The notes under the pieces are model-generated. The model ran no database searches. It had not been told where the DNA came from and saw only the letters and a program-made list of their open reading frames with translations. From a virus (Duplodnaviria > Caudoviricetes), in IMG/VR virus record IMGVR_UViG_3300011444_000007, positions 1 through 41,449 of that record: a stretch of DNA of 41,449 nucleotides, one strand, 5' to 3'. Below are positions 1 to 41,449 of this stretch, piece by piece. Within the stretch, counting starts at the first letter, position 1. Each line of letters starts with the position of its first letter. The position numbers were made by a program, and so were the translations under genes.

Positions 1-123
1 AGCGAACAGCAACTGGATCTGACGAGCGCTCGCTTTCGCGCCCGGGTACTTGCTCCCGGGAATCGACATGGTGCGGCGCCCGGTCTGCGTGCCGGTGCCC
101 TGCTCGTTGGTGTGCAGTTCCTC
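1..123. repeat. 123-bp direct terminal repeat, copy 1 (circular contig overlap)
   Basis: Bases 1-123 are identical to 41327-41449. A minus-strand ORF reads in frame across the junction. Confidence 0.97.
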
Positions 124-387
124 GATTGCCGTGTCGTTCCAGCCGCGCACCGTGCAGGCGAACGTGTGCCAGTTCGACCCGCGCGTGATCGCGCCGACGG
201 CACCCAGGGCCTCGTACTCGACAAGCAGCGACTCGCCGATCGGTTGCAGCACGCACAGCCTCACGAGCCCGAGCGCCGTCCCGCCATAGGGGAACTCGGC
301 GGTGGCGAGGTCGAGGGTCGGGTTGATGACGATGCGGCCGGTTGCCCGGATGACCTGCGCGACGTTGTTCTGAGCGGCGGGGTTCAT
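1..387 (-). CDS. 5' part of a 189-aa junction-spanning structural-region protein (continues 41326->41144); paralogue of 384..1043; possibly tail-tube-like
   Basis: ATG at 387 overlaps the upstream TGA (ATGA). Translation MNPAAQNNVAQVIRATGRIVINPTLDLATAEFPYGG... stays open through the junction to ...RLPDLEL*. The ORF track misses it because of the contig break. Confidence 0.85.
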   Translation of the reverse strand, partial: MNPAAQNNVAQVIRATGRIVINPTLDLATAEFPYGGTALGLVRLCVLQPIGESLLVEYEALGAVGAITRGSNWHTFACTVRGWNDTAIEELHTNEQGTGTQTGRRTMSIPGSKYPGAKASARQIQLLFA

Positions 388-1043
388 AGCTCGAGGTCCG
401 GCACCATGCCGAGCATCGCGACCCGGCCGAGCCCATCGGCCACCACGTCGAAGTTGAGCGGCATGACCAGTTCCTTGCCGCGCTGCAACGCGACCGCGAC
501 GCGCTCCTGCATGCTCGGGACCGCGTGGTACAGGATGATGCCCGGGACATGCGCGATGTCGTCGGGCACGAACAGCAGGACGACGCCTCGGGCCCACTCG
601 TGCGAACCCGGGTACTCGAGTCCCGGCACGCTGTAGACCGCGTGCCCCGACTCGCCGCGCGTGAACAATCCGCCGAACAGCCGCTCGATGACCGTGCCGT
701 TCCAGCCCCGGACCTCGCAGGTGAAGACGTGCTGGATCGGCCCCTCCAGGATCTCGCCCACGTCGCCGAGCCCTTCGAACGTGACGAGCAGTGGTTCACT
801 GACTGATCGCAGCGCGCACATCTGCACCCGGCCGAACTCGATGCCGCCGAACGGGAACTCGTGCGCCGCGAGGCTCAGGGTGGGCGCGATGACGAGGCGG
901 CCAGGCGCCCGGATGATGCGGCTCGTGCCGCCGTCCCGATGCAGCCAGTCGGCCGCAACCGGCGCGGCGGTCGGCGGCTCGGCGCCTGCTGGCCCAGCCG
1001 CCAGAGTCACGCCGCACAGCGCCAGGAGTCCGCGGAAGCCCAT
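384..1043 (-). CDS. Hypothetical structural-region protein with N-terminal signal-like leader; paralogue of the junction gene
   Basis: 219-aa ORF. Shares IRAxGRxVIxPTL, EFPxGG, FxCxVRGWN, YPG, LLFxPDD, HVP and C-terminal PDLEL with the next gene. Confidence 0.8.
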   Translation of the reverse strand: MGFRGLLALCGVTLAAGPAGAEPPTAAPVAADWLHRDGGTSRIIRAPGRLVIAPTLSLAAHEFPFGGIEFGRVQMCALRSVSEPLLVTFEGLGDVGEILEGPIQHVFTCEVRGWNGTVIERLFGGLFTRGESGHAVYSVPGLEYPGSHEWARGVVLLFVPDDIAHVPGIILYHAVPSMQERVAVALQRGKELVMPLNFDVVADGLGRVAMLGMVPDLEL

Positions 1044-1052
1044 CGGGTTGGC

Positions 1053-1520
1053 TCAGTGCTTCTTCGTCAGGAGTTGCGCCGCCGTCGTCGCGACCACGAG
1101 CGCGAACACCGGGCTGGCCGGGTCGACGCCAAGCAGTTCGTCGACCGACAACGCGCCGTCGCTGTTCTTGTCGACGAGCCGGAACAGTTCGGGCGGCGCC
1201 TGCGCCTTGATCTTGGGGCCGATCTCGGCGAGCGCGACCTGCACGGCCGCGGTGCCATAGACGCGCGCCAGCTCGGCGGCGTACGCATGCCAGTCGCGCG
1301 GCTTGCCGGCCGCGGCTTCCTCGGCCGTGATCTTCGCGTCCCACGCGAGCAACATATCGGCGAGCATCGTGGCCTCCGTGGGCGCGTTGATGATGCCGTC
1401 GACGGTCACGTCGCGGACGGTCGTCCAGCGCGCGCGGTCGGCCTGCACGTCGGCCGTCGAGCGCCCGGCCTGGCACGCGACAAGCAACAGGGAGAACAGG
1501 ATGATCGAGATGGTCTTCAT
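1053..1520 (-). CDS. Putative lipoprotein with EF-hand motif (155 aa)
   Basis: MKTISIILFSLLLVAC has a lipobox-like LVAC. DKNSDGALSVDE fits the canonical EF-hand loop. Start overlaps the upstream stop (ATGA). Confidence 0.75.
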   Translation of the reverse strand: MKTISIILFSLLLVACQAGRSTADVQADRARWTTVRDVTVDGIINAPTEATMLADMLLAWDAKITAEEAAAGKPRDWHAYAAELARVYGTAAVQVALAEIGPKIKAQAPPELFRLVDKNSDGALSVDELLGVDPASPVFALVVATTAAQLLTKKH

Positions 1521-1906
1521 GGGCGCTTCCGGTCTTCGAACTCGTCGACGACGCGCTTGAGCACTTCGTCGACCTGGTTGCCGAGAATGGTCAGGTGATG
1601 GGAGATGGACTGCAGCGTGAGGATCTGGGTCTGGTGAATCTCGGTGCGCTCTGCCTCCCGCAACTGCCACCGCTCCTCGCGCTTCACGGCATCCTGCCGA
1701 TTCTCGTCGTGCATCTTGTCCTGGCGCGCCTGCATGGCTTCCCAACGCGCCATGATCCAGCGAGACACCAGCAACACGAACCCGCCGATGGCGGCCGCGA
1801 TGCCGAGCCACCACGGACCTTCGGCGTTCCCCGTGACCTGCAGAACGGTGCCCGAGATAACGGTCGTCGCGAGTCCGAACAATGAACAGTCCGCGTTGAT
1901 GCTCAT
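1517..1906 (-). CDS. Holin-like membrane protein (hydrophobic helices plus coiled coil)
   Basis: Hydrophobic segments (LFGLATTVISGTVL; WWLGIAAAIGGFVLLVSRWIM) followed by a charged coiled-coil-like tail. Lies after the fibre genes. Confidence 0.55.
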   Translation of the reverse strand: MSINADCSLFGLATTVISGTVLQVTGNAEGPWWLGIAAAIGGFVLLVSRWIMARWEAMQARQDKMHDENRQDAVKREERWQLREAERTEIHQTQILTLQSISHHLTILGNQVDEVLKRVVDEFEDRKRP

Positions 1907-2853
1907 GCGGTGTCGAGTTCCGTGATGGCTTCGGCGTCAGGGTCCGAGGTGATGGCCTGCGTGCCGAATGCGGTGATGTCGTCCTCGGCGTAGATCGTGA
2001 GCAGCACGTCGCTAGCCGCGATCTTGTTCACGAGTTTCGAAGTCGCGCCCATGAGGCTCCGGAAGATGACCGAATCGCCGAAGCTCGACGCGCGCGCGCT
2101 CGTGATGCTGCGGCGCAGGATGTGGTCGGCCAGCTTGTTGCCCGCGTCACTGGCCAGCGCGGACGCGTCGATCGCACCCGTCGCGACGGCCGCGGCCGTG
2201 ACCGTGTTGGCCTGCATGTCCACGACCACGGCTTGCATCAGACCCGCGTCGTCGAGGGCCGCCGGGATCCTGGTCTGGATGTTCGCCACGTTGCTCCCGA
2301 CCGTGGTCAGCGACGCGGCCGTCGCGAGCCCGCTCTGAATCGCCGTGATGGCGCCAGCGTGCAGCGCGCCCGACGTGATCGCGCCGGATCCCCATGCGGT
2401 TCCTCCCGCGTTGACGACATTCACGCCGATCTGCGCGGTGCTCGTCGAGACTGCGGATCCCGCGATGTGGCTCATGTTCACCTCGGGGCGCCCAGACGCG
2501 AACGTGCCGGCGCTGCCACCGAAGCTCTGCACGTCCACCTTGATGTCCCCGGTCTCCTGCGGGTAGAGCACTAGCGTCGTCGTCTTGGCGCCAACCGTGC
2601 TGGTCTTGACGATGACCGCCACGCAGTCCGCGTTCATCTCGGTACTCGTCAGGTCGAGGTAGTAGACGCCGCTGCTCGTCGCGATCTCGGTCGCCTCATT
2701 CGTGCAGTCGGCGAACGTCCCCTGATCCTTCGACACCTCGGAGTCCAGTCCCGTCGCTCCCGTCACCAGGTCGCCGTCCGCATCGAGCAGCGGGAACACG
2801 ACGCGGAAGGCCGTGTTCTTGATCGGGACTGGTCTCGCGTCAGTGCTGGCCAT
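1903..2853 (-). CDS. Putative virion fibre/accessory structural protein (316 aa)
   Basis: Ala/Gly/Thr-rich. Beta-rich N-terminus (GVYYLDLTSTEMNAD) followed by AITxxA-type repeats typical of phage fibre proteins. Confidence 0.6.
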   Translation of the reverse strand: MASTDARPVPIKNTAFRVVFPLLDADGDLVTGATGLDSEVSKDQGTFADCTNEATEIATSSGVYYLDLTSTEMNADCVAVIVKTSTVGAKTTTLVLYPQETGDIKVDVQSFGGSAGTFASGRPEVNMSHIAGSAVSTSTAQIGVNVVNAGGTAWGSGAITSGALHAGAITAIQSGLATAASLTTVGSNVANIQTRIPAALDDAGLMQAVVVDMQANTVTAAAVATGAIDASALASDAGNKLADHILRRSITSARASSFGDSVIFRSLMGATSKLVNKIAASDVLLTIYAEDDITAFGTQAITSDPDAEAITELDTA

Positions 2854-2856
2854 GGC

Positions 2857-3624
2857 TCACCACACTCCTCGGTTGGTCACTGGCGAATGCGGGACGCCAC
2901 CACATCGCTTGGATGTCGGTTGTCCAGCCGCGGCGACCACATCCGCCACTGCCGTGATGGTCGCTTCGGTGGCGTCCCACGCGACAGGTGGCGGATCCTC
3001 GTCGGTCGGTGACGCACTCTCGGTCCACGAGTTGCCGAGCCCAGAGTAGTCCGATGCCCGGTTCGTGCGCAAGAACGGCCAGATGCCGTAGTCCGTGTCG
3101 AAGCTGCACGGCATCGCGGTTCGCATCTCGCGCGTGATCTCGGCAGCGGTCAGCGCGCGGTTCCACGACTTCCAGCCCCACAGCCTGGCGTCGCTGAAGT
3201 TGCTCGCCCCAGACTCGTAGTAGGCGCCCAGGTGCATGAATGCGGCCGCACCGCGACCCGCAACGCTGTTCGTGTTGGTGTCGACGCGGACGCCGTCCAC
3301 AAAGAGGTCGAGAACCGAATCGCTCGACCGCACCATCACAACGTGATACCAGACGCTGTCGACATACCCGGACGAGCCCCCCGAGTTGCCGCCGCCTCCG
3401 CCCGAGAACGCGGACAGTTTGAAAACTCCGTAGTCCGTGAGGAACGCGTCCATGTCGCCGAAGTCGTGGCTCACACCCTCGATCGCGACGACATAGCACG
3501 TCCCGATCAGGCTGGCGAAGCGGATCCAGCCGCCGATCGAGTAGCCCATGTCGGCGTTGAAGTCGATCGGGTTGCTGCTGATGGACAGGTATTGGCTTGA
3601 CGCCGCTGTGAGCCGAAGTGCCAT
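2857..3624 (-). CDS. Concanavalin A/LamG-like domain protein
   Basis: YSIGGWIR, WYHVVMVR, LFVDGV and WNRALTAAEI are LamG-family signatures. Confidence 0.8.
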   Translation of the reverse strand: MALRLTAASSQYLSISSNPIDFNADMGYSIGGWIRFASLIGTCYVVAIEGVSHDFGDMDAFLTDYGVFKLSAFSGGGGGNSGGSSGYVDSVWYHVVMVRSSDSVLDLFVDGVRVDTNTNSVAGRGAAAFMHLGAYYESGASNFSDARLWGWKSWNRALTAAEITREMRTAMPCSFDTDYGIWPFLRTNRASDYSGLGNSWTESASPTDEDPPPVAWDATEATITAVADVVAAAGQPTSKRCGGVPHSPVTNRGVW

Positions 3625-3627
3625 GCG

Positions 3628-4134
3628 CTACGTGTCGGACCACTCCATGACCACGCCAGTCATCTGCGCGTCGCCGCTCATGGTGTCGGAACCGTCCGCA
3701 CCCTTGCGCCTGATGCGCAATGCCAGGTAGTCGCCGGTCGTGATGCTATCCAGGTTGCTGGCCGTCACGGTCGCGACGTGCAGGCGCTGCACGGTCGTCC
3801 CGAGGTGCGAGTCGGTGGCGGTGGTCTCGGTCGCCCAAGCGTCCGTTTCGATGTCCTGCGTATCGGTGTCCGGAGTCAGGCACGCGAGGCTCGCGCCCCA
3901 CACCACGTCCCCGCTGCTCGCCGTGTCTGCGTACCACAGGATCTTGACCGTTACGTTTCCTGAGCCGTAGGCCGGGACGTAGGGCAGCACGAACTGCACG
4001 GCCTCGGTGCCCGTCGCGTCGAAGCTGCAGGACTGCACCGTGATCGTGCTGCCTGCCTGCTTGAACTCGGGGAAGGTCTCGCCAGCGACCGGAGCGGCCT
4101 GCCGCGCGGCGAACTGCACCCTCGTGGTGGCCAC
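3628..4134 (-). CDS. Hypothetical beta-sandwich virion protein (168 aa)
   Basis: GTG start; beta-rich with SGDVVW and LRIRRxGxxxSDT motifs. Sits in the structural operon. Confidence 0.65.
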   Translation of the reverse strand: MATTRVQFAARQAAPVAGETFPEFKQAGSTITVQSCSFDATGTEAVQFVLPYVPAYGSGNVTVKILWYADTASSGDVVWGASLACLTPDTDTQDIETDAWATETTATDSHLGTTVQRLHVATVTASNLDSITTGDYLALRIRRKGADGSDTMSGDAQMTGVVMEWSDT

Positions 4135-4382
4135 TAGATGTCCCTCCCGTACTTCTTGAGCGCGATGGCGGCGAGCAGCGCGGCCTTCTGACCAGTCGAA
4201 GCCGCGCCGCGGTAGGGCTGCGGGAGCGCCGAATTGAACGCGGCGGAGTTCGCTTCGATCCAGTCGTCGGTCGCGTTGACCGCGGCCCGGAAGTCAGCCT
4301 TCACGACTGTGCCGGGGCACTCCGCGCGCTCCATCAGGATACGCCATACCGTGGCGCGGTCGGGGTCAGAGAGAACTGTCAT
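4134..4382 (-). CDS. Hypothetical protein (82 aa)
   Basis: Plausible composition, tightly packed in the operon, AGGA RBS upstream. Confidence 0.7.
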   Translation of the reverse strand: MTVLSDPDRATVWRILMERAECPGTVVKADFRAAVNATDDWIEANSAAFNSALPQPYRGAASTGQKAALLAAIALKKYGRDI

Positions 4383-4403
4383 GGTCGATGTCCTGTTGTG
4401 CCA

Positions 4404-4985
4404 CTACTTGATGATCGACGCCAGGATCAAGTCCTGGGCGTCCTCCGCTATCTCCTTCGTGATGCCGACGAACGGGCGCGCGTGCACCCGGCTCTTGATC
4501 GGCTGGTTGCGGAACTTGTTCGCCAGCAGCCAACCGAGCGCCTTGCGATACTTCGATCCGCGGCCGTCGAGCCATGCGGCGATGCGCTCGCGAATCGTGT
4601 CGGTGAGCGACGCGCTCTGCGTCTCGCCGCCTTCCTGGTGCACCTTGGCGTAGGACAGGTTGGACCCGACCTCGAGTTCAGTCGCGCCCACCACGCGGAA
4701 CGAAATGGACTGCGCGAGCCGGCCGGTGTCGCGAAGGGCCGGACGGTCCTCGAAACGTCGGCGCGGCGGCTCGCTCTTGCCGGCGGCGAAGTCCGCGATG
4801 ATGCCCATGAGGTTGATGGGGCCTCGCGGTTCCCAGGCCACGTCCCCGAACTTCTGCTCACGGAACGCGCGCTGGCTCGCCGCCACCATCATGGCGCCGA
4901 TGCCGCGCAAGATGCTGTCGGGCCGCTCAAGATCCTGTGTCAGCCGGCGGATCTTGTCGCCGGCATCGACATCGAGGTTTCCCAT
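4404..4985 (-). CDS. Phage virion morphogenesis protein (Mu gpG / tail-completion S family)
   Basis: LRDTGRLAQSI, VGSNLSYAKVHQEGG and ARPFVGIT motifs. Confidence 0.85.
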   Translation of the reverse strand: MGNLDVDAGDKIRRLTQDLERPDSILRGIGAMMVAASQRAFREQKFGDVAWEPRGPINLMGIIADFAAGKSEPPRRRFEDRPALRDTGRLAQSISFRVVGATELEVGSNLSYAKVHQEGGETQSASLTDTIRERIAAWLDGRGSKYRKALGWLLANKFRNQPIKSRVHARPFVGITKEIAEDAQDLILASIIK

Positions 4986-4986
4986 C

Positions 4987-5457
4987 TCACGACTCCCTCG
5001 CCGTTCGCGTGTTGGGCAGGATGCCGTTCGGCAAGGTCGCGCGATCCGCCCAGCCCATCACGGGGCCGTGCAGATCCTCCGCGATCGTCTGGACGCCGCT
5101 GTTCGTCGCGGGGCCCTGGTGACCGCGCGGCCCGGTCTTGCGCACCTTGCTGATCGTGCCGTTGTCGCCGAACACTTCGTCCCATTCGATCTTCGCGATC
5201 TCGACCGACACGCCGCCGCGGCTCTGCAGCATCGCGATCACGCCGCGCTTCGCGACCTCGACGTGCAGCCCGTCGGTCGCATCGTAAGTGACCTGCGCGT
5301 AGGCCGGCCAGAGGTTCAGAACTCCCTGCGCCGCGTTCTGGCCAACCGTGTCGTCGATGGCGGTCTCGTCGCTCTTGCGGATGTTCGTCAGCGCGACGAG
5401 GCCATCCTGATCGTAGCTCTCGACCACCGCGTCCCACAGGTCGGTTGCGTCGGTCAC
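4987..5457 (-). CDS. Head-tail adaptor, Mu gp36 (DUF1320)-like (156 aa)
   Basis: GTG at 5457 overlaps the upstream stop. The LVALT...IDD...A...Y pattern and position just before the gpG-like gene fit. Confidence 0.55.
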   Translation of the reverse strand: MTDATDLWDAVVESYDQDGLVALTNIRKSDETAIDDTVGQNAAQGVLNLWPAYAQVTYDATDGLHVEVAKRGVIAMLQSRGGVSVEIAKIEWDEVFGDNGTISKVRKTGPRGHQGPATNSGVQTIAEDLHGPVMGWADRATLPNGILPNTRTARES

Positions 5458-6239
5458 GCGTCCTTGCCCCCCTCCATGCAGTCCTGGCATTCCAGGATCA
5501 GCTTCTGGGTCGGATTGCTGTAGGTCTTGCTCAACCACGCGCCGACGCTCGGATTCGGGGCGAGCGTCGCCATGTCCAGGGTCACGTCGAAGCTCGTGCC
5601 GCAGTCGAGCGACTTGGTGTCGGTGAACAGGTAGTCACAGGTCGACGTGTTGCCGGTACTGACTGCGGTGCCGGCAATCGGTGTGATTGCCGCGTTAGGA
5701 ACCCCGGTCAGCGGGTTCGTAATCAGCAGATTCGGGATCGCGGGCGAGATGCCGATGTCCGGGTCGTTGCTCAGGAACAAGCCGAACTTGATCGACACGA
5801 TGAACTCGCACGGCGCACTGGTCTCGCAGTTGCCTGCCTCGTCGACCGCGCAGCTGCCGGAAGCCTGCACGACCTCCGCCCTGACGACGGTGAGGTTGCC
5901 GAAGTCGCCTGCCACCGTGGCGAAGTTCACGCCAGGGCTATCGGCCGTGGTCGGCATGGTCTTGATCCAGGAGAACGTGTTGGGGTCCCACTGCAGATCG
6001 ACGCCGACGTTGGGGAACAACTGACCCGGATTGGAGTAGCGCGGCGGCGCCGCGTCGCAGAACCCGCATTCGACAGGCTCCAACGTGCTCGGCTCGTTGT
6101 TGTCGACGATCGTCAACCGACCCTCGTCGAGCGCCCTGCGCCGCGCCCGGATGGCCTCATCGGTGAACGGCTTCGGGTCGCTCTGGCTCTCCGTCGCGTT
6201 CGTCATGCGGTCGTAGTGGGATGCCGGCTTCTGCGTCAT
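5454..6239 (-). CDS. Cys-rich hypothetical protein (261 aa)
   Basis: ORF in operon frame; beta-rich with several Cys, including CGFC and CQDC. Confidence 0.7.
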   Translation of the reverse strand: MTQKPASHYDRMTNATESQSDPKPFTDEAIRARRRALDEGRLTIVDNNEPSTLEPVECGFCDAAPPRYSNPGQLFPNVGVDLQWDPNTFSWIKTMPTTADSPGVNFATVAGDFGNLTVVRAEVVQASGSCAVDEAGNCETSAPCEFIVSIKFGLFLSNDPDIGISPAIPNLLITNPLTGVPNAAITPIAGTAVSTGNTSTCDYLFTDTKSLDCGTSFDVTLDMATLAPNPSVGAWLSKTYSNPTQKLILECQDCMEGGKDA

Positions 6240-6242
6240 GGC

Positions 6243-7607
6243 TCATGGGTCGGTGAAGGTCGGGCTTCCGCTGCTCGGCAGGTAGCCGTAGCCGCCGATG
6301 AACAGCCACCACTGGATCTTGCCGGTTGCCGGCGCGCCCCCCGTGTCGGTGAACTCGAGCACGTCATCGAGCAGCCAGGACACGGGCGACGCGTTGTTGC
6401 CCCGGATGATCCAGTAGGTGCCGTCGATCGCATCCCACTGCGTGAAGATCAGGTCGTCGACGAGCAGGTAGCCGCTCGTGCTGGTGGCCCACTCGACCTG
6501 GATCTTGAAGTCCGCCTGATTGAAGTTGCGCGGCCAACAACTGGTGCCGATCGGAACCAAGACCTCGTTCCAGCCGGCGGCCAGGCTCGCGACCGAAGTC
6601 GTCACGGTCACGGACCCCATGCGCACGATGAAGTTGCCGCCGACCGCGGTGCCTGCCGACTTGTTGACCATCACGCGCAGGAAGTAGGGGGAGTTCGGGT
6701 CGATGCGACCCGATCGCATGTCGGTCAGCAGTTGGGTCAGCGTGACGGTGCCGGCGCCGCCCGTGATCTTGAGCGAGCCATTGACACCGCCAGTCCGGTT
6801 GGAGTCCGGGTTGCTGCGGTAGTAGGCGCTCGTGTCCTGCGTGATGGACGCGCCACCGGCCGTCTCGGTCCACCCGACGAACTTCGGCGAGCCTCCGCTC
6901 GCGTAGCTGTCGAAGCTGCTGTTTCGCAACAGGCTGCCGCCCTGCGCCGTGCCGGCGTGCTGACTCTGGATGCTGGTGCGCCCAGCCTCACCCGAACCGA
7001 AGCCTGTCGCCGCGCGACCGATCGCGTCCTGCGACGCCGTGAGGCCCAGGCACTCGAACAACTCGGCGAACTCGTCGGCCCCCGTGTTCTCGTCGGCGCG
7101 GCACCGGAAGGTCTTCTTCTCAACGTTGCAGAACTCGAGCGGGTAGTTGTTCTGATCGACCGTGAGTCGCGAGACGGCTCCGTTGCCCACGATCGCGCCG
7201 CCGGTCGCCACGTTGCTGGTCGTCGCGGTCGTGTCGAACGTGATGCCGCGCGACTTGACCGTCAGGCTCCCGGCGTCGAAGTGCTCATAGAGCGCAACGA
7301 AGATGTCGCTGGTGTTGCGGAACGCGTTGCCCGCCGACAACAGACGCGAGTACTCGAACAAGATCGGGTCGATGAACTCGCGAACCCGCTGCTGGTCGAT
7401 GCAGCCCGAGAGTGTCGCGCGCAAGCGCGCGGTGCCGGTCGAGAGACCGGCAGGCGTGTAGTCGCCCTCCAGACTCTGGAGCAGCGTGTCCCACAGCCCG
7501 CCGCCGCCGGCCAGCGTGCCGTCGACGTAGTTGCGGAGCCCTTCCAGGACCGCTACCGAGTTCTTCCACTGCGACTGGACCTCGGCTTGGGTGGGGGTTC
7601 CGCTCAT
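6243..7607 (-). CDS. Putative virion structural protein (454 aa) with a carbohydrate-binding-like beta domain
   Basis: Gly/Thr-rich. LLRNSSFD...GW resembles the start of a CBM4/9-like fold. Lies in the head operon. Confidence 0.65.
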   Translation of the reverse strand: MSGTPTQAEVQSQWKNSVAVLEGLRNYVDGTLAGGGGLWDTLLQSLEGDYTPAGLSTGTARLRATLSGCIDQQRVREFIDPILFEYSRLLSAGNAFRNTSDIFVALYEHFDAGSLTVKSRGITFDTTATTSNVATGGAIVGNGAVSRLTVDQNNYPLEFCNVEKKTFRCRADENTGADEFAELFECLGLTASQDAIGRAATGFGSGEAGRTSIQSQHAGTAQGGSLLRNSSFDSYASGGSPKFVGWTETAGGASITQDTSAYYRSNPDSNRTGGVNGSLKITGGAGTVTLTQLLTDMRSGRIDPNSPYFLRVMVNKSAGTAVGGNFIVRMGSVTVTTSVASLAAGWNEVLVPIGTSCWPRNFNQADFKIQVEWATSTSGYLLVDDLIFTQWDAIDGTYWIIRGNNASPVSWLLDDVLEFTDTGGAPATGKIQWWLFIGGYGYLPSSGSPTFTDP

Positions 7608-7618
7608 GGGTCAGGTGT

Positions 7619-8290
7619 TCAGTTGGTCGGCGGGGCGCCCGGGAACGGCCAGGGCAGTCCGGCCTTTTCCAGGGTCTCGGGGTAGGTCGCGCCTGCGCGC
7701 GGGTTCTGCTGGTCGCACAGCACGGCGAACATGTAGCGGGCCGCCGGCTGGTCGAGCGGGCCCTGTTCGTAGCGATGGGCCGGCCGGCCGGCCGCCTCGA
7801 TGGTCTTGATGTCTTGCTCGCGCGGGATCGTGAGCACCTGTCCGCGGCGCTTGCGCGTGAACGAATCCGCGACGCTCAGGCCGACCCCTGCCTCGTCGAG
7901 CAGCTCCTGCCGCGTCTTGTCCGCGTACATCCGGATGACGGTGCGCGGCAGCCGCTCGCTCAGCCTGCGGATCTCGGCCTCTCCGAGTTGCACGATGTGC
8001 CCGACCACCGGGATCCGGCGCGTCGTCTGGCCGGCCACCTGCACGGTCTCGGTGAGCTTCGGGAAACCGACGCCGCACACGTCGATGCCGTCCGTCGGGC
8101 AGTTCGGCGTAACGCCGAGCCAGAAGTAGTAGCGCGTGAGGATCGAGGCCCGGTTCTTGTCCAGGTCCGGCACCAGCCTCGATCCGGCCACTCGGGGCGC
8201 GCGGTCCGGCTCGATCATCGCGGTCGTCGCGGTCGCGGCCACGTTCTTGGGTTCGGTCGGCGGCACGTCGTCGGTTCGTTGCTTGATCAT
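7619..8290 (-). CDS. Hypothetical protein (223 aa)
   Basis: Plausible composition, between capsid and head-completion genes. Confidence 0.7.
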   Translation of the reverse strand: MIKQRTDDVPPTEPKNVAATATTAMIEPDRAPRVAGSRLVPDLDKNRASILTRYYFWLGVTPNCPTDGIDVCGVGFPKLTETVQVAGQTTRRIPVVGHIVQLGEAEIRRLSERLPRTVIRMYADKTRQELLDEAGVGLSVADSFTRKRRGQVLTIPREQDIKTIEAAGRPAHRYEQGPLDQPAARYMFAVLCDQQNPRAGATYPETLEKAGLPWPFPGAPPTN

Positions 8291-8387
8291 CTCGGGTCAT
8301 CTCCGATGCGATGGGTTGTCTGCGACTCGGGCCGCCTCCCCGACATGAGGCGGCGGCCCGCAGTGTTGTTAGCGCCGACGCTCGCGA

Positions 8388-9056
8388 TTACGAGACGAAG
8401 GACAGCTGGACCTCGTGCCAGCGAACGAAATACTGCATCTGGGCCGTGACGGCCGCGAGCTTCACCGCGCCCCACGAGAACAGGCCGCCGGGGCGCACCA
8501 CGTAGATGCCGTTCACGAACGCCTCGTTGATGCGCCACTTGCTGCCCGCGACCGCGCCCGCGATGTGCGTCAACTGTCCGTGCGGGAACCACTGCGACAG
8601 CACGGTGGCGCCCGCGACGGTGCGCGCCGCGGTCTGGTTCGTCGTGCGTCCACTCGTCGAGCACTTCGTGAGGCCCGCATCGGTCGGCGCCGCCACGGTG
8701 CCTGGCGTCATGTTCGCAACGAGCAGCGTGTTGTTGGCTTGGGTCGCATCAATCACGATCTCCATGCAGCCGAACGAGTCGATGACGTAACACTTGCCCG
8801 TGCTCGCCTCGCCGTTCCAAAGCGAGTGCGGCGCCGTGGTGGTCGGCAACGCTGCAATTGAGTCGACAGCCGCGCCGACGATCTGGAACGTCGAGCCGAG
8901 GCGCGCGAGATCGGCCAGGAGAGGCATCGAGTTCGCCACCGCCATGTCGCCGCGCTCGGTAACCGCGATGATGCCGTTGCTCGAGCTGTCGGACTGGTTG
9001 ACGACGGTCGTGCCGCGAACCGTACCGCGAATCGCATTGGTGTCGTTGGTGGCCAT
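8388..9056 (-). CDS. Putative capsid-associated protein (222 aa)
   Basis: ATG at 9056, 4 nt after the MCP stop. Translation MATNDTNAIRG... is beta-rich. Confidence 0.7.
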   Translation of the reverse strand: MATNDTNAIRGTVRGTTVVNQSDSSSNGIIAVTERGDMAVANSMPLLADLARLGSTFQIVGAAVDSIAALPTTTAPHSLWNGEASTGKCYVIDSFGCMEIVIDATQANNTLLVANMTPGTVAAPTDAGLTKCSTSGRTTNQTAARTVAGATVLSQWFPHGQLTHIAGAVAGSKWRINEAFVNGIYVVRPGGLFSWGAVKLAAVTAQMQYFVRWHEVQLSFVS

Positions 9057-9060
9057 TGGA

Positions 9061-10059
9061 TCAGTTGTTGATCTTGATGATTCCGTAGGGGAGTGCCGGG
9101 ACTGCGCCCTGACGCGTCTCCCACTGCACGTACTCTTGACCCGTGTTGCGCACGTGATCGCTGTTGTTATTGTCCTCGAGCGCCTCGAACTCGCGCACGC
9201 CTTCGCGATCCAGCAAGGCAAACGGCTTGGTCGGCGAATCCTTCAGCGCGACATACCAGTCACCGGTGGCGAGGCGCGGCGAGCCCCACAGCTCGATGGT
9301 GCGGCTCGCGTCCTGGATGACGTTAGAGACCGAGACGCCCGCGTCGGTGCCGAGCACTCGACCCTGGCGGCGCTGCAGGAACGTCTCCTCGAAGATGTCC
9401 GTGTCGGCGAGCGCGTGGATGATGAGCACGCCGCGCCCGATGGTCTCGGGCGACAGCAGCGGCTGACCCTTGCCGTCCTGGAACAGCCCGAACTGCTTGA
9501 TCGAGCTGTAATAGTCGGTCCTGACCGCGCTCGACGTCGCGAGGCCCGAGCCAGACAACAGGTTGCCGTTGGTCGCGCCGAAGCGCGCGACGCCACCGGC
9601 CGTGGTCGCGAAGATCGCGGCGCCGTCTGGCGCGAGCATGGTCGCGGGCAGCGTGATCGGCGTCAGCGCGTTGTTGAGCAGGTCGAACAGGAACCGCTCG
9701 GGTAGCAGGCCGGTGGACTCGCCGGTCTTCTTCGCCGCGTCGTAGAGCACGCCGAGTTGGTCGTCCTTGCGGTCCCACTTGAGCCACGGGATGCGCCGTG
9801 CCCAGTTGTGGACCTCGCCAGTGAACGACGTGCTGTCCATCGCGTCGGATGGGACCGGGTCGCCAGGCTTCCAAAGCTCCATGTGCGGCGCCGCGCCCAT
9901 GTACGCGAACGCTTGGTAGCGGTTGGTCATCCCGACGTTCGACATCAGCATGCCGACGCGGCCATCGGCCTGGCGGTTCCGGATGTCGGTGTAGGTGCCC
10001 TGGAAGTCGGCGCGGAGCCCGTTGGCGATGACCGCACTCGCGATGATGGTTTGGACCAT
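9061..10059 (-). CDS. Major capsid protein, Mu gpT-like (332 aa)
   Basis: MGAAPHMELW, DRKDDQLG, PERFLFDLL, APDGAAIF, DGKGQPL and SPRL...WYV...KPF match Mu-like gpT capsids. Follows protease and decoration genes. Confidence 0.85.
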   Translation of the reverse strand: MVQTIIASAVIANGLRADFQGTYTDIRNRQADGRVGMLMSNVGMTNRYQAFAYMGAAPHMELWKPGDPVPSDAMDSTSFTGEVHNWARRIPWLKWDRKDDQLGVLYDAAKKTGESTGLLPERFLFDLLNNALTPITLPATMLAPDGAAIFATTAGGVARFGATNGNLLSGSGLATSSAVRTDYYSSIKQFGLFQDGKGQPLLSPETIGRGVLIIHALADTDIFEETFLQRRQGRVLGTDAGVSVSNVIQDASRTIELWGSPRLATGDWYVALKDSPTKPFALLDREGVREFEALEDNNNSDHVRNTGQEYVQWETRQGAVPALPYGIIKINN

Positions 10060-10079
10060 GGTTCAGCTCGGTTGGTGGC

Positions 10080-10619
10080 TCACGAATCCCAGGTGGCGCC
10101 CGCGACACCGGCCAGGTGCTCGGTCGGGGTGAACAGCTCGACGTCCACGTCGGTGGCGGAGCGGTAACGGACCAACCGACCGATCGGGAAGTTGGTCGTG
10201 TCGGTCATGGTCATGTTCGCCGGGTTGCTGTCCGCGCAGTAGACGAGCAGCCCAACCTTGGCCTGAGTCGGCGTGCCGCCGATCGACATGTGCATGAGCA
10301 CGGTGCCCGACTCGTCGATGATCGCTTCGGGCGGCGGCGTGTCCGACGTGTTGCCGAGCAACACGCCATCGCGCAACCTGTCCTTGCCGCCGACGCAGAT
10401 CCCGGCGAACTGGCCGGTTTCGTCCCAGTGGTTCGCGTAGCCGCCCTCGTACTGGACGAACTGCCCTTCGTAGAGCGTCACGCCGTTGGCGATCGGGACG
10501 GCCCGCGTGCCGGAGCGAGGCGCGGTCTTGCGCACGGCCTTCGCGGCCTGGTCGGACATGCTCGGGAAAGCGACCGCGAGAGCCGCGAGCGCGCACAGGA
10601 TCAGGAGGAGAGTCGTCAT
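10080..10619 (-). CDS. Capsid decoration/cement protein with hydrophobic N-terminal leader (179 aa)
   Basis: GAGG RBS before ATG 10619. Core has LYEGQFV, FAGIC, VGLLVYCAD and IGRLV. Lies between protease and MCP. Confidence 0.7.
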   Translation of the reverse strand: MTTLLLILCALAALAVAFPSMSDQAAKAVRKTAPRSGTRAVPIANGVTLYEGQFVQYEGGYANHWDETGQFAGICVGGKDRLRDGVLLGNTSDTPPPEAIIDESGTVLMHMSIGGTPTQAKVGLLVYCADSNPANMTMTDTTNFPIGRLVRYRSATDVDVELFTPTEHLAGVAGATWDS

Positions 10620-10627
10620 GGTGTGCC

Positions 10628-11155
10628 TCAGGCCGTCGCCTTCGCGGCCGGAGCCTTGAAGCCGGCGCGCGTCATGTGGATCTCGACGTAGCGATCCTGC
10701 GTGGTCGACAAGCCGAGCTGGCTCTGCACCTCCCACTCGGCCGCGAGCTTGGCGGCCTTCTCGACGGCTGTGGTGCCGGCGGCCGAGTACTTCATCGCGA
10801 TGGCCGGCAGCGCTTCCGCGACCATGGCGGCGCCACCACCGCCGAAGTTCGGCGTGGACGGCGGCGCGCTCATCCAGACCTCGACGTAGGCGTTGAACTG
10901 GGCCTGCACCTCGGCTTCCGTGCCCTTGCAGCCCTCGTGGAACTTCGTGAGCTTGTCCTCGATGCCCGAGCCGGTCGCGCGGCCCGCGAGTTTCTTCATC
11001 GCGCCGGACACGGCTTCGCGCCGCTTGTCGACCGCGTCGCGGGCGGCGAACTTCGCTTCCAGCACGTCGAGCTTGCCCTGCAGCGCGGCCATCGCGATCG
11101 CATCCTCGGGCTTCGTGGCCATGGTGACTTCGGGCTTCGGATCGGTCTTGGTCAT
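10628..11155 (-). CDS. Putative nested scaffolding protein from an internal in-frame start (175 aa)
   Basis: GAGGACACC-ATG at 11155, after a disordered linker. Analogous to Mu gpZ inside gpI. Confidence 0.5.
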   Translation of the reverse strand: MTKTDPKPEVTMATKPEDAIAMAALQGKLDVLEAKFAARDAVDKRREAVSGAMKKLAGRATGSGIEDKLTKFHEGCKGTEAEVQAQFNAYVEVWMSAPPSTPNFGGGGAAMVAEALPAIAMKYSAAGTTAVEKAAKLAAEWEVQSQLGLSTTQDRYVEIHMTRAGFKAPAAKATA

Positions 11156-12046
11156 GGTGTCCTCGGTGATCGCTCCCATCTGTGTGCCTGGCACTGGCGA
11201 GGCGGGCGGCTTCTTGCCATCCGCGACCTTGCTCGCCTCGTCCCCTGGCTGTGACTCGGTGCTTCCGGCATCGCCGCGTTCGCGGATCGCCGCGATGACG
11301 GCCTGCAGGTCCGCGACGCTGATCGCGCCACTCTTGATCGCCTTGACGATCGCCTTGGCGTCCGGGCTGGTCGCACTCGCGTCCTCGCCCTGCTGGTCGT
11401 CGGCGGCCGACTTGTCCTTGCGGTCATCGGGCACGCCTTCCTTCGGCTCCTTCGGCTTCGTGTCGGCGCTGGCGTCCGCACCGAACTCGAACTGCACCTC
11501 GGCGCGCTCGCCCGCGTGGAACACCACGACCGACTTGGATCGGAACGCGGCTTCAGCCGGCTCGTCGACCTCGAGCACAGGCAGCCGGCAGTGCGGCACC
11601 TGGTCGTCGAGCAGGGCAAGCGAGTCGATCGACGGCGTGTCGAGCTTGTGGATTTCGACCGATCGGTAGGGGAAGCGCGACGCCTGCACCTCGGCCGCCA
11701 CGTCGGGGTTCGTGATGTGCAGTTCGGCCATCACGGCCATGCGCGACTCGCCGCCGAACTGGATCTGTTCGGCGCCGAGCACGCGGAAGTGGCCGGCGGG
11801 CTTCACGTCGCGGCCCTCGCCGTGGTGCTGGACGTGCAGCGGCGGCAGATAGCCCTCCCGCTCCTGTTGCTGCGCGCGCCCGATGGCAGCCGAGATCCAG
11901 GCCGCGTCGAACTGCTTGACGTGCCGTTCATCGCCCTTGCCGACCTCCTTCGATGTCTCGACGAAGATCGGGACCCGATGCACCACCACGCCGCCGCCCT
12001 TGCGTCGGGTCGACTTGAATCGCGGCAGGGTCGCGGCTGCGGTCAT
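10628..12046 (-). CDS. Prohead protease/scaffold (Mu gp32 I-like, 472 aa)
   Basis: N-terminal LHVQHH...PAGHF...FPYRSVEI...SLALL protease-like motifs; C-terminal Ala/Lys helical scaffold. Confidence 0.75.
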   Translation of the reverse strand: MTAAATLPRFKSTRRKGGGVVVHRVPIFVETSKEVGKGDERHVKQFDAAWISAAIGRAQQQEREGYLPPLHVQHHGEGRDVKPAGHFRVLGAEQIQFGGESRMAVMAELHITNPDVAAEVQASRFPYRSVEIHKLDTPSIDSLALLDDQVPHCRLPVLEVDEPAEAAFRSKSVVVFHAGERAEVQFEFGADASADTKPKEPKEGVPDDRKDKSAADDQQGEDASATSPDAKAIVKAIKSGAISVADLQAVIAAIRERGDAGSTESQPGDEASKVADGKKPPASPVPGTQMGAITEDTMTKTDPKPEVTMATKPEDAIAMAALQGKLDVLEAKFAARDAVDKRREAVSGAMKKLAGRATGSGIEDKLTKFHEGCKGTEAEVQAQFNAYVEVWMSAPPSTPNFGGGGAAMVAEALPAIAMKYSAAGTTAVEKAAKLAAEWEVQSQLGLSTTQDRYVEIHMTRAGFKAPAAKATA

Positions 12047-12107
12047 TGCGCGCGGGACCCTATGCAAGGCCGCGTCAGCAACCGTCCGATTCCGGACCGG
12101 ATTGCTA

Positions 12108-12323
12108 CTACTCGAACCGGCGCGCTTCCCTCAGAGCCTTCTCGTCGAGCATGCGTTCGATGCATTCGATGGTGCGCGGCTGCGGCACGTCATCGCTGTT
12201 CAGCAGACGGAACACTGTCGAGCGTGATGCCGGAATCTCTCTCGCTACGGCATCGGCGCCGCGCATCTTCACGACTTCGCGCAGCCTCTCGCGCGTGTCG
12301 TCCCAATCGTCGCCGATCTTCAT
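12108..12323 (-). CDS. Small Cro/XRE-like HTH protein (71 aa)
   Basis: GADAVAREIPASRSTVFRLLN...PQPRTIECI. ATG overlaps the MuF stop. Confidence 0.75.
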   Translation of the reverse strand: MKIGDDWDDTRERLREVVKMRGADAVAREIPASRSTVFRLLNSDDVPQPRTIECIERMLDEKALREARRFE

Positions 12324-14131
12324 GGCGAGACTCCCGCGAGGTCGGGCCGGCCCTCGTGGCGGAACCCAGGGTCTGGGAACGCGCCAGGAGGCACCGCGCT
12401 CTCGATCACGGTGCCGTCGGTGCGCAGCCGCCCCATTCGCCGAAGATCTGGCCGCGTGACCATCGAGACTTGGCACCGGCAGTTACTAGTGACGATGCCA
12501 CCTGCTACAATCCAGCCGTTCCTCGTCTGGAAGTCGTAGACATGACCCGAAAAATCGAAGTGGCGAATCTCGGCGACGCGATCAAACGCTACCTGTCCGG
12601 CGTGAGCATGACGCAGCTTGCCGGAGAACTCGGCATCAGCCGCGGATGTCTCGCCTCGAACCTCTGCCGTGCGAACGTTGCTCTGCGCGGCCGATCCGAT
12701 GCTGAGACCATGAAGTGGTCGCAGCGCAAGGCAGGCCCCGACTACAGGAGCATCGTCAGGCGCCAGTGCGGTGCCGCCTGGAAGGCTGCGCTCGGGTGCA
12801 CCAGGAGTGAGGATACGCAGATTCGTATCGCTCTCTCCATGGCGGGCAAAGCCCGTGGCTGCGGCGCAAAGAACGAGGTTGAGGTCGCGACGAGGCTCGC
12901 CGGCATGGGGATGAAGCCGCTCTGGCAGCATCCAATCGGCCGATACAACGTGGATGTCGCCTTTGAGGAATCGCGCGTCGCCGTGGAGATTCAGCGGCAG
13001 TTCCCGGCCACGAAGCATTCGACGCGGCACTGTTCCACGCGCCACGATCGCCTCGAACACATCCTGCGCGCAGGGTGGCATGTGCTGTTCGTCTTCTGTC
13101 CTCCGACCCATCGCTACCGTGGCATGCGCGAGCGCTTCGATTGCGGCAGAGTCACGGATCAAATCGTCGCCTTCTGCGATCTCGCCAGCAGGCTTCCACC
13201 CGGTCCGCGTCAGTATGGGGTGATTGACGGTTACGGCAAGCCAACCACCGCCCTCCGTCTTGATCTCGACGGCTGGACCCGAGTATCTGGCTTTTGACGC
13301 GATCTCGACAGCGCCGCAAATGCGCGTTCCAGGCAGAAAGCAGTTGAAGCCCAATGGGGGCGCGAGCTTGTTCCAGACTGGATTGTCGACCGACCAGACG
13401 TGGTTGTCGGCAGCCCGATGGTTCGGCCGCGTGTCCGCGTCGTTCACCGAATCGAAGCGGAAAGCCGGGATCACCGCCTGCACGGCCGGGTCTTGCACCT
13501 GCCGGAATCGCCCCGCCGACACGGCCGTCGAGACGTTCGTCAGGAAGGCGGTGCGCGCGTAGGAGTCGGTCCACGCCTCGGTTTTCTGGCGCAGTTGGTC
13601 GACGTTCTCGCGGATGTGCGCTACCGCCTCGGACGTGGTGAGGCCCGTGCGCATCGCCTCGATGATCTGGGCGTGCACGCGCTCGGTGACTGCCTGCTCG
13701 GCGCTGCGAGCGAACGCGACCACACGGCCCTGGCTGTAGAGGCGCGCGATTTCGGCGCCTGTGCGCTGCGCCGCGTCACGAAGCACCACGGGCGTCCTGG
13801 TCACGAGGTCGTCGATGGCTTCCTGCAACGGCACGCTCGCGACCGCGTCAATCGCGGAGTCGCGGAACGTGATGAGTAGCGGGATATCGGCTCGCATCCC
13901 GACGCCCATTTCCAACATCGCGCCCGCCGCGTGGCGCAGGGTCGACCTCGCTCCGTGCAGCTCGGCTCGCGCCATGGTCTCGGTGAGGCTGGCTAGCAAC
14001 CTGCTCCTGGCCCACGCCGCGCCCTCATTGTCCTGCATCGCGATCGCGACCAGCAAGCGTCGCAGCGATTCGAGGTAGTCGCCGAAGCCGTCGCCCGCGT
14101 GTTCCAGGAATCGCGTCGCGTCGTCGATCAC
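12320..14131 (-). CDS. MuF / SPP1 gp7-family head morphogenesis protein, intein-containing (603-aa precursor, about 316 aa spliced)
   Basis: TNVSTAVSAGR, DSVNDADTRPNH, W...PPLGFN|CRC motifs. The conserved PPxxxNCRC is interrupted by a Hint domain. Follows the portal. Confidence 0.92.
   Translation of the reverse strand: MIDDATRFLEHAGDGFGDYLESLRRLLVAIAMQDNEGAAWARSRLLASLTETMARAELHGARSTLRHAAGAMLEMGVGMRADIPLLITFRDSAIDAVASVPLQEAIDDLVTRTPVVLRDAAQRTGAEIARLYSQGRVVAFARSAEQAVTERVHAQIIEAMRTGLTTSEAVAHIRENVDQLRQKTEAWTDSYARTAFLTNVSTAVSAGRFRQVQDPAVQAVIPAFRFDSVNDADTRPNHRAADNHVWSVDNPVWNKLAPPLGFNCFLPGTRICGAVEIASKARYSGPAVEIKTEGGGWLAVTVNHPILTRTGWKPAGEIAEGDDLIRDSAAIEALAHATVAMGRRTEDEQHMPPCAQDVFEAIVARGTVPRRMLRGRELPLNLHGDARFLKGDIHVVSADWMLPERLHPHAGEPRRDLNLVLCAAATGFARHGESDTNLRILTPGAPERSLPGGTALAPDDAPVVGACLALRPLHGLSIGSAAQSNVRTAEVRGETSAADAEFSGKLRHAHAGQVAFDRVAEIRHFDFSGHVYDFQTRNGWIVAGGIVTSNCRCQVSMVTRPDLRRMGRLRTDGTVIESAVPPGAFPDPGFRHEGRPDLAGVSP
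12483..12511 (+). promoter_or_regulatory. Candidate sigma70-type promoter (extended -10) for the antisense endonuclease, inside the intein C-terminal block
   Basis: TGcTACAAT at 12503-12511, weak -35 TTACTA 17 bp upstream, 30 nt before ATG 12542. AT-rich island in a GC-rich genome. Confidence 0.55.
12542..13297 (+). CDS. Putative homing endonuclease (HTH + NUMOD3-like + DUF559/Vsr-like domain, 251 aa) encoded antisense inside the intein
   Basis: HTH: YLSGVSMTQLAGELGISRGCL. NUMOD3-like: GCTRSEDTQIRIALSMAGK. DUF559-like: NEVEVATRL..G....QHPIGRYNVDVAF...RVAVEI...H...DRLEHILRAGWHVLFV. Confidence 0.85.
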   Translation: MTRKIEVANLGDAIKRYLSGVSMTQLAGELGISRGCLASNLCRANVALRGRSDAETMKWSQRKAGPDYRSIVRRQCGAAWKAALGCTRSEDTQIRIALSMAGKARGCGAKNEVEVATRLAGMGMKPLWQHPIGRYNVDVAFEESRVAVEIQRQFPATKHSTRHCSTRHDRLEHILRAGWHVLFVFCPPTHRYRGMRERFDCGRVTDQIVAFCDLASRLPPGPRQYGVIDGYGKPTTALRLDLDGWTRVSGF

Positions 14132-15576
14132 ACCATTCCCCGAATCCGGTTCTTCGGCGACGGCTCATCCTTCGGTGGCGCGCCGTCATGGTCGTCCTGG
14201 CCAGGAGGTTGCGGCGGCTTCGGCGGGCCCTTGATGCGCAAGAAGTCGAGCGGGTCGCCGCCGCCTCCGCCTCCACTGAATCCCGAGGCTTCGGCCGGGT
14301 CCGCGCCTTCCAGCGTGTCCTCTCCGTCCTCGGGCTTTCGGAACCCGGTCTGCTCGTACACGTCCTCCATGGCAAGCGGGACACCCATGGTGTGCAGGAT
14401 CTGCGCGACAGCCGCACGCTTCTCCGGGTCGAGCCGCTTCTCTTGCTTGATGTTGAACCTCGGCAGTTCGTCCGCGATCCCGAGTTCGATCAGGTTCGCG
14501 CTGTTGTAGTGCCAGACCGAGCGCACGAGACTGTGGGTCAGCGTCTCCTCGAGTGCCTCGCGATCGTACTGGACCAGTGCCTCGGTGCTGTTCTCCTGGA
14601 TCTCACCGAGCGCATAGCTCCCGCCCTCGTTCGCGCTCGTCGGCAGGTTCGCCGACAAGATCAGCATGATGATCGAACTCTTGAGCGACTCGGTCAGCTC
14701 GCGGAACATCTGCCAGCCCTCTCCGCTCGGCTGCACGATCTCGAACTCGTCGGACTTGTCGAACACAAGTGAGTGGCGCGCCCGCATGTTGCTGATCGTC
14801 TCCAGGTGCTTGCGCACCAGATCCTCGTTAGGCAACATCGTGCTGGCGTCGCGCAGGCCATCGACCTTCGTGACCGCGACGCCCTGGCCGAATCGCTCGG
14901 CCGCGTTCATGTATTCCTGCCAAGAGTGCGTCTTCGTATACCAGAGCCACGCCAGAGGCTCGCGCAGGCCACGACCGAATCCGAGCGTTCCCTGCTCGTC
15001 CTCGTAGGTGTGCCGGACCATGCACAGCGATTCTTCCGGACTCTCGAAGACGAAGTCTCGGAGCTTGAGATCATAGCGCTGATGCTTGATCGAGATGGTG
15101 CCGTCCGGCTCCTCGATCGGCTTGTCCTGGAACCAGCGCTTGTCGATCGACTGCATCTTGATCGGCACGATCCAGGTGCGAGGCTTGCCGTCGCCAATCG
15201 TCATGACGGTCGGTCGCCAGTTGATCCATGCCATCTGTTGGCCGTGGAGGAATGCGCGCGCGAGCTTCGACCTGGACTGCGTAAAATCGCGGATGTTCTT
15301 CAGCAGCTTGGTGCCGATCGCCACGGCCAGCGCCGACTTCTCATTGCCCGAACTCTCGGCCTGCAGCGTCCACTGACGTCCCGCAATCAATTTGCATCGC
15401 TGGCTCGTCGCATGCACGACGTCGGCGTCGCGCAACATCTTGTCTTCGATCTCGGGTTCTTGGGCGAGCCACACCGAGGGCTCGTAGAGCCGCAGGCTGT
15501 TGCGGTAGGCGCTCGAGATCGCGCTCAGGAAGATGCGCTGCGACTGGTTCGTGCGCGCCAGCAATTCGGTCGTCAT
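14128..15576 (-). CDS. Portal protein, Mu gp29/DUF935 family (482 aa)
   Basis: MLRDADV, GRGLREPL, AERFGQG, ILSANL and GGSYALGEIQ motifs. ATG at 15576 overlaps the upstream stop. Confidence 0.9.
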   Translation of the reverse strand: MTTELLARTNQSQRIFLSAISSAYRNSLRLYEPSVWLAQEPEIEDKMLRDADVVHATSQRCKLIAGRQWTLQAESSGNEKSALAVAIGTKLLKNIRDFTQSRSKLARAFLHGQQMAWINWRPTVMTIGDGKPRTWIVPIKMQSIDKRWFQDKPIEEPDGTISIKHQRYDLKLRDFVFESPEESLCMVRHTYEDEQGTLGFGRGLREPLAWLWYTKTHSWQEYMNAAERFGQGVAVTKVDGLRDASTMLPNEDLVRKHLETISNMRARHSLVFDKSDEFEIVQPSGEGWQMFRELTESLKSSIIMLILSANLPTSANEGGSYALGEIQENSTEALVQYDREALEETLTHSLVRSVWHYNSANLIELGIADELPRFNIKQEKRLDPEKRAAVAQILHTMGVPLAMEDVYEQTGFRKPEDGEDTLEGADPAEASGFSGGGGGGDPLDFLRIKGPPKPPQPPGQDDHDGAPPKDEPSPKNRIRGMV

Positions 15577-15857
15577 GCTGCCGGCTCGGTCACGTCGGTG
15601 GCGGGCGGCAGCGCGGCCGGAGTCGGGTCTGCTGGCGTCGGCGCGATGGCGGGCGGCAGGCTCTGTTTCTGCCACGCCGCCAGCTCGTCGCGCGGGATCG
15701 TGCGCAGCCGGCCGCTCTGGATCGCACGCTCACGAGCCCACAGCGCGTCTGCAGCGATCGGCCGCTGGTCGTCCGGAAGCTCGATCGCACCTGGCGCGAG
15801 CGAGTTGTAGAACTCGGCCACCGGCGGGGGAGTCACCACGGGGGTTTGGTCGCCCAT
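15573..15857 (-). CDS. Hypothetical Pro-rich protein (94 aa)
   Basis: Coupled to the portal by ATGA; plausible composition. Confidence 0.6.
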   Translation of the reverse strand: MGDQTPVVTPPPVAEFYNSLAPGAIELPDDQRPIAADALWARERAIQSGRLRTIPRDELAAWQKQSLPPAIAPTPADPTPAALPPATDVTEPAA

Positions 15858-15923
15858 GGGCCGGCATCTTCCCGAGACTGAGTCTCAGTAGCAAGGGGCC
15901 TACTTCACCTACTTTTTCACCTA

Positions 15924-15974
15924 CTTGCGCTGCAAACTTTGCAAGCTTTGCAAGCTGATGCGCACGCGCCAAGG
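15924..15974. repeat. Direct repeat copy 1, with tandem 9-bp TGCAA(A/G)CTT units
   Basis: cttgcgctgcaaactttgcaagctttgcaagctgatgcgcacgcgccaagg recurs at 16744-16803 with one extra 9-mer. Confidence 0.95.
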
Positions 15975-16129
15975 CTCGACCACGCCGGTGACGCGCTGTC
16001 GAGCTTCGTCGCGCTCGGCGCGAAGCTTCTGGAGTTCTGCAACCAGTCGATCAACCCGCGCCGCGAGGCTCAGGGGGGCGGTGCCATGCACCGGGTGCGG
16101 CTCGCTCCTCGGCACGTCGGTCTGGTCGA

Positions 16130-16351
16130 TCAGCTGGTCGGCGGGACCTCCAGGCCGCGCTCGCGAAGCAACCGCACAGCCGTAGAGCTTGCGTCGCCGG
16201 GGTCGTAGGCGCGGATCTCGGCATCGTCGTGGTCGCCGGCGCAGCCGATCATCCTCGCCTCGTTGCGCGCATCCGCCATCGCGGCCTCGGCCGTCGCGCC
16301 CTCGCCCACCACCATCATCTCCCCGATCAGCGCTACGTATCGAGTCGTCAT
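16130..16351 (-). CDS. Hypothetical protein (73 aa)
   Basis: MTTRYVALIGEMMVVGEGATAEAAMADA...; lies directly downstream of the 72-bp leader repeat and its GAGGA. Confidence 0.6.
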   Translation of the reverse strand: MTTRYVALIGEMMVVGEGATAEAAMADARNEARMIGCAGDHDDAEIRAYDPGDASSTAVRLLRERGLEVPPTS

Positions 16352-16352
16352 C

Positions 16353-16424
16353 CGTCATCCGTCCTCTGCGCCCGATCCGCCGGGCGCCCGCGTCCCGGTG
16401 TCCGCCGGGTCGGTGCGGCGATCC
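16353..16424 (-). repeat. 72-bp dispersed repeat copy 1 (structured leader candidate)
   Basis: Identical to 22784-22855 except for one base. Confidence 0.95.
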
Positions 16425-16441
16425 AGTCGCCACGCCATTCT

Positions 16442-16470
16442 AGTAGACCGGACCCGCTGGAAACTGTCAA
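16442..16470 (-). promoter_or_regulatory. Candidate sigma70 promoter TTGACA-N17-TCTACT, divergent from the XRE gene
   Basis: Perfect -35 at 16470-16465, 17-bp spacer, 4/6 match -10 at 16447-16442. Confidence 0.6.
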
Positions 16471-16492
16471 CGCATGCGCCTACATTTCTCGC

Positions 16493-16717
16493 ATGCACAA
16501 GTCGGCATTTCTTCCCTTGTTCGGTTCCCGCCTGGCGAAAGCGCGCGCCGCCGCCGGGCTCTCGCAGGCCAACGTCGCGAACGTGATCCGCGTCCACCGC
16601 CAGACCGTCTACCTGTGGGAGGCCGGCCGCCAGGCGCCAGACGTGTGGCGCGTGCGCCAGCTGTGCGAGGCTCTGTCGGTGGTGCCGACGCACCTACTCG
16701 GGCTCGGCGACGGATGA
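16493..16717 (+). CDS. XRE-family HTH transcriptional regulator (74 aa)
   Basis: FGSRLAKARAAAGLSQANVANVIRVHRQTVYLWEAGRQAP...LCEALSV is a canonical HTH_3 pattern. Confidence 0.9.
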   Translation: MHKSAFLPLFGSRLAKARAAAGLSQANVANVIRVHRQTVYLWEAGRQAPDVWRVRQLCEALSVVPTHLLGLGDG

Positions 16718-16743
16718 GGGTGGTGGAAGCTCGTCCGTGATGC

Positions 16744-16803
16744 CTTGCGCTGCAAACTTTGCAAACTTTGCAAGCTTTGCAAGCTGATGCGCACGCGCCA
16801 AGG
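16744..16803. repeat. Direct repeat copy 2 (one more 9-mer unit)
   Basis: Matches 15924-15974. Confidence 0.95.
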
Positions 16804-16909
16804 AGACGCTGAAGCGTCCCACGCCACCGAGAGCTGACGCGCGTCTGGCGCGTCTGGCGCATGTTGCGCGCGTGCGCAGAACGCGCCGCTCCCGCTCCGC
16901 CTCCTGCCA

Positions 16910-18538
16910 CTACCGCTGCACCCACCTGCCCCGCTTCTGCTGCTCGGCCTGCTCGACCTCGTCGCGCTGCTCGGGGTGCATGTCGTGTGACGTGACGAGC
17001 ACAGCCGGCTTCGGCGCACCACCACCGAGCGGCAAGCTCCCGCCGAACGCGTGCGCCTCGAGCCATGCCCACGCGCCGCTGGTTGCATCGACCTGGTCGC
17101 ACAGCGCCGAGTCTGGGAATCCCTCGACCTCGTCGAGGTAGTCCTGGGTCCACTCGCCCGCGAACAGGCGCAGGCCGTCCCGCTGCTCCTGCAGTGGCTT
17201 CTGCTGGTCGAGCCCCCACCACATGCCGCCGGTGGTCGGGCACTCGCCTCGGCGCTGGTAGCCCCGTTCCAGGCACGAGGCCACCGGGTCGGCGCGGCCC
17301 TGCTTGCCCTTCTCGGTGCTGGGCTGCCGCATCTGGTGCGCCTTCTCAGGGTCGGTCATCTCGGGGCCGCCGACGCGCGGGCGCGCACCGACCACACGGA
17401 AGCCGATCGCCCGGAGCCGCTTCGACAAGGCCTCGAACTGCGCGGGCCCGCCGCTGCCGCCCTCGATCTCAAGCCCCACGATCACGCCGAACCCGTCGGC
17501 CTGCGCAGTCTGCACGATCAGGTCATCGCGCTTGCCCGGCGTCGCCTTGAAGACGCGTGCGTGCTCGAGCGCGCGCACTCCGACGCGATGCCGAGCCATC
17601 CGGACGCCTGCAGTGCGCGCCGCGTCTGGCTTCTCGCTCGCCGCCAGGTCCCACCACCGGATTCGGATGCAATCGCTCGACGACCAGGTGTCGACGCCAG
17701 GCGTGAGCAGCGGGCCGAACCACTCGGCGCGGAAGTAGTCTCCGGGGTCACGGACGCGCCAGTCGCCGTTCAACATCTGCTCGCGCACGGTCGGATGCAG
17801 GTGCATCAGGCCCTCGATGTAGCTGGCCTGGTCGATGTGCGGGTTGTCGCGGATGCGCGCCGGCACGTAGCGACCACGCAGGATCGGTCTCACGCCGTCG
17901 TGAGGGTCGCCGACGAAGCGCTTCTTCACCCAATCGTGCCCAGGGCCACCGGGGTTCGTCGCGCCCAGGCCTCGCAGCGGCAGGTTGCTGCCGGCGCGTC
18001 GACGCACACGCGTGCGCGCGACGAACGCCCACTGGCTTTCGAGCGGCAGTTCGGTCAGCTCGTCGCCGGCCACCAGCTGGAACTCGGCCGACTTGTAGCG
18101 TAGGTGGTCGAGCGAGTGCTGGATGTAGCCGAACGCCACGGTGGCGCCGCTCGGGAAGCGAAACGTGTGCGTCTCGCCTTGCCAGTGCACGCCGAGTGGT
18201 CGCCACCACGCCATCGCGCGGTCCATGATCGCGCCTGGCAGCGCCAAGTCGGCGAACGTGCGCCGGAGGATCAGCACCGAGTACTCGGGGCGATCGACGT
18301 ACTGCGCCGCGGCGGTCAGCAGACAGTCGCTTTTCCCGCCGCCCGCGGCGCCGCCATAGAGCGCTTCGAACACGCCGAATCCCGCGTCCGCTCGCAGGTG
18401 CAGGCCGAGGAACAGCTGCTGCGTCGGCGTGGGCCAGTGCGGCACGAACGGGTTGCCGACGATGCCGGGGCAGACCGACTCGAAGGCGGCGAGGAGCTTC
18501 GCGCGGGTGGCGGCTTCGCGTTCGGCTGGCTCAGGCAC
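16910..18538 (-). CDS. terL: Terminase large subunit (542 aa)
   Basis: Walker A YGGAAGGGKS, Walker B VAGDELT, ATNPGGPGHDWVKKRF, nuclease WDLAAS and DQVDATSGA. Confidence 0.96.
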   Translation of the reverse strand: MPEPAEREAATRAKLLAAFESVCPGIVGNPFVPHWPTPTQQLFLGLHLRADAGFGVFEALYGGAAGGGKSDCLLTAAAQYVDRPEYSVLILRRTFADLALPGAIMDRAMAWWRPLGVHWQGETHTFRFPSGATVAFGYIQHSLDHLRYKSAEFQLVAGDELTELPLESQWAFVARTRVRRRAGSNLPLRGLGATNPGGPGHDWVKKRFVGDPHDGVRPILRGRYVPARIRDNPHIDQASYIEGLMHLHPTVREQMLNGDWRVRDPGDYFRAEWFGPLLTPGVDTWSSSDCIRIRWWDLAASEKPDAARTAGVRMARHRVGVRALEHARVFKATPGKRDDLIVQTAQADGFGVIVGLEIEGGSGGPAQFEALSKRLRAIGFRVVGARPRVGGPEMTDPEKAHQMRQPSTEKGKQGRADPVASCLERGYQRRGECPTTGGMWWGLDQQKPLQEQRDGLRLFAGEWTQDYLDEVEGFPDSALCDQVDATSGAWAWLEAHAFGGSLPLGGGAPKPAVLVTSHDMHPEQRDEVEQAEQQKRGRWVQR

Positions 18539-18574
18539 ACCCGAGTACCAGGTTGCTTCTGCTTGACAGACCCA

Positions 18575-19168
18575 TTACACGTCACCCCGCGTCCCCGTAG
18601 CACTTCGGTCCTCTCCGCTGTCGTCCAGCACCTCGGAGGCCAACTCACCGAGCTTGCGGATGCCGGAGAGCAGGCCCTGCCTGGTCTTGCCAGTGACCGG
18701 ATCAGGGTAGTCGTCGAGCGGTGGGACGATGGGGCCGGTGGACTCGATCCGGATCGGTGGCGCGACTGCATCACCGCCCAGCGCGACCTTGGTGCCGCAC
18801 TCGGCTGGGCTGTAGCACGCGGCGCGCCGGTTCATCTGGTCGACGCGGAGCTTGCTGCGCTGCACATGCTCGGAGTCGAGCACGCGACGAGGCTGGCCGT
18901 TCTTGCCCTCGACCTCGAGGTAGTCACGGCTGCTGTCGTCGGCGATCTCCTGGCCCATCTCCATCAGGAGCGGGCCGCGTGACTTGCTCGCGCGCGCGAA
19001 CCGTGAGGCAAACGCCTGGTCCTTGTCGCACCAGTCGTAGATCGTGCGTCGATTCGGCATGCCGGGCTGCCGGCAGAACGCGAGCAACGACCCACCCTCG
19101 TAGAGCCAGTCGATGATCGCTTCGGCGATGTCATGGGGAACGGGCTCGGGTGGTCGACCGCCTGGCAT
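18575..19168 (-). CDS. terS: Terminase small subunit (Sf6 gp1-like)
   Basis: GRP...IAEAIIDWLYEGGSLLAFCRQPGMPNRRTIYDW...FASRFARA and EHVQRSKLRVD. Lies upstream of terL. Confidence 0.88.
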   Translation of the reverse strand: MPGGRPPEPVPHDIAEAIIDWLYEGGSLLAFCRQPGMPNRRTIYDWCDKDQAFASRFARASKSRGPLLMEMGQEIADDSSRDYLEVEGKNGQPRRVLDSEHVQRSKLRVDQMNRRAACYSPAECGTKVALGGDAVAPPIRIESTGPIVPPLDDYPDPVTGKTRQGLLSGIRKLGELASEVLDDSGEDRSATGTRGDV

Positions 19169-19349
19169 GGGTCGCGATCCTACCACATCATCATCCCGGC
19201 GCCGCCCGCTTCAGAGAGGGCCTTGAGGGCATCGCCGTTCGGCGGCTTGTCCGCAAGGGCGTGGATTCGTTGCAAGATGGTCTGGCTCATGTGGTTCCTT
19301 GGAATCGGTGCAGTCAATCGGTGATGGCTTCTTCGTTCGCGCGACCGCG

Positions 19350-19844
19350 CTACGACTTGCCTCCGGTCAGCTCCTCGAGTTCTTCGGGAGTCGGCCTCGG
19401 CGGCGAGTCGATGGTCAGTGGGTTGTCGACGGCGGGCCCTGCCGCCTTCTGCGGCAGCCTCTTGGCACGGATCCGGACTGCGGGCCCGATCGTGCCGTCA
19501 GGCCGGCGCACGCCCTGCTCGACGAACAGCGCGACGCGCTTCCCGAACCAGTTGACCGTGTTGTTGCGGCCCGTCTCCTCATCACCGAACAGCGCGGCCA
19601 TGGTCTTGCGGTTCGTCGCGTTCAGCCCGAGTTCCCGAACCTTGCCGATGAACTTCAACGACATGAACACGGGCTTGACGCGTCCTCCTTGGAACTTCAC
19701 GTTGCGGCGCACGAGCACGTTCTCGACCACTACCTCGGTGTCGCGGTCGTGCGGGATGTCCTCCTGCGTGAGCCAGGTGCTGTCGCGCGCGATGCCATGC
19801 GGCCCCTTGTAGATGGTGCCTTCCGGGAGTTCGTCTTGCGTCAT
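19350..19844 (-). CDS. Putative ssDNA-binding/recombination partner protein (164 aa)
   Basis: LNATN...LFG...WFGKRVAL...GPAVRIR pattern with an acidic, Pro-rich tail. Coupled to the exonuclease gene. Confidence 0.55.
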   Translation of the reverse strand: MTQDELPEGTIYKGPHGIARDSTWLTQEDIPHDRDTEVVVENVLVRRNVKFQGGRVKPVFMSLKFIGKVRELGLNATNRKTMAALFGDEETGRNNTVNWFGKRVALFVEQGVRRPDGTIGPAVRIRAKRLPQKAAGPAVDNPLTIDSPPRPTPEELEELTGGKS

Positions 19845-20701
19845 GGCAGCACCTCCTCCGCAGCTTCCAGGTCGTTGTCTTCGATGTAGACGGCCGACGC
19901 GGGCAGCTCGATCGTGCGCCACTGGTCCGGCGTCCCGGGCCACTCGCCGGATGCCTCGCACTTCGCGATCTTGCGCCGCGCAATCTCGTTGTCGAGTTCC
20001 AGGTGGTCCAGGTCGTTCTCGCGCACCTCGAGCAGCCACACCGAATGCGGCTCGTTCGGCTCGATGACGACGATTCGTCCGCGCTTGATGTCGCGGCCGT
20101 TCGCGTTCAGACCGGCGCGGTTGTGCGCGAGCTGGTTGAGCCAGCCGGACGTGTGCGCGCGGTACGTCAGCGTGTCGGCTTCCTTCTCGGCGTGGATCGA
20201 CACCTTGAGGTCGTAGACGCAGTCGGCGTCGAACCAGTCGGGCCGGCACTTGCACATGATGCCGGTGATGGGGTCGCGCCAGAACACCGAGCGTTCGGAG
20301 AATGCGCCATGCAGAGACTCGCGCGCCAGGGCCTTGTCTGCGAACGCCTGCGCGACCCCGCGGATTTGCGTCGCGGCGTCCTGCGTGATGATCTGGCGGC
20401 CACTCGCCAGCACCTCGTCGCGGACCGCCTTGTTCTCGGCGCTGCGGAACTCCATCAGGGGCGGCTTGATCCAGAACGCACGGTCGAACCACGTCGGATC
20501 CAGGATCGTGCAGTGCGCGGCCGTGCCGATGCGCGTCGCGTCCGTCTCGGACTTCTCGCGGTGTGCTCGGCGCCATAGCACCCGGGCCGGTGGGCCGATC
20601 CGCATGGTGCGCAGATCGGACGAACCGTAGCCCGGGTGATCCAGGTAGTCGTGGAACGGGATGTCGGCGTGGATGCCAGATTTGAGAAGTGCGGTGGGCA
20701 T
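19841..20701 (-). CDS. RecE/exonuclease VIII-like PD-(D/E)XK nuclease (DUF3799 type, 286 aa)
   Basis: YGSSDL, IGTAAHCTIL, SERSVFWRD, CKCRPDW, YDLK, NQLAHN and GEWPG motifs. Confidence 0.85.
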   Translation of the reverse strand: MPTALLKSGIHADIPFHDYLDHPGYGSSDLRTMRIGPPARVLWRRAHREKSETDATRIGTAAHCTILDPTWFDRAFWIKPPLMEFRSAENKAVRDEVLASGRQIITQDAATQIRGVAQAFADKALARESLHGAFSERSVFWRDPITGIMCKCRPDWFDADCVYDLKVSIHAEKEADTLTYRAHTSGWLNQLAHNRAGLNANGRDIKRGRIVVIEPNEPHSVWLLEVRENDLDHLELDNEIARRKIAKCEASGEWPGTPDQWRTIELPASAVYIEDNDLEAAEEVLP

Positions 20702-20937
20702 GTTTGGCCTTCTTAGGCTGGTAGAAGAAAGATGCGGGCCAGGAACGTCATGGGAAAAGGGGAAGAAGGAGAGTCTGACGTTTTGCGCGCCATACCGGCG
20801 CAACTGGCCCGCGGTGTGCGGTTCATTTTTGCATGTCGGCGGCTCACGCGAGGAGTTGCAACCGCTCGCGCGTCAGTTGCGTCCGCAGTTCCGGCGGCAG
20901 TACCTCGAGGAGCGACAATTCGGGCCATTTCATGCTG

Positions 20938-21369
20938 TCAGCCACTTGACACCTCCGATCGCAGCGCCACTGCGCACTCGCGCATCATCGTGGCGACCTG
21001 ATCCGCCGTGCGATCTTCGTCATCGTTCCAGACGGCGAGCGCGGCTACATGCCAACGACCGGCGGCCCGTAGCTTCGCGGCGGCTGCATCATGCAGGCGC
21101 GAGAACGCGACCGAGTACGCATCTTGGTCGGCGGAGCCGCGGAAGACGCGGCGGAGCGCACCCTCGGCGCACCAGCACACCGCAGTCGAGTCTGACGGCT
21201 TGCACTCCATCCCGCTCGCGTCCCGCGCGAGTTCGCATTGCGTCCAACCGGTCTCGACGACCTCGGCCGCGCGCATCAACGCGTCGGCGGCCGCCAGCTT
21301 GAGGTCCTCAGCCATCACGCCCTCCGCGCGCGTCGCGAGGATGGCCACGGGTGGGGGGTCGTGTTTCAT
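20938..21369 (-). CDS. Conserved phage hypothetical (DUF6197-like, 143 aa)
   Basis: GWTQ...AR...CWCAEGAL...WND...RTADQV motif. ATG overlaps the upstream stop. Confidence 0.65.
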   Translation of the reverse strand: MKHDPPPVAILATRAEGVMAEDLKLAAADALMRAAEVVETGWTQCELARDASGMECKPSDSTAVCWCAEGALRRVFRGSADQDAYSVAFSRLHDAAAAKLRAAGRWHVAALAVWNDDEDRTADQVATMMRECAVALRSEVSSG

Positions 21370-22082
21370 GGGGTTACCTTGAGGTTCGGGGCCTTCGGGG
21401 AAGTGCTTGCGCACGATGTCGGCGAGTTGCTTGTGTGTGGCGACTCCGACGGCGGCCCCGGCGGCGGCCTCGGCGGCCCCGGCGGCGGCCTCGGCGGCAT
21501 CGGCGGCGGCCTCGGCGGCCTCGGCGGCGGCCTGGCGGAGGCCCCGGCGGCCCAGGCGGCGGCCCTGGCGGCGGCCTCGGCGGCCCAGGCGGCGGCCCTG
21601 GCGGCGGCCTCGGCGGCCCTGGCGGAGGCCCCGGCGGCCCAGGCGGCGGCCCAGGCGGCGGCCCCGGCGGCCCTGGCGGAGGCCCCGGCGGCCCAGGCGG
21701 CGGCCCCGGCGGCCCTGGCGGCGGCCCTGGCGGCGGTCCACGCCGCGAGCGCCGCTCTCGCCGCCGCGGCCAGATCGCCACGACCGGCGAGTGCTTCGCA
21801 CACCTGCCTGTGCGCCGATTCGATCGCTGGCCAGTAGGTTTCCTTGCACGCCACTGGACGAGCCGCTTCCAGAGCCCTCGTCGCGAACTCGCCGACGCAC
21901 TCGTTCAGCGCGTCGCGTGACCAGCCTTCGCTACGCCCCAGCAGCCAGAGCATCCAGTCGTCCCGCTCGCAAGTTCGCCACGCGACGGCCGACGTCTTCT
22001 CGCCGGCCCACGCGACAGCATCCTCACACGCGCCGAGGAGCCGGAGCCTGCGAGCGAACGGGACGGCGGCGCGCCTAGCCAC
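21366..22082 (-). CDS. Ala-rich repeat phage protein with an apparently frameshifted internal segment
   Basis: N-terminus GACEDAVAWA...AWRTCERDDWMLWLL, then AAARAAAWAA repeats. See findings for the frameshifts. Confidence 0.7.
   Translation of the reverse strand: MARRAAVPFARRLRLLGACEDAVAWAGEKTSAVAWRTCERDDWMLWLLGRSEGWSRDALNECVGEFATRALEAARPVACKETYWPAIESAHRQVCEALAGRGDLAAAARAALAAWTAARAAARAAGAAAWAAGASARAAGAAAWAAAWAAGASARAAEAAARAAAWAAEAAARAAAWAAGASARPPPRPPRPPPMPPRPPPGPPRPPPGPPSESPHTSNSPTSCASTSPKAPNLKVTP
21451..21735. repeat. Imperfect GCC-based tandem repeat (9-12 bp units) encoding the poly-Ala tract
   Basis: Iterated ggcggcggcc, ggcggccc and cctggcgg units. Confidence 0.9.
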
Positions 22083-22356
22083 GGTTGCTCGCCTCCTCAG
22101 CCAGCTTGCGGTCCTGCTCGGTCAGGTGTGCGGCGAGCTTCGCGCGGTCATGTTCCTCGCACTCGATGCACGAGCGCACGTACCGGGCGAGCAACTCGGC
22201 CGCGATCAGGTAGTCGGCGGCGGCGCGCATGTGCCCGCCTCGCGTGGTGCAGGGGTCGTGCTGCAGGATGGCCTCGCGAAGGCCGTCGATCTGCTTGACC
22301 AGGTGATCGGCCTGGATCCGGAGCACGTTGAGTGCGATCGGCCCGGGAGTGCTCAC
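22075..22356 (-). CDS. Hypothetical protein (93 aa)
   Basis: GTGA-coupled ORF in the early operon. Confidence 0.6.
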   Translation of the reverse strand: MSTPGPIALNVLRIQADHLVKQIDGLREAILQHDPCTTRGGHMRAAADYLIAAELLARYVRSCIECEEHDRAKLAAHLTEQDRKLAEEASNRG

Positions 22357-22649
22357 GATGCACCCCCTGCATGCCCGGTCTGCTCACCCCGATCGTCGAC
22401 ACGCTGCGCTTCCCGCGCGCACGCCTCGATCCACTTCGCGTCGATCTTGACGGCTGCCGCGAGCCCCTCGGCGGTGGCGGGCAGCCCGTAGCAGTCCTGG
22501 AAGTCCTGCGCGTTCGTCAGGACGGGCGTGATGTCCGCGACGTAGTAGCCGCGCCGGATGCCCGGGCCTCCGGACTCGAACTCGAGGGACACGACGACGC
22601 GGTAGCCGTCGAGGTCGATGCGGTGGCCGGTGCGCGAGAGGGCGCTCAT
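22353..22649 (-). CDS. Hypothetical protein (98 aa)
   Basis: GGAGG RBS and ATGA overlap; MSALSRTGHRIDLDG... Confidence 0.65.
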   Translation of the reverse strand: MSALSRTGHRIDLDGYRVVVSLEFESGGPGIRRGYYVADITPVLTNAQDFQDCYGLPATAEGLAAAVKIDAKWIEACAREAQRVDDRGEQTGHAGGAS

Positions 22650-22789
22650 GACCCCACCTCCACCGTGCGCACCGTCCAATCGGTCGCCCACTCGACGACG
22701 GCCGCGAGCATCTCGGGGCCATCGCACAACTGGATGATCGACTCCGACTCCGCACCGTTGGTGTCGCGAATCTCGTAGGTCATCGTCAT
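22646..22789 (-). CDS. Hypothetical protein (47 aa)
   Basis: MTMTYEIRDTNG...; follows the 72-bp repeat and its GAGGA. Confidence 0.55.
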   Translation of the reverse strand: MTMTYEIRDTNGAESESIIQLCDGPEMLAAVVEWATDWTVRTVEVGS

Positions 22790-22855
22790 CCGTCCTCTGC
22801 GCCCGATCCGCTGGGCGCCCGCGTCCCGGTGTCCGCCGGGTCGGTGCGGCGATCC
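22784..22855 (-). repeat. 72-bp dispersed repeat copy 2
   Basis: One mismatch to 16353-16424. Confidence 0.95.
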
Positions 22856-23058
22856 GCTCGCCACATCGCCAATATCGCACGGTTCAGCGCCTTGAGGCCG
22901 GCGATCGGCTCGCCGTTCAAGATGTCGACCCCGGCCGCCGCCGCAAGGCATCTCGCGTTCTTGCTGAGCGCCCGGTGCTCATGACCATCACGAGCATCTG
23001 CCACAGAACCCGCGCTGATCGCGCGGCCGATCGCATCCTTTCGTTTCGTGTCACTCAC
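22786..23058 (-). CDS. Hypothetical protein (90 aa); its 3' end is the 72-bp repeat
   Basis: GTG start with GGAG upstream. Confidence 0.5.
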   Translation of the reverse strand: MSDTKRKDAIGRAISAGSVADARDGHEHRALSKNARCLAAAAGVDILNGEPIAGLKALNRAILAMWRADRRTDPADTGTRAPSGSGAEDG

Positions 23059-23125
23059 GTTCTCGCTCCCATTGGTTGGTTGCCCTCCGATTCGACCGCG
23101 CTGCGGGCATGGCGCGGTTGATAGT

Positions 23126-23572
23126 TCACAGTCGAATCTCCGACGGCATCCCGTCCGGCCCTCGCTCGATCAGCGGCGCGCGCGCGTGCTCCGCGATGGT
23201 CACGCGCACCTCGGCATCGCGGCGCGTCGGCACCACGCCTTCCAGGATCTCGCCAGTGATGCGCACGAACGCCGAATCGTCGATCTGCCACGCGCACGCG
23301 ATGCCGTCGAGGCCGGACTTCATGCGCGCGATCAGGTTGTCGAGGTCGTAGCGGCGTCGCTCCGGACGCACGAACACGAGCGACACGTCGAGGCGCGCGG
23401 CGGTCGGAGCCTTCACGCGCTGCTCGAGCACGGCCATGTGGCAGGTGTCGCGGTATCGCTTCTTCGCGCGGGCGTGCGGCGCCCAATGGCCATGCGGACC
23501 ATTCGGCGACAGCGCGCCGGTTGGCCACGGGAGCGTGAGCTTGATGACGAAGCCGGTCACGGCGCGGTTCAT
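23126..23572 (-). CDS. RusA-like Holliday junction resolvase (148 aa)
   Basis: LPWP..LSPN, RRRYDLDNL, KSGLDGIA and IDDS motifs. Confidence 0.85.
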   Translation of the reverse strand: MNRAVTGFVIKLTLPWPTGALSPNGPHGHWAPHARAKKRYRDTCHMAVLEQRVKAPTAARLDVSLVFVRPERRRYDLDNLIARMKSGLDGIACAWQIDDSAFVRITGEILEGVVPTRRDAEVRVTIAEHARAPLIERGPDGMPSEIRL

Positions 23573-25497
23573 TGCGGCACCCCCGGCGGCAGCCACCGCC
23601 GGCTTCCGGTGGCCGCATTGACTTGGTTCCACACCGACCTGGCCTTCTCGTGCGCCGGCTGATGCCGCAGCACGACCGCGGGCGCGCACGGCAACCACGC
23701 GTACGAGTAGAACCCGGACCGACTCCGGTCGCCCGCGAGGCTAAGGCGCTCATAGTCGACCCAGTGGCCGTCCTCTAGGACGTAGGTGTCCTGCACGACG
23801 CGCAGAGCCCCGCGCAACGCGATCGCGCGGCCTTCGACCGGGCCGACCTGCGCGCACGCGAGGTCGAGGCCGTAGGCCAGAACAGCCTGCTGCCACGGCA
23901 TCCAGCCCGGCACGATCGGGACGGCCGCGCTGGTCTCGACGCGCACGTCCCAGATGTCGCCCGGTGCCGCGTCGAGCCGCGGCAGGATCAGGTTGGTGCA
24001 GCGGGCGCGCCATCGGTCGACGACGCGCTGCGCCATCGCGCGGTCCTCGAGGTCACGCCAGACGTGCACCACGAAGATGCCTTCCCATCCGGTCGCGCGC
24101 GTCACGATGCCCTCGCCCGATGTCGACCAGGACGGGTCGAGCGTGCGCTGCAGAAGGTAGACCGTGCAGAGGTTCCGCAGGAGCCGCTGCGCCGCCGGCG
24201 ACCCGGTGAGCCGACACGCGGCCGCGAGCGTGTTGACCAGCAGGTGCTCGATGTCGGGGCCGTAGCGGCCGTGCGTTTCCTCGAGCGTGATGCCGCGCGG
24301 CTTGCCCAGTCGGTCGGGGCTCACGACCGCGCTGCCGTGCACGCGCCCATCCCAGAACAGCAGGCGCGGGCTGATGTGCCGGGCGGTGTCGAGCGGCGAG
24401 CCGTCGGCTTCCAGGTGGTTGCACGGGCGCTCGGACATTTTCAACGCCGACAGCCAGGTCACGAGTTCGGCGCCCTCGCCGCCGGGCAGCAGGGCCTCGC
24501 CCCGCACGAAGGTCTGGTCCTCCTGGTCGCCCGTGTCCGAAGACCGGATCGCGGGCCCCCACATCGGCACGTCCCACGTCGTGAGTCGGCGGATCGCCTC
24601 GGGGTAGCCCGCGACGAACGCGCCCAGGTTCAGGCTCGGCGAGTAGGACGGGTTGCCGTCGGCCAACAACTGCGCGATGCCGGTCCCGCATGGCTGCCAC
24701 GCTTTCGCGCACTCGATCGAGCAGAGCGCGCGCAATGCCGCGATCTCGTCCTGGCCCCACGGCCAAGACCAGTCGGCGGCCGGCAGGTGCCGGGTCCAGA
24801 CGAATGTCAGGGGCATGGCCTTCGCCTGCCCGTCCGCGAGCGCGCTGCCCGCAGCCAGCAGTTCGCCGGCCGGCCCGGTCAATGGCGTGACGATCGCGTC
24901 GCCCCAGGTCAGCACCACGGGCCCCGATGGCTCGGGCTCGACCATGTCGGGCACGGCCGGGTTCGAGCAGGTGACGAGCGACTCGCCGTGGCACACCCAC
25001 GGCTGCGAAGGGCACCACCAGATCCACAGGTCGGCGGTGAGCATACGCGTGCCAGGAACGCGCGCGCGCCAACTTGTCAGGATGTGCACGCCATCGACGC
25101 GCCACGAGACCAGCGCGATCGGCGCGCCATTGACCTGCGGCAGGCCGCCGAAGTGCGCGAGCAGGTCGTCCGGTGGCTGCGGCGCCGGCACGACGAAGGG
25201 CTGGAATGTCGCGAGGTCGAGACTGCGGCGCTCGCCAGGGCCGAGCGCGCACTCGATGTCGACGATCCAGGACGCGAGTCCGATCTGCCGTCCCAGGACG
25301 TAGCGCGCGACCGGGGTCTCGACGATCGTGCCGCCCACGGTGGCCGACGCCATCAGGCAGCCGGCGGCAGCCGGCGGGTGCTGGTCGATCGTGACGCGCG
25401 ACCATCCGGACCACGGCAGCGTCGAGAAGTGCGCGAGCCGCACGACCTGCGAGGGCAACGCGGAGGCGAACAGGAACAGGAGCGGGAACATCTTCAT
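23569..25497 (-). CDS. Secreted protein with signal peptide, probably enzymatic (642 aa)
   Basis: MKMFPLLFLFASALPSQ leader; Trp-rich; helical C-terminal half. ATGA overlaps at both ends. Confidence 0.75.
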   Translation of the reverse strand: MKMFPLLFLFASALPSQVVRLAHFSTLPWSGWSRVTIDQHPPAAAGCLMASATVGGTIVETPVARYVLGRQIGLASWIVDIECALGPGERRSLDLATFQPFVVPAPQPPDDLLAHFGGLPQVNGAPIALVSWRVDGVHILTSWRARVPGTRMLTADLWIWWCPSQPWVCHGESLVTCSNPAVPDMVEPEPSGPVVLTWGDAIVTPLTGPAGELLAAGSALADGQAKAMPLTFVWTRHLPAADWSWPWGQDEIAALRALCSIECAKAWQPCGTGIAQLLADGNPSYSPSLNLGAFVAGYPEAIRRLTTWDVPMWGPAIRSSDTGDQEDQTFVRGEALLPGGEGAELVTWLSALKMSERPCNHLEADGSPLDTARHISPRLLFWDGRVHGSAVVSPDRLGKPRGITLEETHGRYGPDIEHLLVNTLAAACRLTGSPAAQRLLRNLCTVYLLQRTLDPSWSTSGEGIVTRATGWEGIFVVHVWRDLEDRAMAQRVVDRWRARCTNLILPRLDAAPGDIWDVRVETSAAVPIVPGWMPWQQAVLAYGLDLACAQVGPVEGRAIALRGALRVVQDTYVLEDGHWVDYERLSLAGDRSRSGFYSYAWLPCAPAVVLRHQPAHEKARSVWNQVNAATGSRRWLPPGVPQ

Positions 25498-25700
25498 GGA
25501 AGTCTCCATCGTTGGGCCTGGCGGCCGCTCGGGGTGGTGCCGAAACTGTCCTCTACCACGATCAAGCCGTCGTCGCGCATCTGGCCGAGGCGACGGCTTA
25601 CCTGAACCGCCTGCAAGCGAGAACGCGACGCGATCTCGTGTGCCGTGAGTGCCGGTAGGCTCGACCCGAGATCGTCCGGCTGCGAGCGTGTGGTGCTCAC
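25494..25700 (-). CDS. Small winged-HTH protein (68 aa)
   Basis: LTAHEIA...QVSRRLGQMRDDGLI...SGRQAQRW. Confidence 0.7.
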   Translation of the reverse strand: MSTTRSQPDDLGSSLPALTAHEIASRSRLQAVQVSRRLGQMRDDGLIVVEDSFGTTPSGRQAQRWRLP

Positions 25701-26281
25701 CGCGCCCTCCTGGCCGCATGCATCTGCTCGCGGAACTGCCTCCTGCGGTCGTCCTCGCCCGCGTCCTCTCGGCCCACGGGCTTCGCCGGTTCCGGACGCA
25801 CCGCGCGCGCGTGCTCAAGCAACTTGTCGAGGACCTCGAACGAAACGCCCATCTCGGCGGCGACCGTCTCGCAGGGCGCCCGATCGGCGTGCACGCGAGC
25901 CCAGGCCATCGCGGCGTTCCGATTGAAGGCCCAACGCTTCGTGTCGTCGGTAGGGTCCGGCCGCGGCGCGTGCGGCGCGACGAGTCGTTCGTCGCCACCG
26001 TGCTGGCGCGCCTGCTCGCGCTGCGCTGCGCCCGCGCTGAAGGCCCTGGCGTCGACGATCGCGACCTGCAGGCGCCCAGGGTCGAGCACGAGGCTCGCGA
26101 TGACGCCTCGACGCGCCGCGGGCTTGCTGGTGACCTCGACGTGTTCGAACACGGCACGCAGATCGGCGACTTCGAAGCCGCCATCGGCGAGCGACTTGGC
26201 CTTCGTGAGGCGTCGCACCGGATCGGTCAGGTCGACCCCGAACTCGCACAGCAGCGCGGCGAACTCGGCGAAAGTGCTCAC
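25697..26281 (-). CDS. Hypothetical protein in the replication module (194 aa)
   Basis: GTGA-coupled to the DUF1376 gene. HTH-like CETVAAEMGVSFEVL near the C-terminus. Confidence 0.65.
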   Translation of the reverse strand: MSTFAEFAALLCEFGVDLTDPVRRLTKAKSLADGGFEVADLRAVFEHVEVTSKPAARRGVIASLVLDPGRLQVAIVDARAFSAGAAQREQARQHGGDERLVAPHAPRPDPTDDTKRWAFNRNAAMAWARVHADRAPCETVAAEMGVSFEVLDKLLEHARAVRPEPAKPVGREDAGEDDRRRQFREQMHAARRAR

Positions 26282-26853
26282 GCGAGGCTCCTGCGCGCGT
26301 TGGCGACGCCGTCGATCAGGGCGCCTACGTTCCTGGGTGAGGGCTCAGGTACTCCCTCTGTACTGGGACAAGAGCCAACCTTAGCTCTCTGATTATCTAG
26401 AGTAGTGGTAGTGGTAGTAGAAGGCTTGGTTTCTGCTTGGCCTTCTGCTTGGCCTTCTGCTTGCGGTCCTGCTCTGATCCCGCTTGACCTCTGCTCTGCG
26501 CTCCGTTGGCCTCCTGCTTGGCCTCTGGTTCGCATCTCCTCGGCCTTCTGCTTGCGTTCGACCCGCTCCGCCTCCTGCCGCATGTTGATGAGCTGCCCGG
26601 GAGTCCCGGGAACTTTGCTCCAACGACGCGACATCTTGGACCAGATCCGATCGAACGCGGTTTCGTCGCCGCCGAGCCCGAGCATCAGACGCAGTTCTTC
26701 GAGGTCGTCGGGAATGCTCCCGTGCAACCATGCGAAGCAGAGCAGGCGCACGTAGGCGCCCTGCTGCTCGAGCGACATCGTGTTGACCTCGCGCGACTGC
26801 AGCCATGTGGTGCAGTAGAATAGGAACGCGGGGTCTTTCTTGGTGCCGGCCAT
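26278..26853 (-). CDS. DUF1376/YdaU-family replication protein (191 aa)
   Basis: PAFLFY...WL...MSLEQQGAYVRLLCFAW..GSIPDD...LINMRQ...GQAGGQRS motifs. Confidence 0.82.
   Translation of the reverse strand: MAGTKKDPAFLFYCTTWLQSREVNTMSLEQQGAYVRLLCFAWLHGSIPDDLEELRLMLGLGGDETAFDRIWSKMSRRWSKVPGTPGQLINMRQEAERVERKQKAEEMRTRGQAGGQRSAEQRSSGIRAGPQAEGQAEGQAETKPSTTTTTTLDNQRAKVGSCPSTEGVPEPSPRNVGALIDGVANARRSLA
26424..26527. repeat. Iteron-like 12-bp repeats (GGCCTTCTGCTT) within the replication gene; candidate origin
   Basis: ttctgcttg at 26431, 26443 and 26455, with a variant near 26509. Adjacent AT-richer tract at 26380-26420. Confidence 0.5.
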
Positions 26854-27062
26854 CAGATCGCCTCGCGTCCGGCGCACTTGTGCCTGGCCAGGATCACGTC
26901 ACCGACGATCGGTAGCCACGTCGCGCCGCCCTGGGACTTGGTCCCGTCGAGGATCATGCTCGGCCTCCGGCCGGATCCCCAGACAACAGTCGCCACCTGG
27001 ACTGCGTCCGCGCGCCATCGCGCCCCGTCGAGCATCGCGACCATGTGGCGCCCGATGTTCAC
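26853..27062 (-). CDS. Hypothetical protein (69 aa)
   Basis: GTG with GGAGG RBS; coupled to neighbouring genes. Confidence 0.5.
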   Translation of the reverse strand: MNIGRHMVAMLDGARWRADAVQVATVVWGSGRRPSMILDGTKSQGGATWLPIVGDVILARHKCAGREAI

Positions 27063-27232
27063 TTCGCACCTCCCGACCGCAGCTTCTCGACCACGATCTC
27101 GGCGATGTGCTCGTGCTCCCACTCGCGGATGCACATGCCGATCCACACGACTACGGCAAGCAGCGCGGCGATGCCGAGCATGCTCGCGACCGCGCGCAGG
27201 CGGGACTTGTCGATGTGCAGCAGCTTCTTCAC
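27059..27232 (-). CDS. Small single-pass membrane protein (57 aa)
   Basis: GTGA-coupled; AVASMLGIAALLAVVVWIGMCI is hydrophobic. Below the ORF-track cutoff. Confidence 0.6.
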   Translation of the reverse strand: MKKLLHIDKSRLRAVASMLGIAALLAVVVWIGMCIREWEHEHIAEIVVEKLRSGGAK

Positions 27233-27612
27233 GCGTCATCATCCTCGGCGTAGAAGCGCTCGATGCTGGCGACCTGGAACCAGTGGCGCACGCTCTTGGT
27301 CTCGCGCAGCCAATTCGCCACGACCTTGAGCAGCTCTGGCATCTCGCTGGCGCCAATCTCGATCAGCGCATCCTCGGACGACAGGTCGTGCGCCTCGCAC
27401 ATGCTGCAGTCCGCGTCCTCGGGGTAGCGAATCAGGCACTTGGCCGCCATCTCCTCGGTGACCACAGTGCCTACCACTCCCAACCAGGATTCGTACTCGA
27501 CGCGCCCGTAGGCGATCGCCTCATCCCTCGTGTCGAAGAACGGTCCAAATGGCCAGGTCTCCTGGTCCGCCGAGGCGAGCCACAGGCCTTCGCGTGCTTT
27601 CTCGTGTTTCAT
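27229..27612 (-). CDS. Hypothetical acidic protein (127 aa)
   Basis: GPFFDTRDEAIAYG motif is common in phage early proteins; AGGAG RBS. Confidence 0.7.
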   Translation of the reverse strand: MKHEKAREGLWLASADQETWPFGPFFDTRDEAIAYGRVEYESWLGVVGTVVTEEMAAKCLIRYPEDADCSMCEAHDLSSEDALIEIGASEMPELLKVVANWLRETKSVRHWFQVASIERFYAEDDDA

Positions 27613-27631
27613 GACTGGTCTCCTGGAGTCC

Positions 27632-27883
27632 TCACGACCACCACCCTCGGCACCACACCACTACCGCGATCGCGCCGCAGATCAGGAACACGATCAGGAC
27701 TGCCACCATGATCCCGACGACGAGCGGGTCTCGCTTCGGGTACTCGGCGCCGCACTGCTGGCACCGCAGCTCGTCGCCGACGTGGATCCACTCGTGGGCC
27801 TCGCACGCGTCCCACCACGAGCTGTTGTCGTGGACGCGGTCGTCGGCGGCGGCCAGGCGGTTGTGTTCGGGGTGGCGGTTCAT
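27632..27883 (-). CDS. Small protein with a CxxH/CxxC zinc-ribbon-like motif and C-terminal TM helix (83 aa)
   Basis: CEAHEW...CQQCG followed by a hydrophobic segment. Confidence 0.6.
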   Translation of the reverse strand: MNRHPEHNRLAAADDRVHDNSSWWDACEAHEWIHVGDELRCQQCGAEYPKRDPLVVGIMVAVLIVFLICGAIAVVVWCRGWWS

Positions 27884-28045
27884 GTGGCCTATACCTCGCT
27901 CGGGGGGATGGCGACCGTGTTCATGAGCACCCCCACACGCCGAACATGCGCGTGATCGCGAGCGCGCACACCAGCCCGAGCGCCAGGGTGCTGCCGACGT
28001 CGGATGCAGAGAGCCGCGCGTAGCCCGCGATGGTGAAGACGCGCC

Positions 28046-28255
28046 TCACGCCTCCCTCCGGCCTGTCCGCAGCAGCCTCGCAAGTTCAGCGCGACACCTC
28101 GGCGAGCACGCCCTCGACGCGCCATTCCCGCAACGCACGGTGGCCATAAAACTGGCGCCGCACGCCTCGCAGGCGCGAGGGACCGATCGCGCGATTCGAC
28201 GATCCGCCTGTGCCAACCGCTTGCACGTGCGACACGTTCGCGCGTCACGACGCAT
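28046..28255 (-). CDS. Small Cys-rich zinc-finger protein (69 aa)
   Basis: CRTC, CEACG and CSPRC motifs. Confidence 0.6.
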   Translation of the reverse strand: MRRDARTCRTCKRLAQADRRIARSVPRACEACGASFMATVRCGNGASRACSPRCRAELARLLRTGRREA

Positions 28256-28406
28256 CGCGTTCCTCCCTGCGGCAGCCGTACGCCACCATCAACTCGTCCT
28301 CGGACAGGCCGGCCGGCAGGCGCCAGTAGTTCGGGTTCGCCACCAGTGCGCGAGTGGTTGATGGCGGCGCCGGGTTCGGCTCCTGGATGGCGGCAGTCGT
28401 GCTCAT
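28245..28406 (-). CDS. Hypothetical protein (53 aa)
   Basis: GAGGAG RBS and ATGA overlap; MSTTAAIQEPNP... Confidence 0.5.
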   Translation of the reverse strand: MSTTAAIQEPNPAPPSTTRALVANPNYWRLPAGLSEDELMVAYGCRREERDAS

Positions 28407-28675
28407 GGCTTCGGCTCCTCTCCCGGCTGAGGCGGCGCCGGCTGCGGCTTCTGCCGTGGCCGGCGTAGGCCATGTGACCCATTTCCGCCGAGGTAGAGGT
28501 CGACGAACTCGAGCATCCCAAAGCCGCCGCGATCAGCCAGCCGCACCAGGGACTGACCATTGCCATAGAAGCGCGCGTAAGATTCGTACGCGCGCCGCGC
28601 CGCGTCCATCGACACGGTGAGGCCTGTCTGGATCGGAAAACGGCCGTCGGGCTCGCCCTGCACGTCGATGTTCAT
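28403..28675 (-). CDS. Hypothetical protein (90 aa)
   Basis: AYESY...YG.GQSL.RLADRGGFG motif; GGAGG RBS. Confidence 0.7.
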   Translation of the reverse strand: MNIDVQGEPDGRFPIQTGLTVSMDAARRAYESYARFYGNGQSLVRLADRGGFGMLEFVDLYLGGNGSHGLRRPRQKPQPAPPQPGEEPKP

Positions 28676-29265
28676 GGCTGCTTCGCCTCCATCGCCGCCA
28701 GCCGTTCGAACGCCGCGAGGAACGCGCGCTTCGCGACCGGCGGCGGCAGCGGATCGATGTGCGCGAGGTCCGGCTCGGGGAGGCCTGGCCATCGCGGGTC
28801 GCCCATCAGGTCGCGCGCCTCGGTCGCGAGCGCGATGTCGTCGGCAAGTTTGATCTCGGAGCGCTCGACGATGTCCAGCTCGAGGATCCCGAACGCCTGG
28901 CGGATCTTGCGCATGACGCGAGCCTCGGTGCGGTCGAACGATTCGGGCGATCGCTCGTCGCGCGCCACGAACAAGAACGGCTTGATCGGCCGGATGACGT
29001 CGCCGAGGTAGGCCTCGGCCGCGTCGTGCAGGAGCGCGTGCAGCGCGAGGCCCGGGTGATCGCGCTCGACCAGCGACATGACGTGCAGGCTGTGCTGCGC
29101 GACGCTGTACCAGGGATCGCAGCGCCCGCCGAATCGGCACAGGTTTGCGAGCGTAGTACCGATCGTCTCGATGTCGACCTCGTCGGCGCGAGGGTCGAGC
29201 GGCCAGAAGCGCTTGCCGTTGGCGAGCCCCATCCAGTCGCCGATCCGGTTCTCGCTGGTCGTCAT
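28672..29265 (-). CDS. HD-domain phosphohydrolase (YfbR/YfdR-like 5'-deoxynucleotidase, 197 aa)
   Basis: CRFGG, YSVAQHS, LLHDAAEAYLGD and IKLADDIALATE motifs. Confidence 0.9.
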   Translation of the reverse strand: MTTSENRIGDWMGLANGKRFWPLDPRADEVDIETIGTTLANLCRFGGRCDPWYSVAQHSLHVMSLVERDHPGLALHALLHDAAEAYLGDVIRPIKPFLFVARDERSPESFDRTEARVMRKIRQAFGILELDIVERSEIKLADDIALATEARDLMGDPRWPGLPEPDLAHIDPLPPPVAKRAFLAAFERLAAMEAKQP

Positions 29266-29459
29266 GGCAGGCGCTCCTCGCGGATCCTGTCCAGCGTCTC
29301 GCGCTGCTTGTCCGTGAGCAGGCCACCGGTGCGCAGTCGCTTGGTCAGGCTTTCGACCAGTTCGATCTCCCATGGCGTCAGGCCCTCGCCGTGCTCATCG
29401 AGTTCCTGCAGGTCGGTCCAGCCGGCCTTGTCGATGATCGTGCTCGGGAAGGTGGTCAC
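29262..29459 (-). CDS. Hypothetical protein (65 aa)
   Basis: GTG with GAGG RBS; LTPWEIELVES...LTDKQRETLDRI pattern. Confidence 0.7.
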   Translation of the reverse strand: MTTFPSTIIDKAGWTDLQELDEHGEGLTPWEIELVESLTKRLRTGGLLTDKQRETLDRIREERLP

Positions 29460-29657
29460 TTCCCACCTCGCGCGAACCGGCGAAGATGCGCGCGCGTCTC
29501 GCATGCTTTTGCAGCGCCGCCGCTCTCGACGGTCGCCTGAGGTGCTGCGAGGCCGGCAGCAGGAGCGGTCAACGGAGCACGACCGATCCCGTTTCCTTGG
29601 AGGGCCTCTCGAGGCTTGTTCGGGGCCTCGGGTCGAGACGCGCGCGCGATGTGCTGG

Positions 29658-29688
29658 AAAAACCCGCCGCGGCTGAGGGCGCGGCGGG
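29658..29688 (-). terminator. Intrinsic terminator
   Basis: 9-bp perfect stem cccgccgcg/cgcggcggg, 8-nt loop, followed by UUUUU on the minus strand. Confidence 0.75.
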
Positions 29689-29905
29689 AGCCCGTCAGCT
29701 CGTCGACCCGGCCCTGATCGTGACACCGGAGCGCCGTCGCGCCCCATGCGCACGCGAACAGCAGGTCGAGAGGAGCGAGCAAGATGCCAGCCGCGCGTTG
29801 GCGCGGCAGCGGGCGGTTGCGGTCAACGGGCATGCGTGGCCTCCGTGTGTCACGCGCAGACACTTACCTGATCTTCACGCGAAGTTCAAGCGCTCGTTTG
29901 CGAAA

Positions 29906-30148
29906 TCATGCGATCCGTCCGTCCCGCACCATCTCCTCGGCCCTCGCCCACCTGGCCGCCACCGTTCTGGCGCCGCACGCCAGGTCGCTGCCGGGCTCCG
30001 CGCGTTCCAGCGCCCGCGCGCATCGGTCCCCGTCGGCCGCGACGCTCCGCAGGATGCACGCGACGATCAGCCGCGCCATCCGACGCTTGAGTCCCCAGCG
30101 CTGCTCGACGAGCCGGACCAGTCCTTCGCCGAGCAGCGAGTTCGACAC
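29906..30148 (-). CDS. Hypothetical protein (80 aa)
   Basis: GTG 2 nt after the esterase stop; last gene of the late operon. Confidence 0.45.
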   Translation of the reverse strand: MSNSLLGEGLVRLVEQRWGLKRRMARLIVACILRSVAADGDRCARALERAEPGSDLACGARTVAARWARAEEMVRDGRIA

Positions 30149-30150
30149 GG

Positions 30151-32139
30151 CTATAGCGAGATCAGTTGCAGTGCGGCAACGTGGCGCTCACCCTGCTTCA
30201 CCGAACTCTCGGGCGTCTCGTGCAAGTTGTCGTCGCGGCTGCGTTCCAGATCGTCCGCATCGACGAACACGAACTGCCCGTCGCTGTCCATCTGGGTCTG
30301 CAACGCATCGCGCACCGGCTGCATCTCGACAACGTTCACGCCCTGCGCGTCCAGTTGCGGTCGGCGCCAGCTGATCGGCAGCGCCGCGCCACTCGTGCGG
30401 GTCGAAAGGTCAGCCCGGAGGTCGCGCACGAAGTTCGGCAGCTCGGCCGCGAACGCGGCACCGCCACCTACCACTGAATGGTCGTTGTGTCCGAGGCTCA
30501 CCGCGATCCCGCGCGCGTCGGCCTGCTTGGCATAGGTCGCGTTGATGTCGGCGATCGCCTCATCGCGGCACGCCAGCAGCACGGTATAGTTCTCCGCGCT
30601 GGACTTCTTCCAGCGCCCGCCCGACACGCCCGGAATGTAGGCCTGGGCCTCGCTCGCCAACGCGCTTCCGTTCGTCGCGACCTTCACGACCGCGAAGCCA
30701 TCCGGATGCAGCAGTCCGAGCTGCGCCATGAACGAAAGGTCGGGGCCCGATGCGCTCTGCACGGTGCCGGCCGTGTTGCTGTTCACTCCGGGCTCGTAGA
30801 CTTCCAGCACGCCAACGCCGTGGTTCAGGATCTTCTGATGCGCCGGGCGCAGCAAGCTCGGCGGGTTCGGGCCCGAGATGAGCGGGCTGTTGCTGTTCGT
30901 GACCCACGTCACGTTGGCCGGCCCGACCATGATCGAATCGCCGATCATGTAGTAGAGCGGCATGCCGCCAGCCGCCACATCCGGGGTCCCGGCCTGTAGG
31001 CGCGCGATGGCGTGCGACATGCGCTCGCCCATCGTGAAGTACTCGGCCTGCGCGTAGTACTTGACCTCGGTCGCCGGGGTGTCGCCCGGGCTGACGATCT
31101 GCCGGCCGATGCGCGCGCCGTTCATGTCGACGATCGCGACGTTGCTCAGTTCCACCGCGACTTCGCGATGCAGCCCGCGCCAGTAGTGAGCGGCGAGCGG
31201 CGCGGTCGTACTCCACAGACGCTCATCGTGGTTGACCAACACGACGCGCAGGTCGGAGTTGCCAAGCGTGGTCTTGATCCACGCGATCATCTCGAGCAGC
31301 CGCGCCTTGTAGGCGAGCGCGATCAGCGGCGCGCTGACGGCCGCGATCAGGTCAGACATCGAGAGGTCGATGATCGCCTCGTTCCACGCGATCGTATTGC
31401 CGTGCGCCGAAGCGGCCGCGACGACGCGCGCGAGTTCCAGCGCGAAGGCCGCGCGCTGCGAGTTGTTGGGCGAGTCTGCCCAGCCGGTCGACACGGGTGC
31501 AGCGGTCGCGACCTTCCACAGGTGGAAGTAGGGCGCCTCGTCGTACACGTCCTCGAACAGCCTGCGGATCAGCGTTGCGTCCGGGCCGATGCCGCCCGTG
31601 CTCGCGAAGCTGCTGCCGCCGCGCGACGACGGAACGAGCCCGAACTCGTTGATGTCCAGCCATCCGGCGATCGGGTGGTAGTCGGTGAATCGGCCGGTTC
31701 CCAGGAAGAAGTAGGCGCCCACGGTCGGCGCGGACGTGGCGCCGAACGTCAGGGTGTCGGCCGTGTTCGAGATCACGGACATGCGCTGCCGGAATCCGAC
31801 TGTCGGCACAGGCGCCGTGTTGATCTCGGTCAGTCGTCGGCCTGCCCACTCGTTCGTGGTCCACACGGGGCTCGGCGAGACCGTGATCGTCGTCGTCGTG
31901 CTGCTCGCGACCTGGAAGAAGGTCGTGCCCATGTTGCCGTCGTAGAACGGCCAGCACGACAGCGACGCGGAGGTCGGCGCGCCGGTCGTTGCGTTGTCCG
32001 GCGTGATGCGCAACACCTCGCGGTCGAGCATGTTCTGCAGCAGCGTGCTCATCAGCCCGTCCGCGACGTTGGGCATGCCCGGATTGCCGCCCTGGCCGTG
32101 GTGCTCGCAGAAGTAGATGACGCCCGGGACCGTGGCCAT
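30151..32139 (-). CDS. Tandem SGNH/SASA-like carbohydrate esterase protein, probable receptor-binding or tailspike (662 aa)
   Basis: C-domain has IGDSIMVG, GPDLSF, VKVATNGS, LGHND and DNLH. N-domain has the same layout but degenerate motifs (HHGQGG, GPDATL, LSMSD, EVKY). Confidence 0.75.
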   Translation of the reverse strand: MATVPGVIYFCEHHGQGGNPGMPNVADGLMSTLLQNMLDREVLRITPDNATTGAPTSASLSCWPFYDGNMGTTFFQVASSTTTTITVSPSPVWTTNEWAGRRLTEINTAPVPTVGFRQRMSVISNTADTLTFGATSAPTVGAYFFLGTGRFTDYHPIAGWLDINEFGLVPSSRGGSSFASTGGIGPDATLIRRLFEDVYDEAPYFHLWKVATAAPVSTGWADSPNNSQRAAFALELARVVAAASAHGNTIAWNEAIIDLSMSDLIAAVSAPLIALAYKARLLEMIAWIKTTLGNSDLRVVLVNHDERLWSTTAPLAAHYWRGLHREVAVELSNVAIVDMNGARIGRQIVSPGDTPATEVKYYAQAEYFTMGERMSHAIARLQAGTPDVAAGGMPLYYMIGDSIMVGPANVTWVTNSNSPLISGPNPPSLLRPAHQKILNHGVGVLEVYEPGVNSNTAGTVQSASGPDLSFMAQLGLLHPDGFAVVKVATNGSALASEAQAYIPGVSGGRWKKSSAENYTVLLACRDEAIADINATYAKQADARGIAVSLGHNDHSVVGGGAAFAAELPNFVRDLRADLSTRTSGAALPISWRRPQLDAQGVNVVEMQPVRDALQTQMDSDGQFVFVDADDLERSRDDNLHETPESSVKQGERHVAALQLISL

Positions 32140-32198
32140 GGTGGCCCGACCCTAGAAAGCGCCCGCGTCCGAACAGTCCCATATGGGACTGGATTGGG

Positions 32199-32423
32199 CT
32201 ACGGCAGCGGCACGACCTCGATCTTGGTCTCGGCCTTCACGAGCAGTCCCGAGCCATCGCCCACCAGATCGGTCCGCTGGCGCGCGGCCGCGCGCATCCC
32301 GCACCGATGCTTGCGCAGCACGGCGTCGAGTTCCGCGATGCACTCGGCCACGCGCTGCTCGGCCGACTTCTCCACTGGCGCCTGCGTCACGGGCAGGGCT
32401 TCCGTCTTGTCGAGGATCTCCAT
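32199..32423 (-). CDS. Hypothetical protein (74 aa)
   Basis: MEILDKTEAL...CIAELDAVLRKHRC; AGGA RBS. Confidence 0.65.
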   Translation of the reverse strand: MEILDKTEALPVTQAPVEKSAEQRVAECIAELDAVLRKHRCGMRAAARQRTDLVGDGSGLLVKAETKIEVVPLP

Positions 32424-32439
32424 GGCTCTCGATCCTACC

Positions 32440-34956
32440 TCAGTAGGCGACCTGGTGCCATGCGCCGGCCTTCGTGTCCCAGTACTCCAGGAGATCGTGC
32501 GCGCCCGATGTGTTGATGCGCAGCATGCCCTGCCGCCCGGTGGTCGGACGTTCGGCGGTTGTGCCGGACGGGATTTCGACAGCTTGCGAACCGCCAAGCA
32601 CGACGTCGACTTCGTAGGTGCCAGACACGTCGAAGACCTTCGCGCTGAACAGCGTGGTGGCGGTGCGGCTCGGATCGAGTTGCGTGACGGTCAGCGCGTT
32701 GTCGTTGCCGCTGTCCTGGAAGATCGCGACGCCAGTTTCGTTCAGCCCGCCATCCTGGTTCGGCGTGCCGAGCGCGAACGCGACGCCTGGCGCCACGGTC
32801 ACGTAGCTCGAGGTGGTCGGCGACGTCACGTCGCCGAAGTTTCCCAGCGCAAAGTAGTCCTCCATCTCGAATGCCGGCGGCGCGAACAGGACGCCGCCGT
32901 TCGTGGTGCCGCCGCGCGCGCGCGAAACGTTCGGCTGGTCGACGTAGTGCCAGTCCGCGACGCCGGCATCCTGCGAGCCCCATGTGTGCGCGACCAGCAC
33001 TTGCGGCCGCGCTTCTTCCTCGGCCAGCAGGTGGTTCGGGTGCGCGGTCGGGTTGTGAACGAAGCTCGGATAGTTCTCGAACCAGCGCTGCGGCCGGAAC
33101 CCCATCGAGGCGAACGTGGTCAGGAACGGATGATGGATCGCGTAGAGCGCGCGGTCACTCGGCTGCGTGTCGCCGACGCGCCGCACGACGCCCGGGGGCT
33201 CCGGCGTGCCGTCGGGGAACGGCAGGATGCTCGGGTCACTCAGATCCCCCTTGGCGGCCCGCGGCGTGCCGTAGTCGGTCTCCCAGCTGTGGTCCTCAGG
33301 CTGTCCCTCCCAAACGGGCGGGTCACCGGGCCGGCCTCGGCCGCGCCGTGGATCGCCGGGTTTCGGCCACGGTCTCCGCGGCGTGGTCACGCCACCCGGG
33401 GGGGTCGGCGCCGTGGTCGGGCTCTGGCCGTTCGGGCCGTACCCGGGAGCCCACGGGAACCCCGGGATGGGCCATGCGGACGACCCGCCAGGCGTCGTCA
33501 GGCCGGGCTTTTTCGGCGCGCGCGGGCCAGGAGGCGAGGTCGGGCCGACGGGCGGGCCGCCGGTAGTCGGGCCTCCCGGGCCGCCAGGACCGGCCGGTGG
33601 CTTGGGGCCGACTGGACCACCGGGGCCGCCGGTTCCAGGGCCGCCAGGGCCGCCCGGGCCGCCAGGACCGCTCGGTCCACCCGGTCCACCCGGGCCTCCC
33701 GTCGTCGGCGGCACGACGACCTGCGGGATCCGGCCGCCGCCGGGTGCGATGTAGGGCACCTCGGCCCACCAGCGCCACTTCCCCATCCGGTTTCCGTGGA
33801 GCCAGGCGTGGGCCTGCGCGCCGTCCCAGGTCAGATGCACCTTGCTCTGCAGCGGGAAGCTGCCGGGGTTCGGGTAGCGGCCCTCGAACAGCATCGGTCC
33901 GTCGCGGTCGTCGTCGTCGTACCAGAGCGCCTGCGTCGCGAGGTGCCCGGAGTTGAGCGGGGTGCCGTCGCGGTCCTGACCGATCTGGTGCTTGTCGCCG
34001 TTCGCGCCGCCGCACAGCGGGCCGAAGAACTCGCCCGCGGCCATCAGGGCGAGCACATGCCCGCCGTCCGGTGTCGGCCGAAACGTGCCGAACTCGTTCG
34101 GCGCCTTGCCCTCGTGCTCGCCTGGAATCAGGTCCTGGCCGCCCTGCCCGTTCCACGTCGCCGACGTGGTGAGCCCGCTTCCCGGCGTGGTCGTGCCGCC
34201 GCCGCCCGGCGTCGTGGTGCCGCCGCTCCCCGACTTCGCCTTGATCCACACGAGCCCGAACCCCGCGATGCCTTCCTGCGTGGTCCTGTCCATATTCCAC
34301 GCGATCGCGTTGCCAGACGTCGAGAAGTTCGACGTCGCGCCGACCGAGAACGGCACCACCCGCATCATCGACTGCAGCCGCGCGTGGCGTCCGCCGACTC
34401 CCGGCTTCGTGCTCTGGTCCATGCAGGGCTCGTAGGTGGGCTGCAGGTCGACGACCAGCGTGCCGCACTCCCCGGGCCCGCCAACGCCTGGGCAGAACAG
34501 ACGCGGGTCGAGCATGCCCATCAGCTCGCTCGGCGCCTCGTCGCTCATGCCGGGCAGCACCGCGACCATCGTGCCCTGGGGCAGCATCGGGAAGCCGTCT
34601 GGCCATCCCGGACCCTTCGCGACCATGCGCTCGTCGGACTTCCACAGACCGTTGGCGACCGGCAGCACGCCCTGGTCTGCCACCACGCTCGCGAACACCT
34701 GCGCCCATGCCCCGGTATCGCGCTTCTCCGGGTCCTCGGTCTGCCAGAACAGCCATGGGTGCACGCCCGCGACCGTGCCCTGCGATCCCTCGCTCGCGTA
34801 CTCGATCAGTGTCGCCTCGGAGCCCTGCGACGGGTCCTCGAACCGGGCGATGCGCGCGCCGACCATCTGCTGACGCATGCCGACCGTGATGCCTGGCGTG
34901 CCGTAGTCCTGCAGCGGCCAGATTCCGCCGCGCGTCCAGTCGGTGAGTCCTGCCAT
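32440..34956 (-). CDS. Large tail/fibre protein with a central Gly-Pro repeat (838 aa)
   Basis: GPGGPGGP tract at about 33500-33710. C-terminal [10 protein letters not shown]...GMLRIN...LEYWD is typical of fibre domains. Confidence 0.75.
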
Positions 34957-34962
34957 GGTGGT

Positions 34963-37224
34963 CTACTTGTACGGGAGCGTCCCGAGGATGACTTGCCGCG
35001 CGGCGTCCGGGAGCAGCGCGAGTCGGTCGATGTGCTTCTGTTGCCCGGGGAACTCGTGCAGCACCAGAACCTTGGCCGACGGTGCCGCGCCGACCGCCAC
35101 TGTAGCGCTCGTCATGTTGCCGACCAGCCTGGGCCCTTCGCGTAGCGCCACCGTCGTGACGCGGCCCTGCACGCTATCCGCGAAGCTCGCGATCATCTCG
35201 GCGGCGGTCGCCTTCGCGTGCGCGCGCAACTCGACGTTCGCATTCACCAACTCGTAGCCATCCAGCGGCTTGCCCGGCTCGAGGCCCTCGGCCGCGGCGC
35301 CATCCAGGCCGAGCAGCTTGGCCAACGTGCTGTTCTGCAGTTGCTCATCGATCAGACCGAATCGCGCCGTCGCCTCGCCTGGACTGACATAGACGCGCAG
35401 CGGTTCGGCACGGCCACCCGCAAGCCCGAACTCTTTCGAGTACAGACCCTCGATGTCCAGCACCTCGACCTTCTCGCGGTGCAATGACCGAAGCGTATTG
35501 GGTGCGCTCGGCGTGAAGGTCACGAGGCATTCGAAGTGCATGGTCGGCGACAGGAAAATGCCGTTCGTTCCGCTCTCGACCTGGATCCCGGGACCGATCG
35601 GTTGCACCAATTGGTAGCGCAGATTACGCGTCGGAACGGCCGGCGTCCCGGCATGGTTGGTCAAGAAGCACGGCACGTACTCGGCCGTGGTGCCGTAGGG
35701 GCTGTTGATCCATTCAAGCCGGAAGATGCCCAGGTCCTCGTCGAGCACGTTGAGGTGAACCGGACCCGGAGGCGCGTCGAGCGTGCTTTCCCCGGCCTGC
35801 GCTCGGTAGCTGACGTTGCGGTACATCGACGTAAGCTCGAGGTCGACCCGGCTCGCCATCATCTGGCCTTTCGTCGACGGGATGATGCATGCCTGCCCCC
35901 ACACCGGCGACGGTGCACGCGCACCGCTCACTGGATCGAGTAGCCCGACACGAACCGAACGCCAGTCCCGGAACCTATCGATGTACTTGCGGTTGATCCG
36001 GAACGTCTGGCGGAAGTGCTGCTTGAGCGCCTGAATCCGCATCGACACATTGCCGAACGCGTCGAAGTCACTGCCGCGCCCACCGAGCGTGCCATCCAGA
36101 TCGCCTTCCAGCCAATGCTTGCTGATCGTGTCGAAGTTCCACCGACGCGAACCAACTGGCTTCACCCGATCCATCGCGTCGAGCCACGTTTGCACCGGCA
36201 CCCACGTCCCGGCCAACACCTCGACATCGCGCGTCACGTTCTCGACCGGATCGTAGACCTGAATGGTGGTCTGCGGATCGACGGTCGGCAACACGTTCTC
36301 CAAGTAGGGCGCGTTCGGGCTGCTCGCCGCCGTCGTGCCTCCTCGGTAGTCGTCATAGTACGACATCAGCAGCTCGACCTCGCGCTCGTAGTAGACGTGC
36401 ACCTCCTTGGGCCTGATGTGCGTGCGGTTCACCAGCGCGAACTTCTCGCCGTCCCAAGTGTGCGGCGGAAGTTGCTTCAGGTACTGCTCCGCGCCGTGCA
36501 GGTCGGCGCCGTCGAACACTCGCACGTTGCCGTCGGGGTGGACGTAGACCTCGGCGCCCGGGATGTAGGAGAGCAACCGCGCGAACGCGACGTCGCCCTG
36601 ATCGCGCAGTTGCACGTTCTGCAACGTGAACTGGCCATCTTCGTCATCGCCCTCGATCGGGAAACTCTCGATGGTGTAGCTGCCCTGCTGCGGGCCGAAG
36701 ACCGGGCCGCCACTCGCCGGTGCCAATCCCTCGCCGTCCCCGTCCTTCCCCTCCAGGATGTCGAGCACGTCGCGCACCGCCGCCTTGCAGGTCCATCTCA
36801 CGTCACCGTCGAGCGAGTAGGCTCGATACTGGTACTTGTCGTGAGTCACCAGGATTTCGACGCCGCCAGACTGACCGGGAGCCGCGATCTTGTCGCCCGT
36901 GCGCTTCGCCGTGTTGTAGTCGCGGCAGATCAGCTTGTAGGGCCACTTCCATCTGCGGTCCGCGACCACGAACGAGACGCGGTTCGGGCTGTCGCTCGGG
37001 ATCTCGTACAGAATGGTCAGGTTCTTGAACTTGCTCTCGACGCCGCGGCTGTCTCGGATTCTCAACTCGAGAAACTTCCCCATCTGGCCCTTGAGGCTCT
37101 GCCATTGCCGCTTGTGCGCCTGCATCACGGCCTGATAGGGCGCGGTGCCGGTCTGGATTCGCCAGACGACCGGAGAGTTAGCCGCGAGATCAACGCCGCC
37201 TAGGGTCACTTCGGCTTTGGTCAC
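34963..37224 (-). CDS. Putative tail hub/baseplate protein (753 aa)
   Basis: Long GTGA-coupled ORF. VVADRRWKW and VYVHPDGNVRVF resemble tail hub (Tal/gp27-like) elements. Confidence 0.55.
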   Translation of the reverse strand: MTKAEVTLGGVDLAANSPVVWRIQTGTAPYQAVMQAHKRQWQSLKGQMGKFLELRIRDSRGVESKFKNLTILYEIPSDSPNRVSFVVADRRWKWPYKLICRDYNTAKRTGDKIAAPGQSGGVEILVTHDKYQYRAYSLDGDVRWTCKAAVRDVLDILEGKDGDGEGLAPASGGPVFGPQQGSYTIESFPIEGDDEDGQFTLQNVQLRDQGDVAFARLLSYIPGAEVYVHPDGNVRVFDGADLHGAEQYLKQLPPHTWDGEKFALVNRTHIRPKEVHVYYEREVELLMSYYDDYRGGTTAASSPNAPYLENVLPTVDPQTTIQVYDPVENVTRDVEVLAGTWVPVQTWLDAMDRVKPVGSRRWNFDTISKHWLEGDLDGTLGGRGSDFDAFGNVSMRIQALKQHFRQTFRINRKYIDRFRDWRSVRVGLLDPVSGARAPSPVWGQACIIPSTKGQMMASRVDLELTSMYRNVSYRAQAGESTLDAPPGPVHLNVLDEDLGIFRLEWINSPYGTTAEYVPCFLTNHAGTPAVPTRNLRYQLVQPIGPGIQVESGTNGIFLSPTMHFECLVTFTPSAPNTLRSLHREKVEVLDIEGLYSKEFGLAGGRAEPLRVYVSPGEATARFGLIDEQLQNSTLAKLLGLDGAAAEGLEPGKPLDGYELVNANVELRAHAKATAAEMIASFADSVQGRVTTVALREGPRLVGNMTSATVAVGAAPSAKVLVLHEFPGQQKHIDRLALLPDAARQVILGTLPYK

Positions 37225-38633
37225 GAGCCGCTCCCAGGCGTCGTGGTGCCGCCACCGCTCGGCCTCGTGTGGTAGCGCTCGACGACCGATTCGGTGAGCA
37301 CCGATACGAGCATCTGGCCGACATCGCCGTCCGGGTCACCGACCCACTGGCGGGATACCTGACTCGAACTCGACGTGACGTTCCAGCCGTCGGGCACCAC
37401 GTCGCCGGTGTTCCGCTCGTCGACTCCCGTGATGCTTCCGTACGATTCGTCGAACAGGCCGGCCGGCCCAGGGTCTGCGGTCTTGCCACCGATGCGGCGC
37501 TTCGGCGCTTCCTCGCCGAGTGCGATCGCGGTGCGCGACCAGACGCGTTCCCGGATCCCCCATCCCTGGTCTGCCTCCATCGAGAACTCGCCCTGGCCGT
37601 GGACCGGCGTGTAGTCGATGGTGCGTTGCTCGCGGTAGGCCACCGACTCGCTCACCTCGACCACGTCGCTCGCGCCGCCTTGCTTCCGGTAGACGAGGCG
37701 AAGCGAACTGCTCAAGCGCTTCCTGGTCTCGTCGTAGGAGACGCGCACGTCCTCGATGGCCAACACCTGCGGCTCGAACTGGTCGCGGAACATCTGCACG
37801 ATGTGCGGCTTGATCTTGTCGTCCCACACGCTTTGCAGGTCCTGAGTCTGCTCGATGTCGATGGCGCAGTCGTAGGTCGCCACCACATGCCGGAGCCTCG
37901 CGATGTTCTGGCTGGCATCGCCAAGGTGCGCGTGCTGGTCGTTGAACACGACGCGATGGTCTCGGATCTCGTCGTCGTCGCGCGTGCCTTGCGACTGGTC
38001 GGCCAGGAGTTGCACGTACTGGCGCGTGAAGGTCGCGTGATGGTCGAGCCGGTCTGTGCTCACGTCCTCGTCCGCGAGTTCCCACGTCGCCTCGCTGTCG
38101 ATCGCGTTGAGGAAGGTCTCGGCCTCGCTGTCGAAGTTCGAGACGTAGGTTGCGCGCGCCCCGGTGCCATGGAGCGCCGTGTAGATGCCGCGCATCGTCA
38201 CGATCTGCTGCCGCGACGCTTCGTAGTGCGTCGACACCGCGACCTCGCGGAGCCCGTCCAGATCGTTGGCCGGCAGCTTGCCCTCAATCGAACAGGTGTA
38301 GGCGCGCGAGTAGCCTCGGTCGGTCTGCGGCTTGCCGGTCTTCGCGAGGTTCGCGGCCGTGTTCAACACGTCGGTCCCGAACACGTACTCGAACGTGCTA
38401 CCGCCCATCGCGATGGCGAGCGACTGGTCACGCTTGCTGAACGCCTGCTCGATGGTCGCGCACGAGCCCTTCAATCCCTCGTGACTTCCGGCCACCACCA
38501 ACACCTCGAACACGAGTCGCAAATCGCTCGGGCTCTTGTCGATGACGTAGGGCGCGGACAGCAAGTAGGTGCTGCTGCTGCCACCGACCGATTGGTCACC
38601 GTAGGTGATGGCGAAAGGGTTCGTTCGTGTCAT
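37221..38633 (-). CDS. Putative tail structural protein (470 aa)
   Basis: ATG at 38633 with GGAG RBS; beta-rich with repeated-looking domains. Confidence 0.65.
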   Translation of the reverse strand: MTRTNPFAITYGDQSVGGSSSTYLLSAPYVIDKSPSDLRLVFEVLVVAGSHEGLKGSCATIEQAFSKRDQSLAIAMGGSTFEYVFGTDVLNTAANLAKTGKPQTDRGYSRAYTCSIEGKLPANDLDGLREVAVSTHYEASRQQIVTMRGIYTALHGTGARATYVSNFDSEAETFLNAIDSEATWELADEDVSTDRLDHHATFTRQYVQLLADQSQGTRDDDEIRDHRVVFNDQHAHLGDASQNIARLRHVVATYDCAIDIEQTQDLQSVWDDKIKPHIVQMFRDQFEPQVLAIEDVRVSYDETRKRLSSSLRLVYRKQGGASDVVEVSESVAYREQRTIDYTPVHGQGEFSMEADQGWGIRERVWSRTAIALGEEAPKRRIGGKTADPGPAGLFDESYGSITGVDERNTGDVVPDGWNVTSSSSQVSRQWVGDPDGDVGQMLVSVLTESVVERYHTRPSGGGTTTPGSGS

Positions 38634-38637
38634 CGGC

Positions 38638-39201
38638 TCATCTCCACTTCCCGAGTTCGCGCACCAAGTAGTCGGCCGCGTCGCGCAGCATCTCGCCGAT
38701 ATTGTCCATGGCCTTGTCGAGAAGCCTTTCCGGATTGACGCTGCGCATCGCGGGATCAGACTCCAGAATGGAGCGACCGCGTTCCCGCAACGTGTTGATC
38801 CCCATGCGCGAGCTGAAGTATTCGTGCGCGCCTGGTGGAGTCGCGTCCTGAATCCCCGCGACGGTGCCGAATGCCGCAATCATCTCCTCGCGAGATTTCG
38901 CTTGTGCGCGCCCTTCGTTGCCAAGATTGGCGAGCAATGCCGTCTCCAACGCCTTGCCCCAACCGCCGAACGCCTCGCCCATCACGTCACTGATGCCGCC
39001 GAGCAGAGGTCCCTGCAACGCTGCGTTCGCGGCCGAGAACCCGACGCCCATGCCGACCGCGCGCATACCGGAACCGAGCGCTTGCGACAGGAACCCGCTC
39101 GCGCGCTTCCCGGTCGTCGCCGAGGCCGTCGTGAGCGCGTCCAGTTCCTTCTTGGCCTCGCTCGTGTCGAGCACGACCTTGATCTTGAGTTCCGTGTCCA
39201 T
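38638..39201 (-). CDS. Short helical tape-measure-like protein (187 aa)
   Basis: MDTELKIKVVLDTSEAKKEL resembles a tape-measure N-terminus; Gly/Ala-rich helices. Confidence 0.55.
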   Translation of the reverse strand: MDTELKIKVVLDTSEAKKELDALTTASATTGKRASGFLSQALGSGMRAVGMGVGFSAANAALQGPLLGGISDVMGEAFGGWGKALETALLANLGNEGRAQAKSREEMIAAFGTVAGIQDATPPGAHEYFSSRMGINTLRERGRSILESDPAMRSVNPERLLDKAMDNIGEMLRDAADYLVRELGKWR

Positions 39202-39202
39202 C

Positions 39203-39874
39203 TCAGCGTCCCCTCGGCATCCTACTCAATGCCCTACCAAGCTCCTCGATTTTCGCGGGACCGCCGTTCGATTCCCACGATGCCCAAAGCCTATTGGCGC
39301 CCGACAGGATCAGGTTGTCGATCAGCTGGTTGGCCTGAAACCGAGGGTCGCGCATGAGCCTGGCGCGGCCCGCGAGGTCGCGGCGCGCCAACTCGCGCAC
39401 GTCCCGGAACAACTCGTGGATCTGATCGTCGGCGCCGTCTTCCATGCCCATGATTGCGAGCAGGTTCGGCCGGCTCGCGATGAACCCGCGGGCCTGCTGG
39501 TCCGCCATCGCGTCGGGCGACAGGTTGCCGAGCGCCATCTGCTTCAAGTTCTCGCCCATGTTCTCGAACGAGCGGCCGGTGCCGAGCCGCAACCCCACGA
39601 GCGCGCCGACGACAACTGCGCTGCCGATCGCCCCGGCCGGCGTCATGAGCATGCGGCCCGTGCGCAGGCCCGCATCGATCCGATCGAAGCCAGCGGCTCG
39701 GCCGACCGCGCTAGCCGTGCCGTTCAGCGCGCGGATGCCACGCCGAGCCAACCGCGCGAGGAACCCGCGCTTGCGTGCGTGGTCCTGCAAGACCCGGTCT
39801 TCGCGCGCGCGAGTCGGCACGGAAGCGCTCTGCCGGTCGCCCATCCTGACCCGAATCGTGATCGCGTCGCCCAT
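39203..39874 (-). CDS. Short helical tape-measure/ejection-like protein (223 aa)
   Basis: MGDAITIRVRMGD start; basic region and a hydrophobic PAGAIGSAVVVGALVGL segment. Confidence 0.55.
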   Translation of the reverse strand: MGDAITIRVRMGDRQSASVPTRAREDRVLQDHARKRGFLARLARRGIRALNGTASAVGRAAGFDRIDAGLRTGRMLMTPAGAIGSAVVVGALVGLRLGTGRSFENMGENLKQMALGNLSPDAMADQQARGFIASRPNLLAIMGMEDGADDQIHELFRDVRELARRDLAGRARLMRDPRFQANQLIDNLILSGANRLWASWESNGGPAKIEELGRALSRMPRGR

Positions 39875-40659
39875 CAGGCCACCCGGTAGGAGCCGACCTC
39901 GGCTCCGCTCGTCCCTTCGGCCTCCGCAACCCCGCGCGCGTTGTACTCGGCGAAAACGGTGTAGGTCCAGCCGCTGACCTGCGAGCCCACGAACACGGGT
40001 GCGGTGCCGGTGTAGACCACGGTGCCGTCGGTCGGGTCCACGCTCGGGTCCTGGCCCTGCTTGCGCACGAGCCGGTAGCGGAAGAAATCGAACCGCTGCT
40101 CGCAATGGTCGCCGAACCATTCCCATTTGGTGACGTTGTAGCGCAGGCGCTGCGGCGATGCGAAGTGTGGCGCGGTCGTGCACCAGGCCGAGAGCATCAG
40201 TTCCTGCACCGCGATGTACGAGATGGTGTCGAGCGGATGCGTCGCGGCCGTGCCGGTGCCGCTGACCAGAATGCGCGCGCCGTCCATGCCGGTCAGGTTC
40301 TGCACGGCGAAGCACGCGCGCTCCATGACCTCGCCCACGCCCTTGCCCGCACTCTTGCCCAGGCTGGTCGTCGACCCGCCGATGACCGCGAACTCGCCCA
40401 TGCGGTCACCCTTCACCTCGGCCCCGATGGCCAGCCGGAACCGCTGCTCGACGAGTCCCGGGTCTTGCTCATCCATGGTGCCGTCGCCAAGCTGCACGAA
40501 GCACCAGGGCACGCCGTTCGGGATCTGCTTCGCGTTGGGCGGCGACGCGCACACCACCACGCGGCCGTTCGGGCCAAACACGAGCCCAGACGGCGAGGCG
40601 GACCACCGCACCTGCTGTAGCTTGTGCTTGAGCTGCTGCGCCATCTGGACCGGGTTCAT
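39874..40659 (-). CDS. Putative tail completion/terminator protein with C-terminal beta domain (261 aa)
   Basis: ATG 40659 overlaps the upstream stop. PWCFV...DG..DE pattern; C-terminal FN3-like YRLVRK...YTVFAEY. Confidence 0.55.
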   Translation of the reverse strand: MNPVQMAQQLKHKLQQVRWSASPSGLVFGPNGRVVVCASPPNAKQIPNGVPWCFVQLGDGTMDEQDPGLVEQRFRLAIGAEVKGDRMGEFAVIGGSTTSLGKSAGKGVGEVMERACFAVQNLTGMDGARILVSGTGTAATHPLDTISYIAVQELMLSAWCTTAPHFASPQRLRYNVTKWEWFGDHCEQRFDFFRYRLVRKQGQDPSVDPTDGTVVYTGTAPVFVGSQVSGWTYTVFAEYNARGVAEAEGTSGAEVGSYRVA

Positions 40660-41147
40660 GGGCCCGCCTTGGGCGCCTTGCCCAGGAAGCTGGTAGGCGA
40701 GGCGACGCCGCGCCCGCCGCGTCGAACCCGCTCCTGCCACCGCATCCCGCCCATGCTCGAGGGCGGCGCATCGTCCGGTGCGCCGGCCGGTGCGGACTTC
40801 GACGCGGCCAGCAGCTTGGAGGCAGCGGCAGCGGCCAGTTTCTTGACCAGCGTTTCCTCGGCATCCTGACTCGCGTCGGAACCCGCTTCGGCCAACTGCG
40901 GGTCGGCGACCGCATAGCCGATGCCGAGAGCCAGGTCGCGCGCGTGCACGTCGCCAAGGATCGCCATGGCCTCCTGATGGTCCGGAGGCTGATCCAGGAA
41001 CCAGGGCAGCGGCGGTCGCTGGGCCCGCAGCCACTGGTTGTACGCGTCGTTGGTCAGCGTGACCTCGCGTGCCGGCACGCGTCTGCGGAGCCTGAGCAGC
41101 AGCGACGCGGTGAGCATCAGCGACAGGACGATTTCGAGGATGGTCAT
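40656..41147 (-). CDS. Hypothetical protein with N-terminal hydrophobic helix (163 aa); tail-chaperone position
   Basis: MTILEIVLSLMLTASLLL; ATGA-coupled to the junction gene. Confidence 0.65.
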   Translation of the reverse strand: MTILEIVLSLMLTASLLLRLRRRVPAREVTLTNDAYNQWLRAQRPPLPWFLDQPPDHQEAMAILGDVHARDLALGIGYAVADPQLAEAGSDASQDAEETLVKKLAAAAASKLLAASKSAPAGAPDDAPPSSMGGMRWQERVRRGGRGVASPTSFLGKAPKAGP

Positions 41148-41449
41148 AGCTCAAGGTCCGGGAGGCGCCCGATCGACAGGACGCGGCCCGCGAGGTCGCC
41201 CAAACAGCCGAACGATAGCGGCAGCCCCAGTTCGGACTTCCGGTCGAACTGCATCGTGATGCCTGGGTCCCAGTTCGGCACCGCCGCATAGAGCAGCACG
41301 GCCGGGACGTGCAGCAGGTCGTCAGGAGCGAACAGCAACTGGATCTGACGAGCGCTCGCTTTCGCGCCCGGGTACTTGCTCCCGGGAATCGACATGGTGC
41401 GGCGCCCGGTCTGCGTGCCGGTGCCCTGCTCGTTGGTGTGCAGTTCCTC
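41144..41449 (-). CDS. 3' part of the junction-spanning 189-aa protein (starts at 387)
   Basis: Frame is continuous with 1..387; ends ...GRLPDLEL*. Confidence 0.85.
   Translation of the reverse strand, partial: EELHTNEQGTGTQTGRRTMSIPGSKYPGAKASARQIQLLFAPDDLLHVPAVLLYAAVPNWDPGITMQFDRKSELGLPLSFGCLGDLAGRVLSIGRLPDLEL
41327..41449. repeat. 123-bp direct terminal repeat, copy 2
   Basis: Identical to 1-123. Confidence 0.97.

Follow-up and report, generated by a model that had tools for sequence, protein, structure and literature searches.

How is a nuclease gene expressed when it lies on the strand opposite to the intein that carries it? Such a gene is unable to use the mRNA of the host gene, and the accessible text of a 2025 preprint describing anti-sense VSR-like homing endonucleases in full inteins of actinobacteriophages left their expression open (Gosselin, Arsenault and Gogarten, bioRxiv 10.1101/2025.01.02.630785). 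The question is raised here by the window, the whole stretch of DNA that was analysed: a complete phage record of 41,449 bp with 67.6% GC and direct terminal repeats, whose gene content includes a Mu-type portal, MuF and capsid. The relevant features are as follows.

12320-14131, minus strand: MuF (Phage_Mu_F) head morphogenesis gene, host of the intein, between a Mu-type portal gene and head genes (Pfam PF04233, E 1.8e-13; PF14890, matching the intein at E 1.2e-6, below the Pfam curated cut-off)
12482-13342, minus strand: predicted intein of 287 aa (Cys1, block B TVNH, block F GHVYDFQ, block G WIVAGGIVTSN, +1 Cys)
12542-13297, plus strand: antisense gene of 251 aa, with an N-terminal helix-turn-helix region and a Vsr/DUF559-like nuclease domain
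12529-12533, plus strand: Shine-Dalgarno-like GGAAG, in the block F D-F/L-Q codons (family form GGAGG/GGAGA)
12517-12519 (about 12518), plus strand: predicted transcription start, placed by spacing from the -10 box, 24 nt before the ATG
12503-12511, plus strand: predicted extended -10, TGcTACAAT, spelled by the Ile-Val-Ala codons ATT GTA GCA (box 5/6 to TATAAT)
12483-12488, plus strand: predicted -35 box, TTACTA, in the Asn, Ser and Thr codons that close the intein (3/6 to TTGACA)

The MuF insert is a predicted self-splicing intein. It is in frame and has an N-terminal Cys (CFLPG...), a TxxH block B (TVNH), a C-terminal Asn and a +1 Cys (...SN/C), features from which splicing would be expected. 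The penultimate residue of block G is Ser, not His. A penultimate His is not obligatory for inteins, and within the family described below 91 of 173 inteins end in SN and 68 of 173 in HN. A 70-aa ORF directly after MuF (12108-12320, minus strand) resembles a helix-turn-helix regulator by eye and had no Pfam, NCBIfam or PHROG match. Elsewhere the window phage has a 5'-deoxynucleotidase-like gene (28672-29373) and a SASA esterase domain (30151-32139), and a PHROGs search with 36 window ORFs returned neither an integrase nor a repressor.

The antisense ORF lies entirely within the intein, codon against codon, and its ATG comes from reading the block F His codon, CAT, on the other strand. This double use explains why these inteins retain the block F His. 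The product is predicted to be a Vsr-like homing endonuclease and would have nuclease activity. Five residues, E112, Q129, D138, E149 and W179, are invariant in an alignment of 12 nuclease sequences; a check of the same alignment for the EDxHD catalytic set found no invariant His. Profile matches included 3HRL (E 9e-4) and I-Bth0305I (E 0.07). The structure model (pLDDT 79) had 1VSR as its best Foldseek match (E 5e-3), followed by 3R3P (E 0.04). Foldseek returned nothing at E 0.001 or better, so the resemblance to the Vsr fold is weak. PHROGs holds no family for the nuclease, and a viral scan with the nuclease alone as query gave no confirmed match. The antisense frame stays open well upstream of the ATG, for 593 codons (11516-13297, plus strand), and this run through the adjoining genes would lead a gene caller to the wrong start. 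P0021, the closest nuclease relative, was called with such an upstream antisense extension. No terminator was called between 13297 and 13400 in the window.

The intein family is large, with 277 viral and 364 metagenome matches. From 304 gathered loci, 282 were parsed, 22 having been missed by the end-of-intein pattern and left out; these gave 240 family members, or 173 after removal of near-duplicates. Three of the family scans used a protein pattern containing GHVYD, by which the His, but not the choice of codons, was pre-selected; one further locus set was selected on other residues. Among the best 80 of the 277 intein-selected viral loci, all carried the antisense ORF, 79 in the same codon-against-codon frame and one frameshifted. 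The ORF was intact in 143 of 146 scorable relatives and its stop lay inside the intein in 137 of these 143. The first-pass annotation had proposed a self-contained element, and in the window boxes, start and stop do all fall within the intein. The stop lies within the first 20 intein codons, where the third base of residue +15 is A in 62 of 124 relatives compared to 14 expected. Dual coding also affects the N-terminal splicing region. Four close inteins are 92.9-99.9% identical while their N-exteins are 71.5-97.4% identical, and the inteins were more alike than the N-exteins in 6/6 pairs, a signature of homing.

Several members depart from this layout. The antisense ORF is broken in L054, L056, L114 and L160, with a box at the first of the two promoter positions described below still present in L054 and L114. 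The block F His is replaced in L204, L211, L221, L230, L233, L246, L256 and L269, and in these an ATG is present two to three codons deeper in the intein sequence. L244 is a 161-aa mini-intein that resembles the antisense-nuclease family, has Gln for the block F His and lacks the antisense ORF and either promoter box; it is likely a decay product.

The first-pass annotation had placed a promoter for the nuclease gene in the C-terminal splicing codons of the intein, and its positions for both boxes, GGAAG and the ATG at 12542 were correct. The sequence TGcTACAAT matches an extended -10, is separated by 17 bp (TTACTA to TACAAT) from the -35 and sits 31 nt ahead of the antisense gene. The -35 is the weaker part of the proposal, at 3/6, and a consensus promoter scan of the window made no call at 12483-12511 because of it. 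TGnTAnAAT and TACAAT each occur a single time in the 41,449 bases, counting both strands. The A/T-ending codons of WIVAGGIVTSN are indeed unusual: in the 15 long ORFs of the window, ATT makes up 5% of Ile, GTA 1% of Val and GCA 9% of Ala codons, and GGT, ACT and AGT make up 11%, 5% and 7% for their residues. When the last 15 intein codons of the window were synonymously resampled, the score of the extended -10 was reached in 0 of 200 draws (p 0.005). A hairpin at the antisense start was not found (mean z +0.37; 1 of 154 below -2).

If these codons serve a promoter, relatives should preserve the synonymous sites and ordinary inteins should not, a comparison that was set beforehand. Third bases were compared to each locus's own extein usage in the 136 members with enough extein, 130 of which have standard spacing; the group for this promoter position was the 82 members not ending in His-Asn. 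At residue -9 the third base was A in 54 of 79 (8 expected; z 17.6) and T was depleted (4 vs. 13 expected). Enrichment of A together with depletion of T is not plain AT drift. At residue -8 the third base was A in 47 of 82 (10 expected), at residue -10 it was T in 38 of 67 (14 expected), and at residue -3 it was A or T in 65 of 82 (21 expected). On the opposite strand these biased third bases fall, in the same order, on the -12 T (supplied by rare A-ending codons at residue -9), on the T of the TG, on an A within the -10 and on the final base of the -35. In P0021 the upstream sequence reads C-D-N, which implies G at -12. Not every A/T-ending codon is part of the signal: the Ile-Val-Ala triplet is, whereas the position of GGT (residue -7) is biased only weakly in relatives and the Ser codon is mostly AGC (59, vs. 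13 AGT). AGC gives the better -35, TTGCTW. The family consensus is TTGCT(A/T), as TTGCTT in 29 and TTGCTA in 25 of 97, and the mean -35 match is 3.35 in members with the box at this position compared to 2.7 in others. In relatives, A occupies the place of the predicted transcription start in 36 of 82 (15 expected).

The translation signals are conserved in the same manner. All 86 CTN codons for the Leu of DLQ are CTC, which yields GGAG, and GGAG or GAGG is present at the ribosome site in 125 of 165 members. The start codon at the block F His site is ATG in 128 and GTG in 26 of 165. Neighbouring fourfold sites are scrambled (Gly -12 ends in C/A/T/G in 27/27/21/16), and Val is GTA in 27 of 38 at residue -9, compared to 6 of 53 at residue -4 and 5 of 97 at residue -20. 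The end branches of the family tree are long, with a median of 0.91 changes per site. Given the scrambled neighbours and long branches, inheritance alone does not explain the bias.

The bias is absent from ordinary inteins. A shifted null was used that allows for the lower GC3 of the intein (shift -0.9 vs. extein), with a weight matrix of approximate frequencies. Under this null, 111 of 136 members scored above their own null and 52 did so at p<0.05 (window p 0.005). Among ordinary inteins, 7 of 31 were above the null and one was at p<0.05; among MuF inteins without the nuclease, which are AT-rich, the counts were 7 and 0 of 19. Codon bias was absent from the 31 distinct chromosomal inteins of the ordinary kind that share the block G pattern. 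At GC of 0.60 or above, TAnAAT was found in 37 of 97 family members and 1 of 38 ordinary inteins, and TGnTAnnnT in 35 of 97 and 0 of 38. As a whole, the controls do not represent GC-rich phage inteins, since they come from chromosomes or are AT-rich (mean GC 0.39). Control locus L338, from an unpublished genome, was left out.

Members ending in His-Asn mostly spell the -10 elsewhere, from I-I-T/A, five codons nearer the intein end and often as TGTTATAAT. In the 48 His-ending members, the third base of residue -4 is A in 23 of 46 (4 expected). Among 165 members, TAnnnT is present at the first position only in 53, at the second only in 41 and at both in four (Fisher p 1.5e-5); 67 have it at neither position, a count that falls to 29 when the rule is relaxed. 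On the tree, 28 and 25 changes are required for the two positions. Exclusivity of the positions on independent tree pairs was not significant (median p 0.5 and 0.625), and neither was a tree test of His against the second position, with too few supported pairs in both. Because independent supported pairs are so few, the sequences suggest, but do not establish, that one position compensates for the other. A perfect TGYTATAAT is found at the second position in Jerseyvirus-type phages and an Acinetobacter-linked group (L082, L089, L090; L099, L305-L309). These loci include cultured test systems, and the antisense gene is unannotated in those of their GenBank records that were examined.

Antisense RNA over the nuclease gene, another part of the first-pass proposal, was abundant in one relative, L404. 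The data are raw stranded reads from one sample (run X24), one of five runs examined among 24 listed; X1 and X13 are unstranded contigs that show no transcript ends, and X21 and X22 have no reads. L404 is distant from the window: its intein is 99.4% identical to another intein, which in turn shares 27.6% identity with that of the window. It has the layout TTGCTT-17-TATCAT with ATG at 630. The antisense strand averaged 1,096x over 671-1340, compared to 4x upstream, and was about 38 times the sense depth. The dominant direction over the downstream head genes is the other strand, so the strong signal is antisense to MuF. Antisense 3' ends included 188 molecules at the stop codon, and the rest trail about 300 nt into the MuF N-extein; read-through depth falls over 1330-1650 with no sharp terminator. 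Dampening of MuF by the antisense RNA, which had also been suggested, is unsupported: the sense strand was 28x beneath the antisense RNA compared to 44x and 35x on the flanks, depths from a single sample that do not establish it.

The embedded signals are real and under selection, and they probably constitute a working promoter for the nested nuclease gene. Read on the opposite strand, the last 21 codons of the MuF intein contain the start codon of that gene, its Shine-Dalgarno-like site and what is likely to be a sigma-70-type promoter. The host housekeeping RNA polymerase would bind TGn-TAYAAT, helped by a weak -35, and start about 24 nt before the ATG at the His codon, from which translation would begin. 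The nuclease would thereby be made independently of late head-gene transcription and could cut intein-free MuF alleles, with repair copying the intein together with its promoter. In this reading the fixed bases come from the beta-strand pattern of block G (Ile/Val-Ile/Val-Ala/Thr), and the rare third bases are picked by selection; the strand would offer two such places five codons apart, of which the family uses one or the other.

The position of the RNA in L404 permits a different reading of the conserved motif. The 5' edge piles up at 623-624 (259 molecules). This edge lies 24-25 nt beyond the -10 box and past the conserved Shine-Dalgarno, and it is 16-18 nt further downstream than the start predicted at 606-608; the depth at 605-619 is only 39-44x. 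The antisense RNA might thus start or be cut 6-7 nt before the ATG, and TGnTAYAAT might be a protein-binding site, such as an operator for the helix-turn-helix region of the nuclease, rather than a core promoter. There is precedent in the T4 intron endonuclease I-TevI, which binds an operator over its own promoter (accessible text of PMC2988022). We nonetheless regard this reading as improbable. There is no -10-like sequence 7-12 nt before 623-624, a start there would drop the Shine-Dalgarno whose CTC is kept in 86/86, and the motif has the spacing of a -35, 17 bp and a -10. In standard stranded libraries the first bases of an RNA are often lost, and primary 5' ends are not kept by design; the offset of the edge could come from such loss or from processing. 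Promoter and operator roles of the motif could also both be true.

It is less probable still that the codon choice is a relic of ancestry, or reflects AT drift in a foreign element, with transcription coming from elsewhere. Intein codons are generally somewhat more AT-rich than those of the extein, with a third-base AT excess of z 2-6 at many intein sites in addition to the GC3 shift, and a flat antisense background of 33-40x precedes the L404 box. Against this, the bias is base- and site-specific, survives the shifted null beside scrambled neighbouring sites, and recurs at a second position. Antisense depth in L404 also climbs about 25-fold inside the intein end, and in one case, L244, loss of the nuclease and its His start codon is accompanied by absence of both boxes. 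The relic or drift explanation is largely refuted.

Equally improbable is that the bias reflects antisense protein coding upstream of the ATG, as the long open frame in the window and the call of P0021 might suggest, or rare-codon pausing that aids intein folding, and both were rejected: a stop within the 20 antisense codons before the start in 74 of 165 members indicates that the upstream stretch is not coding, ordinary inteins use common codons for the same [VI]-A motif (both codons A-ending in 0 of 19, vs. 17 of 46 family members), and pausing would not favour A-ending codons at residue -9 while favouring T-ending ones at residue -10.

An embedded host-type promoter would have a further consequence, which is offered tentatively. 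A dormant prophage might keep making the homing nuclease, leaving the lysogen armed against incoming intein-less relatives, such that homing doubles as a superinfection defence; interference between phages by an intron endonuclease is a precedent (PMC11620839). In its boldest form, selection on the -35 (TTGCT from AAC AGC) would have driven the penultimate His to Ser, the promoter having reshaped the splicing active site. Taken together, these two ideas are doubtful.

The finding matters in three respects. Approximately 63 bases do four jobs at once, encoding a splicing motif and providing the start codon, the ribosome site and the likely promoter of the nested gene; they are kept across more than 170 distinct inteins. 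Cultured phages carry the element, and in them the question of expression can be addressed directly by changing three codons. Finally, gene calls miss the antisense nuclease, which is listed in 0 of the 10 GenBank regions examined, a warning for annotation.

The element can be compared to several known systems. In the accessible text on T4 intron endonucleases (PMC2988022), a homing endonuclease likewise resides in a self-splicing element with its own promoter and ribosome site, and the whole is mobile together. Those genes are on the same strand of an RNA intron, with phage middle or late promoters in non-coding intron sequence and translation controlled by a hairpin, whereas the window gene is on the opposite strand, with a sigma-70-like promoter in protein-coding codons and no start hairpin. 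The Vsr-like endonucleases that lie between split inteins, and I-Bth0305I, have a Vsr-type fold (Dassa et al. 2009, accessible text of PMC2677866; PDB 3R3P), as is predicted for the window nuclease. The nuclease gene of Dassa et al. is free-standing between intein halves, whereas the window intein is whole and coding on both strands. Hidden, out-of-frame nuclease ORFs nested in in-frame inserts are also known for the ShiLan HNH (Arsenault 2025, PMC11855218) and a cyanobacterial dnaX intein (bioRxiv 10.64898/2026.09.14.751524), in each case with another nuclease family and host. The word "promoter" occurs 0 times in the main texts of both, and a literature search that took in few subscription papers, and preprints without supplements, returned no publication that describes a promoter inside the splicing blocks of an intein.

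The closest counterparts are the inteins of Gosselin et al. As stated in the preprint's accessible text (bioRxiv 10.1101/2025.01.02.630785), the layout is rare and second ORFs are typically outside the splicing domain; "promoter" occurs 0 times in the main text. Those inteins and that of the window share a contiguous intein with a separate opposite-strand ORF for a Vsr-like nuclease, and minor capsid is among the four host proteins of the non-canonical inteins described there. MuF inteins of Gordonia phages (L083-L085) match the nuclease profile at E 1e-38 to 8e-73. Compared to the inteins in that text, start, ribosome site and likely promoter here lie inside blocks F and G, in a large family and with RNA from one relative. 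The antisense Vsr-like layout is already known from the 2025 preprint.
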